64,000 nt of DNA from Iphione sp. A-MEVVRFRX5. Lineage: Eukaryota. Of this stretch, positions 1-64,000 are shown piece after piece. Positions within the stretch are counted from its first letter, which is position 1. Every line of letters starts with the position of its first letter. The DNA lies in assembly GCA_976226885.1 (NCBI GenBank), contig OZ320318.1:68448001-68512000 (forward strand), given 5' to 3'. Below the pieces are notes generated by a model. That model was not told the DNA's origin. It saw only the letters and a program-made list of their open reading frames with translations, and did no database searches. The position numbers were made by a program, and so were the translations under genes.

Positions 1-1854
1 ACAATGCTGCCGCAATGACTTCAACCAGTCGCACTAACTCCAAATGCGTTAAGATGGATGCGATAGGATGCGCCCGTACACATTCCAAGCACGTACACCA
101 ATGCTCCGCACCTTGAAAGGACACTTTCAGCAGCTCCACCTTCAGGTTATACTAATGTTCACTGCGCATGGTCCAGATATCCAGGTTTCATGTATCCTCT
201 ACGGCAATGTTAGGAACAGGGTACCAGGATACAAGGAGAAAAACACCTGTATGTTTGCATTTGCAAATCTCGATTCGTACCCATGCCCTTGAAAAGGGTA
301 TCGGGTACGAGGTCGCAAAACGAATAAGGCAGACAGCTTAATTGTTGACAAAATACGTGAACAATTAACCTTCTAAAGGCCACTTAATAGACATATTTTT
401 GCACTAAATATATCGCATGAAATAATGACAATGTCAGAGATGATAAGTGCATGAAGATTCGTTTGATGATATATACATGCTTAAAGATTTTTTAAATTAG
501 ACCGCACTCGACGTTTGGTCTCATGAAGTCCAGTCTTACGGAATTTTAAGCATGTAGCACCACTGAATTAAGGTTGATATTGGTAAATACAGTAATACAT
601 GTAATAGTAAAAGCAATAACTATGCTCCTGTAGTGATATTAGTAGAAGCCCATCACAAGCTAACACTGTGGCATAGGCATACTCTGTATCATCACGACTA
701 TGCAGATAGTATGCATTCAGAAATTTCAATCCATCAAAATACGCAGGCACCTCCAATGGGTGCTTCCCAACAAAACAAGCAAACATCTTTAATTAAATGC
801 GAACACCATCGATGTGATCTTGTAAAGACAACTAACAACCGCTTTCCATGGTCAGGCATCAGTTGTGTAATATTGAACGAGACATGTGCTCTGGGAGTAG
901 GGGAGCTCAACCTAACAATCTCGAACCCTATTTCGAGTTGTGCTTATTTTACCAAGGCAGCCGACCCTGTCTTGTGTTTCTTATCACACGCTCCATTCCA
1001 CATATAGAACGGTCTCCAACCCGAGCATAACACTCGGAGATAATTTTACCAAATCCATTATCTTCAGGTAATTAGTTCTCACGGGGATTGTTCTCTTGTC
1101 TTTCTTCGTGCTCCTCACACCAGCGCAGGAGAATGGCGCGTGTGCCATGTCGTTCTACTCGAATATCCGCAGGGAAATACGACGAAAGTAAAAGGTAAGC
1201 TGACGACCAAACTGCATGGTAACTATCCACTGTAGGCCTACGTGTAGTTAACCGCGCATAATAGGGTGCTCTACTTCTGGTTTGAAGAAATCTGTTCACC
1301 TTTAGCCTCTTTGTTATGCCTCCTTCTCACAATAAATTCGGGTAAATTGATATATATTTATAGTCCACGCTGGTTGAGTAAATTCCGCAGTCATGACCTT
1401 CTCTTCTGTCAAATAGCAAAAAGCACGTGGTATGTATTCGTCGGAGTAGAGTACACTCATCCAACTGAGAAAAATAGTAGTGAATATTGGTACCTTCATT
1501 TCTTTTGCAAAATTCCATTTGAAACTGCACTCTCACTGGATGAAAAATGAAACTAATCCGAAAGGCAAGAACGTGTCAGGTGTGGTCTTGGTGATATTCG
1601 GTGTGCGCACCTCTTGATGCCCTCCTGCCTGTCTGGGAGACGCAACCTCCAGTGGCGGGAGAAGTGAAGCGGTGGTGCTCGCGGTGGCGGCAGCGGTGGT
1701 GACAGCGATGGCGGCAAAGGCGGAGGTAGCGTGTGGTGGCGCCAGTAATCATCTGACAGCGCCAAGCCTCGTTCTCGGGCCGCGCCAGCTGCACAGCAGC
1801 CCGAGCAGCCATGACACAATAACCCCGCGTTCTGCGTGTTCAACTCGTTGGAAT

Positions 1855-1918
1855 ATGGCCGCGCCAGTACGATTCACGATGGAAACTTACGGATTGCTGC
1901 TGCTCCTGGCCTTCGTAG
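1855..1918 (+). CDS. Probable first coding exon of a host secreted or type-I membrane protein (signal peptide)
   Basis: ATG at 1855 gives MAAPVRFTMETYGLLLLLAFV(G), with a hydrophobic core typical of a signal peptide. It ends at a canonical G|GTAAGT donor (GT at 1919, phase 1) and lies in CpG-rich sequence. No downstream exon was identified. Confidence 0.5.
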
Positions 1919-2820
1919 GTAAGTGATACCCAGCCCATTTCACAGCGGCAGACTTCCGCAAGAGGTATCTGCTCTTGTTTGGAGTTGCTAGAGGCAGACG
2001 ACATTTTTCCGCAGTGTGTTTTTCACAGGTGTGAGTTTTGAGCGCGGGAGAAGAGACGGGCCACTCTCAGGCGGCTTGTGTGTCCATCCTACCGCCCGTC
2101 AAAGCCAGCCTGGATAACAACACACCAATCTTAGCTTGAAACCTGCACCGTTAATCAATAGTGTAGTCTATATAGACTGCGGTATTGATCGGAGAGTGGA
2201 CTGTTGAATGACACAGCGGCGTTTCCTTCCCAGCTTAACTGTCATCTTCCAAACGGGGGGCATTTTTCTGGAAGATGCCAGAATAACGGGGGCTGGCGCT
2301 GATGGAGACGCCATGGAACCAGGCGCAGTTGGCCTGGCCAACTGACGGAGGCAATCTGCGTTTTCTGCCTCCCGCGCTGTCTACTCCCTGTCCCTGTTCC
2401 GCACCTCATCTGACAAGCGGAGTCTTAATTTTCTAAGTTTATCCTGAACTAATTCCAGCACTTTATTTTATTATGGTCTTTACTTCTGTGCACAGGGCGA
2501 CCTTCGAGATCTAGAAGAGAGAAAGGGGACTAGGAGGCTGGGGAATGTCGTGTGTGCTAATTGGTGTTGTTTAAATGTAGCTGGAAGTGACGAAGGCGGC
2601 CGCTGGCAGTGATAGAAATAGAAGCAGGCAGTTCTGAGGCAACAAGGACGATTACACCTCAGTCAGGAACATGTTCTCCGTTTGTTTGATGCTTATACCA
2701 TCAGCCGATGTAAGGTATACGTGTGCGCATATGCGGACGAGAGATGATTGTGGTATTGACCTGGAGGGGTTAATCAAAGGCCAGATTTGTTTTATTACCG
2801 TCATTATGCTGTTGAGCTGC

Positions 2821-2821
<1 letters not shown>

Positions 2822-2884
<63 letters not shown>
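2822..2884. repeat. (CT)n microsatellite
   Basis: Uninterrupted TC dinucleotide run. Confidence 0.98.
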
Positions 2885-2887
<3 letters not shown>

Positions 2888-2989
2888 TTTCGATCTTTCC
2901 CTTCTGTCTCAATCTTTCCCCCTCTACTTCAGCCCCCCTCCATCTCCCTCTATTTACACAGTGAACAATACTCTTTAAAACGATTCTTC

Positions 2990-4250
2990 AGTTCAGATTA
3001 TCGGAAGACTGCTCGATTCATAGTCAGGCAGGCAGCGCGTGCATTATTCATCGCGCATTGTTTACGCCCGAGGCGCGAAAAGTGGCATGAGTGACGCGTT
3101 GGACATTAACAGCGACGACTGCCGCTTCCTCGATTTGCATCAGCTCATCAGACGTCGATGGTAACAACGCCGCCCCCTCCCCCCCTCCCCATCCCAAACA
3201 CCCAGCTCACTCTCTTCCCGCGCACCCAGCGAAACCGCCAACCCCTCCTCCTCAAATACCGCTCCACTCCAGTTTGACCTCGGAATCATTCGACGTCATC
3301 CGCTGAGGAGTTTGGCCGTGCAGGTCAACAAATCAGTTTCTGTCACCGCCCACTGAGCATTTGTATGGACCACGGAGGACTGGTCCGCCGCTCTCCGTGT
3401 GTCAACGGCGCTGTACCCTTTCAGAGTCCAGTGTAATCACACGGCCCTTTGTCAATTAATTACGCCGAGCGCGTTCGCCCGACCGCCTACAGTGGCATGC
3501 AGTCGGGGCGAAGCACTGTACTTCGCCATCCCGCCATCCATTGTTCAACTCGTCTAGCCCGTACTCACCCTCCCTGCTGGTTCGAGCATGTCATACCGTG
3601 GCAAACCCATGCATGATGACGCGCCCCGGCTCAAAGCCTCCAGCCCCTTTCAACCGCAGACAGAGCGGCGAAAAAACGCACTAATCCTTGTTTTTACAAC
3701 CAGCACTGCATGTCCTGGTTCCTTGGGCCTGAAACGATGAGCTGCTCTTCCTCTCTCTCCTCTCTTCGAGGTGTGAGCTCTACTTGTGTGGCTCTGCAGT
3801 CTGTTGGCGTCGTAAAAGCGACGTAAGAGGAGAGGCGCACATCCTCTAGGCGAGCGGCTCCTCCCCAATTCTGGCTGGCAAAACGGACATGCGAGCATGC
3901 CAGCTCAGGGCGTCATAATTTATGCTAAACGCTGGCGAGGAATTAACGCTAAGGCGCTTCTACGGACTCGCGCGCGACAGACTTGGGCTGCGGGTAGGCG
4001 GAAGATGAGTGGGCGGGACTGAGGTGAGCGGATTGGTGCGATAGTCAGGTGGAAGCAGTGTCGACTTGGAAGCTGTATGCTCCTTTCGGCCTGAAGACAC
4101 CACGTGAGGAAGTAATCACGTCGCATGGAGACAGGAGATTACTCAGGCGCAGGAGGAGAAGGGCCGAGACCGAAAGCAAAAACAAAATAATTATACGAAC
4201 AATAGGACAGCTACTACTACTCCCGCAAAACTTTGCTGATTTTGCATCCG
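2990..4250. promoter_or_regulatory. CpG-rich, promoter-like island
   Basis: High CpG density by eye. CGGAAG (ETS-like) at 3999-4004, GGGCGG GC-box at 4011-4016, and ATTGG (CCAAT on - strand) at 4032-4036 are clustered. Confidence 0.35.
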
Positions 4251-5324
4251 TTTAGAACCAAAACGACTGTTCGTAAAACACATTGTAGAGAAGTTATTTC
4301 CTTTAGGTTGTTCGATTAACGCGTTGAAAACACAGCAACTTGACAAGTGCGAATAAAAATCGATGCACATGAAGGAAATACTACAATGTATGCACAAGTA
4401 TACACGCAAGTAACGACTAACCCTTGATGTATAATCTTGACAAAATAAAAGTGTTCACGCCATATCTTTCTTTCTGCATACCTCGAAGGCAATTGTTCAG
4501 GTTAGACTACACCGTAGTTTCATTTGTGCGTCAGTGTGCTGCCCTATTTATCAAGTGGCTTGGGTCAATCACCTTTTAGAGTGAATTCCTAAAACCATTG
4601 TCAAGAAGAGATCTGGTAGAAATACAGCACAGCTGCCGGGCAATTATTTGTATAACTTGTTTACCATCAAGCAAAGAAGCATGAACCGGTACATAAGATG
4701 TAGTATTTTCCAATCTATTCATATTTAATATAAATTGCATAGTACTAGAAGAATGCAACAAAGAAAAATTACGCATAATTTACATCCTGCCTGCGTTTAT
4801 CAACTGAATAGTTGGTAAAGAAGGCCACTCAAGCAGCCGGTCAAGTATAATGGCCAGGTGGCTTTATGGCCTGACCGCTGACCCCATGACCCCGCCCATG
4901 AGCTATCGTCATTTTCTCACACTTCCCTTGCTCAGGACATCAGTATGCGTTGCCTGTCAGGACAATTGCATCATATCAAACATGGGCCTGCTGTTGTCCC
5001 GCAAAGGTCAACATTAACATGATAAGGTCAAAGGAAGGATGAGTCGAAGGTGTGCTCTCGGCACTTAGAGTCCACCCGTCAGGGTACACATACTCCAGAC
5101 GGCTTAACAACTTAATTGACACTAGTCGTTTGCGGCCGTGAAATTATTTCTCACATTTTTCAGTACAGGTGAGGAATTCTTTACCTCACTCTATCATCCA
5201 AATTAAACTGTTTGTCACGTCGACTAATTGACTTTATTAGGACATATTTATCGAGCCTGCAGGGGAATTTTCTTTAGGTCTCTATACTATCTGTGTGTTC
5301 ATCTGTATGTGCACCAATGAGACA

Positions 5325-5393
5325 AATCTATTTACTAACCGAATCTTTCTCACCAGTAATCTATTTATTAACCGAATACTTCTCACCAGTAAT
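5325..5393. repeat. 33-bp tandem duplication
   Basis: AATCTATTTA(C/T)TAACCGAAT(CT/AC)TTCTCACCAGT at 5325 and 5358. Confidence 0.9.
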
Positions 5394-5839
5394 AAATCTA
5401 AACTTATATCTCAAATATAAAACAGCAGCTGCGCAGCATACTGTGTGTAGATAATGGGCACATATACATGTATATGTATTCCCAAATGCAACTTGCATTT
5501 CTGTTACTCCAAAATAAATCCATCTAAACGGAGAGCCTTCTAAACTGCCTAAGATCAATTGAACAAATGTTTTGTTAGTAAAGAAAAAACTATATATTGC
5601 AGATAGATAGAGTGTGAGACACTCGATGAATCTACATGTACTGAGTTGTCTGGTCACTACCGTCACGTGAACAAATAAGGTGTGACTAGATATCCATGAT
5701 TGAAGTCGGAGGGACTCCGTAGATGCCACTTCTTTCTACCTGGTTACCTGACAGTGTTGACTCTAGGTCAGTGTTGCCTATTAATAATAGACCTAGTTAT
5801 AATAGACTAATCCCACCTTGGCCTCTGATGGAGAATATT

Positions 5840-6186
5840 AGGCCCAAAAAAATAGGTGTGTTTCTGATAACCCACCGCTACCTAGTAAAACCTCACCCTA
5901 CCTTAAAGTTTTTTGAAACCATGGAGTCTCAAAGGCTGAATTTCCTTAGATATGTGTTTTCATGATGTATATTTTCAGTAAATGCAGTAGAAAAACAACA
6001 AAATTCATAGAAATTCAATAAAAAAACTGTAAGACTTATGCAAATGGGTCAAAATTCTTCATATTATCTTTATTATTATTGAAAATCAGAGGAAGAAAGT
6101 GTAAACAAATTCAGAAAAAAAAGATACCCCCTTCCCAACCTAGGTTTTTGGTTGGACATTACCAGAGACACACCTTTTTTTGGCCT
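5840..6186. mobile_element. Non-autonomous DNA transposon (MITE) with ~30-bp imperfect TIRs
   Basis: Left end AGGCCCAAAAAAATAGGTGTGTTTCTGATAA; reverse complement of the right end AGGCCAAAAAAAGGTGTGTCTCTGGTAA. AT-rich interior. A second left-end copy lies at 53082. No clear TSD. Confidence 0.7.
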
Positions 6187-6681
6187 TCCCTAAATCTTTG
6201 AATAATAGTTCTATGCCCAATAGCTCTGGTCTCCTATGGAGACCGACTTTGTTTTTAATGCATAGTAAGATGTGATGGGCTACACTGACACCCCTCGCTG
6301 CTATGCATATTTTTTTTCTTGCACATTGTTATGTCACAGCTCCACTTTATGACTGGAATATGTTGATGTGAGCAGCACTGGACTTATTATCTGATGTCTA
6401 AAATATACTATCATTACTATGTATCATGAGTAGTATACTATCTCAAGACATGGACCACCTAAAAATGGTACTTTAACATGTTTTAAGTATACATGTATAC
6501 TCAATAAAATAGATAAGTTCAAAATAGCTACTAGTACATACATTGAAGTCGCAAATCATAGTGGTAGTCAAGTCTTGGTTATATCCTGTCAAATTAGACC
6601 TATGTAGAAGACCAAAGAAAATTTGTCTTTGACAAACTATATACACATATTATATGCTAAGCTGTATGTATCTGCTGTTAT

Positions 6682-6742
6682 GTCCTGGTTATTTTTGCAA
6701 CCAGGACCCACAACCAGAACTGGTTATATTTACAACCAGGAC
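6682..6742. repeat. Two tandem palindromic units
   Basis: GTCCTGGTT-atttttgc-AACCAGGAC followed by CTGGTT-atatttac-AACCAGGAC. Confidence 0.75.
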
Positions 6743-9700
6743 ATTACCCATTTTTGAACGTCCATTTTACCTGGTTTTACACAGATAAAATAAACGTTCG
6801 AAAGCGATGTCCTGTGCAGCTTTAGCTCCCATCTGTGATGTACACTAATGTAGGCCTCTAATGCAAACAATACATCTCTCGATCTGTAGCTCAAACCCCC
6901 CCTCCCCTCTGGGGGCCGCCTGGTCAATATGGGTCGCCGAGACTAATGTTCTCTGATCTCATGACAGTTATGGACGCCAATGAAAACTGGTGGTTCGCCT
7001 TTAGGTTCACTCCTGGATGTATGATTCACAACCTTGTATCCAACAGTTATAGATATTATTTTAGAGAGTATCTCACATGTATATCTATAGTTGTCTGGTA
7101 GGGTGCATACTTTCACTTTATAACGAGTAAGGAACAAGTAATTCAGTATGTATAACCCACTATCACATAATTGCTATCCTAAACTAGGAAGCACGATCGA
7201 AATAGTAGCTATCCAACGTTAAGTCTCCGTCCCTGAGAGACACCATCATCTCACGCCTCCCTTTCGCAAACTCGCCTCTCCACGTCCTCTCAACCCCATT
7301 ACGATTCAGCCCCGAACCCTAAGCCCCTGATTCTGTGATTTGCGCCGGGACACAATGACAAAGTAGGACAGGATCAATGGCATCGACCATGTACTGCCTA
7401 CAATCAGGTCCGCGTCAGTGTGTAAGCGGCTACTCTCTCTCACACAGACACAGGGTTTCTATTACCAGTACCATACTAAATGTGTGTAACATTCTCTCAG
7501 ACCGGCGTCGTTATTGCCGGCCTTCTTTGATCACAGCATCCGCGTGCTTTTACAATTCCACCGGAAAAAGCCGACAAATATAATTGAAATTGTCCCCTAG
7601 ATTCCCACTTTTGGGCTGGTAACTGTAGGGAAGTGAATGGTTGACAGACCATGAACTACGTGATCTTCGCTACACTATATGACACATGTATGATCAAGTC
7701 GTCCGGGCGAATGCTCATTATCCCACTGACCGAGTACTTCCCACGGTGACACACCCCGGAGGGACCTAACATCATCCAACTGACAAGGTTGACAATAGAC
7801 GAGCCCTGGTTTCGAGTGCGGTGATTACTAATATTAGCATCAATTGTTTATAGCAGTTTTATCAGTAACCACAGGCCAAACACTCCGACACACAGTGGTC
7901 AACGACGCTACTGTCATCATGACCCACTCTGTCCTCTGGCTTCAGTAGTCGGGGTCACCTGCCACATCAATGCCACAAGAACTCGCGCACTCATGTATAC
8001 TAAGGTGTTTTTCATGTCCTTATCTCCACCTGCCCATCGTAAGAGCTTCGTTTGCCCTCTTCGTTCTTCAAGAGTCTTTGTCTCGAACTCGTTGGGTTTC
8101 TTTCTTTTTTAGTGTTTTTTTTTTGTCCTCGGCTGTCCTCCAGACTCACTTGTTCTCCCTACTTAAGTTACGGTTTGTTACCTGAGACTGCCATTCCAAG
8201 GTAAAGTTTCCACCGCTTTTCTTTGATCAGTTGTTCTTTTTCTGTCTCTCATTTTCCTTTTGCAGTTATCCTGTCACCCACAGCATGAAATAATTTTAAT
8301 TCTGGATAACAACAAAGATACATGTCCTCATGTATTGAGGTATTTGTATCCAAGCGATTCTTATTGTTATTTGTGCCAATCCAGTGCGCCCCGTTGTGTT
8401 GATGTTTATGTCTCCTGATTAAGTGACATGATGATATCTGCACAGTCGAAGTTCCAGTGTATCATGGACAAAACAAAAAGCTTTTTCTGTAGAATGCGTT
8501 ATTCGTGATGGCAGATTGAGACGGTTAGCGCTAAAACTCATTCCATAACCAACTCGCACAATGGCCTGCTGGCCCCACGGACAATTTAAGCAGGCCGCTT
8601 TCTCCTCCAGAGATTCACGTCAGCTTTACAGACAAAATCGCCTGAAAATACGTTGTTTTGGACCAGCTATAAATTAAGTGACCCATCCAGATCATTAGGA
8701 GCGATAAAGAGTTGAAGATAAATTGTCTCCATTCATGAAAGTGTGAGTTGTGTAAGGTGGTTATAGAGTGCGTAGATAATCAGATATCTTCTGATGGCCC
8801 ATATTCACTCTTACTCTGACACGTGAGAAACTGAAAATTCCCGGTATTCTTTTCCTATATCATGTCCTGAATCTGGCCACAAAAGATTAGCCGGTGTTTG
8901 ATACGTTCTTTTCACACACTACTTCTTTAAAATGCCAGGCCCGGATTTAGTTTACTCTCTCCTCCTCTCGATTTCACTCTCTGTACGTATCCATTTCACT
9001 GTCTCTCCTATAATCGTCGGCCGCCTTTCACTGGACAAGAAAACCGCCAAGTCATCTCATTAAAGAAGTGAGTGACAAGGAGTAAGTTCACAATGAATGG
9101 ACACCATGGCTTACACAGGCGGTCGAATCTCTTGATTCCCATTTCCCTCTGACACCCAGCAACGGTTAAGACCTCTAAAGTGGAAGGATAAGAGGAAGTC
9201 AGTGCGCCGGGATTTGGATTTGACCACGGTGTGTGTGTGCGGTGTGGGAATGCCGAGTAGTGGTCTCCTATATGTGAATAGAGGCGGCTTGCGAAGCCTG
9301 TCAACTGAAGGCATGGCTGGTCTTTCACAGGGCTTCCCCGCTTTGCTGTCAATCTTCCCGACGGGGCTGGGATTGGGGTGGGACCGGGGGGTGGGGAGGG
9401 GGCGTTTGTTGAAGTGGATGGGGTGCTGGAGCTGGGAGGTTTTACGAGAGAAGCAGGAGGCAGCGGTCAGCTAAGGGGATCGATATTCCGGCTGTCGCCG
9501 CTCTCACTGCTAAAATCTATCCACCACCACAGTCTTTGTGGCCGACTAAACCGTAGAAGGTATTGACTTAAACCAACAATGCACTGAGATGCTGTGCGTG
9601 TCTCCGCTTTCAGGCTCATAGACTTCATTCATTCTCCCCCCCCCATCAGAAAAAAGATAAAAGTATACCAAAAGTAATAAGTTTGAATGAGAGCTTAGTT

Positions 9701-11180
9701 TTTAATCATACGCTGGCGCTGCAGAATATACATGGTCTAGCTTTCAAGTGGAAAACCTTCAAAAAAAAGTGGCTCAGTGTTTCACTCAAAAACTGCATTG
9801 CACGTACATGTAGTGGAACCGCCCAACGGTTGTTGCTAACACTTAGACGCAACGGATTATGATGGACAGGTGTTTAAGGGGCCTCCTCAAGCTACGGATG
9901 GTTCTAATCCTGACAGGTGGGGCCGCCTCCTAATGATGACTGAGGCGTGGGCAATTACATGCACTTTACCTGGACGAATTCGGATAGCAGGGTACGTAAC
10001 TAAGGGTTCCGGACAGGCACGACAGGTGGAAAAATGTGGGATTAAGGACCGCCCTGTAAACCAAACCCCGTTAGGTGCCAAGTCCAACAATCAGTTGCCG
10101 TGGCAACCAATGAACGGGGCGGGAACGGTCATACCTGGCCGCCTACATCAACAGTCTACCCTGTCAGCTTTCTTCAGTGACCGGTGCACCTAGCAGCATC
10201 AAAAAAGGGAAAAAAAACACTTACCGTGCACAATTGACTGCTGAGAAGGAAATATCTCTTTTTCCACTGTTATCATTTCCCCTTAACTAATAGTAGGAAT
10301 AATGCGCCATACATGCATGGATCTATATGCCGATGTCCATGCACGTCATACTGCCTACGTCCCTTATTATAGATGCCTAATGGTACCTAAACAAAACCAG
10401 CATTGGCTATACATTTCCTCCTGTGTTTATTTCAATAAGTAAGGGTTCCAACTGGCAACACTCAGCATATCCCGCAGTCACAAACTAATCTGTGTTGCAA
10501 ATGGAAGTCCCTCGCAACTTTTCAGTACTTATTAACAGAAGTGGGAGAAGAATGATACCTTTGGCAGATTGGGCCAGTAACAATACCAATGTATTTCATA
10601 AATAATTAAGAACTACTAAGTGGATTTCCATCTGCCAATATTTAAAGTTCAGTCCAGATAGCTGTACTTGTATGTAGAACATTTCCTTTTTCAAGATAGT
10701 AAATTGCTACTACTCTTTTTGAGATATAATTCCACTTGTATTTTCTTAGTACAAGAAAATAATCGTAATACGTCGTATCATTCAAAGGGTGAGCAAAAAA
10801 TTATATTCGCATTGTAGATAGAAATGGTTCTTGCGTCATGTACAAAATGACTTCTTTGTTATGATAAGAAACGCACAAAAGCAAGAAACTAAGAGGGGAA
10901 TAACTGGTTTCAGTGAGATGCGAAACTATATGTATGTGTTGGAAACGCTGACCTGTCGCACTGTAGCAAAGAACTAAAGAATCCAACATCGGCAACTTCT
11001 GCGCAGTTACCATTACTGACACCTCATTTCATATATATAAACACATGCACTCGCAATGAAACGGAACTACTGAAACCGATAATGAATATCATATATGTCA
11101 TGCAAGAGGACGTCACGGAAATATGTCTGTACGTGAGCAAACTTACTTATATTCCATTTCTACATTTTTTCAAGATATTT

Positions 11181-11603
11181 CTACGACCTGATACCTTTAT
11201 TATGTAGGTCGGCAGTTGATTTTAAACTGTTACATTCAAGTGAACCTTGCTCAGGTTTGAAATTTATCAGCTGATCTTTACCAACTGATAATTTCCTTTC
11301 TAGACAAGATAGAGACTTGTGCTTGCTATCAATAGAAAGGCCTCGACGGGACCTTTCATATGAGGTGTCATACGTCTTGATATCTATATTATGTAGGTTG
11401 GCAGTTGATTTTAAACTGCTACATTCAAGTGAACCTTGCTCAGGTTTTAAACTTATCAGCTGAACTTTACCAAGTGATAATTTCGTTTCTAAACAAGATA
11501 GAGACATGTGCTTGCTATCAATAGAAAGCCCTTGACAAGACCTTTCAGATGATGTGTTATACTTCCTGATGTCTTTAATATGTAGGTCAGCAGTGAAATA
11601 AGT
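11181..11603 (-). CDS. Hypothetical protein or exon with a 63-aa tandem repeat
   Basis: The - strand frame is open across all repeat copies (TADLHIKDIRKYNTSSERSCQGLSIDSKHMSLSCLETKLSLGKVQLISLKPEQGSLECSSLKS, then a second copy). The antisense + frame contains three TGA stops. The period is a multiple of 3. Confidence 0.45.
   Translation of the reverse strand, partial: TYFTADLHIKDIRKYNTSSERSCQGLSIDSKHMSLSCLETKLSLGKVQLISLKPEQGSLECSSLKSTANLHNIDIKTYDTSYERSRRGLSIDSKHKSLSCLERKLSVGKDQLINFKPEQGSLECNSLKSTADLHNKGIRS
11201..11592. repeat. 189-bp tandem repeat, about 2.1 copies
   Basis: TATGTAGGT anchors at 11201, 11390 and 11579; the copies align along their whole length with substitutions. Confidence 0.92.
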
Positions 11604-11881
11604 TTATGTTGAATGATACAAAGTGAACTTAAATTCTTTTTATGATAATCTATTTTATATTTGAAATAAATAATGCAGTATCTGTTTTACTAATATGATC
11701 ACAATCAATAAAGAAACATAAAGCATTTAGCATATTGTATATTTCTTTCTAGTATTGCACAACCTCACCAACATGTGACCACAGTATGTGTTAATGACAT
11801 CAGCATTATTATTAACATATTCCTGATGTTGACTAGATATAAAAAGAAGTGACATCAACAGTTAACTTAATGTTCTGCACC

Positions 11882-14011
11882 ATGGCTCAAGCTGAAGTTG
11901 ATCTATTGAGGAGACTTGTAGCCTCTTTCTCATCCGAGGAGGAACTCATCTCATGGGCTACAGAGAAGGGATTGATGAATAATCCTCTCATATTGGAGAG
12001 ACAAAATGAATTAAGGAACAATCAATTGAACAGTAATGAGGTAAGTTCCCAAAAAAAACCCACATGTTGTACTGTTCTAAAATTACCCAAGCCTCATGAC
12101 TTCACTCATAGATAATCATGTTTCATGTCATATGTATGTATATTCCAGAATTTTAAATTGCAGGTAGACCTATTGAATAATTTATTGCTGCCGACGAGTA
12201 ACACATCCCAAACACAGCAATCTTATTCTTCTGATGATGTCTGCACACCAAACACACAGGATGGTATTGTGCAATCGAAGACAGTTCAAAACACCCTACA
12301 TTCATCACCAACAGTGACGTCAGCAGCAGGGCAAGTCACCAATGCTCCATCTGAGCGCTATGTGGCTATTCCTGGGCCTAGTCATCGTCCAGTGAGTCAA
12401 ATGTGTTCTTGATGGAAATAATAATAATATTAATAATAATAGACTATATGATTCAGTATTTAGTTTTCTTTTTTGGAGGTACAACAATTCACATTTGTGT
12501 GTGTGTGTGTGTTGGTGCATGTAGACTAGATGCTGATAGTAAATATTTTGTTTCCTTGAATTCATCAACTGTGAAAACAGCCAGAAGAAGGATTGATGAG
12601 AATGCCTGAAGCAGACCATGTGCAGAGTCTATATTCACTGTCATCCTCATCATCGGAGGAGTCAGAAGAAGTAAGTTATATCTGATCCATTCGATTCCTT
12701 ACCTGTGTTCGTATAGTAGGCATACTGCAATTTTGTCTCATATACTGGAAGTATGAAGTTCCTGAAAAAAAATCAAAGTGCAACAATGATAACTTAGTTT
12801 TTCTTTTTTGTTTTACAGGTTGAAAACCAACGGAAATGTGACAAGTGTTTCAAGAAATTCAAGCGCCAAGGAAATGCAAGACGTCACAAAGAAAGCTGTC
12901 GGCAATACAAGTGTCATAAATGTACTAGGTCATTTGAAAAACCTTCACTTTTGAGAAGGCATCGTCTAAGTCACTTAGACCCCAAACTGGAAAGAGTATA
13001 TAGAGCCAATCAGCGTCACATCCTAGCCCACCACACTGAGAGAGAAATAACCACAGATTACAACTTCCCCACTAATGATCTCTCACGTGGCCCACAGGAA
13101 CTACAGCAATTTTTTGAGACAATTTTCGAAAGGGAAGACCACACCTTCAAGGTGAATATGTCGTTTGGTATGATATTGTATAATGTGCAGACAGGTGAAT
13201 ATCGTTATTTCATCCCCTATAGTAACAGTATGGTATTTAACGAGTCCATAGTGGTTTCCCAGGCAAGCGACCTGTCTGAGGTAATGGATAGCATCAGAGC
13301 AGTCAACCCCAAGAATTACTTCATCTGGAACCGACCAGACACTAAATGGCAGGTAGCTATGATAACTAATGTCGTATTTTTCATTATGCGGACCACATAT
13401 CTGATGGGGCGAGGGTTCTTTCCCAATTTCATGAGAAATAAACAATGTATTACTTCCTTAGATGACCATAACGATGCTCTTTGCGCCTTTAGATGTCTCG
13501 CCATATGCCATCAAGAAAACGACGTAGAAGGAGCCGTGAAAGAGTACTGTTCGTTGTGGTGTCAATTCCAATCAAATCAAGAAAACCACACGCTGCCTCA
13601 TGACCTGAGTCAATCTTGAGGTGTCGACCTGCGCGACTTGACCCTCTTTGAGGAATGTTTCCAGGTCAGTATATATGTATACGAGTTGAAGATGAATGGA
13701 AGCATATCCGTAATTCGGAAACCCTTTGCTTGTTTTCCCGATACTATGCACCTCAACCTTCATGCCAGTCACCTCTCCTATGTCAGTGACTTCAAGAACT
13801 ATGCCAAGAAGTTTCAGTGCCGTCTCTGCCGGCGTTGTTTCGGTAAGAGACATCATTTCACCAGACACTCCAAAGTATGTCCCCTAAGAACACGCTATGT
13901 GTACCGAGGGGGATATTACAACAGTCCTTCAACCATATTCGATGATCTTGAAGGACTGGGAATAGTTGTTCCACATGAGGAACGGATGTACAAAGATTTT
14001 GCTGTGTTCGA
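11882..14011 (+). pseudogene. Spliced Maverick-type protein-primed DNA polymerase B gene, N-terminal part only (zinc fingers plus pre-exonuclease region), truncated
   Basis: Exons 11882-12040, 12164-12391, 12581-12670 and 12819 onward, all joined by phase-0 GT-AG introns. Exon 4 encodes CDKC-x12-H-x3-C and CHKC-x12-H-x3-H fingers, then FKVNMSFGMIL...RPDTKWQVAMITNV...DALCAFRCLA, an in-frame TGA at 13617, GVDLRDLTLFEECF...HLSYV...CRLC-x12-H-x3-C...GGYY, and ends at FAVFD (start of Exo-I). These motifs match my recollection of animal Polinton pPolB N-termini. Confidence 0.8.
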
Positions 14012-15300
14012 CTGGACCTGTTCCATGTGCCCCCGTCTCAGACGGGTATAACTGAAGAGTATATTAAGGAGTATTCACCCACCGGGGAAATATCTGGAGA
14101 CGGGGTCTTGGAGTTCCATGTATCCAATGGTTCCTTAGATTACATCAGGATGAATAAAATCAGAATGATGGTGGAACTGCAGATCCATGACGACACGGGA
14201 AAGAAGATCAAGGCCGTGGATGACGTCGCCTTCATCAACATGATACCTGCCACAATGTTTCGACAAATGGAACTCTCTCTTCAACAGATGGTGGTCAGCT
14301 TGAGCATTAGAGCAAATTACCCCTACAAGTGCATGATCGATACTCTGCTCAGGACTGGTGTGGCCGACAAGCTGGGATGGATGAGTGTGGCTGGATTGGC
14401 AAAGGACATTGCAGGGAAAATGGACGATGTGAGTGGACTGAAGTTGGCCTACACCTCTAGAAGACAGAAAACGAGAGAAGGGAAGACCGCTCAGTTGATG
14501 ACACGCCTTTTCCTGGGTGTCACCGATTAGAAGAGACTGCTACTTAATGGTGTCAGTCTGAACCTGAAACTCTTCCAATCACCAGAAGACTTCAAACTGA
14601 TGTACCCAAGTCTCACCACTTATGACACTGCAGAGAGTCCACAGGCCAGGACTTCAAAAACCTACCACTTGAAACTGACGAAGGCAGTCTGGAGAGTGCC
14701 TTTCGTGAGGATACACGAGAGCATCATCCTTGCTCGAGAAGGGTCCGGCCATCTATCCTTTCAAATGGACCGACATTCGCGGTTTCACCGTCGCCTCTAG
14801 CAGCTACGAGTTCTCCGGAGAGAACATATTCCAAGACCGAGTCCCCGAATGCCTTGTGGTGGCACTAGTTGATGCGGCGGCATATGCCGGGAATGCACAG
14901 AAGAACCCCTTCAACTTTGATCCGTACTCGGTGAACTATGCCACGTTCGAGGTGAATGGAGTGTCCAGGCCTGGTCGCCCCTTCCAGCCCAAGTTTTCCG
15001 AAGGGCACATAGCCTCGCTCTTCACTGCCCTCTTCGACGCTTTACCTTCCTGGCATCAAGGCGAGCTACCGGCCATCACCGAGGATGACTTCAAGGCAGG
15101 ATAAGCCTTCTTTATTTTCAACCTGAACCAGGAAAGAGAAGAAGAGCTAGCCTCTCCTCTGAAACGAGACTGACCAGAACACCAGACTGATCATTAAATT
15201 TGAAACGGCCCTATCGTCTGCTGTCACCGTACTAACCTGTGGTCAGTTCCCGGCTGTGATGAGTATAGACCTGCATCATAATGTCTCGCTCGTCATCTAG
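14012..15300 (+). pseudogene. Polinton/adintovirus major capsid protein (double jelly-roll, hexon-like), N-terminus clipped
   Basis: LDLFHVPPSQT...EYSP...LEFHV...NYPYK...D*KRLLLNGVSLNLKL...AIYPF...FQDRVPECLVVALVD...YAGNAQKNPFNF...VNG...P(F)QPKF...G*AFFIFNL...RLIIKFETAL...SIDLHHNV. About 430 codons, with stops at 14528 and 15102 and frameshifts near 14733 and 15175. Confidence 0.92.
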
Positions 15301-15320
15301 TTCCCCTTTCAGAGGCCGAG

Positions 15321-15761
15321 ATGCATAGATACCTTAAGAATAATCCTTTCTATGTCAGAACAGACTCTTACCAGAACCTGCCCTCGCACCACGTCTCAGA
15401 CAAAGATCGACCTGCCTTCTATGTCATCAATACGGACAAAGTATGCTCACCAGGTCTTCACTGGGTGGTCATCTATCTGCTTCCTAACGATAGACCATGT
15501 GAATTTTTCAATTCTTTAGGGTGTACACCTGAGCATTATCCAGCACGTGTTAGAAATTTTCTCCTAGCTAATTGTAATGCCAATACTAGATTATAAGGAA
15601 CTCAACCTTTATGTGGTTATTACTGTATAGATTACATTAGGGAAAGTACGAGGGGTGTATCTTTCCTGCACTATATGGAAAGTTTGGTCTATCGTTATAA
15701 GAGCTACCTAAGCAATGATCGTCTCGTGGTTTCAAGAGTGCACAACCCATTCATACCATGA
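15321..15761 (+). pseudogene. Adenain-type (clan CE) cysteine maturation protease
   Basis: YVINTD...PGLHWV (catalytic His), CEFFNSLG (N at the usual acidic position), RL*GTQPLCGYYC (TAA at the expected oxyanion Gln, catalytic Cys). The same frame continues to TGA at 15759-15761. AATAAA at 15935. Confidence 0.9.
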
Positions 15762-15967
15762 TTTCGTACAGTTCTTGATTGACGATTTCTTCCCTCTCAT
15801 GTGAAGAGTCTTGCACATGTATGTCTTGCAGTCTGATTCCCTGCTAATGAGAAACCAAAAAGTTGTATACTATCTATCATGCCTTGATATGTACATGTAC
15901 ATGTATTATTCCAAGGAGAGTGAGGAAAAATGAAAATAAAAATGTCTCTTAATCACTTGTTCTCTGT

Positions 15968-16288
15968 CTGATTTGTTTATATCAGTATAGGTTAGAAGAA
16001 GAAAGAAAAAAATTATATAATACTCACCTGTAGGACCTCTTCACTTCTGGAGGATAATGATCATCTTCTATTTCTTCTTCTTATTACTATGACAATCATC
16101 ACTGAGACCAAGAAAACAATAAGGCCAAGGAGAATGCAACTAACAATAATCCAAGTTGAAGTGATTGAGGTATTTGTGGTGTCAGTGTGTTCTGTCACTG
16201 TTGAAATAGTAGGAGAGTAGGTACTATCATTCACGGTTGGTATATCAGTCCATTGGGTGTGCTGATTCCTACTTTGTTATAAAAGCAT
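15968..16288 (-). pseudogene. Type-I membrane glycoprotein-like gene (Thr/Ser stalk, TM helix, basic stop-transfer), spliced
   Basis: 16288 to 16028 reads MLL*QSRNQHTQWTDIPTVNDSTYSPTISTVTEHTDTTNTSITSTWIIVSCILLGLIVFLVSVMIVIVIRRRNRR*SLSSRSEEVLQ, then a GTGAGT donor at 16027. A candidate 60-bp intron (16027-15968) contains CTAAC and ends in CAG. Confidence 0.7.
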
Positions 16289-16322
16289 GCTTATATTCCT
16301 GTTGAACCATTTCTTTTTGTAA

Positions 16323-16342
16323 ATATATATATATATATATAT
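16323..16342. repeat. (TA)n microsatellite
   Basis: Direct reading. Confidence 0.95.
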
Positions 16343-17049
16343 GCAACCAAAAACTTCATCCAGGTGATGATTTGGTCAAGTATAGATCACCTCTCTTTTT
16401 TTTTATTGAAGATGATATACTCAGGATGTTATAGTGGCACACATTATACTATACTGGCAGATGAGGATTGAGTGTCAGCTACATATAGATTTACCCTAAA
16501 GGTTCCGTTTTTTTTTTTCTGATAACAGTATTGATGTTTCTATACTGCACTATATTATAACAAATGGGTGATGATTACTCGATATATCCATCTATATAAG
16601 GACGTTTTGTATTACATATCATTCTATTATATATACAGGCAATGATTGTTATGCATGTAGTCTTTGGGTGAAGAAGAGAGTCGATTTGAAGAAGTGTTAG
16701 GATACAGATCATCATTTTATTTAAAATCAGATAGAACAACACCGGTTACTCATCATTCAACATGTTGAGGAGTTAATGTGATGGACACCATAGTCGTGAT
16801 TGAGTTTTAAAAAAAACCAAAGTAGGTCAAAAATTCATTTTCATAAAAGATATTTATTTACGTCTTCTATTGTTACATGTTGTGATTTTCTTTCCTAGTT
16901 ATCGAAGAAATAGTATTCTATTGTAATAGAGACAAATTACAACTTAATCAATACATAAACTACTACTACTATTTCTTCTAATACTGTTGCTAATACAGAA
17001 AAATAACCATTTGAAATGCAATCATCCCTTCGTCCAATGAAAGTACTTT

Positions 17050-18300
17050 GGGTTTTTTTTATGCAGCTGCTTCAATCAAAGAATTATCAAATCTGAGCCA
17101 ACAGGGCAAACTTGTACTCAAAATGATACAAGTGGTAGAGCTCTGTGTCAACCTCCCCATTCTTAATGACATGTCCACAGTACACGGGATCGACTTTACT
17201 AGCGTGGTCTTTCTCATTAAAGTCTCACAAGCATTCAATTGTAGGAGGTGAAATGTTGGTCTTGTTACTCCACTCCAGAAGATTGATCATCAACTGGCTG
17301 GCCTCCACAAGTCATTGGAAGCTGATGCGCATGTGGGCAGCATGCAGTACATCACTCCGGGCATGCTCAGGGATACGACATGGTGAGCCTCCATCATCAT
17401 TCTCTAAGCCGCCAAGTCCCCTTGCTTTCATCAAGTTGTGATATTCTGTGGCAAGAAGAAACACATACATCTTCTGGATGACTTCATGCATTGAAATGGT
17501 ATTAGCAGGAAAAGGAACGTACTTGATATTCTCTCCATCAACAAGTTCTTTTTGGGCAGTGACTTCACACATCAGCTGATTAATGAAGATGTTCTTGGAC
17601 CGATGGGTGAATTGGCTTCCATCTGCTTTCGCTCTCACCATATTGTATGTTCTCCTCAGTAGAGGGAAACAAACCTCCTTCTTGGTGTGCTCACGCTCTC
17701 GCTCAGCCAGAGCAAGGAATGAATTGCTTGAGTCTATTGGATGCCTCTTCATATAATCCAGTATACCTTCCACTTCGTGGATCAGGAGGTTGAAGCAGTC
17801 ATAGCTAGAAAGCAGAGATAGTAAACAGGAATATAATACTCTATTTACAAGTACATGTAAACATTAAATGCAAAAATCGAGATTGAATGCATCACAGACA
17901 TTTGTATACATTCATGGATTTCACAAGGAACATAATGGGTAATGGTTAATCAGTGAATATAATTTATGAAGAAAAAACACTTACTTGATTCTTTGAGCTC
18001 CTTCGTCAATCCGTTCGAAACACACATATGTCCTGCTGGCAAAGTCAGCCAGCTCAATGTGGTAGGTCTTTTCTTCAGATTTGACAGTGAGCACATGTCC
18101 ACAAAGAAGACTGTCCCAGTCATTGCCAGCTGTGTCAATTACCTCATGACGGACAAAGAGATGATGAGCAGCTTTCCCTATTCTCCGGATTTACAGATGA
18201 AAATGCAAACCACCATCGGTGACACGAACTCGCTCGGATATGGTCTCCATGGCTGCAGAGCTATAGTGGATGATCCAACAACGTGACAGTAAGGGGTTCT
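17050..18300 (-). pseudogene. Two-exon pseudogene of unknown function (right arm of the element)
   Basis: Exon ...METISERVRV...WDSLLCGHVLTVKSEEKTYHIELADF...GAQRI(N) splices in phase (AA|C) over a 180-bp intron (GTAAGT at 17984, polypyrimidine-TAG at 17805) to YDCFNLLIHEVEGILDYMKRHP...HMRISFQ*LVEASQ...ECL*DFNEKDHASKVDPVYCGHVIKNGEVDTELYHLYHFEYKF. Four in-frame stops before the end. Confidence 0.7.
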
Positions 18301-20699
18301 TATATACACAGTGGTATGACGTAGGCAGTCAGCCTACCTAATCTGAAAAAAAGAATCCTTTCTTTCAGTGTTATCTTGTCCCATAATGCAAATGTAACGT
18401 GTCTGAACACGTCTAGATTGTTATCATCTACACCATTCTTCTTATCTTATCTAATGAACCACTAGAAACTAGTAGACTGATCTGACATCAGCTTTGACAT
18501 ATCTATGTAGCGAATGAGTTTGAACATGTGTGGACAGATACCACCACAGGCAAACAGGTCTGAACACACACTGACAAAAAATGCACAAGATTAACAGTGG
18601 AAATGCTTCCATACCTGATTTCAGTATTCTATTAATTTCATCCTCATATTTCACATTCCATCTAGTGAGATGACACAAGGGTGATAAACTGTACCCTTGG
18701 TTGGTTGCACGGTCACCTTAAGATATAGTTACACAGTAGATACTTATTGCAACTAATATATTCATTGGTTTGGTGGGGTCATATATTTATGTTTACTTCT
18801 ATATGTATTAAAGTAACAGATCTACATACATAAACTCCTTTCGCTTGGTATTGCATCATATACATGTTCATACTTGTTACCACCACTGCGACAGATCAGT
18901 GCTGATGTCATTGGTTGGGATTCCTCATGCAAGGTCAAGTGGAAAATGGAAACTCAAGTGCTTCAAGGAAACTCAAGTGGTTTGCACCCAGATAACCTTT
19001 TTGCACTAAAGGGGGTCTAGGGCAGTTACCTTCATACACTACTCTTAGTGTACTGTTATTTCCGCCCTGGGTTAGATCCTTGATGCGCACATGTTGTTGC
19101 TAGCTGTCTGTCTTTGATGCTGCTCTCAGATACATGTATATCAGATAGGCTTAATTTCCGTACACGTGTTGTTTTCATGGCCATGCCAACGTATTTCCAG
19201 CATGGTTTTTGGTAACTGTGAACAAGAAAAGGAGTGTTTCCTGAGCGCATGTACTATGTAGTGTGTTTTCACAATCACTATTTTCAGATTGGGAAACTTC
19301 ACAGTTTCTACAGTTGAGTATGTTTTCAGTATTGTGAACTTTTCCAAGCAGGCCATGGTGGTAAAACATACATATGGAAATGACGCCTTATTGGAAATGC
19401 TCATTTACATATGATATTATCTTCATTACACATGCAAAAAGCGGGAAAGGCTGTTACTTGGCAGTATATATTACTAGCCGACGTACGTACATAAATGGGA
19501 ACAAGGTTTATGCCCCGCAGTTTCCCTATTCTGGGTTATGACACACTGTGAGCAGGAACGCCATTAATGGCCCACCAGATCACATGCATGTTTGCTAGGA
19601 CCAGTCGCCCCTTTGGTCGCCCATCCATGTTTGTGGCTCTCATCACGAGTGATTGATTACAAACATGGCGTGTGTGTTTGGAGTCTTTGTGAGTGCGTGT
19701 GTGTCTGTGTCTGTGTGGTTTTCTACAACACTGCGGTCTGCAAAAGAAAAAAAACGACGCCAGCGCCAGCGGCGGATTATGACAGCGCATGCCCCGCGGC
19801 CATCTCGGTCAATGAGCCCCGTTAGCAACGAGTGGGCCAAACTGCTCTAACCCATTGACCAGACCGCAGATGGCTTGCCGTGCACGGTATCGCCGAGTTG
19901 CTCTGTTGGTTCTCGCCCTAGACCAGCATGGAATGAGGTTGAGGAATTTTAGCAACGTGGTCAATAAGGACAAGCTCGAAATGGAACAGGGATGAAATAG
20001 GGTTAGGAACGTGGATGGGTACCGGGCCCAACATTGCCTGTGTACATATCATTATTCTTAATGTTCAAACTCGATCTGCGTAACCTGTTGAACTTTATGT
20101 ATTGCTTTGGTTCTATTCGGCCAGTGCTGTTTATCGTTTAAGGTAATCAGGGCCTGTATATCGATGCCCTGGTCACACACTTTCTATGAGTTAGTCACAA
20201 TGCATTCGGAAACTGCGTGTGCTAAATTGGCGAGGAGTGGTTCTCCAGTTGCAGTGCCCACATCTGGACACAGCGGGATAGAAATATATTGAAGGGGAAA
20301 TTGTGTCACATATAAGTTTTTTTTTTTATATTAGCGAAGAGAGGACTAGACTGAATGGCAGCAGGTGGTCTTAGGAGGCAGCACTGGATAGAAACCATTA
20401 CCGACTGGTCAGTACACAGAGACTTCGGTAATTGGCAGGTAAAAATAAGACAAGTCCACACGTGGCACGACCGGAGCGCTACACAGTCAACAGCTGGGAC
20501 ATACCTGATAGCTTAAAATATACGCTCGATCCTCTTCAGACGTTATTGTCTTTGTTATATTACTGTATTTTGAAAATAGTATCGGAAGCACACCTACTGT
20601 TTTAAACTGGACGTTGCATAGCATTACACTTTTCATACATATAAGTGCGATACTGAGAGCTACAGACACATTGAAATGTTTATTTGAGAGGCAAAGGGA

Positions 20700-20900
20700 T
20701 TTTTCAAAACTATCGAGTGACCTGAATTGACTGGGTTGATGAGATTTATCTTGAACGGGCGCATGAAACTCAACCCAGGTAAACGTACCTTCGTGTAAGG
20801 ATTAGAGATAAGGCTGCAGTCAAGATAGTTTAAATCACATAACAGTGTTCTCCGCCATTTAAGGACATTTTTTACAAGTATACAGGTTGTCTTGTCTTCC
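20700..20900 (+). mobile_element. Possible highly degenerate non-LTR (CR1/L2-like) reverse transcriptase remnant
   Basis: LSSDLN*LG in one frame and GRMKLNPGK...VLRHLRTFFTSIQVVLSS in another resemble the LQxDLxxLxxW...MxxNxxK...LGVxLS RT tail. Frameshifted and weak. Confidence 0.3.
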
Positions 20901-20924
20901 ATGGAAGAGGGGACAGGTCCAGAG

Positions 20925-21105
20925 TGAGAGAACAGGAGAGATATATGGAGATAAACAGAGATGGAGAACGAGACAGGCAGAAAGAGAGACAGAAAGACAG
21001 AGATAGTAAGGGACAGAGGCAGATAGAGATACGCAGAGATAGATAAAGAAAGAAATTCAGTGGTATAAAAGTGAAAGAGAGAGAAAGAGGATGAGGATAA
21101 AAGGA
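20925..21105. repeat. Degenerate GA-rich low-complexity tract (AGAGAT/AGAC-like units)
   Basis: Purine-rich run of imperfect gagaga/gacaga/gataga units. Confidence 0.75.
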
Positions 21106-24100
21106 AACTGTTAATGACGAGCAAAGTTGAGAGAGATTTACTGGCGAAAATGGATTTACCAGAATAGCACTGTCAATTCCATGCCTCGACGCACAGAGGA
21201 AACACATTTGGGAAAATGAAGTAGCAGAGGGACTACCAAGGGGAGAACAAAAACTTCAGACGAAGTAATTCACGGTAAATAGAGATAGATGTAGACACGG
21301 GTCAAGCTGCAGGGATGGTATTCACACAGGCGGAAATCACGATAGAGGAAGACTGAGCGAGATCGAGCAGATGCGAAACCGGAAGAACATAAGAACGCAG
21401 TGAAACCAACCACGTGATCGATACGTAGGCCTTTAACCCTACAGACACAGTCAGGCGCCTCCACGCCATCGTCGCCTGCAGCGTCCGTCATGTATTGTTA
21501 CTTTATCTAAGGCGCACATGTATTTTCTTTCGACATAGATCTTACGCAAATGGTTGTGTTAAAGCCCATTTTTTACCACAGGACATTCGCCCTGTAAAGC
21601 CTTTCTTGTGTGTTACCGTGAAAGGAATGGCAATTAAGTTTTGAAGAATTCTTTCCGGGCACAATTATAACTGACGGGTAAGTGACGCATTTATAATCAT
21701 CCTCGATTCCGTCAAATGTAGATAGGGAAGTTCTCAAAATGTTCCTCATCTAAATGGGTGCACACTTAAAAGCCAAATGCCTTTAGACATAGATCTAATC
21801 CCCAACTACCTGTTGACCTGCAAGATACACACTCAAAGGGACTTGTTCTTCGATACCACTGTTTATTGATAAATGAATACCCCTCTGACTGCCCCATACG
21901 TAGAGGAAATATTATGTTTATTTGCTTTAGCATGAAATGTATTCAGGTGGTATCATATTGGACCGTGCTAGCACTTTGCCATAATGTCAGCGTTATTTAC
22001 ATGGTATACGTATATATAGACGTATATGATTTATCGTATGCACAAAGCAGGTAACGTGACAGGTAGTGTCACCATATTTCTACACAGTGCTGAAGTCTCC
22101 TCCTTCTAGTGGAGGCCGAGGAGACCATCGTAACCACCTCCTTTAATATTATAACAGCTATTGATCAGTCTGCGCCGGTCCTTTATCTCCTTACATCTTT
22201 AGCGGAGCGTGCTACATTTGATAATTATGAACGTGGCTTGTTCTATCTGTGTTGTTACCAACGCGTGTGTCGAAGCCTGTGATGCGCTCGGGGGATTGGG
22301 GGCAGGCGGCGATAATATTCAGGCAAATCCCTCCCCCCTTCCCATGCTTTGAGGTCCCTGTTCAATATTTACGAGTCTCGAATGGGTTTCAATTTTCGCA
22401 AGAATCTGCTGGAAATTTCCCGGCGGACAGTTTTTGAGCATGGCGGCGACACTGGAGGATCTCGAGCTAACTAGGACTAGCACTGTCACACTCTCAAACA
22501 GGCCCCTGATCAGGCCCCTTGGTTGGGGATACTGGCATCACCCTGGGCTTCCCAGAGGTGGACAGCTTCTAGGTTTGCAGAAGTAGATAGCAAATCCCTA
22601 AAGCCTTAAAGATGTCACCGTTAGGGTCTCCGGGGTGTTATTGATTCGTCTTATTACTGAAAGCGTTTAGCTGGATGGAGGCCAGTTATCACACACATCC
22701 AATCGCTGCTTACACATTTAGAGTAGGTCTATTGTAATAGGACCTACCTTGGTTCTTTCTTAACGTAGTCCTTCACGGGGGTGGGGGGCCAATAACGTTT
22801 TCAATTTTTCTTTTACTTTCAGGACCTTTATTTTAAAAAGTTATCTGGGAAATTAGAGTCTTTAGGCCATGATACTGCAGCTTACATTAGTTTAAAATTA
22901 TGAATACTGTCAATGCTTTCTAATATCACTGGTTTTGTCGTATGGTTAGCGAAAGCTATGGATAGCTTGTTTTTTTTTCTCATTAGCACTTGAATATTTC
23001 AAAGGATTCTAGTGCAGAGTGCTCTTTTCTTGTCCCTAGGCAGCCAGCTAAGTGGTCAGAGAGGTTCAAGAAAGCTTGTATTTATGGAATAGTGAATTAC
23101 ATAGTAGGACACCCAGAGACGTTCCACGAAAGCTAGCCATAAGCATAAAAGTTGTGATATGCGGGAGGTTGCCCGAGGCCAGGTAGTCTATGGGGTAAGG
23201 GGACTAAGGGGTCGTCCTATTTGAGAGATGTATTTTCCCTAGGAAAATTCTATACAGGGTTCCACAATACATGTACATATATTCGTACGGCACAGTGGTC
23301 ACTATATATATTAATAGAAAACGGCATTCATTCCCGCACAGCCCTTATCTAGTAATATTTTGTTTCAGCGTCATACTTTATTCACACAACCGGCCCTGTT
23401 GTATGAATGCGATCCTTGCAGGAAAGGGGTAGGATCATCCGACAACCTCCCTCGCTCATTGCCGTTTATTTCTGCTTCTACTTTTATCCTTATTATAGTA
23501 AACCCACACTATTCTACCAGCACGATCATTTTTGCTGTTTGACATGAGAGAGATGTGCAGGGAATAAATGTTGCATACCGTTTGGCATTATCGTCCTACA
23601 AAGTGGCACGGAACGGGCGTTTAAATAAATCTCAACCCTCATGGGGAAATCAGTGCATCTGCAGAGCTTCAGGCACCATGGTAGAAATCTGCAGCGTAGA
23701 CTGTTCATTATGATATGAAATAGGCTTTTGAAACCAGACATGTACAACCAGCCCAGAACAGTAAAGTGAACGGGCATGTATATACAACTGGTAACAGATT
23801 CTGGCAAACGCTCCACTTGTAAAAACAACCTTCACGTGACAACTTACCATCCGTCTGCATGCGCCTATCCGGTACGCTGCATGTTCTGCTGAAGATTTTG
23901 GTGAGACGTGTGTATCATCCGAATAACATGTTGTTGTCTTAAGCATTTATTAAAGACAACATTTATCACGTAGTTTCTACAAATTCTTTTGTATTCAAGG
24001 ATATTGAAGCATTACATTTTTGAATTTGAATATTTTTGTTCCACTTCTTGAGTGACAGGAACAAGAGGTCTTCCGGTGAAATTGAAAAAAAAATGTAATC

Positions 24101-26196
24101 ACACGGACATACAAAATAGTACAAGGTAGAAATTGACAATGAATAGAAAGTAAGAAATAAGACAGCGAGGTATCTGTTCACATTGAAGTAAACATTCTCA
24201 CAAATCAATCATCGTCAGGCTACAGTTGAGCTGTCACCAGTTAACCTGCCAAGCAGCATCTTCTTCAGTGTACTACCATTCTTGCACTTATGGAGGTGAC
24301 CATGGAGGTCATTCCACCTACTTACACTCATGTACCGAAAACACTTTTCTGCCTCGGTCAGTCTGGCTTTGTACAAAGGTAATACAGGGCCTGTGCTTCG
24401 CCTAATTGTCCCCCTTGCCCTAGAGGCTTACACAATCCTAGATTGAGTAGCCTATGCACTAGTGCTACCCCAGGATCACTACCTCTATGAAACAGTCTTC
24501 TTACATCAAGCATCCTCCTAAGTGATTTGGTAGATCTCCACGATTATCTGGTGTCCAGTACCACCAGTTTCAGTAGCTCGTTATACTCTATCTGCAGATT
24601 GGTCACCGAGTTCTTCCCGACGTGGACGATCAGAAATATCCCATACTCGAAGATGGGATCTGTAAAAGCCGTGAAGACCTGCACTCTGTCACTGAAGGGG
24701 AGTAACGAGGAAAATTTGTAAATTAGGGCTTCGGCACTGGATGAAAGTGAGAGACGCTGCTTCATCCACACGGGGTAATTCGTCGACGTAGTTTACACCC
24801 ATTACGTTTGAGTTGTGTACGGAGTTGTAATGGATACCAGCAAGATATGATATTACGTCGACGAACGTGCCTCGACTATGGACTGCCATACACAGTGTGA
24901 TGAGTAGATGCCGGGAGTTGCGAGGTTGGCGCAGATATATATCATCAGCACATTCCACGGTGTAGAGTTCTGTGAGGAATGTACTGCGTATGCTCCAGGA
25001 ACCATATGACCTTTGCCCACGAGCTCTGCCCTTACCTAACGCATTGTGACGCTGATGGGAATGTCCCTGGACCTGGACCTTACAGCTATGATTATCACCC
25101 ACGAGCCTCAAAGTACATGCGGCGATGGCTCATTTCCTGCTTGTTATTTACCTATAAAGAGAGATTGGAGACAGCCTTAAGAATAAATATGGCTGTGATT
25201 AATGTAGATTGGATCTTAATGTAGCCAAAATGCGTTCTAAGGGAGCAGGTATGCAACTAGATTTCGTAATCACAAAGAATGAAAACGGAAAAACATAATA
25301 ATTATGCGTTTAAGATTGCTACTGTATAGGACACACGCACATGTACAGGACATTAGCACTCATACAGTGTACCATTGACCACCCTTTTGAACAATGAGGT
25401 CAACATATTTGTCTACTCACGTATGCGATGGGGTAAACAAAGAGTGATGTTGGTTAAAATAATTCTATGTTAGCTAACCCGTGTGGTAAACATGTCACGA
25501 AACTGAAGTCTGACCCTGCAGGTTCACGTTCCCTTGCACACTGGGGGTCAATTTCCTCCAACTGTAGTTCGTTTCCAGGCTCCTAGCTTTACAATACACC
25601 GTTATTTCAATGATTGTAAATTCATTCAATAATACATAGGCATTGGTCAATGCTAAATGCATTCTGGCGGCACCCAAGCCGAAGCAGACGGATTGAATCA
25701 TTGATGCTCATCGATCAATCTACCTGTCTATGCGAGGATATAAATAACTAAGGTCCAGGTCAGCGGATACCTAGGATCATGTGTGCCAACCACTTATCAC
25801 AGATTTAACCCAATATACGACTTGCCGAACATACCCTTTCCTTTTGAAGGCAGCGATCAATAATGTTTTTGCTGGTGTTCTGCTGATGAGGCTGGGTGGC
25901 TGCCAGCTGTGCCTGTAACCCGAGAAGCAAGCAGTATTTCCCATCTAGGTGCAACTTACCAGGAAACCCTTCAAAAGGCACGGGAAAGACGACGCTTTCT
26001 CATCTGTATCCCCACAATAAATATTGAAAGTCACTCGTGACTTATATACTTAAAAAGCAATACAATGTGCATCTATGTATAGTGCATGCATGCATGTGCC
26101 TTCATTAATTAAGGACGTTGGCAGCTATAATAATGAGAAGAATCAATAGGCTTCACTCTAGCAGGTTTCAACATAGCTTTGACTATGTTTGTAGTA

Positions 26197-26374
26197 CAGT
26201 GGAACCTCTATTGGCGCACCAGCACCCAGGACAGACTTCAAGTGGTCGTATTGGTGAGAATGGTCGTAAATTGCACATTTTTAGTATGAGATATCAAGAC
26301 TTTAGTTCCTACCTGAGTGGTCATATCAATGAGGAAAGTCGCACATTGATGTGGTCACAAATAGGGGTCCACTG
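26197..26374. mobile_element. Tc1/mariner-pogo-type MITE with TA target-site duplication
   Basis: TA|CAGTGGAACCTCTATT...AATAGGGGTCCACTG|TA. Ends are inverted repeats with two mismatches; 178 bp. Confidence 0.8.
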
Positions 26375-28096
26375 TACCTTATCGAAGTTTGAGTACACTT
26401 CCAACATAAAACAGTTTAGAAAGGACTTCTACTTCCGTCCCTCTCTGAGACCGGGTAATTATATACATTTGCATTTCCATTCAGTGGAAGTATGTATTGA
26501 AAATACGACGTGGAAACACCTAATAACTAATACTATTTAGAGTATACGCAAGAGTGCAGGGTGGTTAATACTAGTGATTTCCCTTGCTCTTGGTAGTCCA
26601 AACTGTGTATATGCATACATACATAGTAGTACTTAACTTGAAACGTAATGCGGATTTTAAAAGACGGTTTTTTGTGAACCAAGAGTAAATCGCTTGTGAA
26701 CGATACACGGCTCCGATGTAGGGAGAAGTTTATGTCTCAGACCTTAGAAAAACATTCACAAGTCTTGGGAGACCTTAAGCAAGAGTAGATGTTCTTTTTT
26801 CAAAGATTATCTGGATCCCATCGAGGGATCCACTCTTAAGACCGAGTATGAATGGTCGTTTCCTCAGCCACTGTACGTCATGTGTACACTTGAGGTTTTA
26901 TGGCGAGTTGTTTCAGCCGGGCAAATTCAGTCACCGAGGAGAAGCAGCTGCAGCCTAATGAATCTCACTGCGAATGTGGGAAGTGCCGGTAATTAAATCC
27001 AACAACGATTCAAATTTATGAGCTTCGTTATCACATTTGCATTTGCATGGCGTTTTTGGTCGTACTTGACAACTCGGGCCCGTCGAAAAGGCGTCTGGCT
27101 GGGAGAGTTTCCCCAAGGTACCAATACTTGGACTCATCCACTGATCCAATCAATCACTCGGTTGTCGGCGCCGTACGGAGCACGGAGACCGCTAGTTAGA
27201 GACATGTTTCATTGGCTATCACAGAGGGAATATTTGTTGGCATATTTAATTGCCCACTTTGGGCAATTCATGCCGGTGATGGAACGTCACGGCTGTTCAA
27301 AACCAGCAAGTCAGAAGGTGGATTGCTGCTGTTGTCGCTGTATTTGCTCGTGCCATTATGTTCGTCAACTGACGTCTTCAGCCATATATGACTCCTATAT
27401 TGTTTCAAATGGCTGATTCTCAGTAATGTGTGACTAACAGTTAATTGTGTGCGTTTGCACTCATGGCATGACTTGTCACTTTCGCACATATAAACTGGAA
27501 ACTTTCATAAATGAATTCCATAAGTAAAAACAAATAAACGTTACATAATTTGTTATTGCCAATTAGTTTTTTTGCTTCTGCAATTTAAGAAAAGTCACCC
27601 TACGCAAAATGGCCTTTGTATTCAAGTAACATTGATATTTTATTTGTAAGTCAATTTCCTGCACCAAAACCCCGAAAAACTACAATGTTGAATGAATTTT
27701 TAAATTTTTTGATCGGTCAATTCTGGATATGTTGATTTCTAGGAATTATTAAACGATGGCTTCAATGTCTTTGTAACTTACATCGTCTTGTGTTTCTGTG
27801 TCCATAAAATTGCTTTCATGCACAAAATCACTAGTTTACTGATATACATAGATTTTATGGGATACACTAAACGTATTGTCATGAGGAAGGCCAAGCAGAA
27901 ATCTTGCACATCGTTATATGGATATTTACTTGACAAATATCTGATTTGGGTATTGAAAATAATGTGGCATTGTCCAACATTCAAATGTCTTTGATCGGTA
28001 GAACTGACCCTTATGTACTTTCTAGGTAAAGAGCCTTTTCTATTATCAGAAAGTGATTTGCACCCAAGGGTACTAGAAAGATTTGCCATCACTGTC

Positions 28097-28099
<3 letters not shown>

Positions 28100-28159
<60 letters not shown>
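28100..28159. repeat. (CT)n microsatellite followed by short (ACCT)n
   Basis: Direct reading. Confidence 0.97.
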
Positions 28160-28161
<2 letters not shown>

Positions 28162-29537
28162 CTACCTACCTACCTATACATGTAGTTATATTTGTTGATG
28201 GTGCAGACAAAAGATTCGCAAACTCGCACACACGGAAATTCGGGCAAGCATATTATGTTTACGACGGTTGAGGAAATACACCGACAAGTTTTCTTTCGGC
28301 AGAAAATAATATAAGGAACCAGTATCCTTTAAAGGAATGAATCAAAGTTAATCCAAGGTTTCTTTCTAAAGTAAATTACTGTTCCCCTTGCTCACCTATT
28401 CATTTCGGACTTGCCGCAGGCTAGAGACTAATTGACATATAATATTTAAGCCGGTTGGAGTCTGACAGGTCGTTGGGACGGTCAATAAAAAGCGTGTCAA
28501 GTGTGTCTAGACGGAGTTAGTGCAGCATGCACGTTTGAAACATTTACTGTTTTAAAAAGTTAAAAATGCAGAATATCGAATCCAGATTCCATCACTTGGA
28601 TTAATCTAAGGTCTTCCTGCGACACCTTTTACATTAGTGACAGACAAATAGGATGACAGGAATAAGTACACATTCTTAGGAATGATTTCTTGATAGGTAG
28701 TCTATTAATTATGGATTTACCACGAGTTTCCTCTCTCAAAACGGTTGGGAATGGAAATCCTTTGTGACTAGGTTGGCTTTCTATAATTACAAACCACTGC
28801 AGTTCAGGGAAATCCATATCCTAATGATAAAGTTATTGTTTCTATCGTTGAGCATTTCCTGTATGCTCTGAACACGTCTAATCTGAGAGTGATTCAGCAA
28901 AATAGACAGAGTATCATTTAAGCATCCCTGTAAAACTCTCTTTGTTCTTCACATCCGAAGGCCCGATCGCCAAAAAGTATACCTCCACGAACGGACACGA
29001 TTCCTGCCTATCAGTTATTGGCTATATCTGTGTATTCCATCAAAAGGTGATCTGCCTGTAGTTGGGGGAGCTGAACCTCGGCCTCAGGCCTCCTCTCTTT
29101 CCTACATCTTGCATATGAATCTCCTCATGCTCCATGGAGTGATCCACAAGGCCTTGCACGGAAAAGGCATGCTTCTTGTAGTGGGTATCCGCCAGTGCTT
29201 GAAAGTATTGTTTTCTGTCTCTCTTCTTAATATTAGGGATCTCCCTGATCATTAAGTAAAGGGAACAATTAGACACCCACATTTGCATTAATGTGTACTC
29301 CATGCACACTGTTCCCGTTTAGCTTACATCTCTGTATATGTACATGTCTATAATATTTATATGTGTATAAATTTGTACGTGGCTGAATTCATGCAGATGT
29401 GCCCCAAAGGGCGGAATCTCGGATTTTCCCAGAGGAAATTGAGGGAATGACGACTGAATTAGTAGCCTCAGTAAAATGAGATCTGAAAAGGACCATTGCC
29501 AAGAGTAAAGGGCATAAAGGCAGTGAAATATTCGTTA

Positions 29538-29540
<3 letters not shown>

Positions 29541-29584
<44 letters not shown>

Positions 29585-29610
29585 GAGAGAGAGAAAGGGA
29601 GAGAGAGAGA
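29541..29610. repeat. (GA)n microsatellite with a degenerate 3' part
   Basis: Direct reading. Confidence 0.97.
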
Positions 29611-32600
29611 CGTACGCATCAGAGAAGGTACTAGACAATGATAATGGATCCGTTATACAGTTCTCTTCTTTGTGTATCAGTTAGGTGGAAATATATTACA
29701 CGTTTAATGTACCAAAAGGATGTAACTAACAAATATATGACCATTTATAACCGGTCCTGCGTCACAATTAAAGAAAAGTTATTTTAGATATAATACCATG
29801 CAATTTGCCCGAGATTTACTATTCACCGTTGACGACATACAAAAAAACCAAGCGGCATACACATTCATTTATGCGGAAGTCATGCATAATACATTCTACA
29901 TTATTCTCTTATATGAAGTCTACTCGAAGGGAAGGTTCAATAGCAAGCATCAGGCGACGTCTAAAGGACATACCATTTCTTTCCATACTAACCTTGCTTG
30001 GCCAATGTATGGAGGTCGGGAATTACTGCTGCTACCATGAGGTCCAGTTTCCGTTCGTCTGTCAGCAGACAAGAGTTATTTATGCCATGTCCGCACAACC
30101 GCTGGGCCCGTCAGACTGTGGGATGTAGATACGTAAATTAGATAACATATTCCAGTCATATTTAGAAAAAAAGAATCTCCTACTCTGACAAACCTAAATA
30201 TTGTTCCAATTACATCATACCTTATTTATAATTCTTATAGCTCTATGAAAAAAGGAAAATAATTAGTGGCACACAAACACGTACTGAGTCGCAAACAGGT
30301 TGATCTTTTGAAACAAGAAGACAAAAATAGTGTTCACTACAACATGTATGCCGACGCGAAATCAATGCTTGAAGGAGACCGTACTTTGTGACTGCAACAA
30401 ATGAAGCCTGTTCTATGGCGCTCGGCTATACAGGTCCTTCTTCTCTTTGGTAATGACAATCTGCTCTTTGTTTGACGTTGTGAGTTAAAGCGAGCAGGTG
30501 TCCACCGGAGTATGGAATGCCGAGGAGCTCCCACAACAGTCGTGACGAAACTGAAGCCACACGCCACGCACATGCCAATGAAACTGCAGCTTCCCATGAA
30601 GGGAGTAAATTATACATCAGGACCGAAGTATTACTTGGTACAGTATTTCTAACCATCAGACAGGAACACGAGAAAATTCCCATTAGGAATTCTTGAATAC
30701 CATTATAATTGACAAGGTTTAGCAGCTTCGTAGTTAAAGCAACATCGTTGATAATAGTTGTTAATTCCGACAGACAGAGCTGCGTTTAAAATGTGCAAGC
30801 TGCATTGCAAAAACTGTGTGACTGATCCAAACGACGTACTTCTTTAAGCAAGGCAAACGTCCTGTTAGTGTGCATGTGTTGATATAATAAATGTGCTCAA
30901 ACGCAGGCCCAACAGTAAATCAGCTGAACCGACAGGTAAAATCACAGCCACTCTTCTGCCTTTGATGATTGGTGAAAACACGTGACAAATATATGTAGAA
31001 GCATACCAGTGCAAGTTTCCTTTCTACCGGTGACGAAAAACCGGTATTTGTCCTGTTAATGAATTATCCCGAGCGAACACTTAAGTATACATGTAAACGT
31101 AAATAGTTCTCTCTAACCTTTCCTCAAAAAGGAGTCGTTATTGACGAAGCAACTCCCATGTCTTTCACCTTGATGCCGCGATGCAAGAAGCAAAGGTAAT
31201 CAGAAAAACATACTCGTAGGAGCGCAGTAAGTTTCAAATGGGGTGTTTTTACGCCTTAGGGAACTAACCTTGCAGTTCATGTAAGAACTTAATGGAAAAA
31301 CTTCATTATTGCTTGACTTCGACTGCCAATTGATGGGAAGTCAAAAGCAAAGTTAAAGAAGCGAAGCTGGAAAGCATGAAGAATATAAACATTAATAACA
31401 CTTCTAGAATGAACTTGTTGAACCTCCATAGCTGCCATTATTGTAAACCGACCGCAACTGACGGTCCACACGATTACCATGAATGGCAATAACAATCTCT
31501 ATTCCTAAAGTGTAAATCCTTCATGACGCAGTTGGATAAAAAACTGCGGTAACACAAGAAAATTTCAATTCCAGTTTTTAAGAAGAAAGTCACAAGCATT
31601 TAAGTCTCTTATCTATCAGGGCGAGTGGTCGAAATTTCCGGCACAGTGCAACTATACCTACACAATACATTCTACTGCTTACGATAAACCAGCGATGACG
31701 CTAATTCCCGAAAACATGTCTATCAGAAACCAAGCGTGACTAACTAAATCTTATTACGTAGAAGAACCAAATGTGAAATAGAAGAATTAATTTGAAAATT
31801 AAAGCCAAACAAAACAAATCATTTTGACCGTTCAATGTCTTCATCCTCATCAGTTTCAGAATACTTTGCACATATTTATAACTTTTCAAAGGCTGTACCA
31901 TTGAAGCCACTCTCCATGATTTTCGAAATCTCGATAGAGTTTGCTCTACACGCAACGGGCCTTTCCTCATGTGGTGCCAAACCCGCAAAATAGGATGACA
32001 TTGAAAAGGTCTTGGACATTAGAGACATATTTGCCTTTACAGCCTGTCGTCTCCTCTTAAAAGCCAGGGGTGTTCTCAATATGAGGATGGGGCGCCAGGG
32101 GTGTGAGACTAGCAGCCTAGCTTGCAACTGAAATGGCGCTCTCCCCGTCCACTTTTTCACCCACTCACATTGCGGCATGGCTGATTTACATGACCTCCCC
32201 GACAGACAGTGTTATCGCACGATAACATTGAAATGTCAATGGATATCTCCCAATGAGCAGGCATCCTCCCGTCGTTGGCGGCACTGATAAGGACCTCCGT
32301 GTTGGCTGGGGCTTTTCTTCTTCGCTGATACACGCCATTGGCAAACAAATAACCCTGAATAATATAAATCTTATGCTATGGCGCTCACCAATTAAGCCAC
32401 GCCTCCTCGACATGCCTGCCTGAATTAAGCAACACAGGACAACGTTGCTCTGAGATGGAGCTTCCCCTTCTTTCTGCCTGACTCAGCCATTGTCGGCTGC
32501 CAATGCATAGAACGGAGAGTGGTATCCGTGGATGTCACGAGCCGGTAGACTGGGCCTGCGCCATCAGCGCATCGCCTTCGGGTGGCAGACAGCATGCGAT

Positions 32601-33355
32601 GATGGAGACGGTTGGCTAAGGCTGATAAGCCCACAATAACACGTTTTGTGCCATCTCACTGTAGTGGGGAGCCTCAACTTCCTAGGCCATTTCCCTATCT
32701 TGGCTGCATGTGGGACGCCCGCCCGTAGCTGTTGCACACCCTGCTGCACAAGCAAGAAGGTCAACCTGAGAGGGAATAATCGATTTTCGATGGAGTATCG
32801 GCTTCTTTCTCTCCACATGAAACAGGCTGGCCTAGTTTCAAATCTTTTTATGAAACACCTCACTAGGCTTACGAAAGTCTATGGTACATCGTATCAAAAA
32901 CACGCCGGGTAAAATATTGATACAACGTATAATGTGCCTTGCACTACAACACATTCTCCTGCTACATAACCTGACTTAAAAGATGTCGCGTTCAATATGA
33001 AAATATTTTACTTTCCTTCGAAAGGTTGTATTCTACTGTTCTATTTACTGTGAAATATTAATGCTTTAAGCTGAGGGAGGTAAATATTCACCGCCGTGAC
33101 CCTGTGTAGTCTGCTACATCTGTAGAGGTTTCTAGCGGCGATGATATGAAAAGAGAAATCCTGAGTAAGAACATTTTGTAATACCGGCACGAAATCAATT
33201 CAGGCCATAGACAGTAATCAAATATGCGTTTGATGAACGTAAGCATACAGGGAACTCTAAAGCTGATTGTTTTACGCCAAAGAATACGTGACAAACATAC
33301 CGAGAAGGTTGTCTGTATTTACACGCGAACAACTTTGAGCATCAATTGTAATCAT

Positions 33356-33491
33356 NNNNNNNNNNNNNNNNNNNNNNNNNNNNNNNNNNNNNNNNNNNNN
33401 NNNNNNNNNNNNNNNNNNNNNNNNNNNNNNNNNNNNNNNNNNNNNNNNNNNNNNNNNNNNNNNNNNNNNNNNNNNNNNNNNNNNNNNNNNN
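33356..33491. other. Assembly gap (136 N)
   Basis: Run of N. Confidence 1.
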
Positions 33492-36400
33492 TCATTTCTT
33501 CGTCTTCATATACCCTTATCATCTTCAGTGCTACCGTTTCCTTTGATATCTGCAAAATGATCCTGGTATTCAAAGGATTACTGCATTTGTGAAAGTATAT
33601 AATGCAAATGTAATAAAAATACTTTATTTGCATTTTGGTTAGCGCACCTTCCTGCACGATCGATTTTTCTACATTCTTGAGAATCAGTGTCGTGTAAACG
33701 GCAAAAACGTTAGCTGTATTTATGAGATGCATTCGAGTATTTATATTTATTCTATTTTATCTCGGTCAGGAAATCAGCATAATCGATTTTCAACCTTGAC
33801 TAACAGGATTTCTAGTTGAAATGGTGCCAGCAATCGAAGCTAAGTGAAGGTTGGGCATGCCAAGCCTCCCGGTCAATTAACAGCCTTTTGAATATATACA
33901 TACAAATGTACACATATTTCATGTTCTTGCATCCATAGCTTGCACATTTGCGAAAAACCAGACATAAGGAATATACTAGCTATTAACTAAGTGTCCAGAA
34001 ATTACTTACATAGATGTATAAGCATGATGCCGATCAACTGTTTTCTCGCATGCGGATGTGTATCTGGGATGGGCGATCTGTTGATTTCAACCACCAGTAG
34101 TATTCAGTGTGGCCTCCCAAGGGGTCCACTTTGTCTATTGTAGCTGAAACGTGTACATGGAGAGACCATTACACACCCTATTACAGGAGCATCTATACCC
34201 ACACACCTCTATGAAAAAGATACAAATACATGAAAAGACGACCTAATACTTTCATATTACGATATCGCTTTATTGGATTCAAAATGAGGCCAACTTCATC
34301 ACAACCTGAGCATCTATAGCACCACAGCTGGGCTCGGCAAGCCACATTGGTCAAGCAGAAAGCTTCAAAGAACTAAAAATGATTATACATGTATGTACCA
34401 AAAGAATGTGTAATTCTATGAATTTGAAGAAAATCTATCCTCAGTATCAAAGAAATTTGTTGATCAACATGACTGATGAAAATGGAGTATTTTCACCACT
34501 GGCTTACAGCTACTATCGCAGATGGCCTCATTGTCATATACTGCATGGATAGGGTCTATAGTTATAGCTGTCAAATTACTGGAAATTACTAGACAGAAAA
34601 GAGAAACGATAGCCAAAAGGGAAATGCTACATTATTGGTCTGATATGTGGACGTACAGGCACATGTACATGTAACTCCCTCGTCAATATGACAAAAGTGC
34701 TAAATCCGAGGTCAACAGGCGCATGCAAACTCTACCTGTACATATTAATGATATTTGGTGTACCTGTGACTGACTGTCTGTAAAAAGTATTCCCTTTTCC
34801 ATTCTGCTGATTTACGCGCCTCTCCTACGAGCTCTGCTTGGAATTCTCACGAAGGAGGAAAGGTTTAAATTGTATCAAGCAAGGGGTGTTATATTTTACT
34901 TTCGGCGACAGGTACATGTATTGATCTTCATTGGTGCTGACGTCGTGTATGTTACCGACGTTGCTTCTGGAACTCGTTCTCCATTATCATCTATTAAACC
35001 TTCCCGATACTGTCACATTCTATTCTTTTTTTCTGCCTCATGGCTTTTCTACAGACGGTTTCTGTGTTACTTCTAATGGTTAATGGCACTGACAGTCAGC
35101 CTATTACTGCCGCCTTTGTTACTCCTGTACAGGGTCCTACGTTACTCTTACGACCAATAAAAGCCGTGGGCGTTTATTCAAACTCCCAGCCTTCAACCTG
35201 CTTCTAATGCAGTCCATGACAACCAGACCTGTCTGAAAATTTGGGGAGACATCATTGTCGCTGGTCAGCGAATGGTAACATGTATTAGAAAAGATTTCTC
35301 ATACGCTTCTCTGTTGGAGGCAGTGAGACGTGCAATACATTATGCATGGCGCCTTATCCATACCTAGTGTAATTAGTTTATAAGCATTTCGCTTCACATC
35401 CTGAAAAGCTGTGTCCATAATTAAGTCCAGTTCAGCTACATTTGGATGATTGATGATGCGGCACTTGTATTCTGGTCTAATGCATTTTCGACCGACTTTT
35501 ATTCTGCTCCGCTTCCCGCCGATTGTGCTGATAGCGACAGCAGTCGGCAGGAGTATACCTGCAGACTGCCTGTCTGTAATGCGTACAGCCTAGTACCAGC
35601 AAATGTTGACGGCCACGCCAAAGTGCGTGGATCGTCCCATTTCTAACGGGCAATAAAGTCCCCTACAGCTACGTGTGGTGGTCCTCGCCCACAGACCAAA
35701 ATATTTCGAGAAGGGTCGTCTAGGTGGGGTACACGTGGCTTGATTTACCGAACTGTGGCCCGAAACAGATTATTCTATGTTTCTATGAGAAATTTTGGTC
35801 TATTAAATTTGGATATTGTCACATGCTACAGGCTGCCTTTTTTTAACAGTCTGATATGTTGCATGTGTGATTTACAATGGCGATACATATGTACTTGTAT
35901 CTCTCTATGGCAGCACATATCATCTGTACATAGTTTTGTTCTGTTTTTGCTTCATAATGGTGAATTCGAACAGCCCTATGAAAAAAGTATACTATTCTGT
36001 TCAGACAATATCAATGGCATGTACACCGGAAGGACACGGATTGGCTGTGTTTTCAATGTAGACTGGTCGGGCTAGCAATCAGATTCGAAACGCTGATAAC
36101 AGCTGTACTCATCAGGCTAAACCGGAGCTGCAATGGGTTTTGCTCCTAATGTTTGGTGGTGCTGATACTGCTACTGCTGCCGCTGCCACACCCATCCGTC
36201 ACCAGCGGGACCGCCGCTCGACGCCATGCAACCTGGCACCACCATTAGTTCCATGCAGTGCCGCTGGGCCTCTGGGTCCGTCGCTGCTTCTTTTTAGAGC
36301 AGGCGTTAATTCACCGAGGCGCTGAGAACCTGTTTGCCTCGTCCTACCTGACACTGTGGCTAGCCTGTCTAGAAACCTCGTCGGCAGCCTTTCGTATCCT

Positions 36401-39400
36401 ACGGCTTCTTGCTTACACGAATAGAGGTGGTTAATTAACAGGCACTGATCGCCTCCATGTGTGCGGTTTCTTGTTAAAATGCAGGCTACAGGGAGCCCTT
36501 CTAATGAGCTTCTTATTAAAGGAGGTTAGGAGATGGTGAGCCGCTCAAAGCCTGCCATATCGGTTCGGGGTCATTACGTTTTATATACGATAGAGGTTAT
36601 TATGCTTTGCAATATTGTCGCTAGGGCCATATTACTGTCACACCATCCGAGCCTGCTATAATGGATCTGCCGCATCCAATAAAACTACTCACTTTATTTG
36701 TTCACTAGGCACGGGGACCGAACGGATGGGGCTTATCGAAAAATCAGGCGGATTTGGCAGCGTGGTCTGCTCTGGAAGTTACCAATGGAACGGCACATTG
36801 CTTTTTATTTCCACCCTGTTAGGATAGAAAGCGTACGATTTCCAGCAGTGCGTTATGCATAAAGGCAATGTCGCTGATGGTATTTATCGCTAGGACAATA
36901 ACTTGCGCGAAAATATATTCCAATAGGCTGCCAAGACGTAAGTAAAAGGTACATCTTTAAAGAAGTCAGTGCCAGAATCTCTAAGAGTCACATTAAGAGC
37001 CAGGATGCTGCAATCGACCTACCTAGGGTTTTTTCCCGCTGAGTCAGCACAACCTACAGTCGACGCTCGGGGCCTCCCTTGTCTTGGTGCCGGGGTTGAT
37101 GCGAACTTGTCAGAGCCTGTATGTACGTGTTCTGACCAGGAACCGATGAACAGACCACGAATTTGATGACATCATTCAAATGCATTTTGGATTCAAATGT
37201 AACGCATAGTCACCTTTAACATGGTTATGCGGATCAGACAATCATCTGTCTCAGCTACTCTCAGTGTAAAAGATGGGAGGAGGTAACTCGAACCACCGAT
37301 TGACCTTAAGGTAAAAAAAATTTACAAAACCTTGCTTTCGACGCGGACAATTTCTATAAATACTGTGAACGGAGGGTTATGTAATTCTGTAAAGTCAAAC
37401 TTAAAGTCCTTTATACCTGCAGTACTCTAAAAGAAATCACGCTCCCATACCGAAATCCCAACGTTTTTTTCTGTCCAGTTGAAATATGAGAACACTCATA
37501 TGAACAGTGCGAGGGAAGGCAGAGGCACACGTACACCTGACACAATGAATGGACCGCAACGTTGGCTATTGGCCGCATGGGAAAGGCCGCTCCTACGGCT
37601 GTGACTTACTTCTTCGCGACTCAGGTCCCTAATCCACCTCCTCCTCCTACGCCTCCTGCTGCCTCCTGCTCTGCTCCAGCACCTTTAATACTCGTCGTCA
37701 CGCCAGCAACAGGAAGACTGGCAGGAGATGGCAGAGGTAGATGGCATCGTAGCGCTGGTAGTGGTGGTTGTGATAATGGTGGGGGATGGCTGGCGCTGGT
37801 CTAGGGTGGGTTAAAAGAGACAGGCCTCTATAGAGCGCTGCTCCCTTCCTTTTCTACAAAGCTTTTTACATGTCTCTCGTAGCAGGCTTTGCTTTGGACA
37901 CATTTTCATATACTACTTACTTCACATACATTAAAGCTGGATCAGAGTGGCACAGCTGATAAGCTAAAGTCGGTTTATTCCATGCTTAGTTTCCTTTTGC
38001 ATTCAAATTAAGTGTTTTTAATACGCGTTCAGTTTGTTCCAAATACAATTTCTGTCTGCTTCATGAATTCCATACTTCGGAAGGGAGAGGGGGTGACTGG
38101 CAGCTTATGAATAATGTCGGTGAATTATGTTGGATGAGAGCTACAGAGCGAAAGGGCCAAGAAAGAGAATAATACTTCTGTGTATTGTTACGAAAGGAAA
38201 TAAATAGAGAACAAGAACTACGTGTAGTTGAAAAGCACACAGAAATGTTTTAGTGAGGATCTGCTCTGGCCATATGTCATCTTTCCCAATGTAATTGAAA
38301 ACAAGGCGAGAACAATGCGAATCCTGCGCTATGTTATGAACAAATACACAGGAACATTGGCAAGGACCTATGCATGGTAAAACTGTCATTCGTTCCCGGC
38401 AAGTACTGGCGGAATGTCAATGAAGGAGCTTTGTTTCTTGAGTTTTTTTTTATATCGGCAGATGGCGCCGGTCGAATACGCCACAACTCTTCGCTAGTGG
38501 CGGCCGAAATGACAGGTGGGCTTTAAGTGGGCGTAGACGCTGGCAGGGAGGTAGAGCTGTGGGCGTGTAATAACGGAAGCCTGGCTATCGCCGCACAGGT
38601 CACAGGCATCGTCCTCTCAGTTCTCGCCCCGCTTCCCGCAAGGTGGTGACCACTGCGGCTTGGGGAGGGGCAAAAGACAGAGCCGTAGGTGGGGCGGGGG
38701 GCATAAAAAGCTCACCATTCAGCGGTAAGCCGCGCCCCGTGGGAATGCTCGCGCCAGGCGTCGCTATGACAAAGGCAGGAAATAATGGCCATCTTGTGCT
38801 CGTGCAGTATTGGCGACAGGTGGTGGGGTGAAAGGCGGGAGGCGGCGAGCAGGGGGGCTGGAAGCATACCCGGGTTACCCGACGGTTGTTGGTTTGTCAT
38901 CTGGTGTTGTCGTCACCGTCGACCTGATCGCTGCTCGTCAACGAAGGGGTACGCCAACTTCCCCTTAAAATCCAACACCGGAAACCTACTGCGTGAATGA
39001 CCATAACATGCTTCTACCCAACCCCGGCACCCCGGTACTCTCTACGACACGGTTCTTCCCTGAGTGAAGCAACATCCAAGGTTCGCAAGTGGAGGGCGTG
39101 TGTGGCACTTGGTAATACTTGAGTGCCGAAAGCAGAGACTGATGGTGCAGTCCGCGATATATTGGACGGGGTCAATAGCGGTGGGCAGAGGGCAAGTAGA
39201 CCGTGAGTCACGATTATTTAAGGGCATTAAGGGCCCCAGGCGTCGCCCTGAGTGCCCGTCTTCACCCAGGTGTTAAAACTGCAGGAGCGGAGTCAGTCAA
39301 ATAGAGAATCGTCCAGCTGCTGATTCCTCATTATTGGAGAATCTAATGGCGCCGTTACGTCACTTTCATCACCCGTGGACGTTCTTTTCATTTGCCATTT

Positions 39401-39510
39401 GCCGGACCGTAGTTCACTTCGACGTCAAATTGGAACTGCGAGAAAATTATTTTAGGAAATAATTCAACTCGGTTAAATATCGCCAGTATTGCCGTCGTTA
39501 ATGCCATTAA

Positions 39511-40576
39511 CCCTATAAGGACCGGCAAAAATGAGCTTTTTGGATTTGATGAGTTCAGTTTGACTTATCCTGTACAGCTGTAAGTTTTAAAACAGTAGAT
39601 GCTTTATATTATCATATATTATATAAAAGCCCTTGGATTGCATGTTATTTTTAAAACAGTATGATTTAGAATATTTGGTTGCCATGGCAACAAGACAGGA
39701 TTGAAGCTGAGTCACAATTTCAAAAATTTATGTAGAATTTATCCTAATTTGTATTACTTGGGTGAAAACATTAAAAAATATTGCTCATAGGAGAAAATGT
39801 TCAATTAAGAAAGTATTCAACAGGTGATTTCCAATGTTCTGAGACCTAATTTGTCTCTGTATGTGATCTGGAACACATTTTGTTATGACCTGTAAGTATA
39901 CATGTTTGGAGAAAAAATAGTGCATCACCATGTGCATCAGCATCACCAATGCAAATTTGATGCATCATGGGATATATAAAGGATAAACAAAATCATAATT
40001 GATTAAGAAATACTAATTAAATATGACTCCTAACAAAACAAACTACTAATTTCCTCACCATTTTCATGATAGAATTAAAAAGAAAGATGCTTTGTTACAT
40101 AAAATGTGTCTGTAATAACTAGAAATTATTATGTAATTATTACATATAGTTTTATTTCTTAATAAAGAAAGCTATAGAGCATTATGAGTTATACTTTAGG
40201 TATTGTTCCCACTAAGGATTAATAAAAAAACATCTGATGACCTGTAGGGATACACCCTCTAGTGTTTCACAGGAATATTTTGATACTATAATGATAATTT
40301 ACATGTTACTTGAAGTTTTAAGACATATTTGTATTAATTTGTCTACAAACATATGTCAACATGCTCAATTTTGAGAAACTTGCAGGTCATGTGACTGTTT
40401 TTCCATGGTAACTCCATGGTGTTTCATATATTTTCAAAAGACAATGAATGGCTTATGGTATGATGTTGCCTTGTACCAAAAATGAAAAAATTCCAAGAAA
40501 TTTCAATCAGGTAGCCCTTGGCTTGACTGCTATCGGTCAAAAATGACCGATTTTTCTATGGGTGGTCCTTATAGGG
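39511..40576. mobile_element. Non-autonomous piggyBac-like element
   Basis: TTAA|CCCTATAAGGACC ... GGTCCTTATAGGG|TTAA: perfect 13-bp TIRs starting with CCC, and a TTAA duplication. The 1066-bp AT-rich non-coding interior interrupts a GC-richer region. Confidence 0.93.
39678..39691. promoter_or_regulatory. Perfect RFX X-box palindrome GTTGCCATGGCAAC inside the piggyBac element
   Basis: Exact match to the established RFX consensus; function untested. Confidence 0.4.
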
Positions 40577-43500
40577 TTAAGGGCCTGCTCTGGCTTCCCT
40601 CTGCGAATGTGTGTCATGTTGTCATAATGAGTGTCCCCGAACTGGAGGAGCGGAGAACATTCGCTCTCGGTTATCACCTCGGTCGATCGCCGCAGCGAAA
40701 ATACCACGTAGCTCCTTTCTGATTGCCATTGGAATCGCATCAAGGTATTATGGGGCTACGGGTAATAGATCGCCGTCAGCGTAGGGCAAGTACGGAGACC
40801 GGGATAATTACTTAATAGGCGGGCGTGCTGCTCATGCAACAGGCAGCTGGAGGACTGCGGGGGCCTCCCGCGGTGAACAGATCAATACGGCCCAGGAGTT
40901 GCGGCGCCTTCGCTCTGAACAATAGCGTTAAGGAGTGGCTCTGCCCAGGCGCTGGAGGACTGCTGATGAAAATTGGCGAATGGTCCCAGTTGGAACAGCC
41001 GGAGGCCTGGATACGACAAGCAGAGTCCCCATTCTCCTCTTGTTTGGATATTAATATTACAATAGGAGCCCCTTTTCCACAGCTTATCTATGCATATTTT
41101 AGGAACGTGGAAGTAACACTGCAATAAAAATATGCGTATAGGCATACATATCATTACATACAGAACAGCTATCCATACGTGGTCATTTATCTTTACCTGC
41201 GGGGATAACATGCAGCATCAAAACGTGCTTACCCTTTTACAGAGAAAGGATTCATCAAGGGAGCAGTAGGACGGGGATTCCCTTTTTTGTATTTGAAAGA
41301 AGGTAATCTTTCTCGGATCACATGTGATTACTTGATCTTTTGGAGCAACGGACCAAGAAAAGTACCTCACGCAACGCTTTTTGTGACTTTCGTCTGCATA
41401 ATGGGAAGGGACCTGGCATTTAAGCAGGAATCAAGCGCTAAATAATCGATATAAACCTTCATGGTTAAGCAGATTCTCTTTCAAGGTAGGAATGTTTTTC
41501 GAGGTGTATGCATCAAGGCGGATGGGTGGACACCAATGTTAGAAACATTGTCATCAGCCAGAACGACTAATGTTCACCAAAAAACGCCCATGGTCGATGG
41601 ATAGCCTGTGCGTGTGTCCGTAGTACACAGGAACTCATTTAGGCATCACCTGGGGAGAATGCCACACAATAAGAGAAGCACTTCTCTCCCATTTTGCAGC
41701 TGACTGGTCCTATGCTGTCATAGCAAGCACCTGCTGCCGAGTTTTAATTAAATATTAGGATGAAGTAATGCGTGAAGATTGGCGCGCCATCAACCTTAGA
41801 TACTGTTTCATACCACTGCCGTTTGAAGAGGAATGTATTCATATGTGCCATTTTCAAGTTCAGTGTATTGTGAGCTGTTTATACCCAGGCGCCCATTGCC
41901 TGTTATGTCAACCTGTGTGGACGGTTGTGTGCTTCTGTGTATGTGTCTGTCACTGATATGGGGTGAATAATACATCAATGCATGTAAGGTCCATGTTTCT
42001 TAATACTAACAACACGATAGCAAATATTATGAATGGATGTTATTTGTTGCACTCTGTACCGCATTACTTATACATATACAAGTCATCAAATGTGATCTTC
42101 CTTTCCTAGAGCTCTATTCTTTACTACATATAGTGCAACTGAAATAATGTGAAAGATGTATGCCAACGAGGAAGTTCGTATCAATTTCTAGGCTCTCGTT
42201 GGGAAAAACAGTTTTGATGTCAGGCCCTTCTTATAGAGGCCTTTTTTCTATCTCTCTTCTATCACCATTCAATGCAGCGTTCATAAATCCCATGTTAGGA
42301 ATACTCCATACAGTAACTGATTTCTTTCACACTCTTCCGTATTCTCATACTCACATTCATATATTCTTTTCTCGATCAGTTGGTCAGTTGGCCGGTTGGT
42401 TGGTTTGTCATGTTCTATCTTTTTTCAAGTTACTTTGAAGTTCTCTTTCCTAGTCTTTCTAATTAATAACTGACTCAAACCTTGAACTCCAGGTAACTGT
42501 GAAGTTGTCTAATTTCTACTGGTACTTTGCCCTATACATGTAGTTTTCTTCCCATATATCTTACCGAATTTCAGTATATTTCCCTACACACTCTGAGTTG
42601 CTCTCCTATACTCCTTTCTCTGCTTCTTCTGATGCTTTCTCTGATTCACATCCATATCTTAGTCAGATCACCTGCTTAACTTACACTTTCTTTCGTTTTA
42701 CTGAGAACGTTTCCAGGCCTTCCTCACTTTGCGACATTCTTATGCGGAGTTCTTACCCGGAACCGACTACGATGCCACAAAACTTCAATTGAATGGTTCA
42801 TTTAGGATTCAGCTCCTCGATGTTCTTTGACGCTGTTCTGGGATTTGAATTAGCCTCCTTGAAGTGGGTTAATGCAGACGTGGACACTCACTCTACACAA
42901 ACACGACACAGCATTCACTGTAGCCTCAATGCCAGACGCCCGGGAGGAAATGCCCCCTTAAGGCTGTGTTTTCATTGATTTAGTTCCCTGAAAGCGCATT
43001 TAACGATCTCAGTAGGTGGAACCTCTTGAATTTAATGCTGTTGAAGGAGACTACCTTTTTCCTATAATGAACACAGATACCAAACAACTTCTCGCGATTT
43101 TTTCATTGATGATTCTATTTGTATTTCTCACGTTGGCTATACTACGAACGTACTTGGTTGATATAATACAAATGCCCCAATGTGTTCCTGCCCTGTTGAT
43201 AGTGAGTTATTTCGTAATAAAGGCTTTGTGATAATGTACATGTTACGTTTAGACTCTAGAATTTTCAGTCTATTAGCTCCCGGTTATATGTCCATGATGA
43301 GACTACTCTTACCAGCCTTTTATCCTGTTCCCTTCATGTGTACCATTTCTCCGGGAAGCAGTAGCGAAGCACACATTACGATTTAAGTACAGCTTTTTGA
43401 CAGATTTTGTTTGATACCTGGCACGTTCCAAGTAAGCATCGTGTAGTAGAAACGGGGTATCAGCACGCATCCAGCAAACGATTTTGCTACACCGTAAGGA

Positions 43501-46500
43501 GAGCAGCCCTCCATTTCGTCTAATTTGTCAATTTAAAATAATCCATAGTATTCAGCCTACGCCTTACGGCGATCAAGGCATAGTTTATCGTTGTATTCAC
43601 CGACCTAGGCTTGACGCTTCAGGCCCAGCTGACATACATGACAAATGTACCAACTGAGATTTAGGACTTGATATGGAACTATGTGAGTTCGTTTGCATAT
43701 TCATGAGACATATCCATCGTTTATTGAAGACCATACTTAAAACACAGTAGGAAAACTTGTAGCAAAAGCCCCTGGATTAACCGGCGGGAATACGCATGGA
43801 AATTTATCAGCGGTTAGGTGTTAAGGACATGTATAGAATAACAGGATAGTACATGGGCATTAGTTCCATGTGAAGAGCAATAATACGAAAATAATGTCAT
43901 GCAAGTTCATACTGGCGAAATCGACACTGAAGGTCGAAAAATCCACGGATTTTTTAAATGTTTAGTTGGTTGATCTCATGTCGTTGCCATCTATCAGAGA
44001 TAACTACGTTAGTGCATTTGGCATGTTCAAAAATATATACTCGGCCTTCTGTCGCTTTGGCGTAGCATTTTTGAAATCGGTGGTGTATACGAGCCAATTA
44101 GAAACTACATCTCATGTAATTAGTTCTCTGAACATCTCTGCATCGAACACTTCTCACAACAACTCTGGCCCTACAGTACTGCTGACACCCCAAGGCAATC
44201 CACTTATGCCCTTCAGATCGAACTTATTCCGGTCCTAACTTTGGCAGTAACGTTTGAATCATGTTTGATTTGATGTTGTCCGCCTTTACAGCCAGCAGTC
44301 CCTTTCGTGCACTGTCCGCGGTAATGCTTTGTAAGTTTGTCGCTCATCAAAAGGTCATAGCATGGCCAGGGCCTTCCTCCCACATCTAACCACAGTCGCC
44401 CTGTCATGCCCACCGCTACTGCCGTGCTTTTCTTGGCTTATCAATCCCCTACCTGCTTGATATGGCCCTCAGCTTTTGGACCGGCTCGGCGATAAGGCCG
44501 TCCACAGCACAGGCGACTTAACCCACTTAGGGAGGCCCTTCCTGCCTGCCGCCAATTCCCATTTCACATCGACGCGTGTTCCCTAGACGCGCCACGCCGT
44601 CGCCCCAGAATGCCCCTAGCTGTCTTTCGTCACCCCCTCCCACATACACATACACGTCTGCTCTACCCTCGCCAACATGGGTCATCCCCGCAAGGCGTCG
44701 TTGACGTCGCCGCCTTAGCAGATGCCCTGCAAGTCTTGGCAAGCAGCCCCACATCAAAGGGAACGCTAGCAGGCGGGGGGGGGGGGGAAGAGGGCGGGTA
44801 TAGGTGGGAGGGTAGGAGGGTGGGAGTGAGATGGCTGCGTGGCGCAGCAAGCGTCCCTTGAAGCGCCCCCCGGTGGCGCGACTCGGCGGGCGCCCTCTAG
44901 TGATAAATGCCACGTGCAGGCATTGCTTCATTTGTTCGCCATTGTTCACGAGGCGTGCCAACATGGCGACTCAGCCACAAGCAGCCAGCTCCGCCGCCAG
45001 GCACGGAGAAGGATAGCATCAATAAATACGTGGCGTCTACTGGACTGCACTCATATTAAATCATGAAGATTCTCGCTTTTATTAATCACAGATGATAACA
45101 TAAAAGGGAAAGCAAAATGTCTCAATTTTTGTAAGAGTTCCATTGTTCCCATATAGAGAGAGCAACAAGCGCCTTCGGTGCCAGCAAACAGACAAACACA
45201 TAAGCTTCCCCCCACCCTGCTGCCTGCCCTTCATCGGGGAGTAGCAGCCGAACTGGTCGAACAGAGGCTGGGAGCCCCCTCCCAACCTGCCGCCCAGTTT
45301 CCAGTAAGGTGATGGTCCTGGCTCCACTGGCTGACTGAAATGCGAGTGGTAGTGGCTGGGGGATGAGGAAGAAAGCTATAGCTCTGCCCCAGCTGACAGG
45401 AAGGTTTGGGTCGTGGTAGTGTGATTAGAAGTTGATGGCCCTGGCCCTTAAAACTTGGTCCAAAATCTCTGTGATGGCTGCCATGTCACTTCGAAGGAGT
45501 GCAACAGAATGGCTGAGGAGGCTCCTGTGCTACCACAGGAAACCTATGCTACAGGGAGACTCACTCCTGCAGCGCAATGATAGTGCATGTGTCCATTCAT
45601 GCCAAAGTCACCAATGCCTGCAAAGATTATCTGTAATGTCTGCTGCTCCCTACCTGCTGCCTGCTCTGCAACAGGGTGGACTGACAGAGGCCCCTCCAAC
45701 CCTGCCCCAACAATGCAGCATGCAGGCAGTGGCCGAACTGACTGAGTTCTTGTCGCAAGGCCCCTCCCACCCTGGCCCCCACCCTCCATCAGGGAGGTAG
45801 CGGCTGGTCAGAGATGGGGGGAAGGGTCAGAGTACTGACTGCTATGCTCAACTACCCATACAAAGCATTGTTATGCTATGCCAAGGGAAACCTTGTGAAA
45901 TTTCGCCATCACAGCGAGTGGTACTGCTTTCGAGCAACGTTTTATACAGATAGTCTCTAACACCTATAGCAGTGTACTTCCTTGGCTCAGCCTGTACCAA
46001 AATGCACACAATCGCATTTAAGGGGGGCATTCTGGAGCTAGATGCCCACGCGATATTGTCGTGGTATCAGTTGCATTAGGGCTGACCAAGCATAAATATA
46101 ACAGGGAGAGCATCGATTCCTAGGTTTGGAGAGAACAATTACAACCATGCCTTCGAGTATGGTGGGTCAATACAAAATAGACGCTAATAGAGCACTATGG
46201 TAAAGGGTCCGTTCACTGAGTCATACTGATTTGATACACTTACGCTATTTTTTATTCAGGGTTATAGTTACAAGTCGTTAAAGCCTGCCAAAGGGCTCTC
46301 AAGCAGGAGGGGCTGAGCGGTAGTCGGATCGTCATGTGGGAGTTGCGCCCTTCAAGTTTGAAGAGCACAAGGGATAATATTCCGCCTGCCTGTCCCCCGC
46401 CACCCACTGGGATCTCGGGGCTGCCTTCTTAGGATTGATTTCCTCGCCCATCCATCACTCATTGGCGACGGCCGCCTATCAAGCACAAATTACAACGTCG

Positions 46501-49500
46501 GAGGTTTGTGACAGCAGAACATGGCTAGACGTACCATTTCCAGCTACCCACCGTCCCCACTCCAGTGGCCTACACAGCAGCGCCGTCGACCTAAGCCGCA
46601 CGTAGGCGGGCCTTCCTATCATCTCGCAGATGGAAGCTCGGTCTCCATCTTATCCGCTTACACCAGGCGAATATTCAACATTGAAATCCCGCCGGGTAGG
46701 AGACCGTCTCTTGTAGGCCGAAGGGTAATGCCCCTTGTCCTTTGAAAAAAAGTAAAAAAATATCATAAAAAAAAGAACAAACAAACAGAGTCTAAGAAAA
46801 ATTGTTCTGCGCCATACTTGTTAACAGTCCACCCTTCGTAAGAAGGTCCGGGAGTATCTTATCCCTAAAGACCTTCTCAAACAAAAGAGTGCATTTCGTA
46901 CACACCTCTGAGAGTAAAGTATCCATATACCAGAAGTACAATATGTGTGACAAAATAATACCTACTCGGTTACTTTCATAGATTAACTTGAGGCTCCATT
47001 CGCTTAGCATCGCACGAGGACCCAAGATGGAACTTGTCATTTCTTCTTTGTCAAAATGACATGTAACTCGTCCGTATCAAGCACGGTGTTGTAGTTTAGT
47101 AGTACATGTATATGTATAATCCTTCTGACCTGAATGGCCGTGCCTGCGACCTGGAGCGCCCCCTCCTTCCCGCCCCCACCGCTCCCCTTCTGGATGGCTC
47201 TATGCTGCTGGCGTCCGAGGGTGGAAGAAAAACACCCACACTTATGGTGGGAATCTTGCCAGGAAAGAGTTCTTTTCCTTGAAGAGCCGAAAGGAAGAAA
47301 CGGCAGACAGAGGAAGACTGGAGTACAGACATGGCCTGTGACCCTATCGATTATAGCGAGGGTTCTCTGCATACTGGAGCCTCAAGAGAGAGGAGGTAGT
47401 TGTGGGACGAGCTTAAACATGTTTATGACAGTGCCTCTTGCTAAATTAGTGTTAAATTTCTTAACCACCGCTTTGGTTATAATAATCAAAGCCTAGAATG
47501 GTGCAGAATTGCAGATATTTAGGTAGGTAGTAGTGAGTTGTTACTGTTAGAAAACCACAAATTCAAAAGAGAACTTGACATACGTACATGTGACATTTCA
47601 TTCCTTTACGTTCAATTTCCATGATCAAGTGCGTCTATGTTCCATGCCTATCCATTGAAATGTTGTGCAGACACTAGGGAAAATGTGGACAGCTGTATAC
47701 CAATATATACATGCATTTTTGGACTGCATATACATGTATATGAAATGTATAGTATCTACTGGTCTTGTGTATACGAATATATAGATCTTGTGTAATATGT
47801 GTCATTTTTTCATAAATTTCTTATAATGGGTCGATATTGTGTAATTTGTCCCATTTGCGCATAAATTGTGCCTTTTTCTGCAAATGTCTACAAATATATC
47901 TTCAGATTTACTCACAGACACACCACACTTGTGCTTTCCTGTGCTATCTGTACCCCTCTTACATATACTACTATGCTAAACATGAAATCATGGGCCATGA
48001 AAAATGGATTAGGTGCCAATCAGAGACATTGCTGATGCCTATCAGGAGCTTATGCAGGTGCACCGAAAGACTCCAGTTGATACAGATGATGCAAAGAAAA
48101 CTCACAAAATCGCTTGCTTTCCAAATGGAAGAGAAAACTCGGTATGTGAAAGTCGGGCCTTTATCCGCTAGTGCATAGACTTTCTGTATGTCTCAGTCTT
48201 TGTCTTCTGTCCCCTTTCACCTCGTCTTTGTGTCACGTTTCGATATCCTGGGTCTCAATTTAATTTTTTAAGACTTAACTTCCTTGGTCGAAAAGCTTGG
48301 AAGTGTTTGGACCCATAACTACGTTTTGGTAGCCGCAAGGCTTATCTGCATAGCACAATATACTGACCGCCTGGACCAAATTATTATAATTGCTGCCCCA
48401 GGAGTTGACCCATCCGGTTAGTGTTTATTTCGAACCCTGCGTATATTCCACTGTATGGTCTAAATATCAGAGCTCAAGTTGGAAACCTCCCAATATTATA
48501 TGTATGAAAGACTGTCTAGCCGAAGCCCTTTCTGCAATAACTTTAGAAGGAGCAGGGCTCTCTATCACGTATATTGGCACTAATAATGGGTGGATTCTGA
48601 AAGGCCTGACACTTAATGAAATAGCAGGCCAATACCAGGAGCCATATATCAACGTCAGCCTCCAATGAAGCTTTCCTCCCGTGCAGTAGCGGATACGCTG
48701 TCTGTCCGTGTATTAGGAGTGACAAAGAGTAGCATGTGGTCAGAGCAGAGAAGTTTTCATGCACCCAAAAATATTGTGATCCATGTGGCTGTAATTTATT
48801 ACACGTGGCTCGCACATCAAATGCGTTGGCGGGAATCTAAAACCATGAAACTTTTAAAAATGTAACTTTGTTTCTGCATTATCTTATCTTGAGGCGCTTT
48901 GTCGTTTCGCTTTGCATTGTTTTAAAATTGCTCCTGCATGAATCCTGAAATGCTTCATAATTTTAGAAGTGAGAAACGGTTTGCTACACTAAGTCGCTGC
49001 CTTATAGGGTCTTTTTGTCACTTTTTAGTCGACCCCTTCAAATCGAGGATTACTGGAGTTGAAGGGATTTTAAACATGAAATTCTGTAATAATGATTGTA
49101 AGATGGAATTCAATGCCGGGGCAGGGTTCATGTGGTGCCTGAAAATTTTAAAGTAAAAGTTATGCTCGTTCCTCACACCCTCCGCAAGCTAATAAGCTGT
49201 CCGTTGAGCCAGCCTTCTGCGAGTTCTAGTGACTAAATCACAAGGCTATTGACAACAGAGATGGGCGGCAAGCATCACCTAAAGCCAGGGCTTTCCCGTC
49301 GTCTCTCCTGCCCGTGCTCACATGGAAGCGTTCTCCTCCTGTGTGGCTCCTAGCCATGCCTGGCCACCCACTTCATTCTCCAGGAGCCTACACCCTCTCT
49401 TCTAGACTAAGGCTACCCGCTGGCAAGTATTCGGTCGATCCCTCAACCCGTGATCGGCGGCCCGTCCGCGGGCGGGTCTGTCCGTCCTCGAGGCTGGCTA

Positions 49501-50076
49501 TCCCAATCTCTCGCTTCCACTCCCTCCTCCCGCCCACCTCCGTGCTGGACTCGGCAGGGTAGAAAAGTGCTGGCGAACGGCCTATTGAACTACCGCAATT
49601 CAAAACAGAAGGGCACCGAGTGGGCGGACCCCATCTCAACGTGAGTGGGCGACAGGCGATGAAGAAGTAGTTTTCTCACAGTGGCGGGAAGAAGGAGCGT
49701 TAGAAGGAGGGGGTTCTAAGACGAGAAACAGACTTAAAACGAACAGCAAAACCAACAACAACAACAACCAGCACACTGAAAGGCATAGTGAGAAGGACGG
49801 CACCATAGCGTTGGATAATTTGCAGGAAGGAAACTGCTAAATGAAGGATTCGCCATGGCAGACATCGCCGCAGGGAGGGAAAGAGAGAATTCAGGCCGTA
49901 TTGACGAGGTCATGCTGTAGTCAGTGATGAATCGCGACGGGCTCAGTGACCGTCCGTCGGGCGCCGGATCTCCCTCCTCCTATCTCCCCTCCCCCGCCCT
50001 CACCCATCCTTGCATCGGGTGGGTCAACCCTGCGTGTAATTCAGCGGACAGATACCCGCCGTTTGACAGCAAGACG

Positions 50077-50123
50077 TGTCTAGCATTATCATGTCTAGCA
50101 TTATCATGTCTAGAATTATTATG
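50077..50123. repeat. 15-bp minisatellite, 3 copies
   Basis: TGTCTAGCATTATCA x2 plus TGTCTAGAATTATTA. Confidence 0.9.
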
Positions 50124-53081
50124 CATGGTGCAATTAGGGTTTGGTAGGGTATAAGTGCACACGAACGAGGGCCATAGCCGCACTCTGTTGGCTGACGTGT
50201 GTAAATTTGCACAGGATCAGATCACGTATAAACACCCCCCCCCCCCAGCGTTCGGTAAGCCTCTTCGAGTCTAAAATAGCACAGCCGTCCGGCTACTCGA
50301 TAAAACATCACACTGAACTATAAAGCCAAAAAACAGCCACTGATTGGTTGATAGAAACATCAGCACTATCGCAGATGGCACTTTCCCTACCGAACGTTGT
50401 AGATATCACACTCTTGCCAGGACTATCCACGTTGCTTTTCCACTACTGTTCATTTTACGATTGTTATAAAGTTATTAAACAGAAGAAAACGTTTCGCTCT
50501 TATGCGCACTTCTGATATGCACGGGTGTCGTGCCTACATTCATATTTAAGTACGCATGTCTGTAAAACCCCACCGTTAGTGTGGCTTTTTCAAGCCACTT
50601 ACATATGCACGAGGTCGCATTTTGATTGATTAAAAATATGAACACAACTCTCACAAGCTACATGGGTATGCCACTGGCAAGGGACTCTGGAAAGATTGGT
50701 TCTCAGGCCTCTCACGCCCTTGTCTCCACATGATATTTAAAAATGGTATGGTATGGTGACCAAATTGACGCCATCGAGAACACACACACGTTCATGGCAG
50801 AAAAAAGAGCAACACGTTTGTCCTTTTGCGGGCCAAGAACAGTACCCTTTTATCATAAGATTTATCTGCCCTTGTTATGAAAGGCATGATATCACTTCCT
50901 TTCTCTATATTAACTTGATCCTATTGCCAAAGTATCGTTTTTCTCTTATAATTCATCATGGACAAAAATAATAAGTATTTGAAACTGACTCTCACGCAAT
51001 ATTTGAAGGAAGTTACTTGACAGGTGAGGTTCATGTCTCTCTTAATCACGCACTAGTTTAACTTATACTTTTTCTGTACAGCATGTTGTGTGCAGCAAAA
51101 AGCAACATCCGTTCTTATATTAGATGCGTAAAGCAGTTGGATGTATTTATTGTTTTAGCGGCTTATTTCTTGTAGTGCATGCCAGGTGTGTTTGTGCCTT
51201 TAATATGCTGGGGACAAATATTTAGCATTTAGTAAATATTAGATATCAAGAATAATTGAACAGGGAGAGAAATAATATTCTCATGAATCTTCGCTGTAAA
51301 TAGGGGAGAACAAGCAGCGTTGGAATACAAAAGGAGCTGAGTTTTTTTTTAAAGGAGCCTGTTTTTAATTTCTTGAGCTAGTCCTAATGCGGGTAGAAAT
51401 TGGCAAACCAACGATAGACAGAATTTCAATAGGATCCAAATTTCTCCCCAACATGTGATTATTTGACAAGAAGTGACATAAAGCCTCTTTTGTTCATACC
51501 TGCCACTCCGGTTCGTCAACTGAAGCCGAGTAGACATGACTATATTTTTATGTTTATCCCAGGCAGAAATCTACCCTCCGTTTTCTTTCCCGGCGAGGTA
51601 ACCCTCCGGATTAAGGACAGAACGTAGGCCGATATGCCGCTGTCTGCGTACATTTTGCATGCTGTCATGGTCGGCTTGTTGTTGACAGTGCTGGCTGTTG
51701 GTCGATCTTCCGGAGGGTTAATATGACAAGGACGCGTGGTAGGAGGGAGGGGCATAGATAGCTTAGAAGCAATGGGTGTGGCAGCCGCGGGTAAGGAGGA
51801 GCAGGGAGGGGCCGCCCGTGGTAGTGTTGGCAAACGCTGGGACTGAATGCATTTCCGCTCTCCGTCCAATACCTGGGTATGTTTCAATTACTTTGTGTAC
51901 ACCGCACCGCACACCAAGACTACTGTGCTATACCTTGTGCAGCCACGGCGACCACTCTCTTAGTATGACACGACCCTCATCTATATGTATGAGTGCGCCT
52001 TGGTGTAGCTGCAAGTGCTGAGTTGACAACTCGGTATAGATTCTACATCCTTGGGACAGGATGACGCTAACAGTAACAGACACCCAAGCAAACACCGTCC
52101 AATAATAGTATGCTGTCCAGGAAAACAAATAGATGTCGTCATTACTTCAGCTATATGTGGACTTATTTGGGCGTGTTGCTCAACGAAGCAATCATCGTTT
52201 AACTATTTATTTGGTGTTTGAGGATTAACACTGGGCACTTAATGGATGAGACTATGATGCATGACTTTAGTTTCATGGAAGACAATAACTGGTGTGGGCA
52301 AATTGTTTTACAAAAAACAGCGATTCCTTATCGTGAGAAATACCTATAACTCTTACAGCAATTAGGATCAACCATGCATAAGGCAAATGTTAATGAGTGT
52401 GAACAACTCCCTTAAAAACCAAGGGCATTAAAAAAATTTAAATGCGAAGGTTTTTATCATCTGTGAATCATTGCATTTTAGGTGTTTCTTCCATTTATCA
52501 TATTTCATTTTCCATTACCGGGGGCACCGGGACGAGCTGCTCCGCCCACTGCCGGCATCAATTAGCGTGCGAGCAACTCAATACAAGCTCTGCATACAGA
52601 TATCCCCTTGTAAAGCCGCTGACACGTTTGCGGCGATCAGGTCGTCTCTACACACGACAGGATGATGTCACAAAATGACAGGCGCCATAAAGGGGCCAGC
52701 ATTAAGTCTGGGCCCTGAGGTGGGTTCCCTGCGCGTCGACCACAGGTCGCCCGACGTCTCTTACAAAGGGTCAGTCCGGCCAGGTCTGCGAAGAGCTGAC
52801 CCAATGTTGATTCTCATCCGATAGCCGAGAGGATGCATGTTACGAAAGGCCAGCGCTCAATTTGTGTATCCCTCTGCTGTATACTTACTTAACCCTGGGA
52901 CTGGCATGGGGTTAATATGAGGCTCATCGTGCATGTGCATCTATAATTGACGGATATAGCCACGAGGAATATGTAGGGATATGCATAGACGATGTACTGA
53001 GAATTGATTAATCGAAATGAAACCTACTCCTAATTATATATCCAGTCACATAGTTTACATGGTTCTGTTCACAATTTGGTG

Positions 53082-53156
53082 AGGCCCCCCAAAATCGGTG
53101 TGTTTTTAGTAACCCACCCCTACCTCGTAAAACCTCATCCTACCTTAAAAAAAATT
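53082..53156 (+). mobile_element. Truncated left end of the 5840-6186 MITE family
   Basis: AGGCCCCCCAAAATCGGTGTGTTTTTAGTAACCCACCCCTACCTCGTAAAACCTCATCCTACCTTAAA aligns to 5840-5910. Confidence 0.8.
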
Positions 53157-56100
53157 CGATTATCGTTGACAGCAGGGCCTATGTTTGTAGTGATGGATCA
53201 TGAGTCAATGTACCCTCAAGTTTTCTTTCATGGCTTCGCTTATCCACCAAGTCCGACGACAGTAGAAGGCTTATGACAAGAAACGTATTTCGTAGTCTTC
53301 CTTAACAAACACTGTTTCCATAAAATCTTCGCCACTTGAACTCCTTCGGTGCCGAAGATGTGTTAGCCCTTCGAACCATCTAAGCAAATTCCCTGCCCAC
53401 AATCGTCTCCCTCAAGTATTTACACGGAATTCTTATTCTTTATTAAAAGCCACAGAAATAAGTGTTGACAGTGCGAAGGAAAGAAAGCAGTATCGAGTTG
53501 AAGAGGGAAGGTTTCCGGACTGCCACAATAACCTTTGCAGCCAGATTCCCCATCCAATATTGACGGTCATGGTATCTCGACAACCGGCCTCGGGGTCAAC
53601 ATTTTGCTTAGCTCTAAGAGGTCGCTGTGCGCTACGGTGTAGGTGCATAGGCTGATGTAGCAAGGATGAGATTTCGTAGACCGCATGTTCGTGTGTATGT
53701 GTGTATTTTTCTATGTGAATTGATGGTGACTGAGTTTCAATTTTCATGTACATGTATTCCCTTTTTTGGTCGCCTTTCGGTTCTATCTTCTCTTCAAACA
53801 AGCATCCGTGCCTGTGTATATTGAAACATGTCCCAGTGTGCAGGCACAGACCCGTGAGGTGAAAATGGAAGACTGGAACTTTGCACTTCCTTCCATGTAT
53901 GCGTATTTCCAACAAACGAAATGCACATTTCTGTGATTTTGACCCAATCAACGACGAGCCGGACATAGACACACATAGGAATTAAGCCTATGCATGAACC
54001 TGCCCCATTGAGCCAAGCCTTTGTATCCAAACACCATAAACCCTCATAGTATTGCACTGTTTTGTCTGTATCTACATCGCCAGTAAAAGGCAAGGATTTC
54101 GTGGCGGAAAAGTCTCACAATAACAAGGAATGACACCCTGAAAAGAAACCGGTCCTACACGGCCCCAAGAATCGATTCGCAGATATGATGAAATGGCTGT
54201 GTCACTGCGCCAAGATGTCCAAACAGGCCAGAGCTTCTGCAGCACCGCTGAGGTGGGAGATGGCAGTGATAGGAGACATTAGCAAAAGCCGGATACGACT
54301 GGTTTCCTAGACGGTCAGTGCTTTGCTTTTCAGTAGTTGAACCAGTGGGCCTTGATGGCAGTAATATCATTTCTGCTGCCTCTTTCACGGGGTAGAGTTT
54401 TGCTTTTAGATAGTTACTTCTCTACTCCATGGGTGGTTACATGGTTGTAACAACTTCTCATTACACCATATTTCTAATGGCTGCAGGAAGTCGAAATCAA
54501 AAGTTCTTCTGTTTAATGGTTTCTTCCTACAAGCTTTCTCGGACTAATATGATCTAAGTGAAGTTACCTCTTATTTAGTCCACAGTAGTAGTGTGCTCTC
54601 TGTATATTTATACCTGTGCCTCTGTGGGATGTTTAATTAATTTGGCCTGTCTACTGTATATGAATAGGCTTCTTTTTTAAAGGTACAAAAGTATATATGA
54701 TCATAGAATACCTGCAAATGGGAATGTCTCGTTCAGTGAAAATATTGTTTGTTTGTGGTACTCAACGAGAATATAAATACCATTGCATGATCTTAAAAGT
54801 ACATTTCTATATTAATGCGATAGTTTTATCCTACAGCATAATCTGGCTGCGAAAGAGAATTGTGCAAATGCACGTGTATACGTTTTTAAATAATTACTGA
54901 AGACTTTAATCCTTGGAACTGTAGTTCTTCATGTCAACCTCAAATAACAGTCACGGTTCTTTCATTGCCTTTTTTTGCCGAGGCTAGGGAAGGCATTATC
55001 ATGCATGGTCGAGTGCCATTTGTTGGTTGCCTGCCGTATTCAAGGTAAAAGTATACTCTGGTGGTGCCTGACAAAAAGGTAAAGAGAGAATTGTAGTGTA
55101 TAGCAGGTGGCGGCATTGAACTCGTCCCCTGGAGTCCGATCAGGAGACTTTCTTTTATGCACGGCTGGCATTCTGATCCCCACGGACCGGACCCCCACCA
55201 TGTTGATCCTTATCTTGGAGTCAATTCCCGACCATTTGTTTCCCTATCGGTCGGTCGACCGAGGAAGATTGGTAGAGTGGAAAGGGTGAGGGGGAAGTCG
55301 AAGGAGGCTTTTCCTTCAGTTGCAGCCACCCTTGGCGGGCGAAGCGTACCAGGGCCCATGGGATCAGATAGGGCATCCTCCAACGTCAGGGGATGGCCGC
55401 CACCGTGAAGACGTCGAGGTTTCAGATCACGCCCGCCTCCAGGAAGTAATTTATCTACCTTCCTCCTAACGCCTGCGTCACTGGCCCAACCCTCCTTCTC
55501 TTTCGTCGATTGCTGACCCACACCAAGGTGCCTCCCACTGCTTTCCTTTGCATGATGTCCTTTGGTCAAGTGAGCGCCCGGTGTCGCTTCCAGCACACCC
55601 AGAACGTGACAAATCGACAATGAACTCATGGCCTCTTTGGTTATCTAAATGCTGCAAGCATATGGCAGTCAGGCCTGCGGCCAACAGACGTGGTGTGAAA
55701 GGATCAAACGGCTAACAAGTAGATGAGCGGAGGAAAGTGATACTGGTAAATGATAGGGGAGATGGCTTTATAGCCGGGGCTGGAGGCGAATATCCCCAGC
55801 TATCGCCACAGGTCACTACCACTAGTCACCCCTAGTTACCACTTTTTTATCCCTTGCTGCTGGAGCGCATACATTACCCGTATCCGCCCAGGAAGGCATT
55901 GATTGTGGATTGTGATGGATCTACTGACAGTAGGACGTGGGAGTAGAAAAAATTCGCCCGCAGTCTGCGAGGGGCATTCATGGTTCTGTGCCAAGTCAGT
56001 CTTGTTCTGTGACTGTGGGACGCTAGGATGGCGTAGTAAATGTAACAACTAGACGCCCGTTGCCTTGGGCGGTTAAAAGGTGAGGTTATATTAGTCGCTA

Positions 56101-56851
56101 CTACCTTGGTCATCTCGGTACTTGCGCAAAATACTCCGGTCATCCCTCGCGTGGCCGTGGGGAGCAGCTCGTAGGCCTGCTGCCCGGGCAACTGCTGCTA
56201 ACACACAACCAGTGAGCTAGCCGATAGGGCCAAGGGGTCGGGGCGTCTGATCTACCGGGTGGGCAGGATTAGGTGGACGGCGAGCCCCTGTGACTGCAGG
56301 CGGCTCACCGATCCATACATCATCACAGAGGCAGCGGTCAAGTGTTCTTTCAGCAGCCATTTGGTCCTAAAGCTCTGCTGCCTGGCAGCACTGCATCTGT
56401 TTGAGGTCACTCGGGGTTAATCAGCACCAACTCACCGCCTTGGCTTTCACAGCTTGCGAGCAATCAGGGGTGCAGAGTTTCAACTGCTCGACTAACTCGA
56501 GGGCCGGCGGTCGACTCCGAGCCTTCACCTAAATACTTTGCCCCTCTAGGGGTTTGCGTCCAGTGAACAGTTTGAATGGGGCCTTCGCCCAAGGGAGCCA
56601 TAGTGAAAAAAGGAACGATTTTCACTCCCGAGGCTTGATGATATTATCATTGCATCAAAAAAGGACGGATGCTTGACAATGTCTGTATCTCTGAGGATTT
56701 TGTGAGGTAAGAGAAACCGTTGGCATCGAGTTTGCAGCAGACGAGAAGAATATATAGACATAGATACTTTTTTACAGCGATGATAAAGGAGGCTTGTTGG
56801 CGACTTCAAGGCACTGCGATGTATCATTTTATGTGTACATGTATACAAATA

Positions 56852-57000
56852 CAGTGGAACTCCTTTATACGGACACCTTCTAACCAGGGCATCTCCCCTT
56901 ATGGACAATCAAGAGATGGTACCAAGTCTGCTGAGCAATGTTTAAATACCTTTACGTTTCCGAGCATCCCTGTTTATGGACAAATTTTTATCAGTCTCCT
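56852..57000 (+). mobile_element. Left end of a Tc1/pogo-type MITE; right end not found
   Basis: TA|CAGTGGAACTCC start like the 26197 element, with repeated (TA)TGGACA/CGGACA sub-terminal motifs. Confidence 0.55.
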
Positions 57001-57749
57001 TCTTGCCTTTAATTGAGATATTCCACAGGATACACTGCGCTGTTCTTTTTTTCCACGAAGGAAGAAATTCGAGAGTGGAGGTTTGGTTCAGTTGTCTTAG
57101 AACGTACTGGCACATGCCCTGGAGGTCGCATATATACTGGACACCAATGTTGATTTCCGTGACAGACTCGGGGGATGCGAGGCTTCGCCAGGTTTAGCCA
57201 ATGGTCTCAGCAGGGACCCACCAACTCTGCCACTATGGCTGCGCTGGCGACACAGTGTCCGCTTCCGGCAGATTTAGGACACGAGAAATCCAATTTCGGA
57301 GGAGGTAGTGCACGCGACTCGACGAGCCGTCAGCAACAGGCAATGTTTCCAGCGTCAGCCACTGGATGGCCATTACACAGGCGACTCAGTGCCTTAAGTG
57401 CATGGCGCGCAATGGCCAGAGACAGGCGTGCACTGAGCGGCAAAGCCACTAGGAAGGCAGGACGCTGACATGCAAAGGGCGTGGGGCTCCGCAGACCGTC
57501 ATTGTATGGTCATATTACACCCACTACGGTGTTAACATTCTGCCCTTCGCTTCTATTCAAACAGGTTGTCCATTACGTATTCTTTTTTTCCCTATATTCC
57601 ATAATACTCCTTCTTCCGTATGTTCTTCTTTTGTAGCGGCGGTTCTCAAGGTAATATCTTTTTATTCCCAGCTTGACAGCCATTCTCCAGGGAACCATTG
57701 AGTTAAGCGTGGCTAGTCGGCGCTCTGAACGATATTGCTATTCACCTTG

Positions 57750-58010
57750 TGAAAAAGGTTCGCAATACATCAGAGGGTATAAACGTTTTAAATTCAAAAT
57801 GACGTTCACTCTCTTATTTGTTCATCAGTTCTCTAAAAACGTTATTTTCTCTTTGTCTGATTGACTAAGTTTTTCGGGTACAAGAAAATAACAATGATTG
57901 ACCCCAAATACCTAAACATGTGCCTATTCATTGAGGAAAGTTGTCTTTCATTTGTATCATCTCTGTTCGTATGTATAACCTCTGTTCTCCTTCTCTCTCG
58001 TCGTATTTTT
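57750..58010 (-). mobile_element. Possible degenerate RTE-like non-LTR reverse transcriptase remnant
   Basis: RRTEVI...MFRYLGSII (57916-57899) resembles KTKVM...FxYLGSxI. LMYCE downstream in another frame resembles LLYGCE. Confidence 0.35.
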
Positions 58011-61000
58011 GTCTGTTTCTGGGAAGTGCAATATCCTCTATGAATTCTTTGTGAGCCTTTTTTTCGTCTGAGTGCTGATGTCAGTCTTTTTCCGTCTACA
58101 TGCATGCCTTGAAGTCAGGTGCAGGCTAGCGCCGCTGCAGTGTGTTTTGCTATTTTTTATTTTTCATAGCGGAGAATAGAATAGAACGGAGGCTTAAATC
58201 AAATATAGTGGAGATGAGTTATCAGACGAAGGATTCTGGTGCATTACGGGTGTGTGGCCCCTTTGGAAGTGAAAAGCCCTTATTGATGTATTAGTGGAGC
58301 GAGGGTCCTTCTATCAGAACCTCATCCATCATCTAACAAGACATGTAGCAATTCATCAATATTCAACCGACCGGGCCTGGTATTGGGCTTCTAGGGGAAG
58401 GGGGCGGTCCTCTCCAGAGTCGATAGCGCCACGGAACAGCTACAAATTAAAAAAAAGAAAATATTTATCTATATTCCAGAACACCTTTTTTGCCGTTATC
58501 ATTGGTGCACGGTCAAAGGTGCGTGTAATGTAGAACAGTAAGGTGGGCCGAGGAGTGTATCGTTCTAGATTTAATGAGGGTGGGTAGGATATATGTACAC
58601 TTCATGATTCAATGAAATGGGAATACCGACGTTTTTGATTATTCTGTTAAAGAGGGGAGAGGGAAGCGGGCTTCTTGTACAATTTGCATTCTCCCTACCG
58701 TTACGACTCACACTACCCCATCCACTATGATTAGTTTAATTGTTATCAGCTGGTTTAATAAATCTGCTTCCCGGTCGTGAATGTAACTCGGTGAAATGAC
58801 TATTAGATAGAGATATACTGAAAACAATAATGCACTTACACGGAATCCCGTTACCTAGTGGGAAGATAAGGTTGACCTCCTTTTGACACAATATGTTGTA
58901 AGGACCACTTGAGGGCTATCGGCGCTCACTGGAGGGTGTCTCTTCGTAAAGATGCCGGGTAGGACATATAGATTTACCTAGGCGAAAACAGTTCAAAGAC
59001 CTGGGGCACTCGGTCGCCGATCGCGCGGTAATTATATACTTAATAGGAGAGGGCTCGAGCCGGTAGTAATCTGCCAGCCCTCTTTCCGTGTGGATAGAGA
59101 TAAGCCAGCCTGTGGGCTAACGTACGACATCATTAGGTAAGCCAGAGACGGTAGGCCTTTTATCAACCCTACGCCATCGCGTCTAGTCAGCATAATGTAG
59201 TGTCCAGTTAACGTCGCCGCCCTCGAGTTATGGTAACTTGCAGACAGCATGATAAATTGTCTACGCCAGTAGAGGGAAGGCATGGGGTAGGGAGGGAGGT
59301 GTAAAGCAAGGAGGGAAGGGGGGGGAGGAGCGGGGCGGGGGACATGCTGCTGCAGAAGTCGACGGTCGATGCCCCCAAGGAATGAGGTCCAGGGAAAGTG
59401 TTGCGAGCGGCTGGGAAAGCCCTCAAGTAAGGGTTAGATGGAGAGCTACCGGCGGCGGAGACCATATCAACGCCATAACAGGAATCAATTTGGAATTATT
59501 GCCGACGACTAATGTATGGAGCTAGCGGCGTGCTCGTGTAGATATGCAGGGCCTCCAGGTGAACAGTGGTGAATCATTGATCAGCGCTTCTCAGCGTCGA
59601 AAATGCAAGGTCTTAGAAACTCGAAAATAAGGCAGTCAGAAAGGAGGGTGTGACTGCATGGGGATTTCAGGGAGAGGAAGATGGCAGCGGCAACCGCAGG
59701 AAAAAGGAAAACAAAACAATGGAGGACATCCGAGAATGATAAACTACACATATACATTGGAATCTCCTCATTACGGACAGTTAAAGGACTATGGGAATAG
59801 TGATGGCATTGAGACCTTTCTGAAGTGTATGACACCTATTTCAATTTGTATTTCTATTTACTGGTAGACTTTTAGTACAGGGCGTCATGCTCACCCTAAA
59901 CCGGAAGTACAGATAGTATTGGGTCGAACCTGCGCCCTGAATCTAATGAATATTAATACCATGACTAGTCCCAGGTTTAAAGATGCTTTTGAGACCTTGA
60001 AAGTATAGGAGAGTCATGGCTAACCAAATTAGAACTGATTACAAACTGTCCAGAAAGATAGATGCCTGGAATAGAATAGGTATTTCAAACACGGATTTTA
60101 AATCTCTTGACTGTTGCTATGTGAGATATTTTGATTAGACGGCGTCTGGGTAAAGAGACTCTACTGTACATGCATGTTTCCTTTACCTATCAAATGACAC
60201 ATTGTTGTGGAAATATTTCATCTTTTTGTTGTTTATTATTGTGTTCTACTAGACATGTCTGCCTGTCATACGATGCACATATCCGTGTCTTGCATCCTGG
60301 GACACGTTTCAATATGAATAAACACAATGCTGCATGTTGCTGAATGAACCTCCCAACCCCTCCCCATGCACTCATCCACTCACCACCTCGAACTCTTGAA
60401 AAAAAAAGCCGATTGGTTCTGCCCGTAGCCAGCCAGGATCGACTCCGAGATGAAGGACAGCTGCTGGCGACTGGCTCACGTCCGGCCAGGAAAGACAGTC
60501 ACCCCCCTCCCTCCCGCCCGCCTACCCAACCACGAGCCATATTATAGGCAGCCAATTGGCTGGACATGGACCGAACCCAACGATTCGTCAGCGACGTTGC
60601 CGACGCGCCCCTTAGTGCGGGCAACACACACGAAATGCTGTTTCAACGTCAGACTTCTTAACGAGATATCATAAAGTTTGGAACCTGTTTTCATATTTAA
60701 TGTATGCTAGACATCTTTTTAACATGGTAATTATGGGGTGAGGGAACGTGGCTATAGCTTTCTCGGCTTCCATATTGAGAGTGGCAGAGCGATGTGGACC
60801 CTCGCTCTTCTAAATGAGAGACATTCACAGGTAGAGGTACTCAAATGCTCTCCATATCTTAATCACTATTCCCTCACATAGCAAACAATTCACGGTTACA
60901 TCGTCTGCTATTAAAACACATTACCCACCAAAACTGTATGTCCTAGCGCCTGAGCGATTTTGAGGCCGCTCGATGCAAAACTAAGCACATCTCAGCCCAG

Positions 61001-63684
61001 TTCTAATGAGGAGCCCTAGCTTCGAATCCTAACCAATGCCGACACCGACCTATCGGCCGATACCGCTTCCTAATCTTCTCGGGCCGCCCGCCAGGCGATG
61101 CCGCTGTGATTTACGCCTCCTGCCTCGCGAGCAGCGACGCGTGCGAGGACAGATGGAGATTTTATAGCCTCGATCCGCCGCTCGCCATCTCGCCCCTTGG
61201 TCGCCGCGACACCCAAGGTGTTGCCACCAGCCATCTCATTTTTTAACCCGCCCACTGACTGAAGACGCACTGGCGCCGGTGGTTGACAACTGATCGCTGG
61301 CTATCGACCCGGGATGCTGCCTCCTGCGTATTTGTTGATTGCTGACTTCTGAATGCATTCTGGCTGCTGAATTTTTATTGACTGCTGAACGAGGATTTTT
61401 TGTTTACGCATGTCCCTTTACTCTTGCTTAATTCTTGATTTTCATTGTCCTAGCGGCTGTAGGAATGAAAAGAAGGCTCTTCTGAAGGGGGTTGATTTCA
61501 ATATATGGGTGGTTTATTGTCGGTGATAGCAACATTATTAACAATTGGCTGAACATTTCTGCCATTTTTACATTGTACACGTGATCACACTGCCCTTGTT
61601 GTTATGAAGCATTGTGCACATTATTGCAAGGACGCGCAATTTAAATCTATATGGGAATGTCTCAACGACGTAAATAAAGCATGATATTGAACTGTTGGAG
61701 AAGGTATTGCACACAACACATTCCGAGTGTGCAAAAATATCGCATAACGTTAGGATTTAAGCTGATATGTTATCAATATGTGAACTGAGAGCCCAGATAA
61801 TGTAAATTCAACCACAAGCTTGAAACAGGAATTGTGACCAAAAAGATAATGGTGTTAGTAAAGGGACTACAGACAAAGGCAATTTCTGGAAGACTGATGC
61901 CCCCAGGTTCCTACCTGTGGTATGCGTAAGCGATGCCAGGCGATGAAAGGCCGTTAATATCTGTGGATGGACGCCATTGAGGTCACACCAACAGGGACGG
62001 GATGAGGTAGCAAAGTATAGGTTAGACCGTATACCATGGGACTAAAGCTTGGACAGATGAGTTTATTTAAATGTGGTTATAGGAAGGAAGGAAGGAATGT
62101 TACCAAGACGGCACGAATAGGAAAGGGAATCCTCCCGGGTAGGAGAATACAGAAAAGAATGGCGCTGCAGCAAAGGCGGCCAGACCAGGTTTAGGTGAAG
62201 CTGCTTGGTTGCTATATGAAGGGTAGAGATGACGGGACGCTCTCGTTGGACGGCGCCTGCACGGGTCCGGATCCACTGCTGGTAGCAGGTCTGTATATCA
62301 AGAACGGCATAGCCATTAACTAGCGGTGCCATCAGGCGAGTGTAAACTGTTCCTCGCCGCTAGACAGGCGTTTTGCATTAGCCAGCTACTGCTGGATAAA
62401 AGCAGCGTGCTGCAGGTAATTGGCGTCTTCTGCAACTAGAGAAAAGACAATAACACCAGCAAAAAGTGGCCAGATGGACAAGAAGACAAACCAAGGGTAG
62501 GAGAGAGGGTGTGAGCAACGAATGCAACGCTCGCCAGGGGGACCAGCATTGAAATTGTCCTAATAGGATGTTTGCTTGGTCTCGAGAAATTTAATATTTC
62601 CCTAGTGACATCAATTGCCAATGGGAAGAAACATCCATTTGAGATAAATGATTTTTCGACTGATTAACATTTTGGCTGAGAGAGAAACATTTATTTACCG
62701 TACGATGTTTTGATGTGTAACACACTGTGAGTAAGGGCCCGGCAACCCTCGAACCGAGCACGGTTCCTAAAATATGGCCGTCACATGGCATTTTCCTTCA
62801 GTTTCTATGGTATTCTCTTCCAAAAGTTCTGAACGAAACAAAGACTCGGCAAAGAATTCATCAGATTGTAAACAATATGTTACGTAGCGAAGGCATTGAA
62901 CACAATCAGTATACATGTACTCTTATTCATACAATTAATTGTAATCTTTTCGTGTAATCTTTCCTTCGTGGTATAAAGCTCATGGACATTTTCCTTGGCA
63001 CTTACATGTAGCATGTTTTGTGTGGAAATTTCTTTCTTACTTGTCAACACATCTACCTGGGAAGCATGTTTCCTTAAATCCAATATCTAGAAGTGTGCGG
63101 AACGCAACAAAAGTCTCTTATACTTTGAACATGAACTGTCAAAAAAAAGTCAGGTCTTTTGGGGGTAGGTATGAGAGGAACTACTACCAACATGAAGCAT
63201 AGCCCATTAGGCTCTCACTCTTTGTTCACTTGTAGATATTTCCTCGAGCTGCTCAGCGGGAAGAGCACTCACCGCAGAGCCAATCGACTGCAAAGCATCT
63301 TTGTATCTGTATCACGAGGAGCCTTAGGGGTTGTCTTCTCCATGATTACATCCATGGCAACCTCTTTGCCAGACTGTGTGGATTTGGGCAAAGCTTCACA
63401 GAAATGGGGCGTGTACGGGCACAATTAACTACACACCTGAGTGACAAACACATCTTCCACACCACTTCCATGTATGTGCAACCCAACCTTCATATTACCG
63501 GGTGATCACTAGCAGCTTAGTCCAATTATCTCGCATGCTTCAGTAACGAAAGCAAACGGGGCAACAAATTATACATATGTTTTATATTTTCTAGAAATAG
63601 GTATAAATTGTCTAGTTCTTTGCGAATATAAATGCTTATACTTCCTAAGCCTGAACGGTCCTAACAACAAAGTGCCCTGGCGAT

Positions 63685-63722
63685 TGAGCATGACCGATTT
63701 CCGAGTACTCAGTACTCGAGGA
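63685..63722. repeat. CGAGTACTC(A)GTACTCGAG palindromic motif, possible DNA-transposon subterminal remnant
   Basis: GCATGACCGATTTCCGAGTACTCAGTACTCGAGG; no partner end found. Confidence 0.25.
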
Positions 63723-64000
63723 CATGTTGAATAGTTGAATAGTTTATTTCACTTCTCGGTAGTACAATATATTGAGCTCTTCCGGCGAAGTAAATTGAAC
63801 AAGTGAGGGAGGAAGAATGAGTGGGTTAACGTTAAACATGTAAGAAACAAGAGGTAAACGGTAGTTGAGCACAAAGAAAATAATAAAGAAAACCTAGGTA
63901 CGAAATGCAGAGTGGATGTAATCTAAATAAAATAACAACATCAAACAAGTAATGACAACATAACCATGAAAAATAGTACTTGACAAACAAAAAAAGCAAG

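Follow-up and report, generated by a model that had tools for sequence, protein, structure and literature searches.

The window analysed here, a stretch of 64,000 nucleotides from the genome of Iphione sp. A-MEVVRFRX5 (GCA_976226885.1, OZ320318.1:68448001-68512000), contains at 11179-19043 (+ strand) a dead, internally deleted and truncated Maverick/Polinton copy of subfamily B. It is very probably the broken form of an integrase-bearing element of which complete relatives are present in the same genome. Judged by the splice signals, the polymerase leader and the accessory genes of this element are likely to be spliced by the host.

The assignment to subfamily B was based on blastn blocks against complete B copies. 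The identity was 91-97% by block, with 82% in one block of one copy. Comparison with complete copies showed that the right end is formed by a terminal inverted repeat (TIR) of 71 bp (18973-19043), ending in ACTACT. Since the element ends with this TIR at 19043, the region 19044-19404 lies outside it, and the right boundary of 19404 proposed in the initial annotation had to be moved inwards. The left end breaks off at approximately 11179, inside a non-coding subterminal tandem repeat (11182-11594) of 2.2 units of 189 bp. A left TIR was found neither in the window nor in the 10 kb upstream of it, and these 10 kb contained no element DNA. Further to the right, 33356-33491 of the window is a run of 136 N.

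Positions 14012-14014 (+ strand) form the junction of a deletion of approximately 7 kb, visible as a blastn gap from 10990 to 18006 in a B copy. Read from the gene order of complete copies, the deletion comprises the rest of pPolB, the ATPase, a PZ-like and one more small ORF, the rve/chromo integrase, the minor capsid, the core protein and the start of the major capsid protein (MCP). Divergence of the window copy from two B copies amounted to 4.6%; of approximately 220 transitions, 84-87 were located at CpG. Stops or frameshifts were present in pPolB, MCP, protease, TM1 and X. The dN/dS ratio was 0.16-1.0 for the window versus B and 0.10-0.19 for A versus B. Purifying selection thus acts between subfamilies A and B; the copy in the window is inactive and in decay.

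In the host genome (1.18 Gb), the MCP piece identified 1082 candidate loci, and all 150 that were scored matched. Full-length copies with TIRs, integrase, ATPase and minor capsid, for which a search had been proposed, were indeed found. As a sample of family A, 6 of the closest long copies were taken. All 6 measured 23.4-23.9 kb and had 71 bp TIRs, AGTAGT/ACTACT ends and target site duplications (TSDs) of 6 bp without mismatch. They differed by 0.25-1.3%, and 5 of them had no stop in the 12 ORFs tested. The gene order is: a SOCS-box-like gene, pPolB (with zinc finger, VSR-like motif and NADAR), ATPase, two small ORFs, rve-chromo integrase, minor capsid, basic core protein, MCP, protease, TM1 (- strand), TM2, a small ORF, X (- strand) and Y (- strand). 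The names minor capsid, core and PZ-like are putative and were given by size and position, following the Maverick literature. The gene of the left arm (L037:9060-9959) matches the SOCS box weakly (E 0.008, below cut-off), is a distant paralogue of gene Y and ends in a donor-like site in 5/5 families checked. TM2 (L039:3663-4850) is a second predicted membrane protein, divergent from TM1.

Pfam matches in a complete copy were rve (PF00665, E 1e-8), chromo (PF00385, E 2e-8) and C2H2, as well as Pox_A32 (E 0.008) and Peptidase_C5 (E 0.003), the latter two below the curated cut-offs and at the expected positions. Neither its MCP, a putative double jelly-roll protein, nor its minor capsid had a Pfam match; both identities are tentative and were derived from size, position and homology to Haliotis proteins. 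ATPase, integrase, capsids and protease each occupy a single ORF. The main ORF of pPolB in complete copies is 1660 aa long and has 1317 relatives at E≤1e-20, many of them with PF03175; a NADAR domain (E 1.8e-11) is fused to its C-terminus, a feature shared by the nearest outside relatives. Copies of subfamily B are 15.6-17 kb, with both ends and a TSD in 3 of 5 B-type stretches; they contain the 189 bp subterminal tandem but neither the left gene nor TM2 nor the ectodomain of TM1. One B-type copy (L059-L060) has its left end in inverted orientation, fused to the right arm. Families C-G, I-K and M have MCPs 44-77% identical to that of A and the same layout as A. In a copy of family K, pPolB is interrupted by approximately 11 kb with long ORFs resembling an LTR retrotransposon (L123-L124).

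The element is an integrase-bearing Maverick, and the label Polinton-like virus given to it in the initial annotation does not apply. The suggestion that it is the relic of an undescribed lineage of spliced polintoviruses was right as to the Polinton type and, very probably, the spliced genes. The lineage is not a lost one: the window holds one decayed copy from a group that is large, has been spreading recently and includes complete copies differing by 0.25-1.3%.

As annotated initially, the 5' part of pPolB, MCP and an adenain-type protease are located on the + strand and converge on an arm on the - strand. Exon 1 of pPolB (11882-12040, 53 codons), with a TATA-like box upstream, is predicted to encode a helical N-terminal module. 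It is followed by intron 1 (12041-12163, 123 bp), exon 2 (12164-12391, 76 codons, low complexity), intron 2 (12392-12580, 189 bp), exon 3 (12581-12670, 30 codons) and intron 3 (12671-12818, 148 bp). The main exon (12819-14014) is broken: it comprises the C2H2 finger and the N-terminal part, misses approximately 255 bp near 12975, has one stop and contains no catalytic part. MCP (14012-15300, with frameshifts and stops) and protease (15282-15761; Pfam Peptidase_C5, E 0.0055, below the curated cut-off) are broken as well.

The introns of 123, 189 and 148 bp had been predicted, and all three hold: they are GT-AG introns in phase 0 between open exons. In 7 chains, 23/23 leader introns were GT-AG and phase 0 with in-frame stops inside, a count that is partly circular because all introns were placed by hand. 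Exon 1 had 53 codons followed by GAG|GTAAG in 7/7 chains, and 54 codons in families F and J. Between A and B exon 1 was 94% identical without gaps, and the leader introns were 48-69% identical with 6-11 gaps. An exon 1 profile matched the N-termini of 11 of the 120 outside pPolBs listed (E<1e-4; best E of the reversed control 2.5). No match to this profile was obtained in families I, K, M and H. Other candidate leader exons are present in I and M, and the stretch examined for family K does not reach the start of pPolB. There are four leader introns in families A and D and three in B, C, E and G, which points to intron gain or loss between close subfamilies.

Instead of being part of pPolB, the leader exons could form a separate small spliced gene, with pPolB translated from its own unspliced start. 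Such an arrangement would fit the low complexity and poor conservation of exons 2 and 3, the ATG with which the main exon begins in families E and M, and the annotation of the nearest outside pPolBs as starting near the zinc finger. However, in the window and in families A-D and G the main exon opens after the acceptor, without an ATG before the zinc finger. Moreover, the exon 1 module is fused to pPolB in the 11 outside proteins, and every leader intron is in phase 0. We regard a separate gene as highly improbable, and a pPolB leader spliced by the host as likely.

Gene X on the - strand has a first coding exon (17985-18250, one stop), an intron of 180 bp (17805-17984, phase 2, GT-AG) and a second coding exon (17087-17804, 238 codons, two stops). 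This intron, also predicted in the initial annotation, was recovered at the same site and in the same phase in 26 of 29 loci, consisting of the window, 8 loci from fetched copies and 20 chosen for diversity from the X matches. AA|GTRAG followed the same residue in these 26 loci and AG preceded the same motif in 29/29; the remaining 3 had no donor. The lengths of the intron ranged from 94 to 278 nt and fell in all three classes modulo 3; the background frequency of GTRAG was 0.0016 per site.

A profile search gave 34 outside relatives of X, 4 of which carry both exon profiles in one ORF. In one of these (P0030) the two profiles abut in exact register, with only the split codon between them. These two-exon proteins may be derived from intronless genes or from cDNA; either way they place the join. 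Many of the outside relatives are without the PC4-like half. A single-sequence search with the second exon retrieved nothing, an Atlas search with it gave only unnamed clusters with low recognition, and viral contigs scanned with the X alignment and with MCP showed no confirmed locus. Because the intron signals of pPolB and X are conserved across related families, the element likely needs host splicing. TATA-like boxes and TGACGTCA-like motifs were seen repeatedly upstream of the start codons of pPolB and X in several families.

The initial annotation had named a failure of the arm genes to neighbour other copies of MCP as grounds for regarding the arm as separate. By comparing two match lists by hand, we found X at no more than 9 kb from MCP, on the opposite strand, in 21 of the 23 MCP rows with at least 88% identity. 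In the other two, X was 34 kb away and absent, respectively. Alternatively, the arm could consist of host genes, or of separate insertions, next to the relic of a Maverick. This proposal could appeal to the host-type introns of the arm genes and to the intron-bearing captured cargo reported for nematode Mavericks (10.1101/2022.07.12.499685). Yet the arm genes are inside the TIRs of every complete copy and diverge in step with the core, which makes the proposal extremely improbable. Separate insertion of the arm genes is refuted; for TM1 or X an ancient host origin is conceivable. Linkage and complete copies both confirm that the arm travels with the core of a Polinton-type element.

The membrane glycoprotein-like gene of the initial annotation is a transmembrane gene on the - strand, of which the window retains only a C-terminal remnant. 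This remnant of TM1 (16028-16276) encodes the end of a Ser/Thr stalk, a transmembrane helix and a basic tail with a stop; the ectodomain is absent. The 60 bp intron assumed here could not be upheld. Its donor at 16027 is real and conserved, but the acceptor has 6/15 pyrimidines and yields a tail of 4 residues. Acceptors at 184 and 187 bp have 12/15 and 10/15 pyrimidines and open an exon of 29-30 codons that is conserved in other families. The intron is better read as one of 184 bp (15844-16027) or 187 bp. The likely last exon (15751-15843) would encode a cytoplasmic tail with a YExxV-type motif; similar exons are present in A, B, C, E and G, and those of C, E and G resemble the exon behind the 184/187 bp intron. 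The likely function of TM1 is modulation of the host cell, as a mucin-stalked surface protein.

The ORF with 63-aa repeats noted on the left in the initial annotation proved not to be a gene. The longest open frame was at most 69 aa in 3/3 close complete B copies, and the ORF of 140 aa in the window is incidental. The 189 bp tandem itself was confirmed and its number of units varies between copies. At the other end, 18484-18660 (- strand) is a 3' fragment of gene Y, a distant paralogue of the SOCS-box-like left-arm gene of family A. The Cys-rich tail of Y was considered as a RING finger; this was rejected because the tail follows a donor-like site (A, B and G) and is absent from the ORFs of other families.

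In the model of the first exon of X (pLDDT 92), a strand-rich unit with a helix precedes the strands of a second unit, whose completing helix is predicted where exon 2 begins. The best fold matches were PUR-alpha (Z 5.2, 88/89 aligned, rmsd 4.2) and PC4 (Z 4.5), below the trust level of the tool, and several more members of the family were among the fold hits. Foldseek gave a probability of 0.98 (E 0.14), and Atlas ranked a PC4 cluster first for an X relative (score 0.77). X itself had no Pfam PC4 match, and no significant PDB sequence match was obtained with either X exon or with the VSR region. Exon 2 gave only partial fold matches (best Z 7.0 over 48 residues), none of which was convincing. 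From these models, the first exon quite probably has a tandem PC4/PUR-like fold. With less assurance, we favour a role of X as a single-stranded-DNA-binding protein (SSB) for strand-displacement replication.

It is possible, though we consider it the less probable role, that X is a transcription regulator or a host-modulating 'Oncoid'-like accessory protein. PC4 and PUR proteins also function in transcription, the PC4-like half is missing from many X relatives, and a CxGC..H..C motif is present in outside relatives and in families F and J. Accessory genes with zinc motifs have been described for adintoviruses (PMC8502044, in section 3.2). Against a regulator, X is under purifying selection and adjoins the core in all nine MCP-bearing families that were covered in full for this lineage (A-G, I-K and M, counted as fetched). 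In addition, a protein-primed replicon is expected to require an SSB, the role that we prefer for X.

A second, distant Maverick lineage, with approximately 19 kb between TIRs and approximately 30 PC4 matches genome-wide (L113-L115), has an intronless gene with PC4 and a Cys motif (L108:1123-2502) beside the ATPase, and pPolB on the opposite strand. The C-terminal Cys motif of this Pfam-positive PC4 protein aligned to outside X relatives (probability 84.5, E 6.9e-6); hhalign of the first exon of X against the PC4 gene was not significant.

By analogy with known Maverick biology, a complete element would be copied as linear DNA by its own protein-primed polymerase and inserted by its own rve integrase, and may be packaged by the ATPase, capsids and protease. 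Through host RNA polymerase II and the spliceosome, the main exon of pPolB would be joined to 3-4 short leader exons, and the two exons of X to each other. ATPase, integrase, capsids and protease would be expressed from unspliced single frames. More speculatively, the elements could represent an undescribed clade of animal polintoviruses with an adenovirus-like programme of spliced early genes and an unspliced structural cassette, with at least 10 families mobile or recently mobile in one genome. The early genes would then be the pPolB leader, a PUR/PC4-fold ssDNA-binding protein replacing the adenovirus DBP, and surface proteins. Introns kept in a core replication gene would imply a long dependence on nuclear transcription and splicing, and this bears on the origin of adenoviruses from polintons. 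Since one genome offers numerous young complete copies along with a candidate SSB, Maverick gene expression becomes accessible to ordinary RNA sequencing.

Among known systems, vertebrate Mavericks (PMC8097293) share with the elements described here pPolB, ATPase, integrase, minor and major capsid (putative here), protease and accessory regions, as well as TIRs, a 6 bp TSD, 5'-(AGT)2//(ACT)2-3' ends and a size of 12.7-24.6 kb. Their intact copies are reported without introns and, in most, with two core modules on opposite strands. Here, in contrast, a single strand carries the core, and splice signals are conserved in pPolB, X and TM1; the predicted leader introns of pPolB set the elements apart from the intronless core. 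In surveys, a Maverick counts as intact if its ORFs lack introns (PMC8097293); spliced lineages would therefore be mis-annotated, stripped of the pPolB N-terminus or missed. For Polintons with pPolB2 of molluscs and a marine nematode (10.1101/2023.08.22.554363) a VSR insertion is reported, and the elements here have a putative VSR-like motif inside pPolB; they differ in that the elements here have a C-terminal NADAR and that the accessible text mentions no spliced leader.

Adintoviruses, including their definition and TP-vOTU architecture (PMC8502044; 10.1101/2024.03.25.586562; PMC11161782), are likewise animal-associated and have an rve integrase with chromodomain, adenain and small accessory genes. 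By description, the accessible parts of PMC8502044 and 10.1101/2024.03.25.586562 contain no PC4, SOCS, VSR or glycoprotein terms, and splicing is not mentioned in that of PMC8502044, section 3.2 included. Nematode Mavericks (10.1101/2022.07.12.499685) have intron-bearing genes inside the TIRs and a type I membrane protein too. However, their introns are in the cargo, the core being intronless, and their fusogen is gB-like; here a core gene is spliced, in all likelihood, and TM1 and TM2 are predicted to be short mucin-stalked proteins. Introns are also present inside dinoflagellate eupolintovirus-like elements (PMC12166617), where the introners are young transposon insertions; the intron positions here are old and conserved, with divergent intron sequences. 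Group I introns have been reported in Polinton-like viruses (PMC12220804). The portions consulted of PMC11296320, PMC11131425, PMC5803895 and PMC6431247 contained nothing relevant. In the literature searched, we found no description of the gene set of pPolB, MCP and protease with TM1 and X and no account of spliceosomal introns in core genes of animal Mavericks; Repbase and supplements could hold multi-exon Polintons.

The best named relative of the MCP of a complete copy was from Haliotis (33% identical), and the named pPolB relatives among the matches listed were from molluscs, sea cucumber and lancelet. For a FastTree of pPolB with midpoint rooting, 8 of our own sequences were combined with 38 of the 120 outside ones listed (46 in total). 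Our families fall into one clade there (0.83); the proteins that it joins (1.0) are four unnamed ones, and the named proteins lie apart. A putative VSR motif was seen inside pPolB; it was present in 9/9 tblastn rows and in 102 of the 120 relatives listed, one of which is named very-short-patch endonuclease.

Follow-up and report, generated by a model that had tools for sequence, protein, structure and literature searches.

Organization of the locus

The window (the whole stretch of DNA analyzed, 64,000 nt of Iphione sp. A-MEVVRFRX5, positions 68,448,001 to 68,512,000 of the forward strand of contig OZ320318.1, assembly GCA_976226885.1) contains a member of an abundant Maverick/Polinton family; the copy is dead and has lost part of its sequence. 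The gene considered here corresponds to the 5′ portion of a pPolB of Maverick/Polinton type, laid out on the plus strand as four exons. Exon 1 (11882–12040, 53 codons) encodes a three-helix module, exon 2 (12164–12391, 76 codons) a Ser/Thr-rich linker, and exon 3 (12581–12670, 30 codons) an acidic Ser-rich linker. The 5′ part of exon 4 (12819–13619, 266 codons followed by TGA) encodes two zinc fingers, the terminal-protein region, and the first half of a vOTU domain. When translated separately, each exon is open in phase 0, giving 425 codons in all, as the earlier note had described, and the introns are of the GT-AG type (donors GTAAGT, GTGAGT, and GTAAGT; acceptors YAG). A TATA-like box lies about 40 nt 5′ of the Kozak-type ATG (11835–11884, plus strand); the two are aligned in close families and form a putative promoter.

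Within exon 4, Pfam places a C2H2 finger at residues 30–52, and the earliest Met is codon 114, behind the fingers. The exon carries a 252-bp in-frame deletion near position 12976 that removed the third finger and a basic stretch, so that two of three fingers remain, the number previously read from the sequence. The TGA at 13617 falls between the Cys (13473) and His (13770) motifs of the vOTU. If it is read as X, the pPolB frame stays open for 143 more codons, and the segment past the stop (13620–14013, plus strand) holds the vOTU His motif, a further Cys/His finger, and the start of the exonuclease before it breaks off where about 7 kb have been deleted. The modeled segment behind the fingers of a paralogue matches several OTU structures, weakly but repeatedly (Foldseek probability 0.96–1.00, E about 0.01, none at 0.001). 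The terminal-protein label is putative; it is based on position and on the published model (10.1101/2024.03.18.585575), without a structural match. Exo I, Exo II, and motif B are present in all four open frames compared, none of which was matched by the patterns used for motifs A and C.

The remainder of the element is recognizable in outline. Two 189-bp tandem repeats (11182–11559) lie near the left end and also occur in close paralogues, where the copy number of this subterminal repeat varies even between close copies. A left terminal repeat was not found in the window copy, and the flank at 10300–11200 is unique in the genome. To the right of the polymerase, the plus strand carries the broken 3′ part of a probable major capsid gene (14012–15300), named by position and size only as it has no Pfam or PHROG match, and a broken adenain-like protease gene (15282–15760) with lesions, whose match to PF00770 (E 0.0055) is below the cut-off and whose position fits. 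The right terminal inverted repeat (18973–19047) matches, inverted, the left ends of paralogues L036, L038, and L039, which is the terminal-repeat arrangement of a Maverick. Other Maverick characters are evident from paralogues, including a PolB with an N-terminal OTU domain (paralogue model and OTU matches) and an integrase with a chromodomain (PF00665 and PF00385 above the cut-off in the close paralogue L076, in a region deleted from the window copy). A close paralogue also gives a weak A32-type match for the packaging ATPase (PF04665, E 0.005, below the cut-off) at a fitting position, and close-paralogue ORFs of 511 and 325 aa occupy the expected capsid place with no Pfam or PHROG match.

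Some further observations concern the family as a whole. The open L036 polymerase (oriented 3198–8129), from a close paralogue, ends in a NADAR domain (residues 1502–1628, PF08719, E 5e-11) and has a weak endonuclease PHROG match at residues 984–1036. Near the right end of the window copy, the minus strand carries a further apparently multi-exon gene (17130–18440), broken here and without an assigned family. Locus L041 (G000:C11:77411000-77420900) is rearranged, with exon 1 followed by an inverted right-hand region; L039, a broken copy, lies about 30 kb away.

Exon structure in paralogues and the fate of the window copy

A search of the 1.18-Gb animal genome with exon 4 gave 166 matches, from 144 of 1,001 candidates scored, and many of these sit in open frames of about 1,600–1,700 aa. 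From the match list, we hand-picked 40 paralogous loci that span the identity range, favoring open frames; in this set, chosen with that preference, frames of more than 1,500 aa are open at 31 loci. Exon 1 was found at 39 of the 40 loci, each time followed by GAG|GTA, at identities of 36–85% among 17 representatives; at L073, neither exon 1 nor the antisense exon described below lies within reach. An in-frame YAG acceptor stands 3–8 codons 5′ of the first finger Cys in all 21 representatives. Internal exons with common short motifs were recovered in most families, by a search that presupposed phase 0. Sister families have one extra intron that splits exon 2, and the window's family lost this intron by a frame-keeping deletion.

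The way in which the copies diverge speaks partly for this exon structure and partly against it. In a test independent of the phase-0 search, within one family, all 7 exon indels are divisible by three, compared to 6 of 25 intron indels (p = 0.0005). On the opposing side, across families the indel counts are noisy (8 of 17 are multiples of three), and constraint on exons 1–3 is mild to absent. Between families, replacement and silent changes number 6 and 3 in exon 1, 24 and 18 in exon 2, and 15 and 5 in exon 3, the first two exons being only mildly constrained (ratios about 0.5) and the third close to neutral. The main part of exon 4 shows 14 replacement and 47 silent changes between open families (ratio about 0.08, p = 1e-6).

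The exon-1 module is predicted to form three helices (pLDDT 87.6). No known family or relative of it was found, and it is an unnamed module of mobile elements. A profile search matched 56 proteins, of which 18 were read. In two of them (P0006 and P0015), a single ORF encodes repeated copies of the module along with the fingers and the terminal-protein region. In the metagenome comparison set of 80 loci, L085 has the same module-fingers-terminal-protein fusion without introns. L083, from another host, has the module, a phase-0 donor, and a linker exon, then an acceptor before the fingers, and in another metagenome group the fingers are preceded by small exons and an acceptor, with no match to the module. 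Across the matched proteins (P0002–P0057), the module occurs in one to four tandem copies, often beside C2H2 fingers, and two module proteins also carry an endonuclease domain of the non-LTR-retroelement type. In a further host lineage, donor- and acceptor-like sites at L118, L119, L136, and L137 suggest an intron in or just before the terminal-protein region.

The earlier note had asked whether this gene is the natively spliced polymerase 5′ end or a truncated DNA-binding protein retained by the host. The first possibility is now well supported by sequence comparison, through introns at equal places in open-frame paralogues, frame-keeping exon indels, and the intronless fusion in other hosts. 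Altogether, these results suggest that the Maverick polymerase gene is likely spliced natively here. Since the introns are common to open paralogues, they are no sign of host adoption.

Several other accounts of the locus have to be weighed against this conclusion. GT and AG are common, and the core genes of vertebrate Mavericks are reported as intronless in the part of the literature consulted (PMC8097293), so the splice signals could be chance or host insertions into a single copy. Conservation refutes this idea, since the donor is identical in 39 of 39 exon-1 copies reaching down to 36% identity, and we give it practically no credence. Exons 1 to 3 could instead be a separate small gene, with pPolB starting inside exon 4; distinct ORFs upstream of PolB, such as the “Oncoid” ORFs, are described in the adintovirus text available (PMC8502044), and a Met does precede the first finger Cys in 6 of 36 open frames, although it is absent in the other 30. 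Yet a donor ends exon 3 and an in-frame acceptor opens exon 4, no same-strand terminal exon is conserved in intron 3, and the module shares one ORF with pPolB in P0006, P0015, and L085. We therefore regard a separate gene as quite improbable.

Domestication, in which a truncated zinc-finger/terminal-protein gene was kept at this locus, draws on the open run of 425 codons, on the intact state of its splice sites, ATG, and TATA box, and on a 252-bp deletion that preserves the frame. The other element genes are indeed disabled, as had been stated, with eight lesions in total (two stops and two frameshifts in the capsid-sized ORF, one stop and one frameshift in the protease, and two stops in the minus-strand ORF). 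The suggestion that the pPolB gene was spared by comparison does not hold, as its frame continues past a private TGA and it suffered both the 252-bp loss and the loss of about 7 kb at 14013. Codon 13617 is a sense codon in all six relatives compared, the outcome of a check that had been proposed, and TGA 13617 is therefore a private nonsense change. A 425-codon open run has a probability of 0.11–0.23 in a stops-only simulation; at the lesion rate of the element's other ORFs it is only 0.03–0.065, which favors domestication. The run is somewhat lucky but short of extraordinary. Scored at sites where five relatives agree, the private changes of the window copy comprise 22 replacements in 651 sites and 6 silent changes in 165 (pN/pS about 0.93), indistinguishable from neutrality (p = 0.82) and thus without purifying selection after insertion. 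Moreover, the window copy alters 5 of 52 invariant columns, compared to zero or one in 17 of 18 representatives, its third finger and basic stretch are lost, and the stop splits the vOTU. Retention of a truncated DNA-binding protein thus lacks support, and we judge domestication very improbable. Behind the stop (13620–14009), the private changes are 6 silent and 3 replacement (p = 0.036 compared to the part before it); this apparent constraint, which counts against a dead copy, may be due to chance or to recombination between copies.

An antisense exon in the third intron

Intron 3 of pPolB contains a conserved motif on the opposite strand, which we read as a terminal coding exon of seven codons and a stop with a PDZ-ligand-like end (12738–12761, minus strand). 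On the minus strand, a pyrimidine tract and AG precede the seven codons and the stop, and 35 nt beyond the stop there is a donor-like site (12702). The seven-codon exon occurs in 33 of 39 stretches (three weak matches dropped). Five of the remaining six have instead a 14–15-codon exon that ends in W-E-S-S/T-V and overlaps a polymerase exon, bringing the total to 38 of 39, compared to 0 of 280 control windows. Codon positions 1–3 have majority base fractions of 0.73, 0.85, and 0.48, respectively, among 16 representatives, and all three stop codons are used. The combination of most variable third positions with all three stops is a coding signature.

S/T-x-V/I/L stands directly before the stop in 36 of the 38 antisense exons, and the other two have an extra Cys. 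A class I PDZ ligand is defined by S/T-x-V/I/L at the C-terminus, and the predicted end of the antisense product is like such a ligand. The exon lacks a start codon and would have to be joined to a phase-0 donor. The antisense exon inside the polymerase intron is new here, and this interlocking is the main interest of the locus. A minus-strand acceptor-like site just inside intron 2 (12392–12420), kept in several families and altered in the window, may mark an exon in the 3′ untranslated part of the antisense transcript.

A candidate source of the phase-0 donor lies beyond the protease. There, the minus strand encodes part of a type I membrane protein (Thr-rich stalk, transmembrane helix, and basic stretch), with a phase-0 donor and one stop in this copy (16028–16279), and a 28-codon exon with a phase-0 donor-like site at its end, past which the read-through is unconserved (15757–15840). 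The membrane gene ends in such a donor-like site in 12 of 17 pairs under a strict pattern, and in one more, while the read-through past it varies from 1 to 18 residues. The distance from the donor exon to the antisense exon is 10.2–10.8 kb; in the shortened window copy, the donor at 15756 and the acceptor at 12762 are only 3 kb apart.

On balance, we think that the antisense exon probably completes the membrane protein across the core module, by way of an intron of about 10 kb. Among the 18–39 acceptor-like sites between the donor and the far exon, the antisense acceptor is the top-ranked site in only 3 of 12 elements and is below threshold in one; because of this ranking, the direct join to the membrane gene is something we infer. 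That several of the intervening sites score higher, and that translation could run on past the membrane-gene donor to a stop close by, would fit an antisense exon that belongs to another minus-strand transcript or is reached through intermediate exons. This arrangement appears rather unlikely, though it carries real weight; against it, the read-through is unconserved, the phases match, the PDZ-like end suits a cytoplasmic tail, and a non-exhaustive search saw no other conserved upstream exon.

Proposed expression and comparison with known systems

Taken together, the comparisons make it highly probable, in our view, that the locus is a dead Maverick/Polinton copy whose polymerase was likely spliced by the host, and that the TGA at 13617 is a nonsense mutation confined to this copy. 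In the intact element, a host Pol II transcript would start at the TATA box near the left end, and splicing would supply the sole upstream start codon for the fingers. In this way, the polyprotein of fingers, terminal protein, vOTU, and polymerase would receive a helical module and a flexible linker from the three short exons. According to the published model, the vOTU would cut behind the terminal protein, in which case the module, linker, fingers, and terminal protein would stay on the DNA ends, with the fingers perhaps contacting the DNA and the helical module perhaps a partner protein. One reason why the last intron has been kept may be that an opposite-strand gene has its final exon there. 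The best candidate for this gene is the one for the membrane protein on the far side of the protease, whose product would acquire a PDZ-binding end via an intron of about 10 kb.

More tentatively, and with slightly less confidence than doubt, we propose an adenovirus-like splicing program on two strands. The membrane protein near the right end would be completed by a join over the whole 10-kb core (protease, capsids, integrase, ATPase, and polymerase) onto the short PDZ-ligand exon within the polymerase intron, each gene would thereby preserve the other's intron, the antisense transcript could silence core genes, and the surface protein could engage host scaffolds.

Descriptions of Mavericks treat the core genes as intronless, and each is annotated as one ORF. 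Should the polymerases begin in upstream exons, current pPolB annotations for these lineages lack the genuine N-terminus with its unnamed helical module, and the elements would rely on transcription in the nucleus and on splicing by the host, as do the related adenoviruses. With the antisense exon there is a tangible explanation of why a compact, virus-like genome retains introns. As a caution, an intron-bearing open frame that is cut at its first stop can mimic domestication.

Published accounts, as far as their text was available to us, contain little on this subject. The term “splic” does not occur in the consulted text of the adintovirus paper (PMC8502044), nor do “intron” or “exon” in a term search of the coral paper (PMC11131425); the portions seen of the nematode pPolB paper (10.1101/2023.08.22.554363) hold nothing relevant on splicing, and those of PMC5803895 and PMC11071296 add nothing to the comparison. 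The text of 10.1101/2024.03.18.585575 lacks “zinc”, “splic”, and “intron” and does not treat the region upstream of the terminal protein.

In its gene content, the element resembles the animal Mavericks/Polintons described, in the sections consulted, as adintoviruses with a Beta-type PolB (PMC8502044 and PMC8097293), sharing the OTU-bearing PolB, the rve integrase with chromodomain, and the terminal repeats, together with a candidate ATPase and a candidate adenain-like protease, both from matches below the cut-off. The classic PolB Pfam family is unmatched here, as is described for the Beta class. The gene also agrees with the TP-vOTU-pPolB polyprotein model, as far as seen (10.1101/2024.03.18.585575), in its beta-sheet domain, its OTU-like domain with Cys and His motifs, and its exonuclease motifs. 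Intronless core genes, in contrast, are a described Maverick trait (though no taxonomic criterion) that the conserved GT-AG introns of pPolB contradict. Unlike the adintoviruses as described there, this pPolB has three to four predicted 5′ introns, together with the helical module, three zinc fingers, the C-terminal NADAR domain of L036, and the antisense exon.

Spliceosomal introns inside Maverick-like elements have precedents in the texts consulted. Introns are reported to be absent from the Maverick genes of vertebrates (PMC8097293), nematode Mavericks are reported to have intronless core genes and intron-bearing cargo (10.1101/2022.07.12.499685), and introners are inserted in dinoflagellate elements (10.1101/2025.03.18.643946). 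The nematode and dinoflagellate introns belong to captured cargo genes or are inserted transposons, whereas those described here are apparently inherited introns of a core replication gene. A further parallel is adenovirus, in which, according to the passages seen (PMC2794291 and PMC7851563), Pol and pTP begin in a 9-nt exon located kilobases upstream. As with E2B Pol/pTP and UXP, replication proteins would start in an upstream exon, and the joins would span kilobases that hold opposite-strand genes. In adenovirus, Pol and pTP are separate proteins that gain 3 codons from the exon, whereas here 159 codons would join one polyprotein of an integrating element, and the long intron would belong to a membrane-protein gene.
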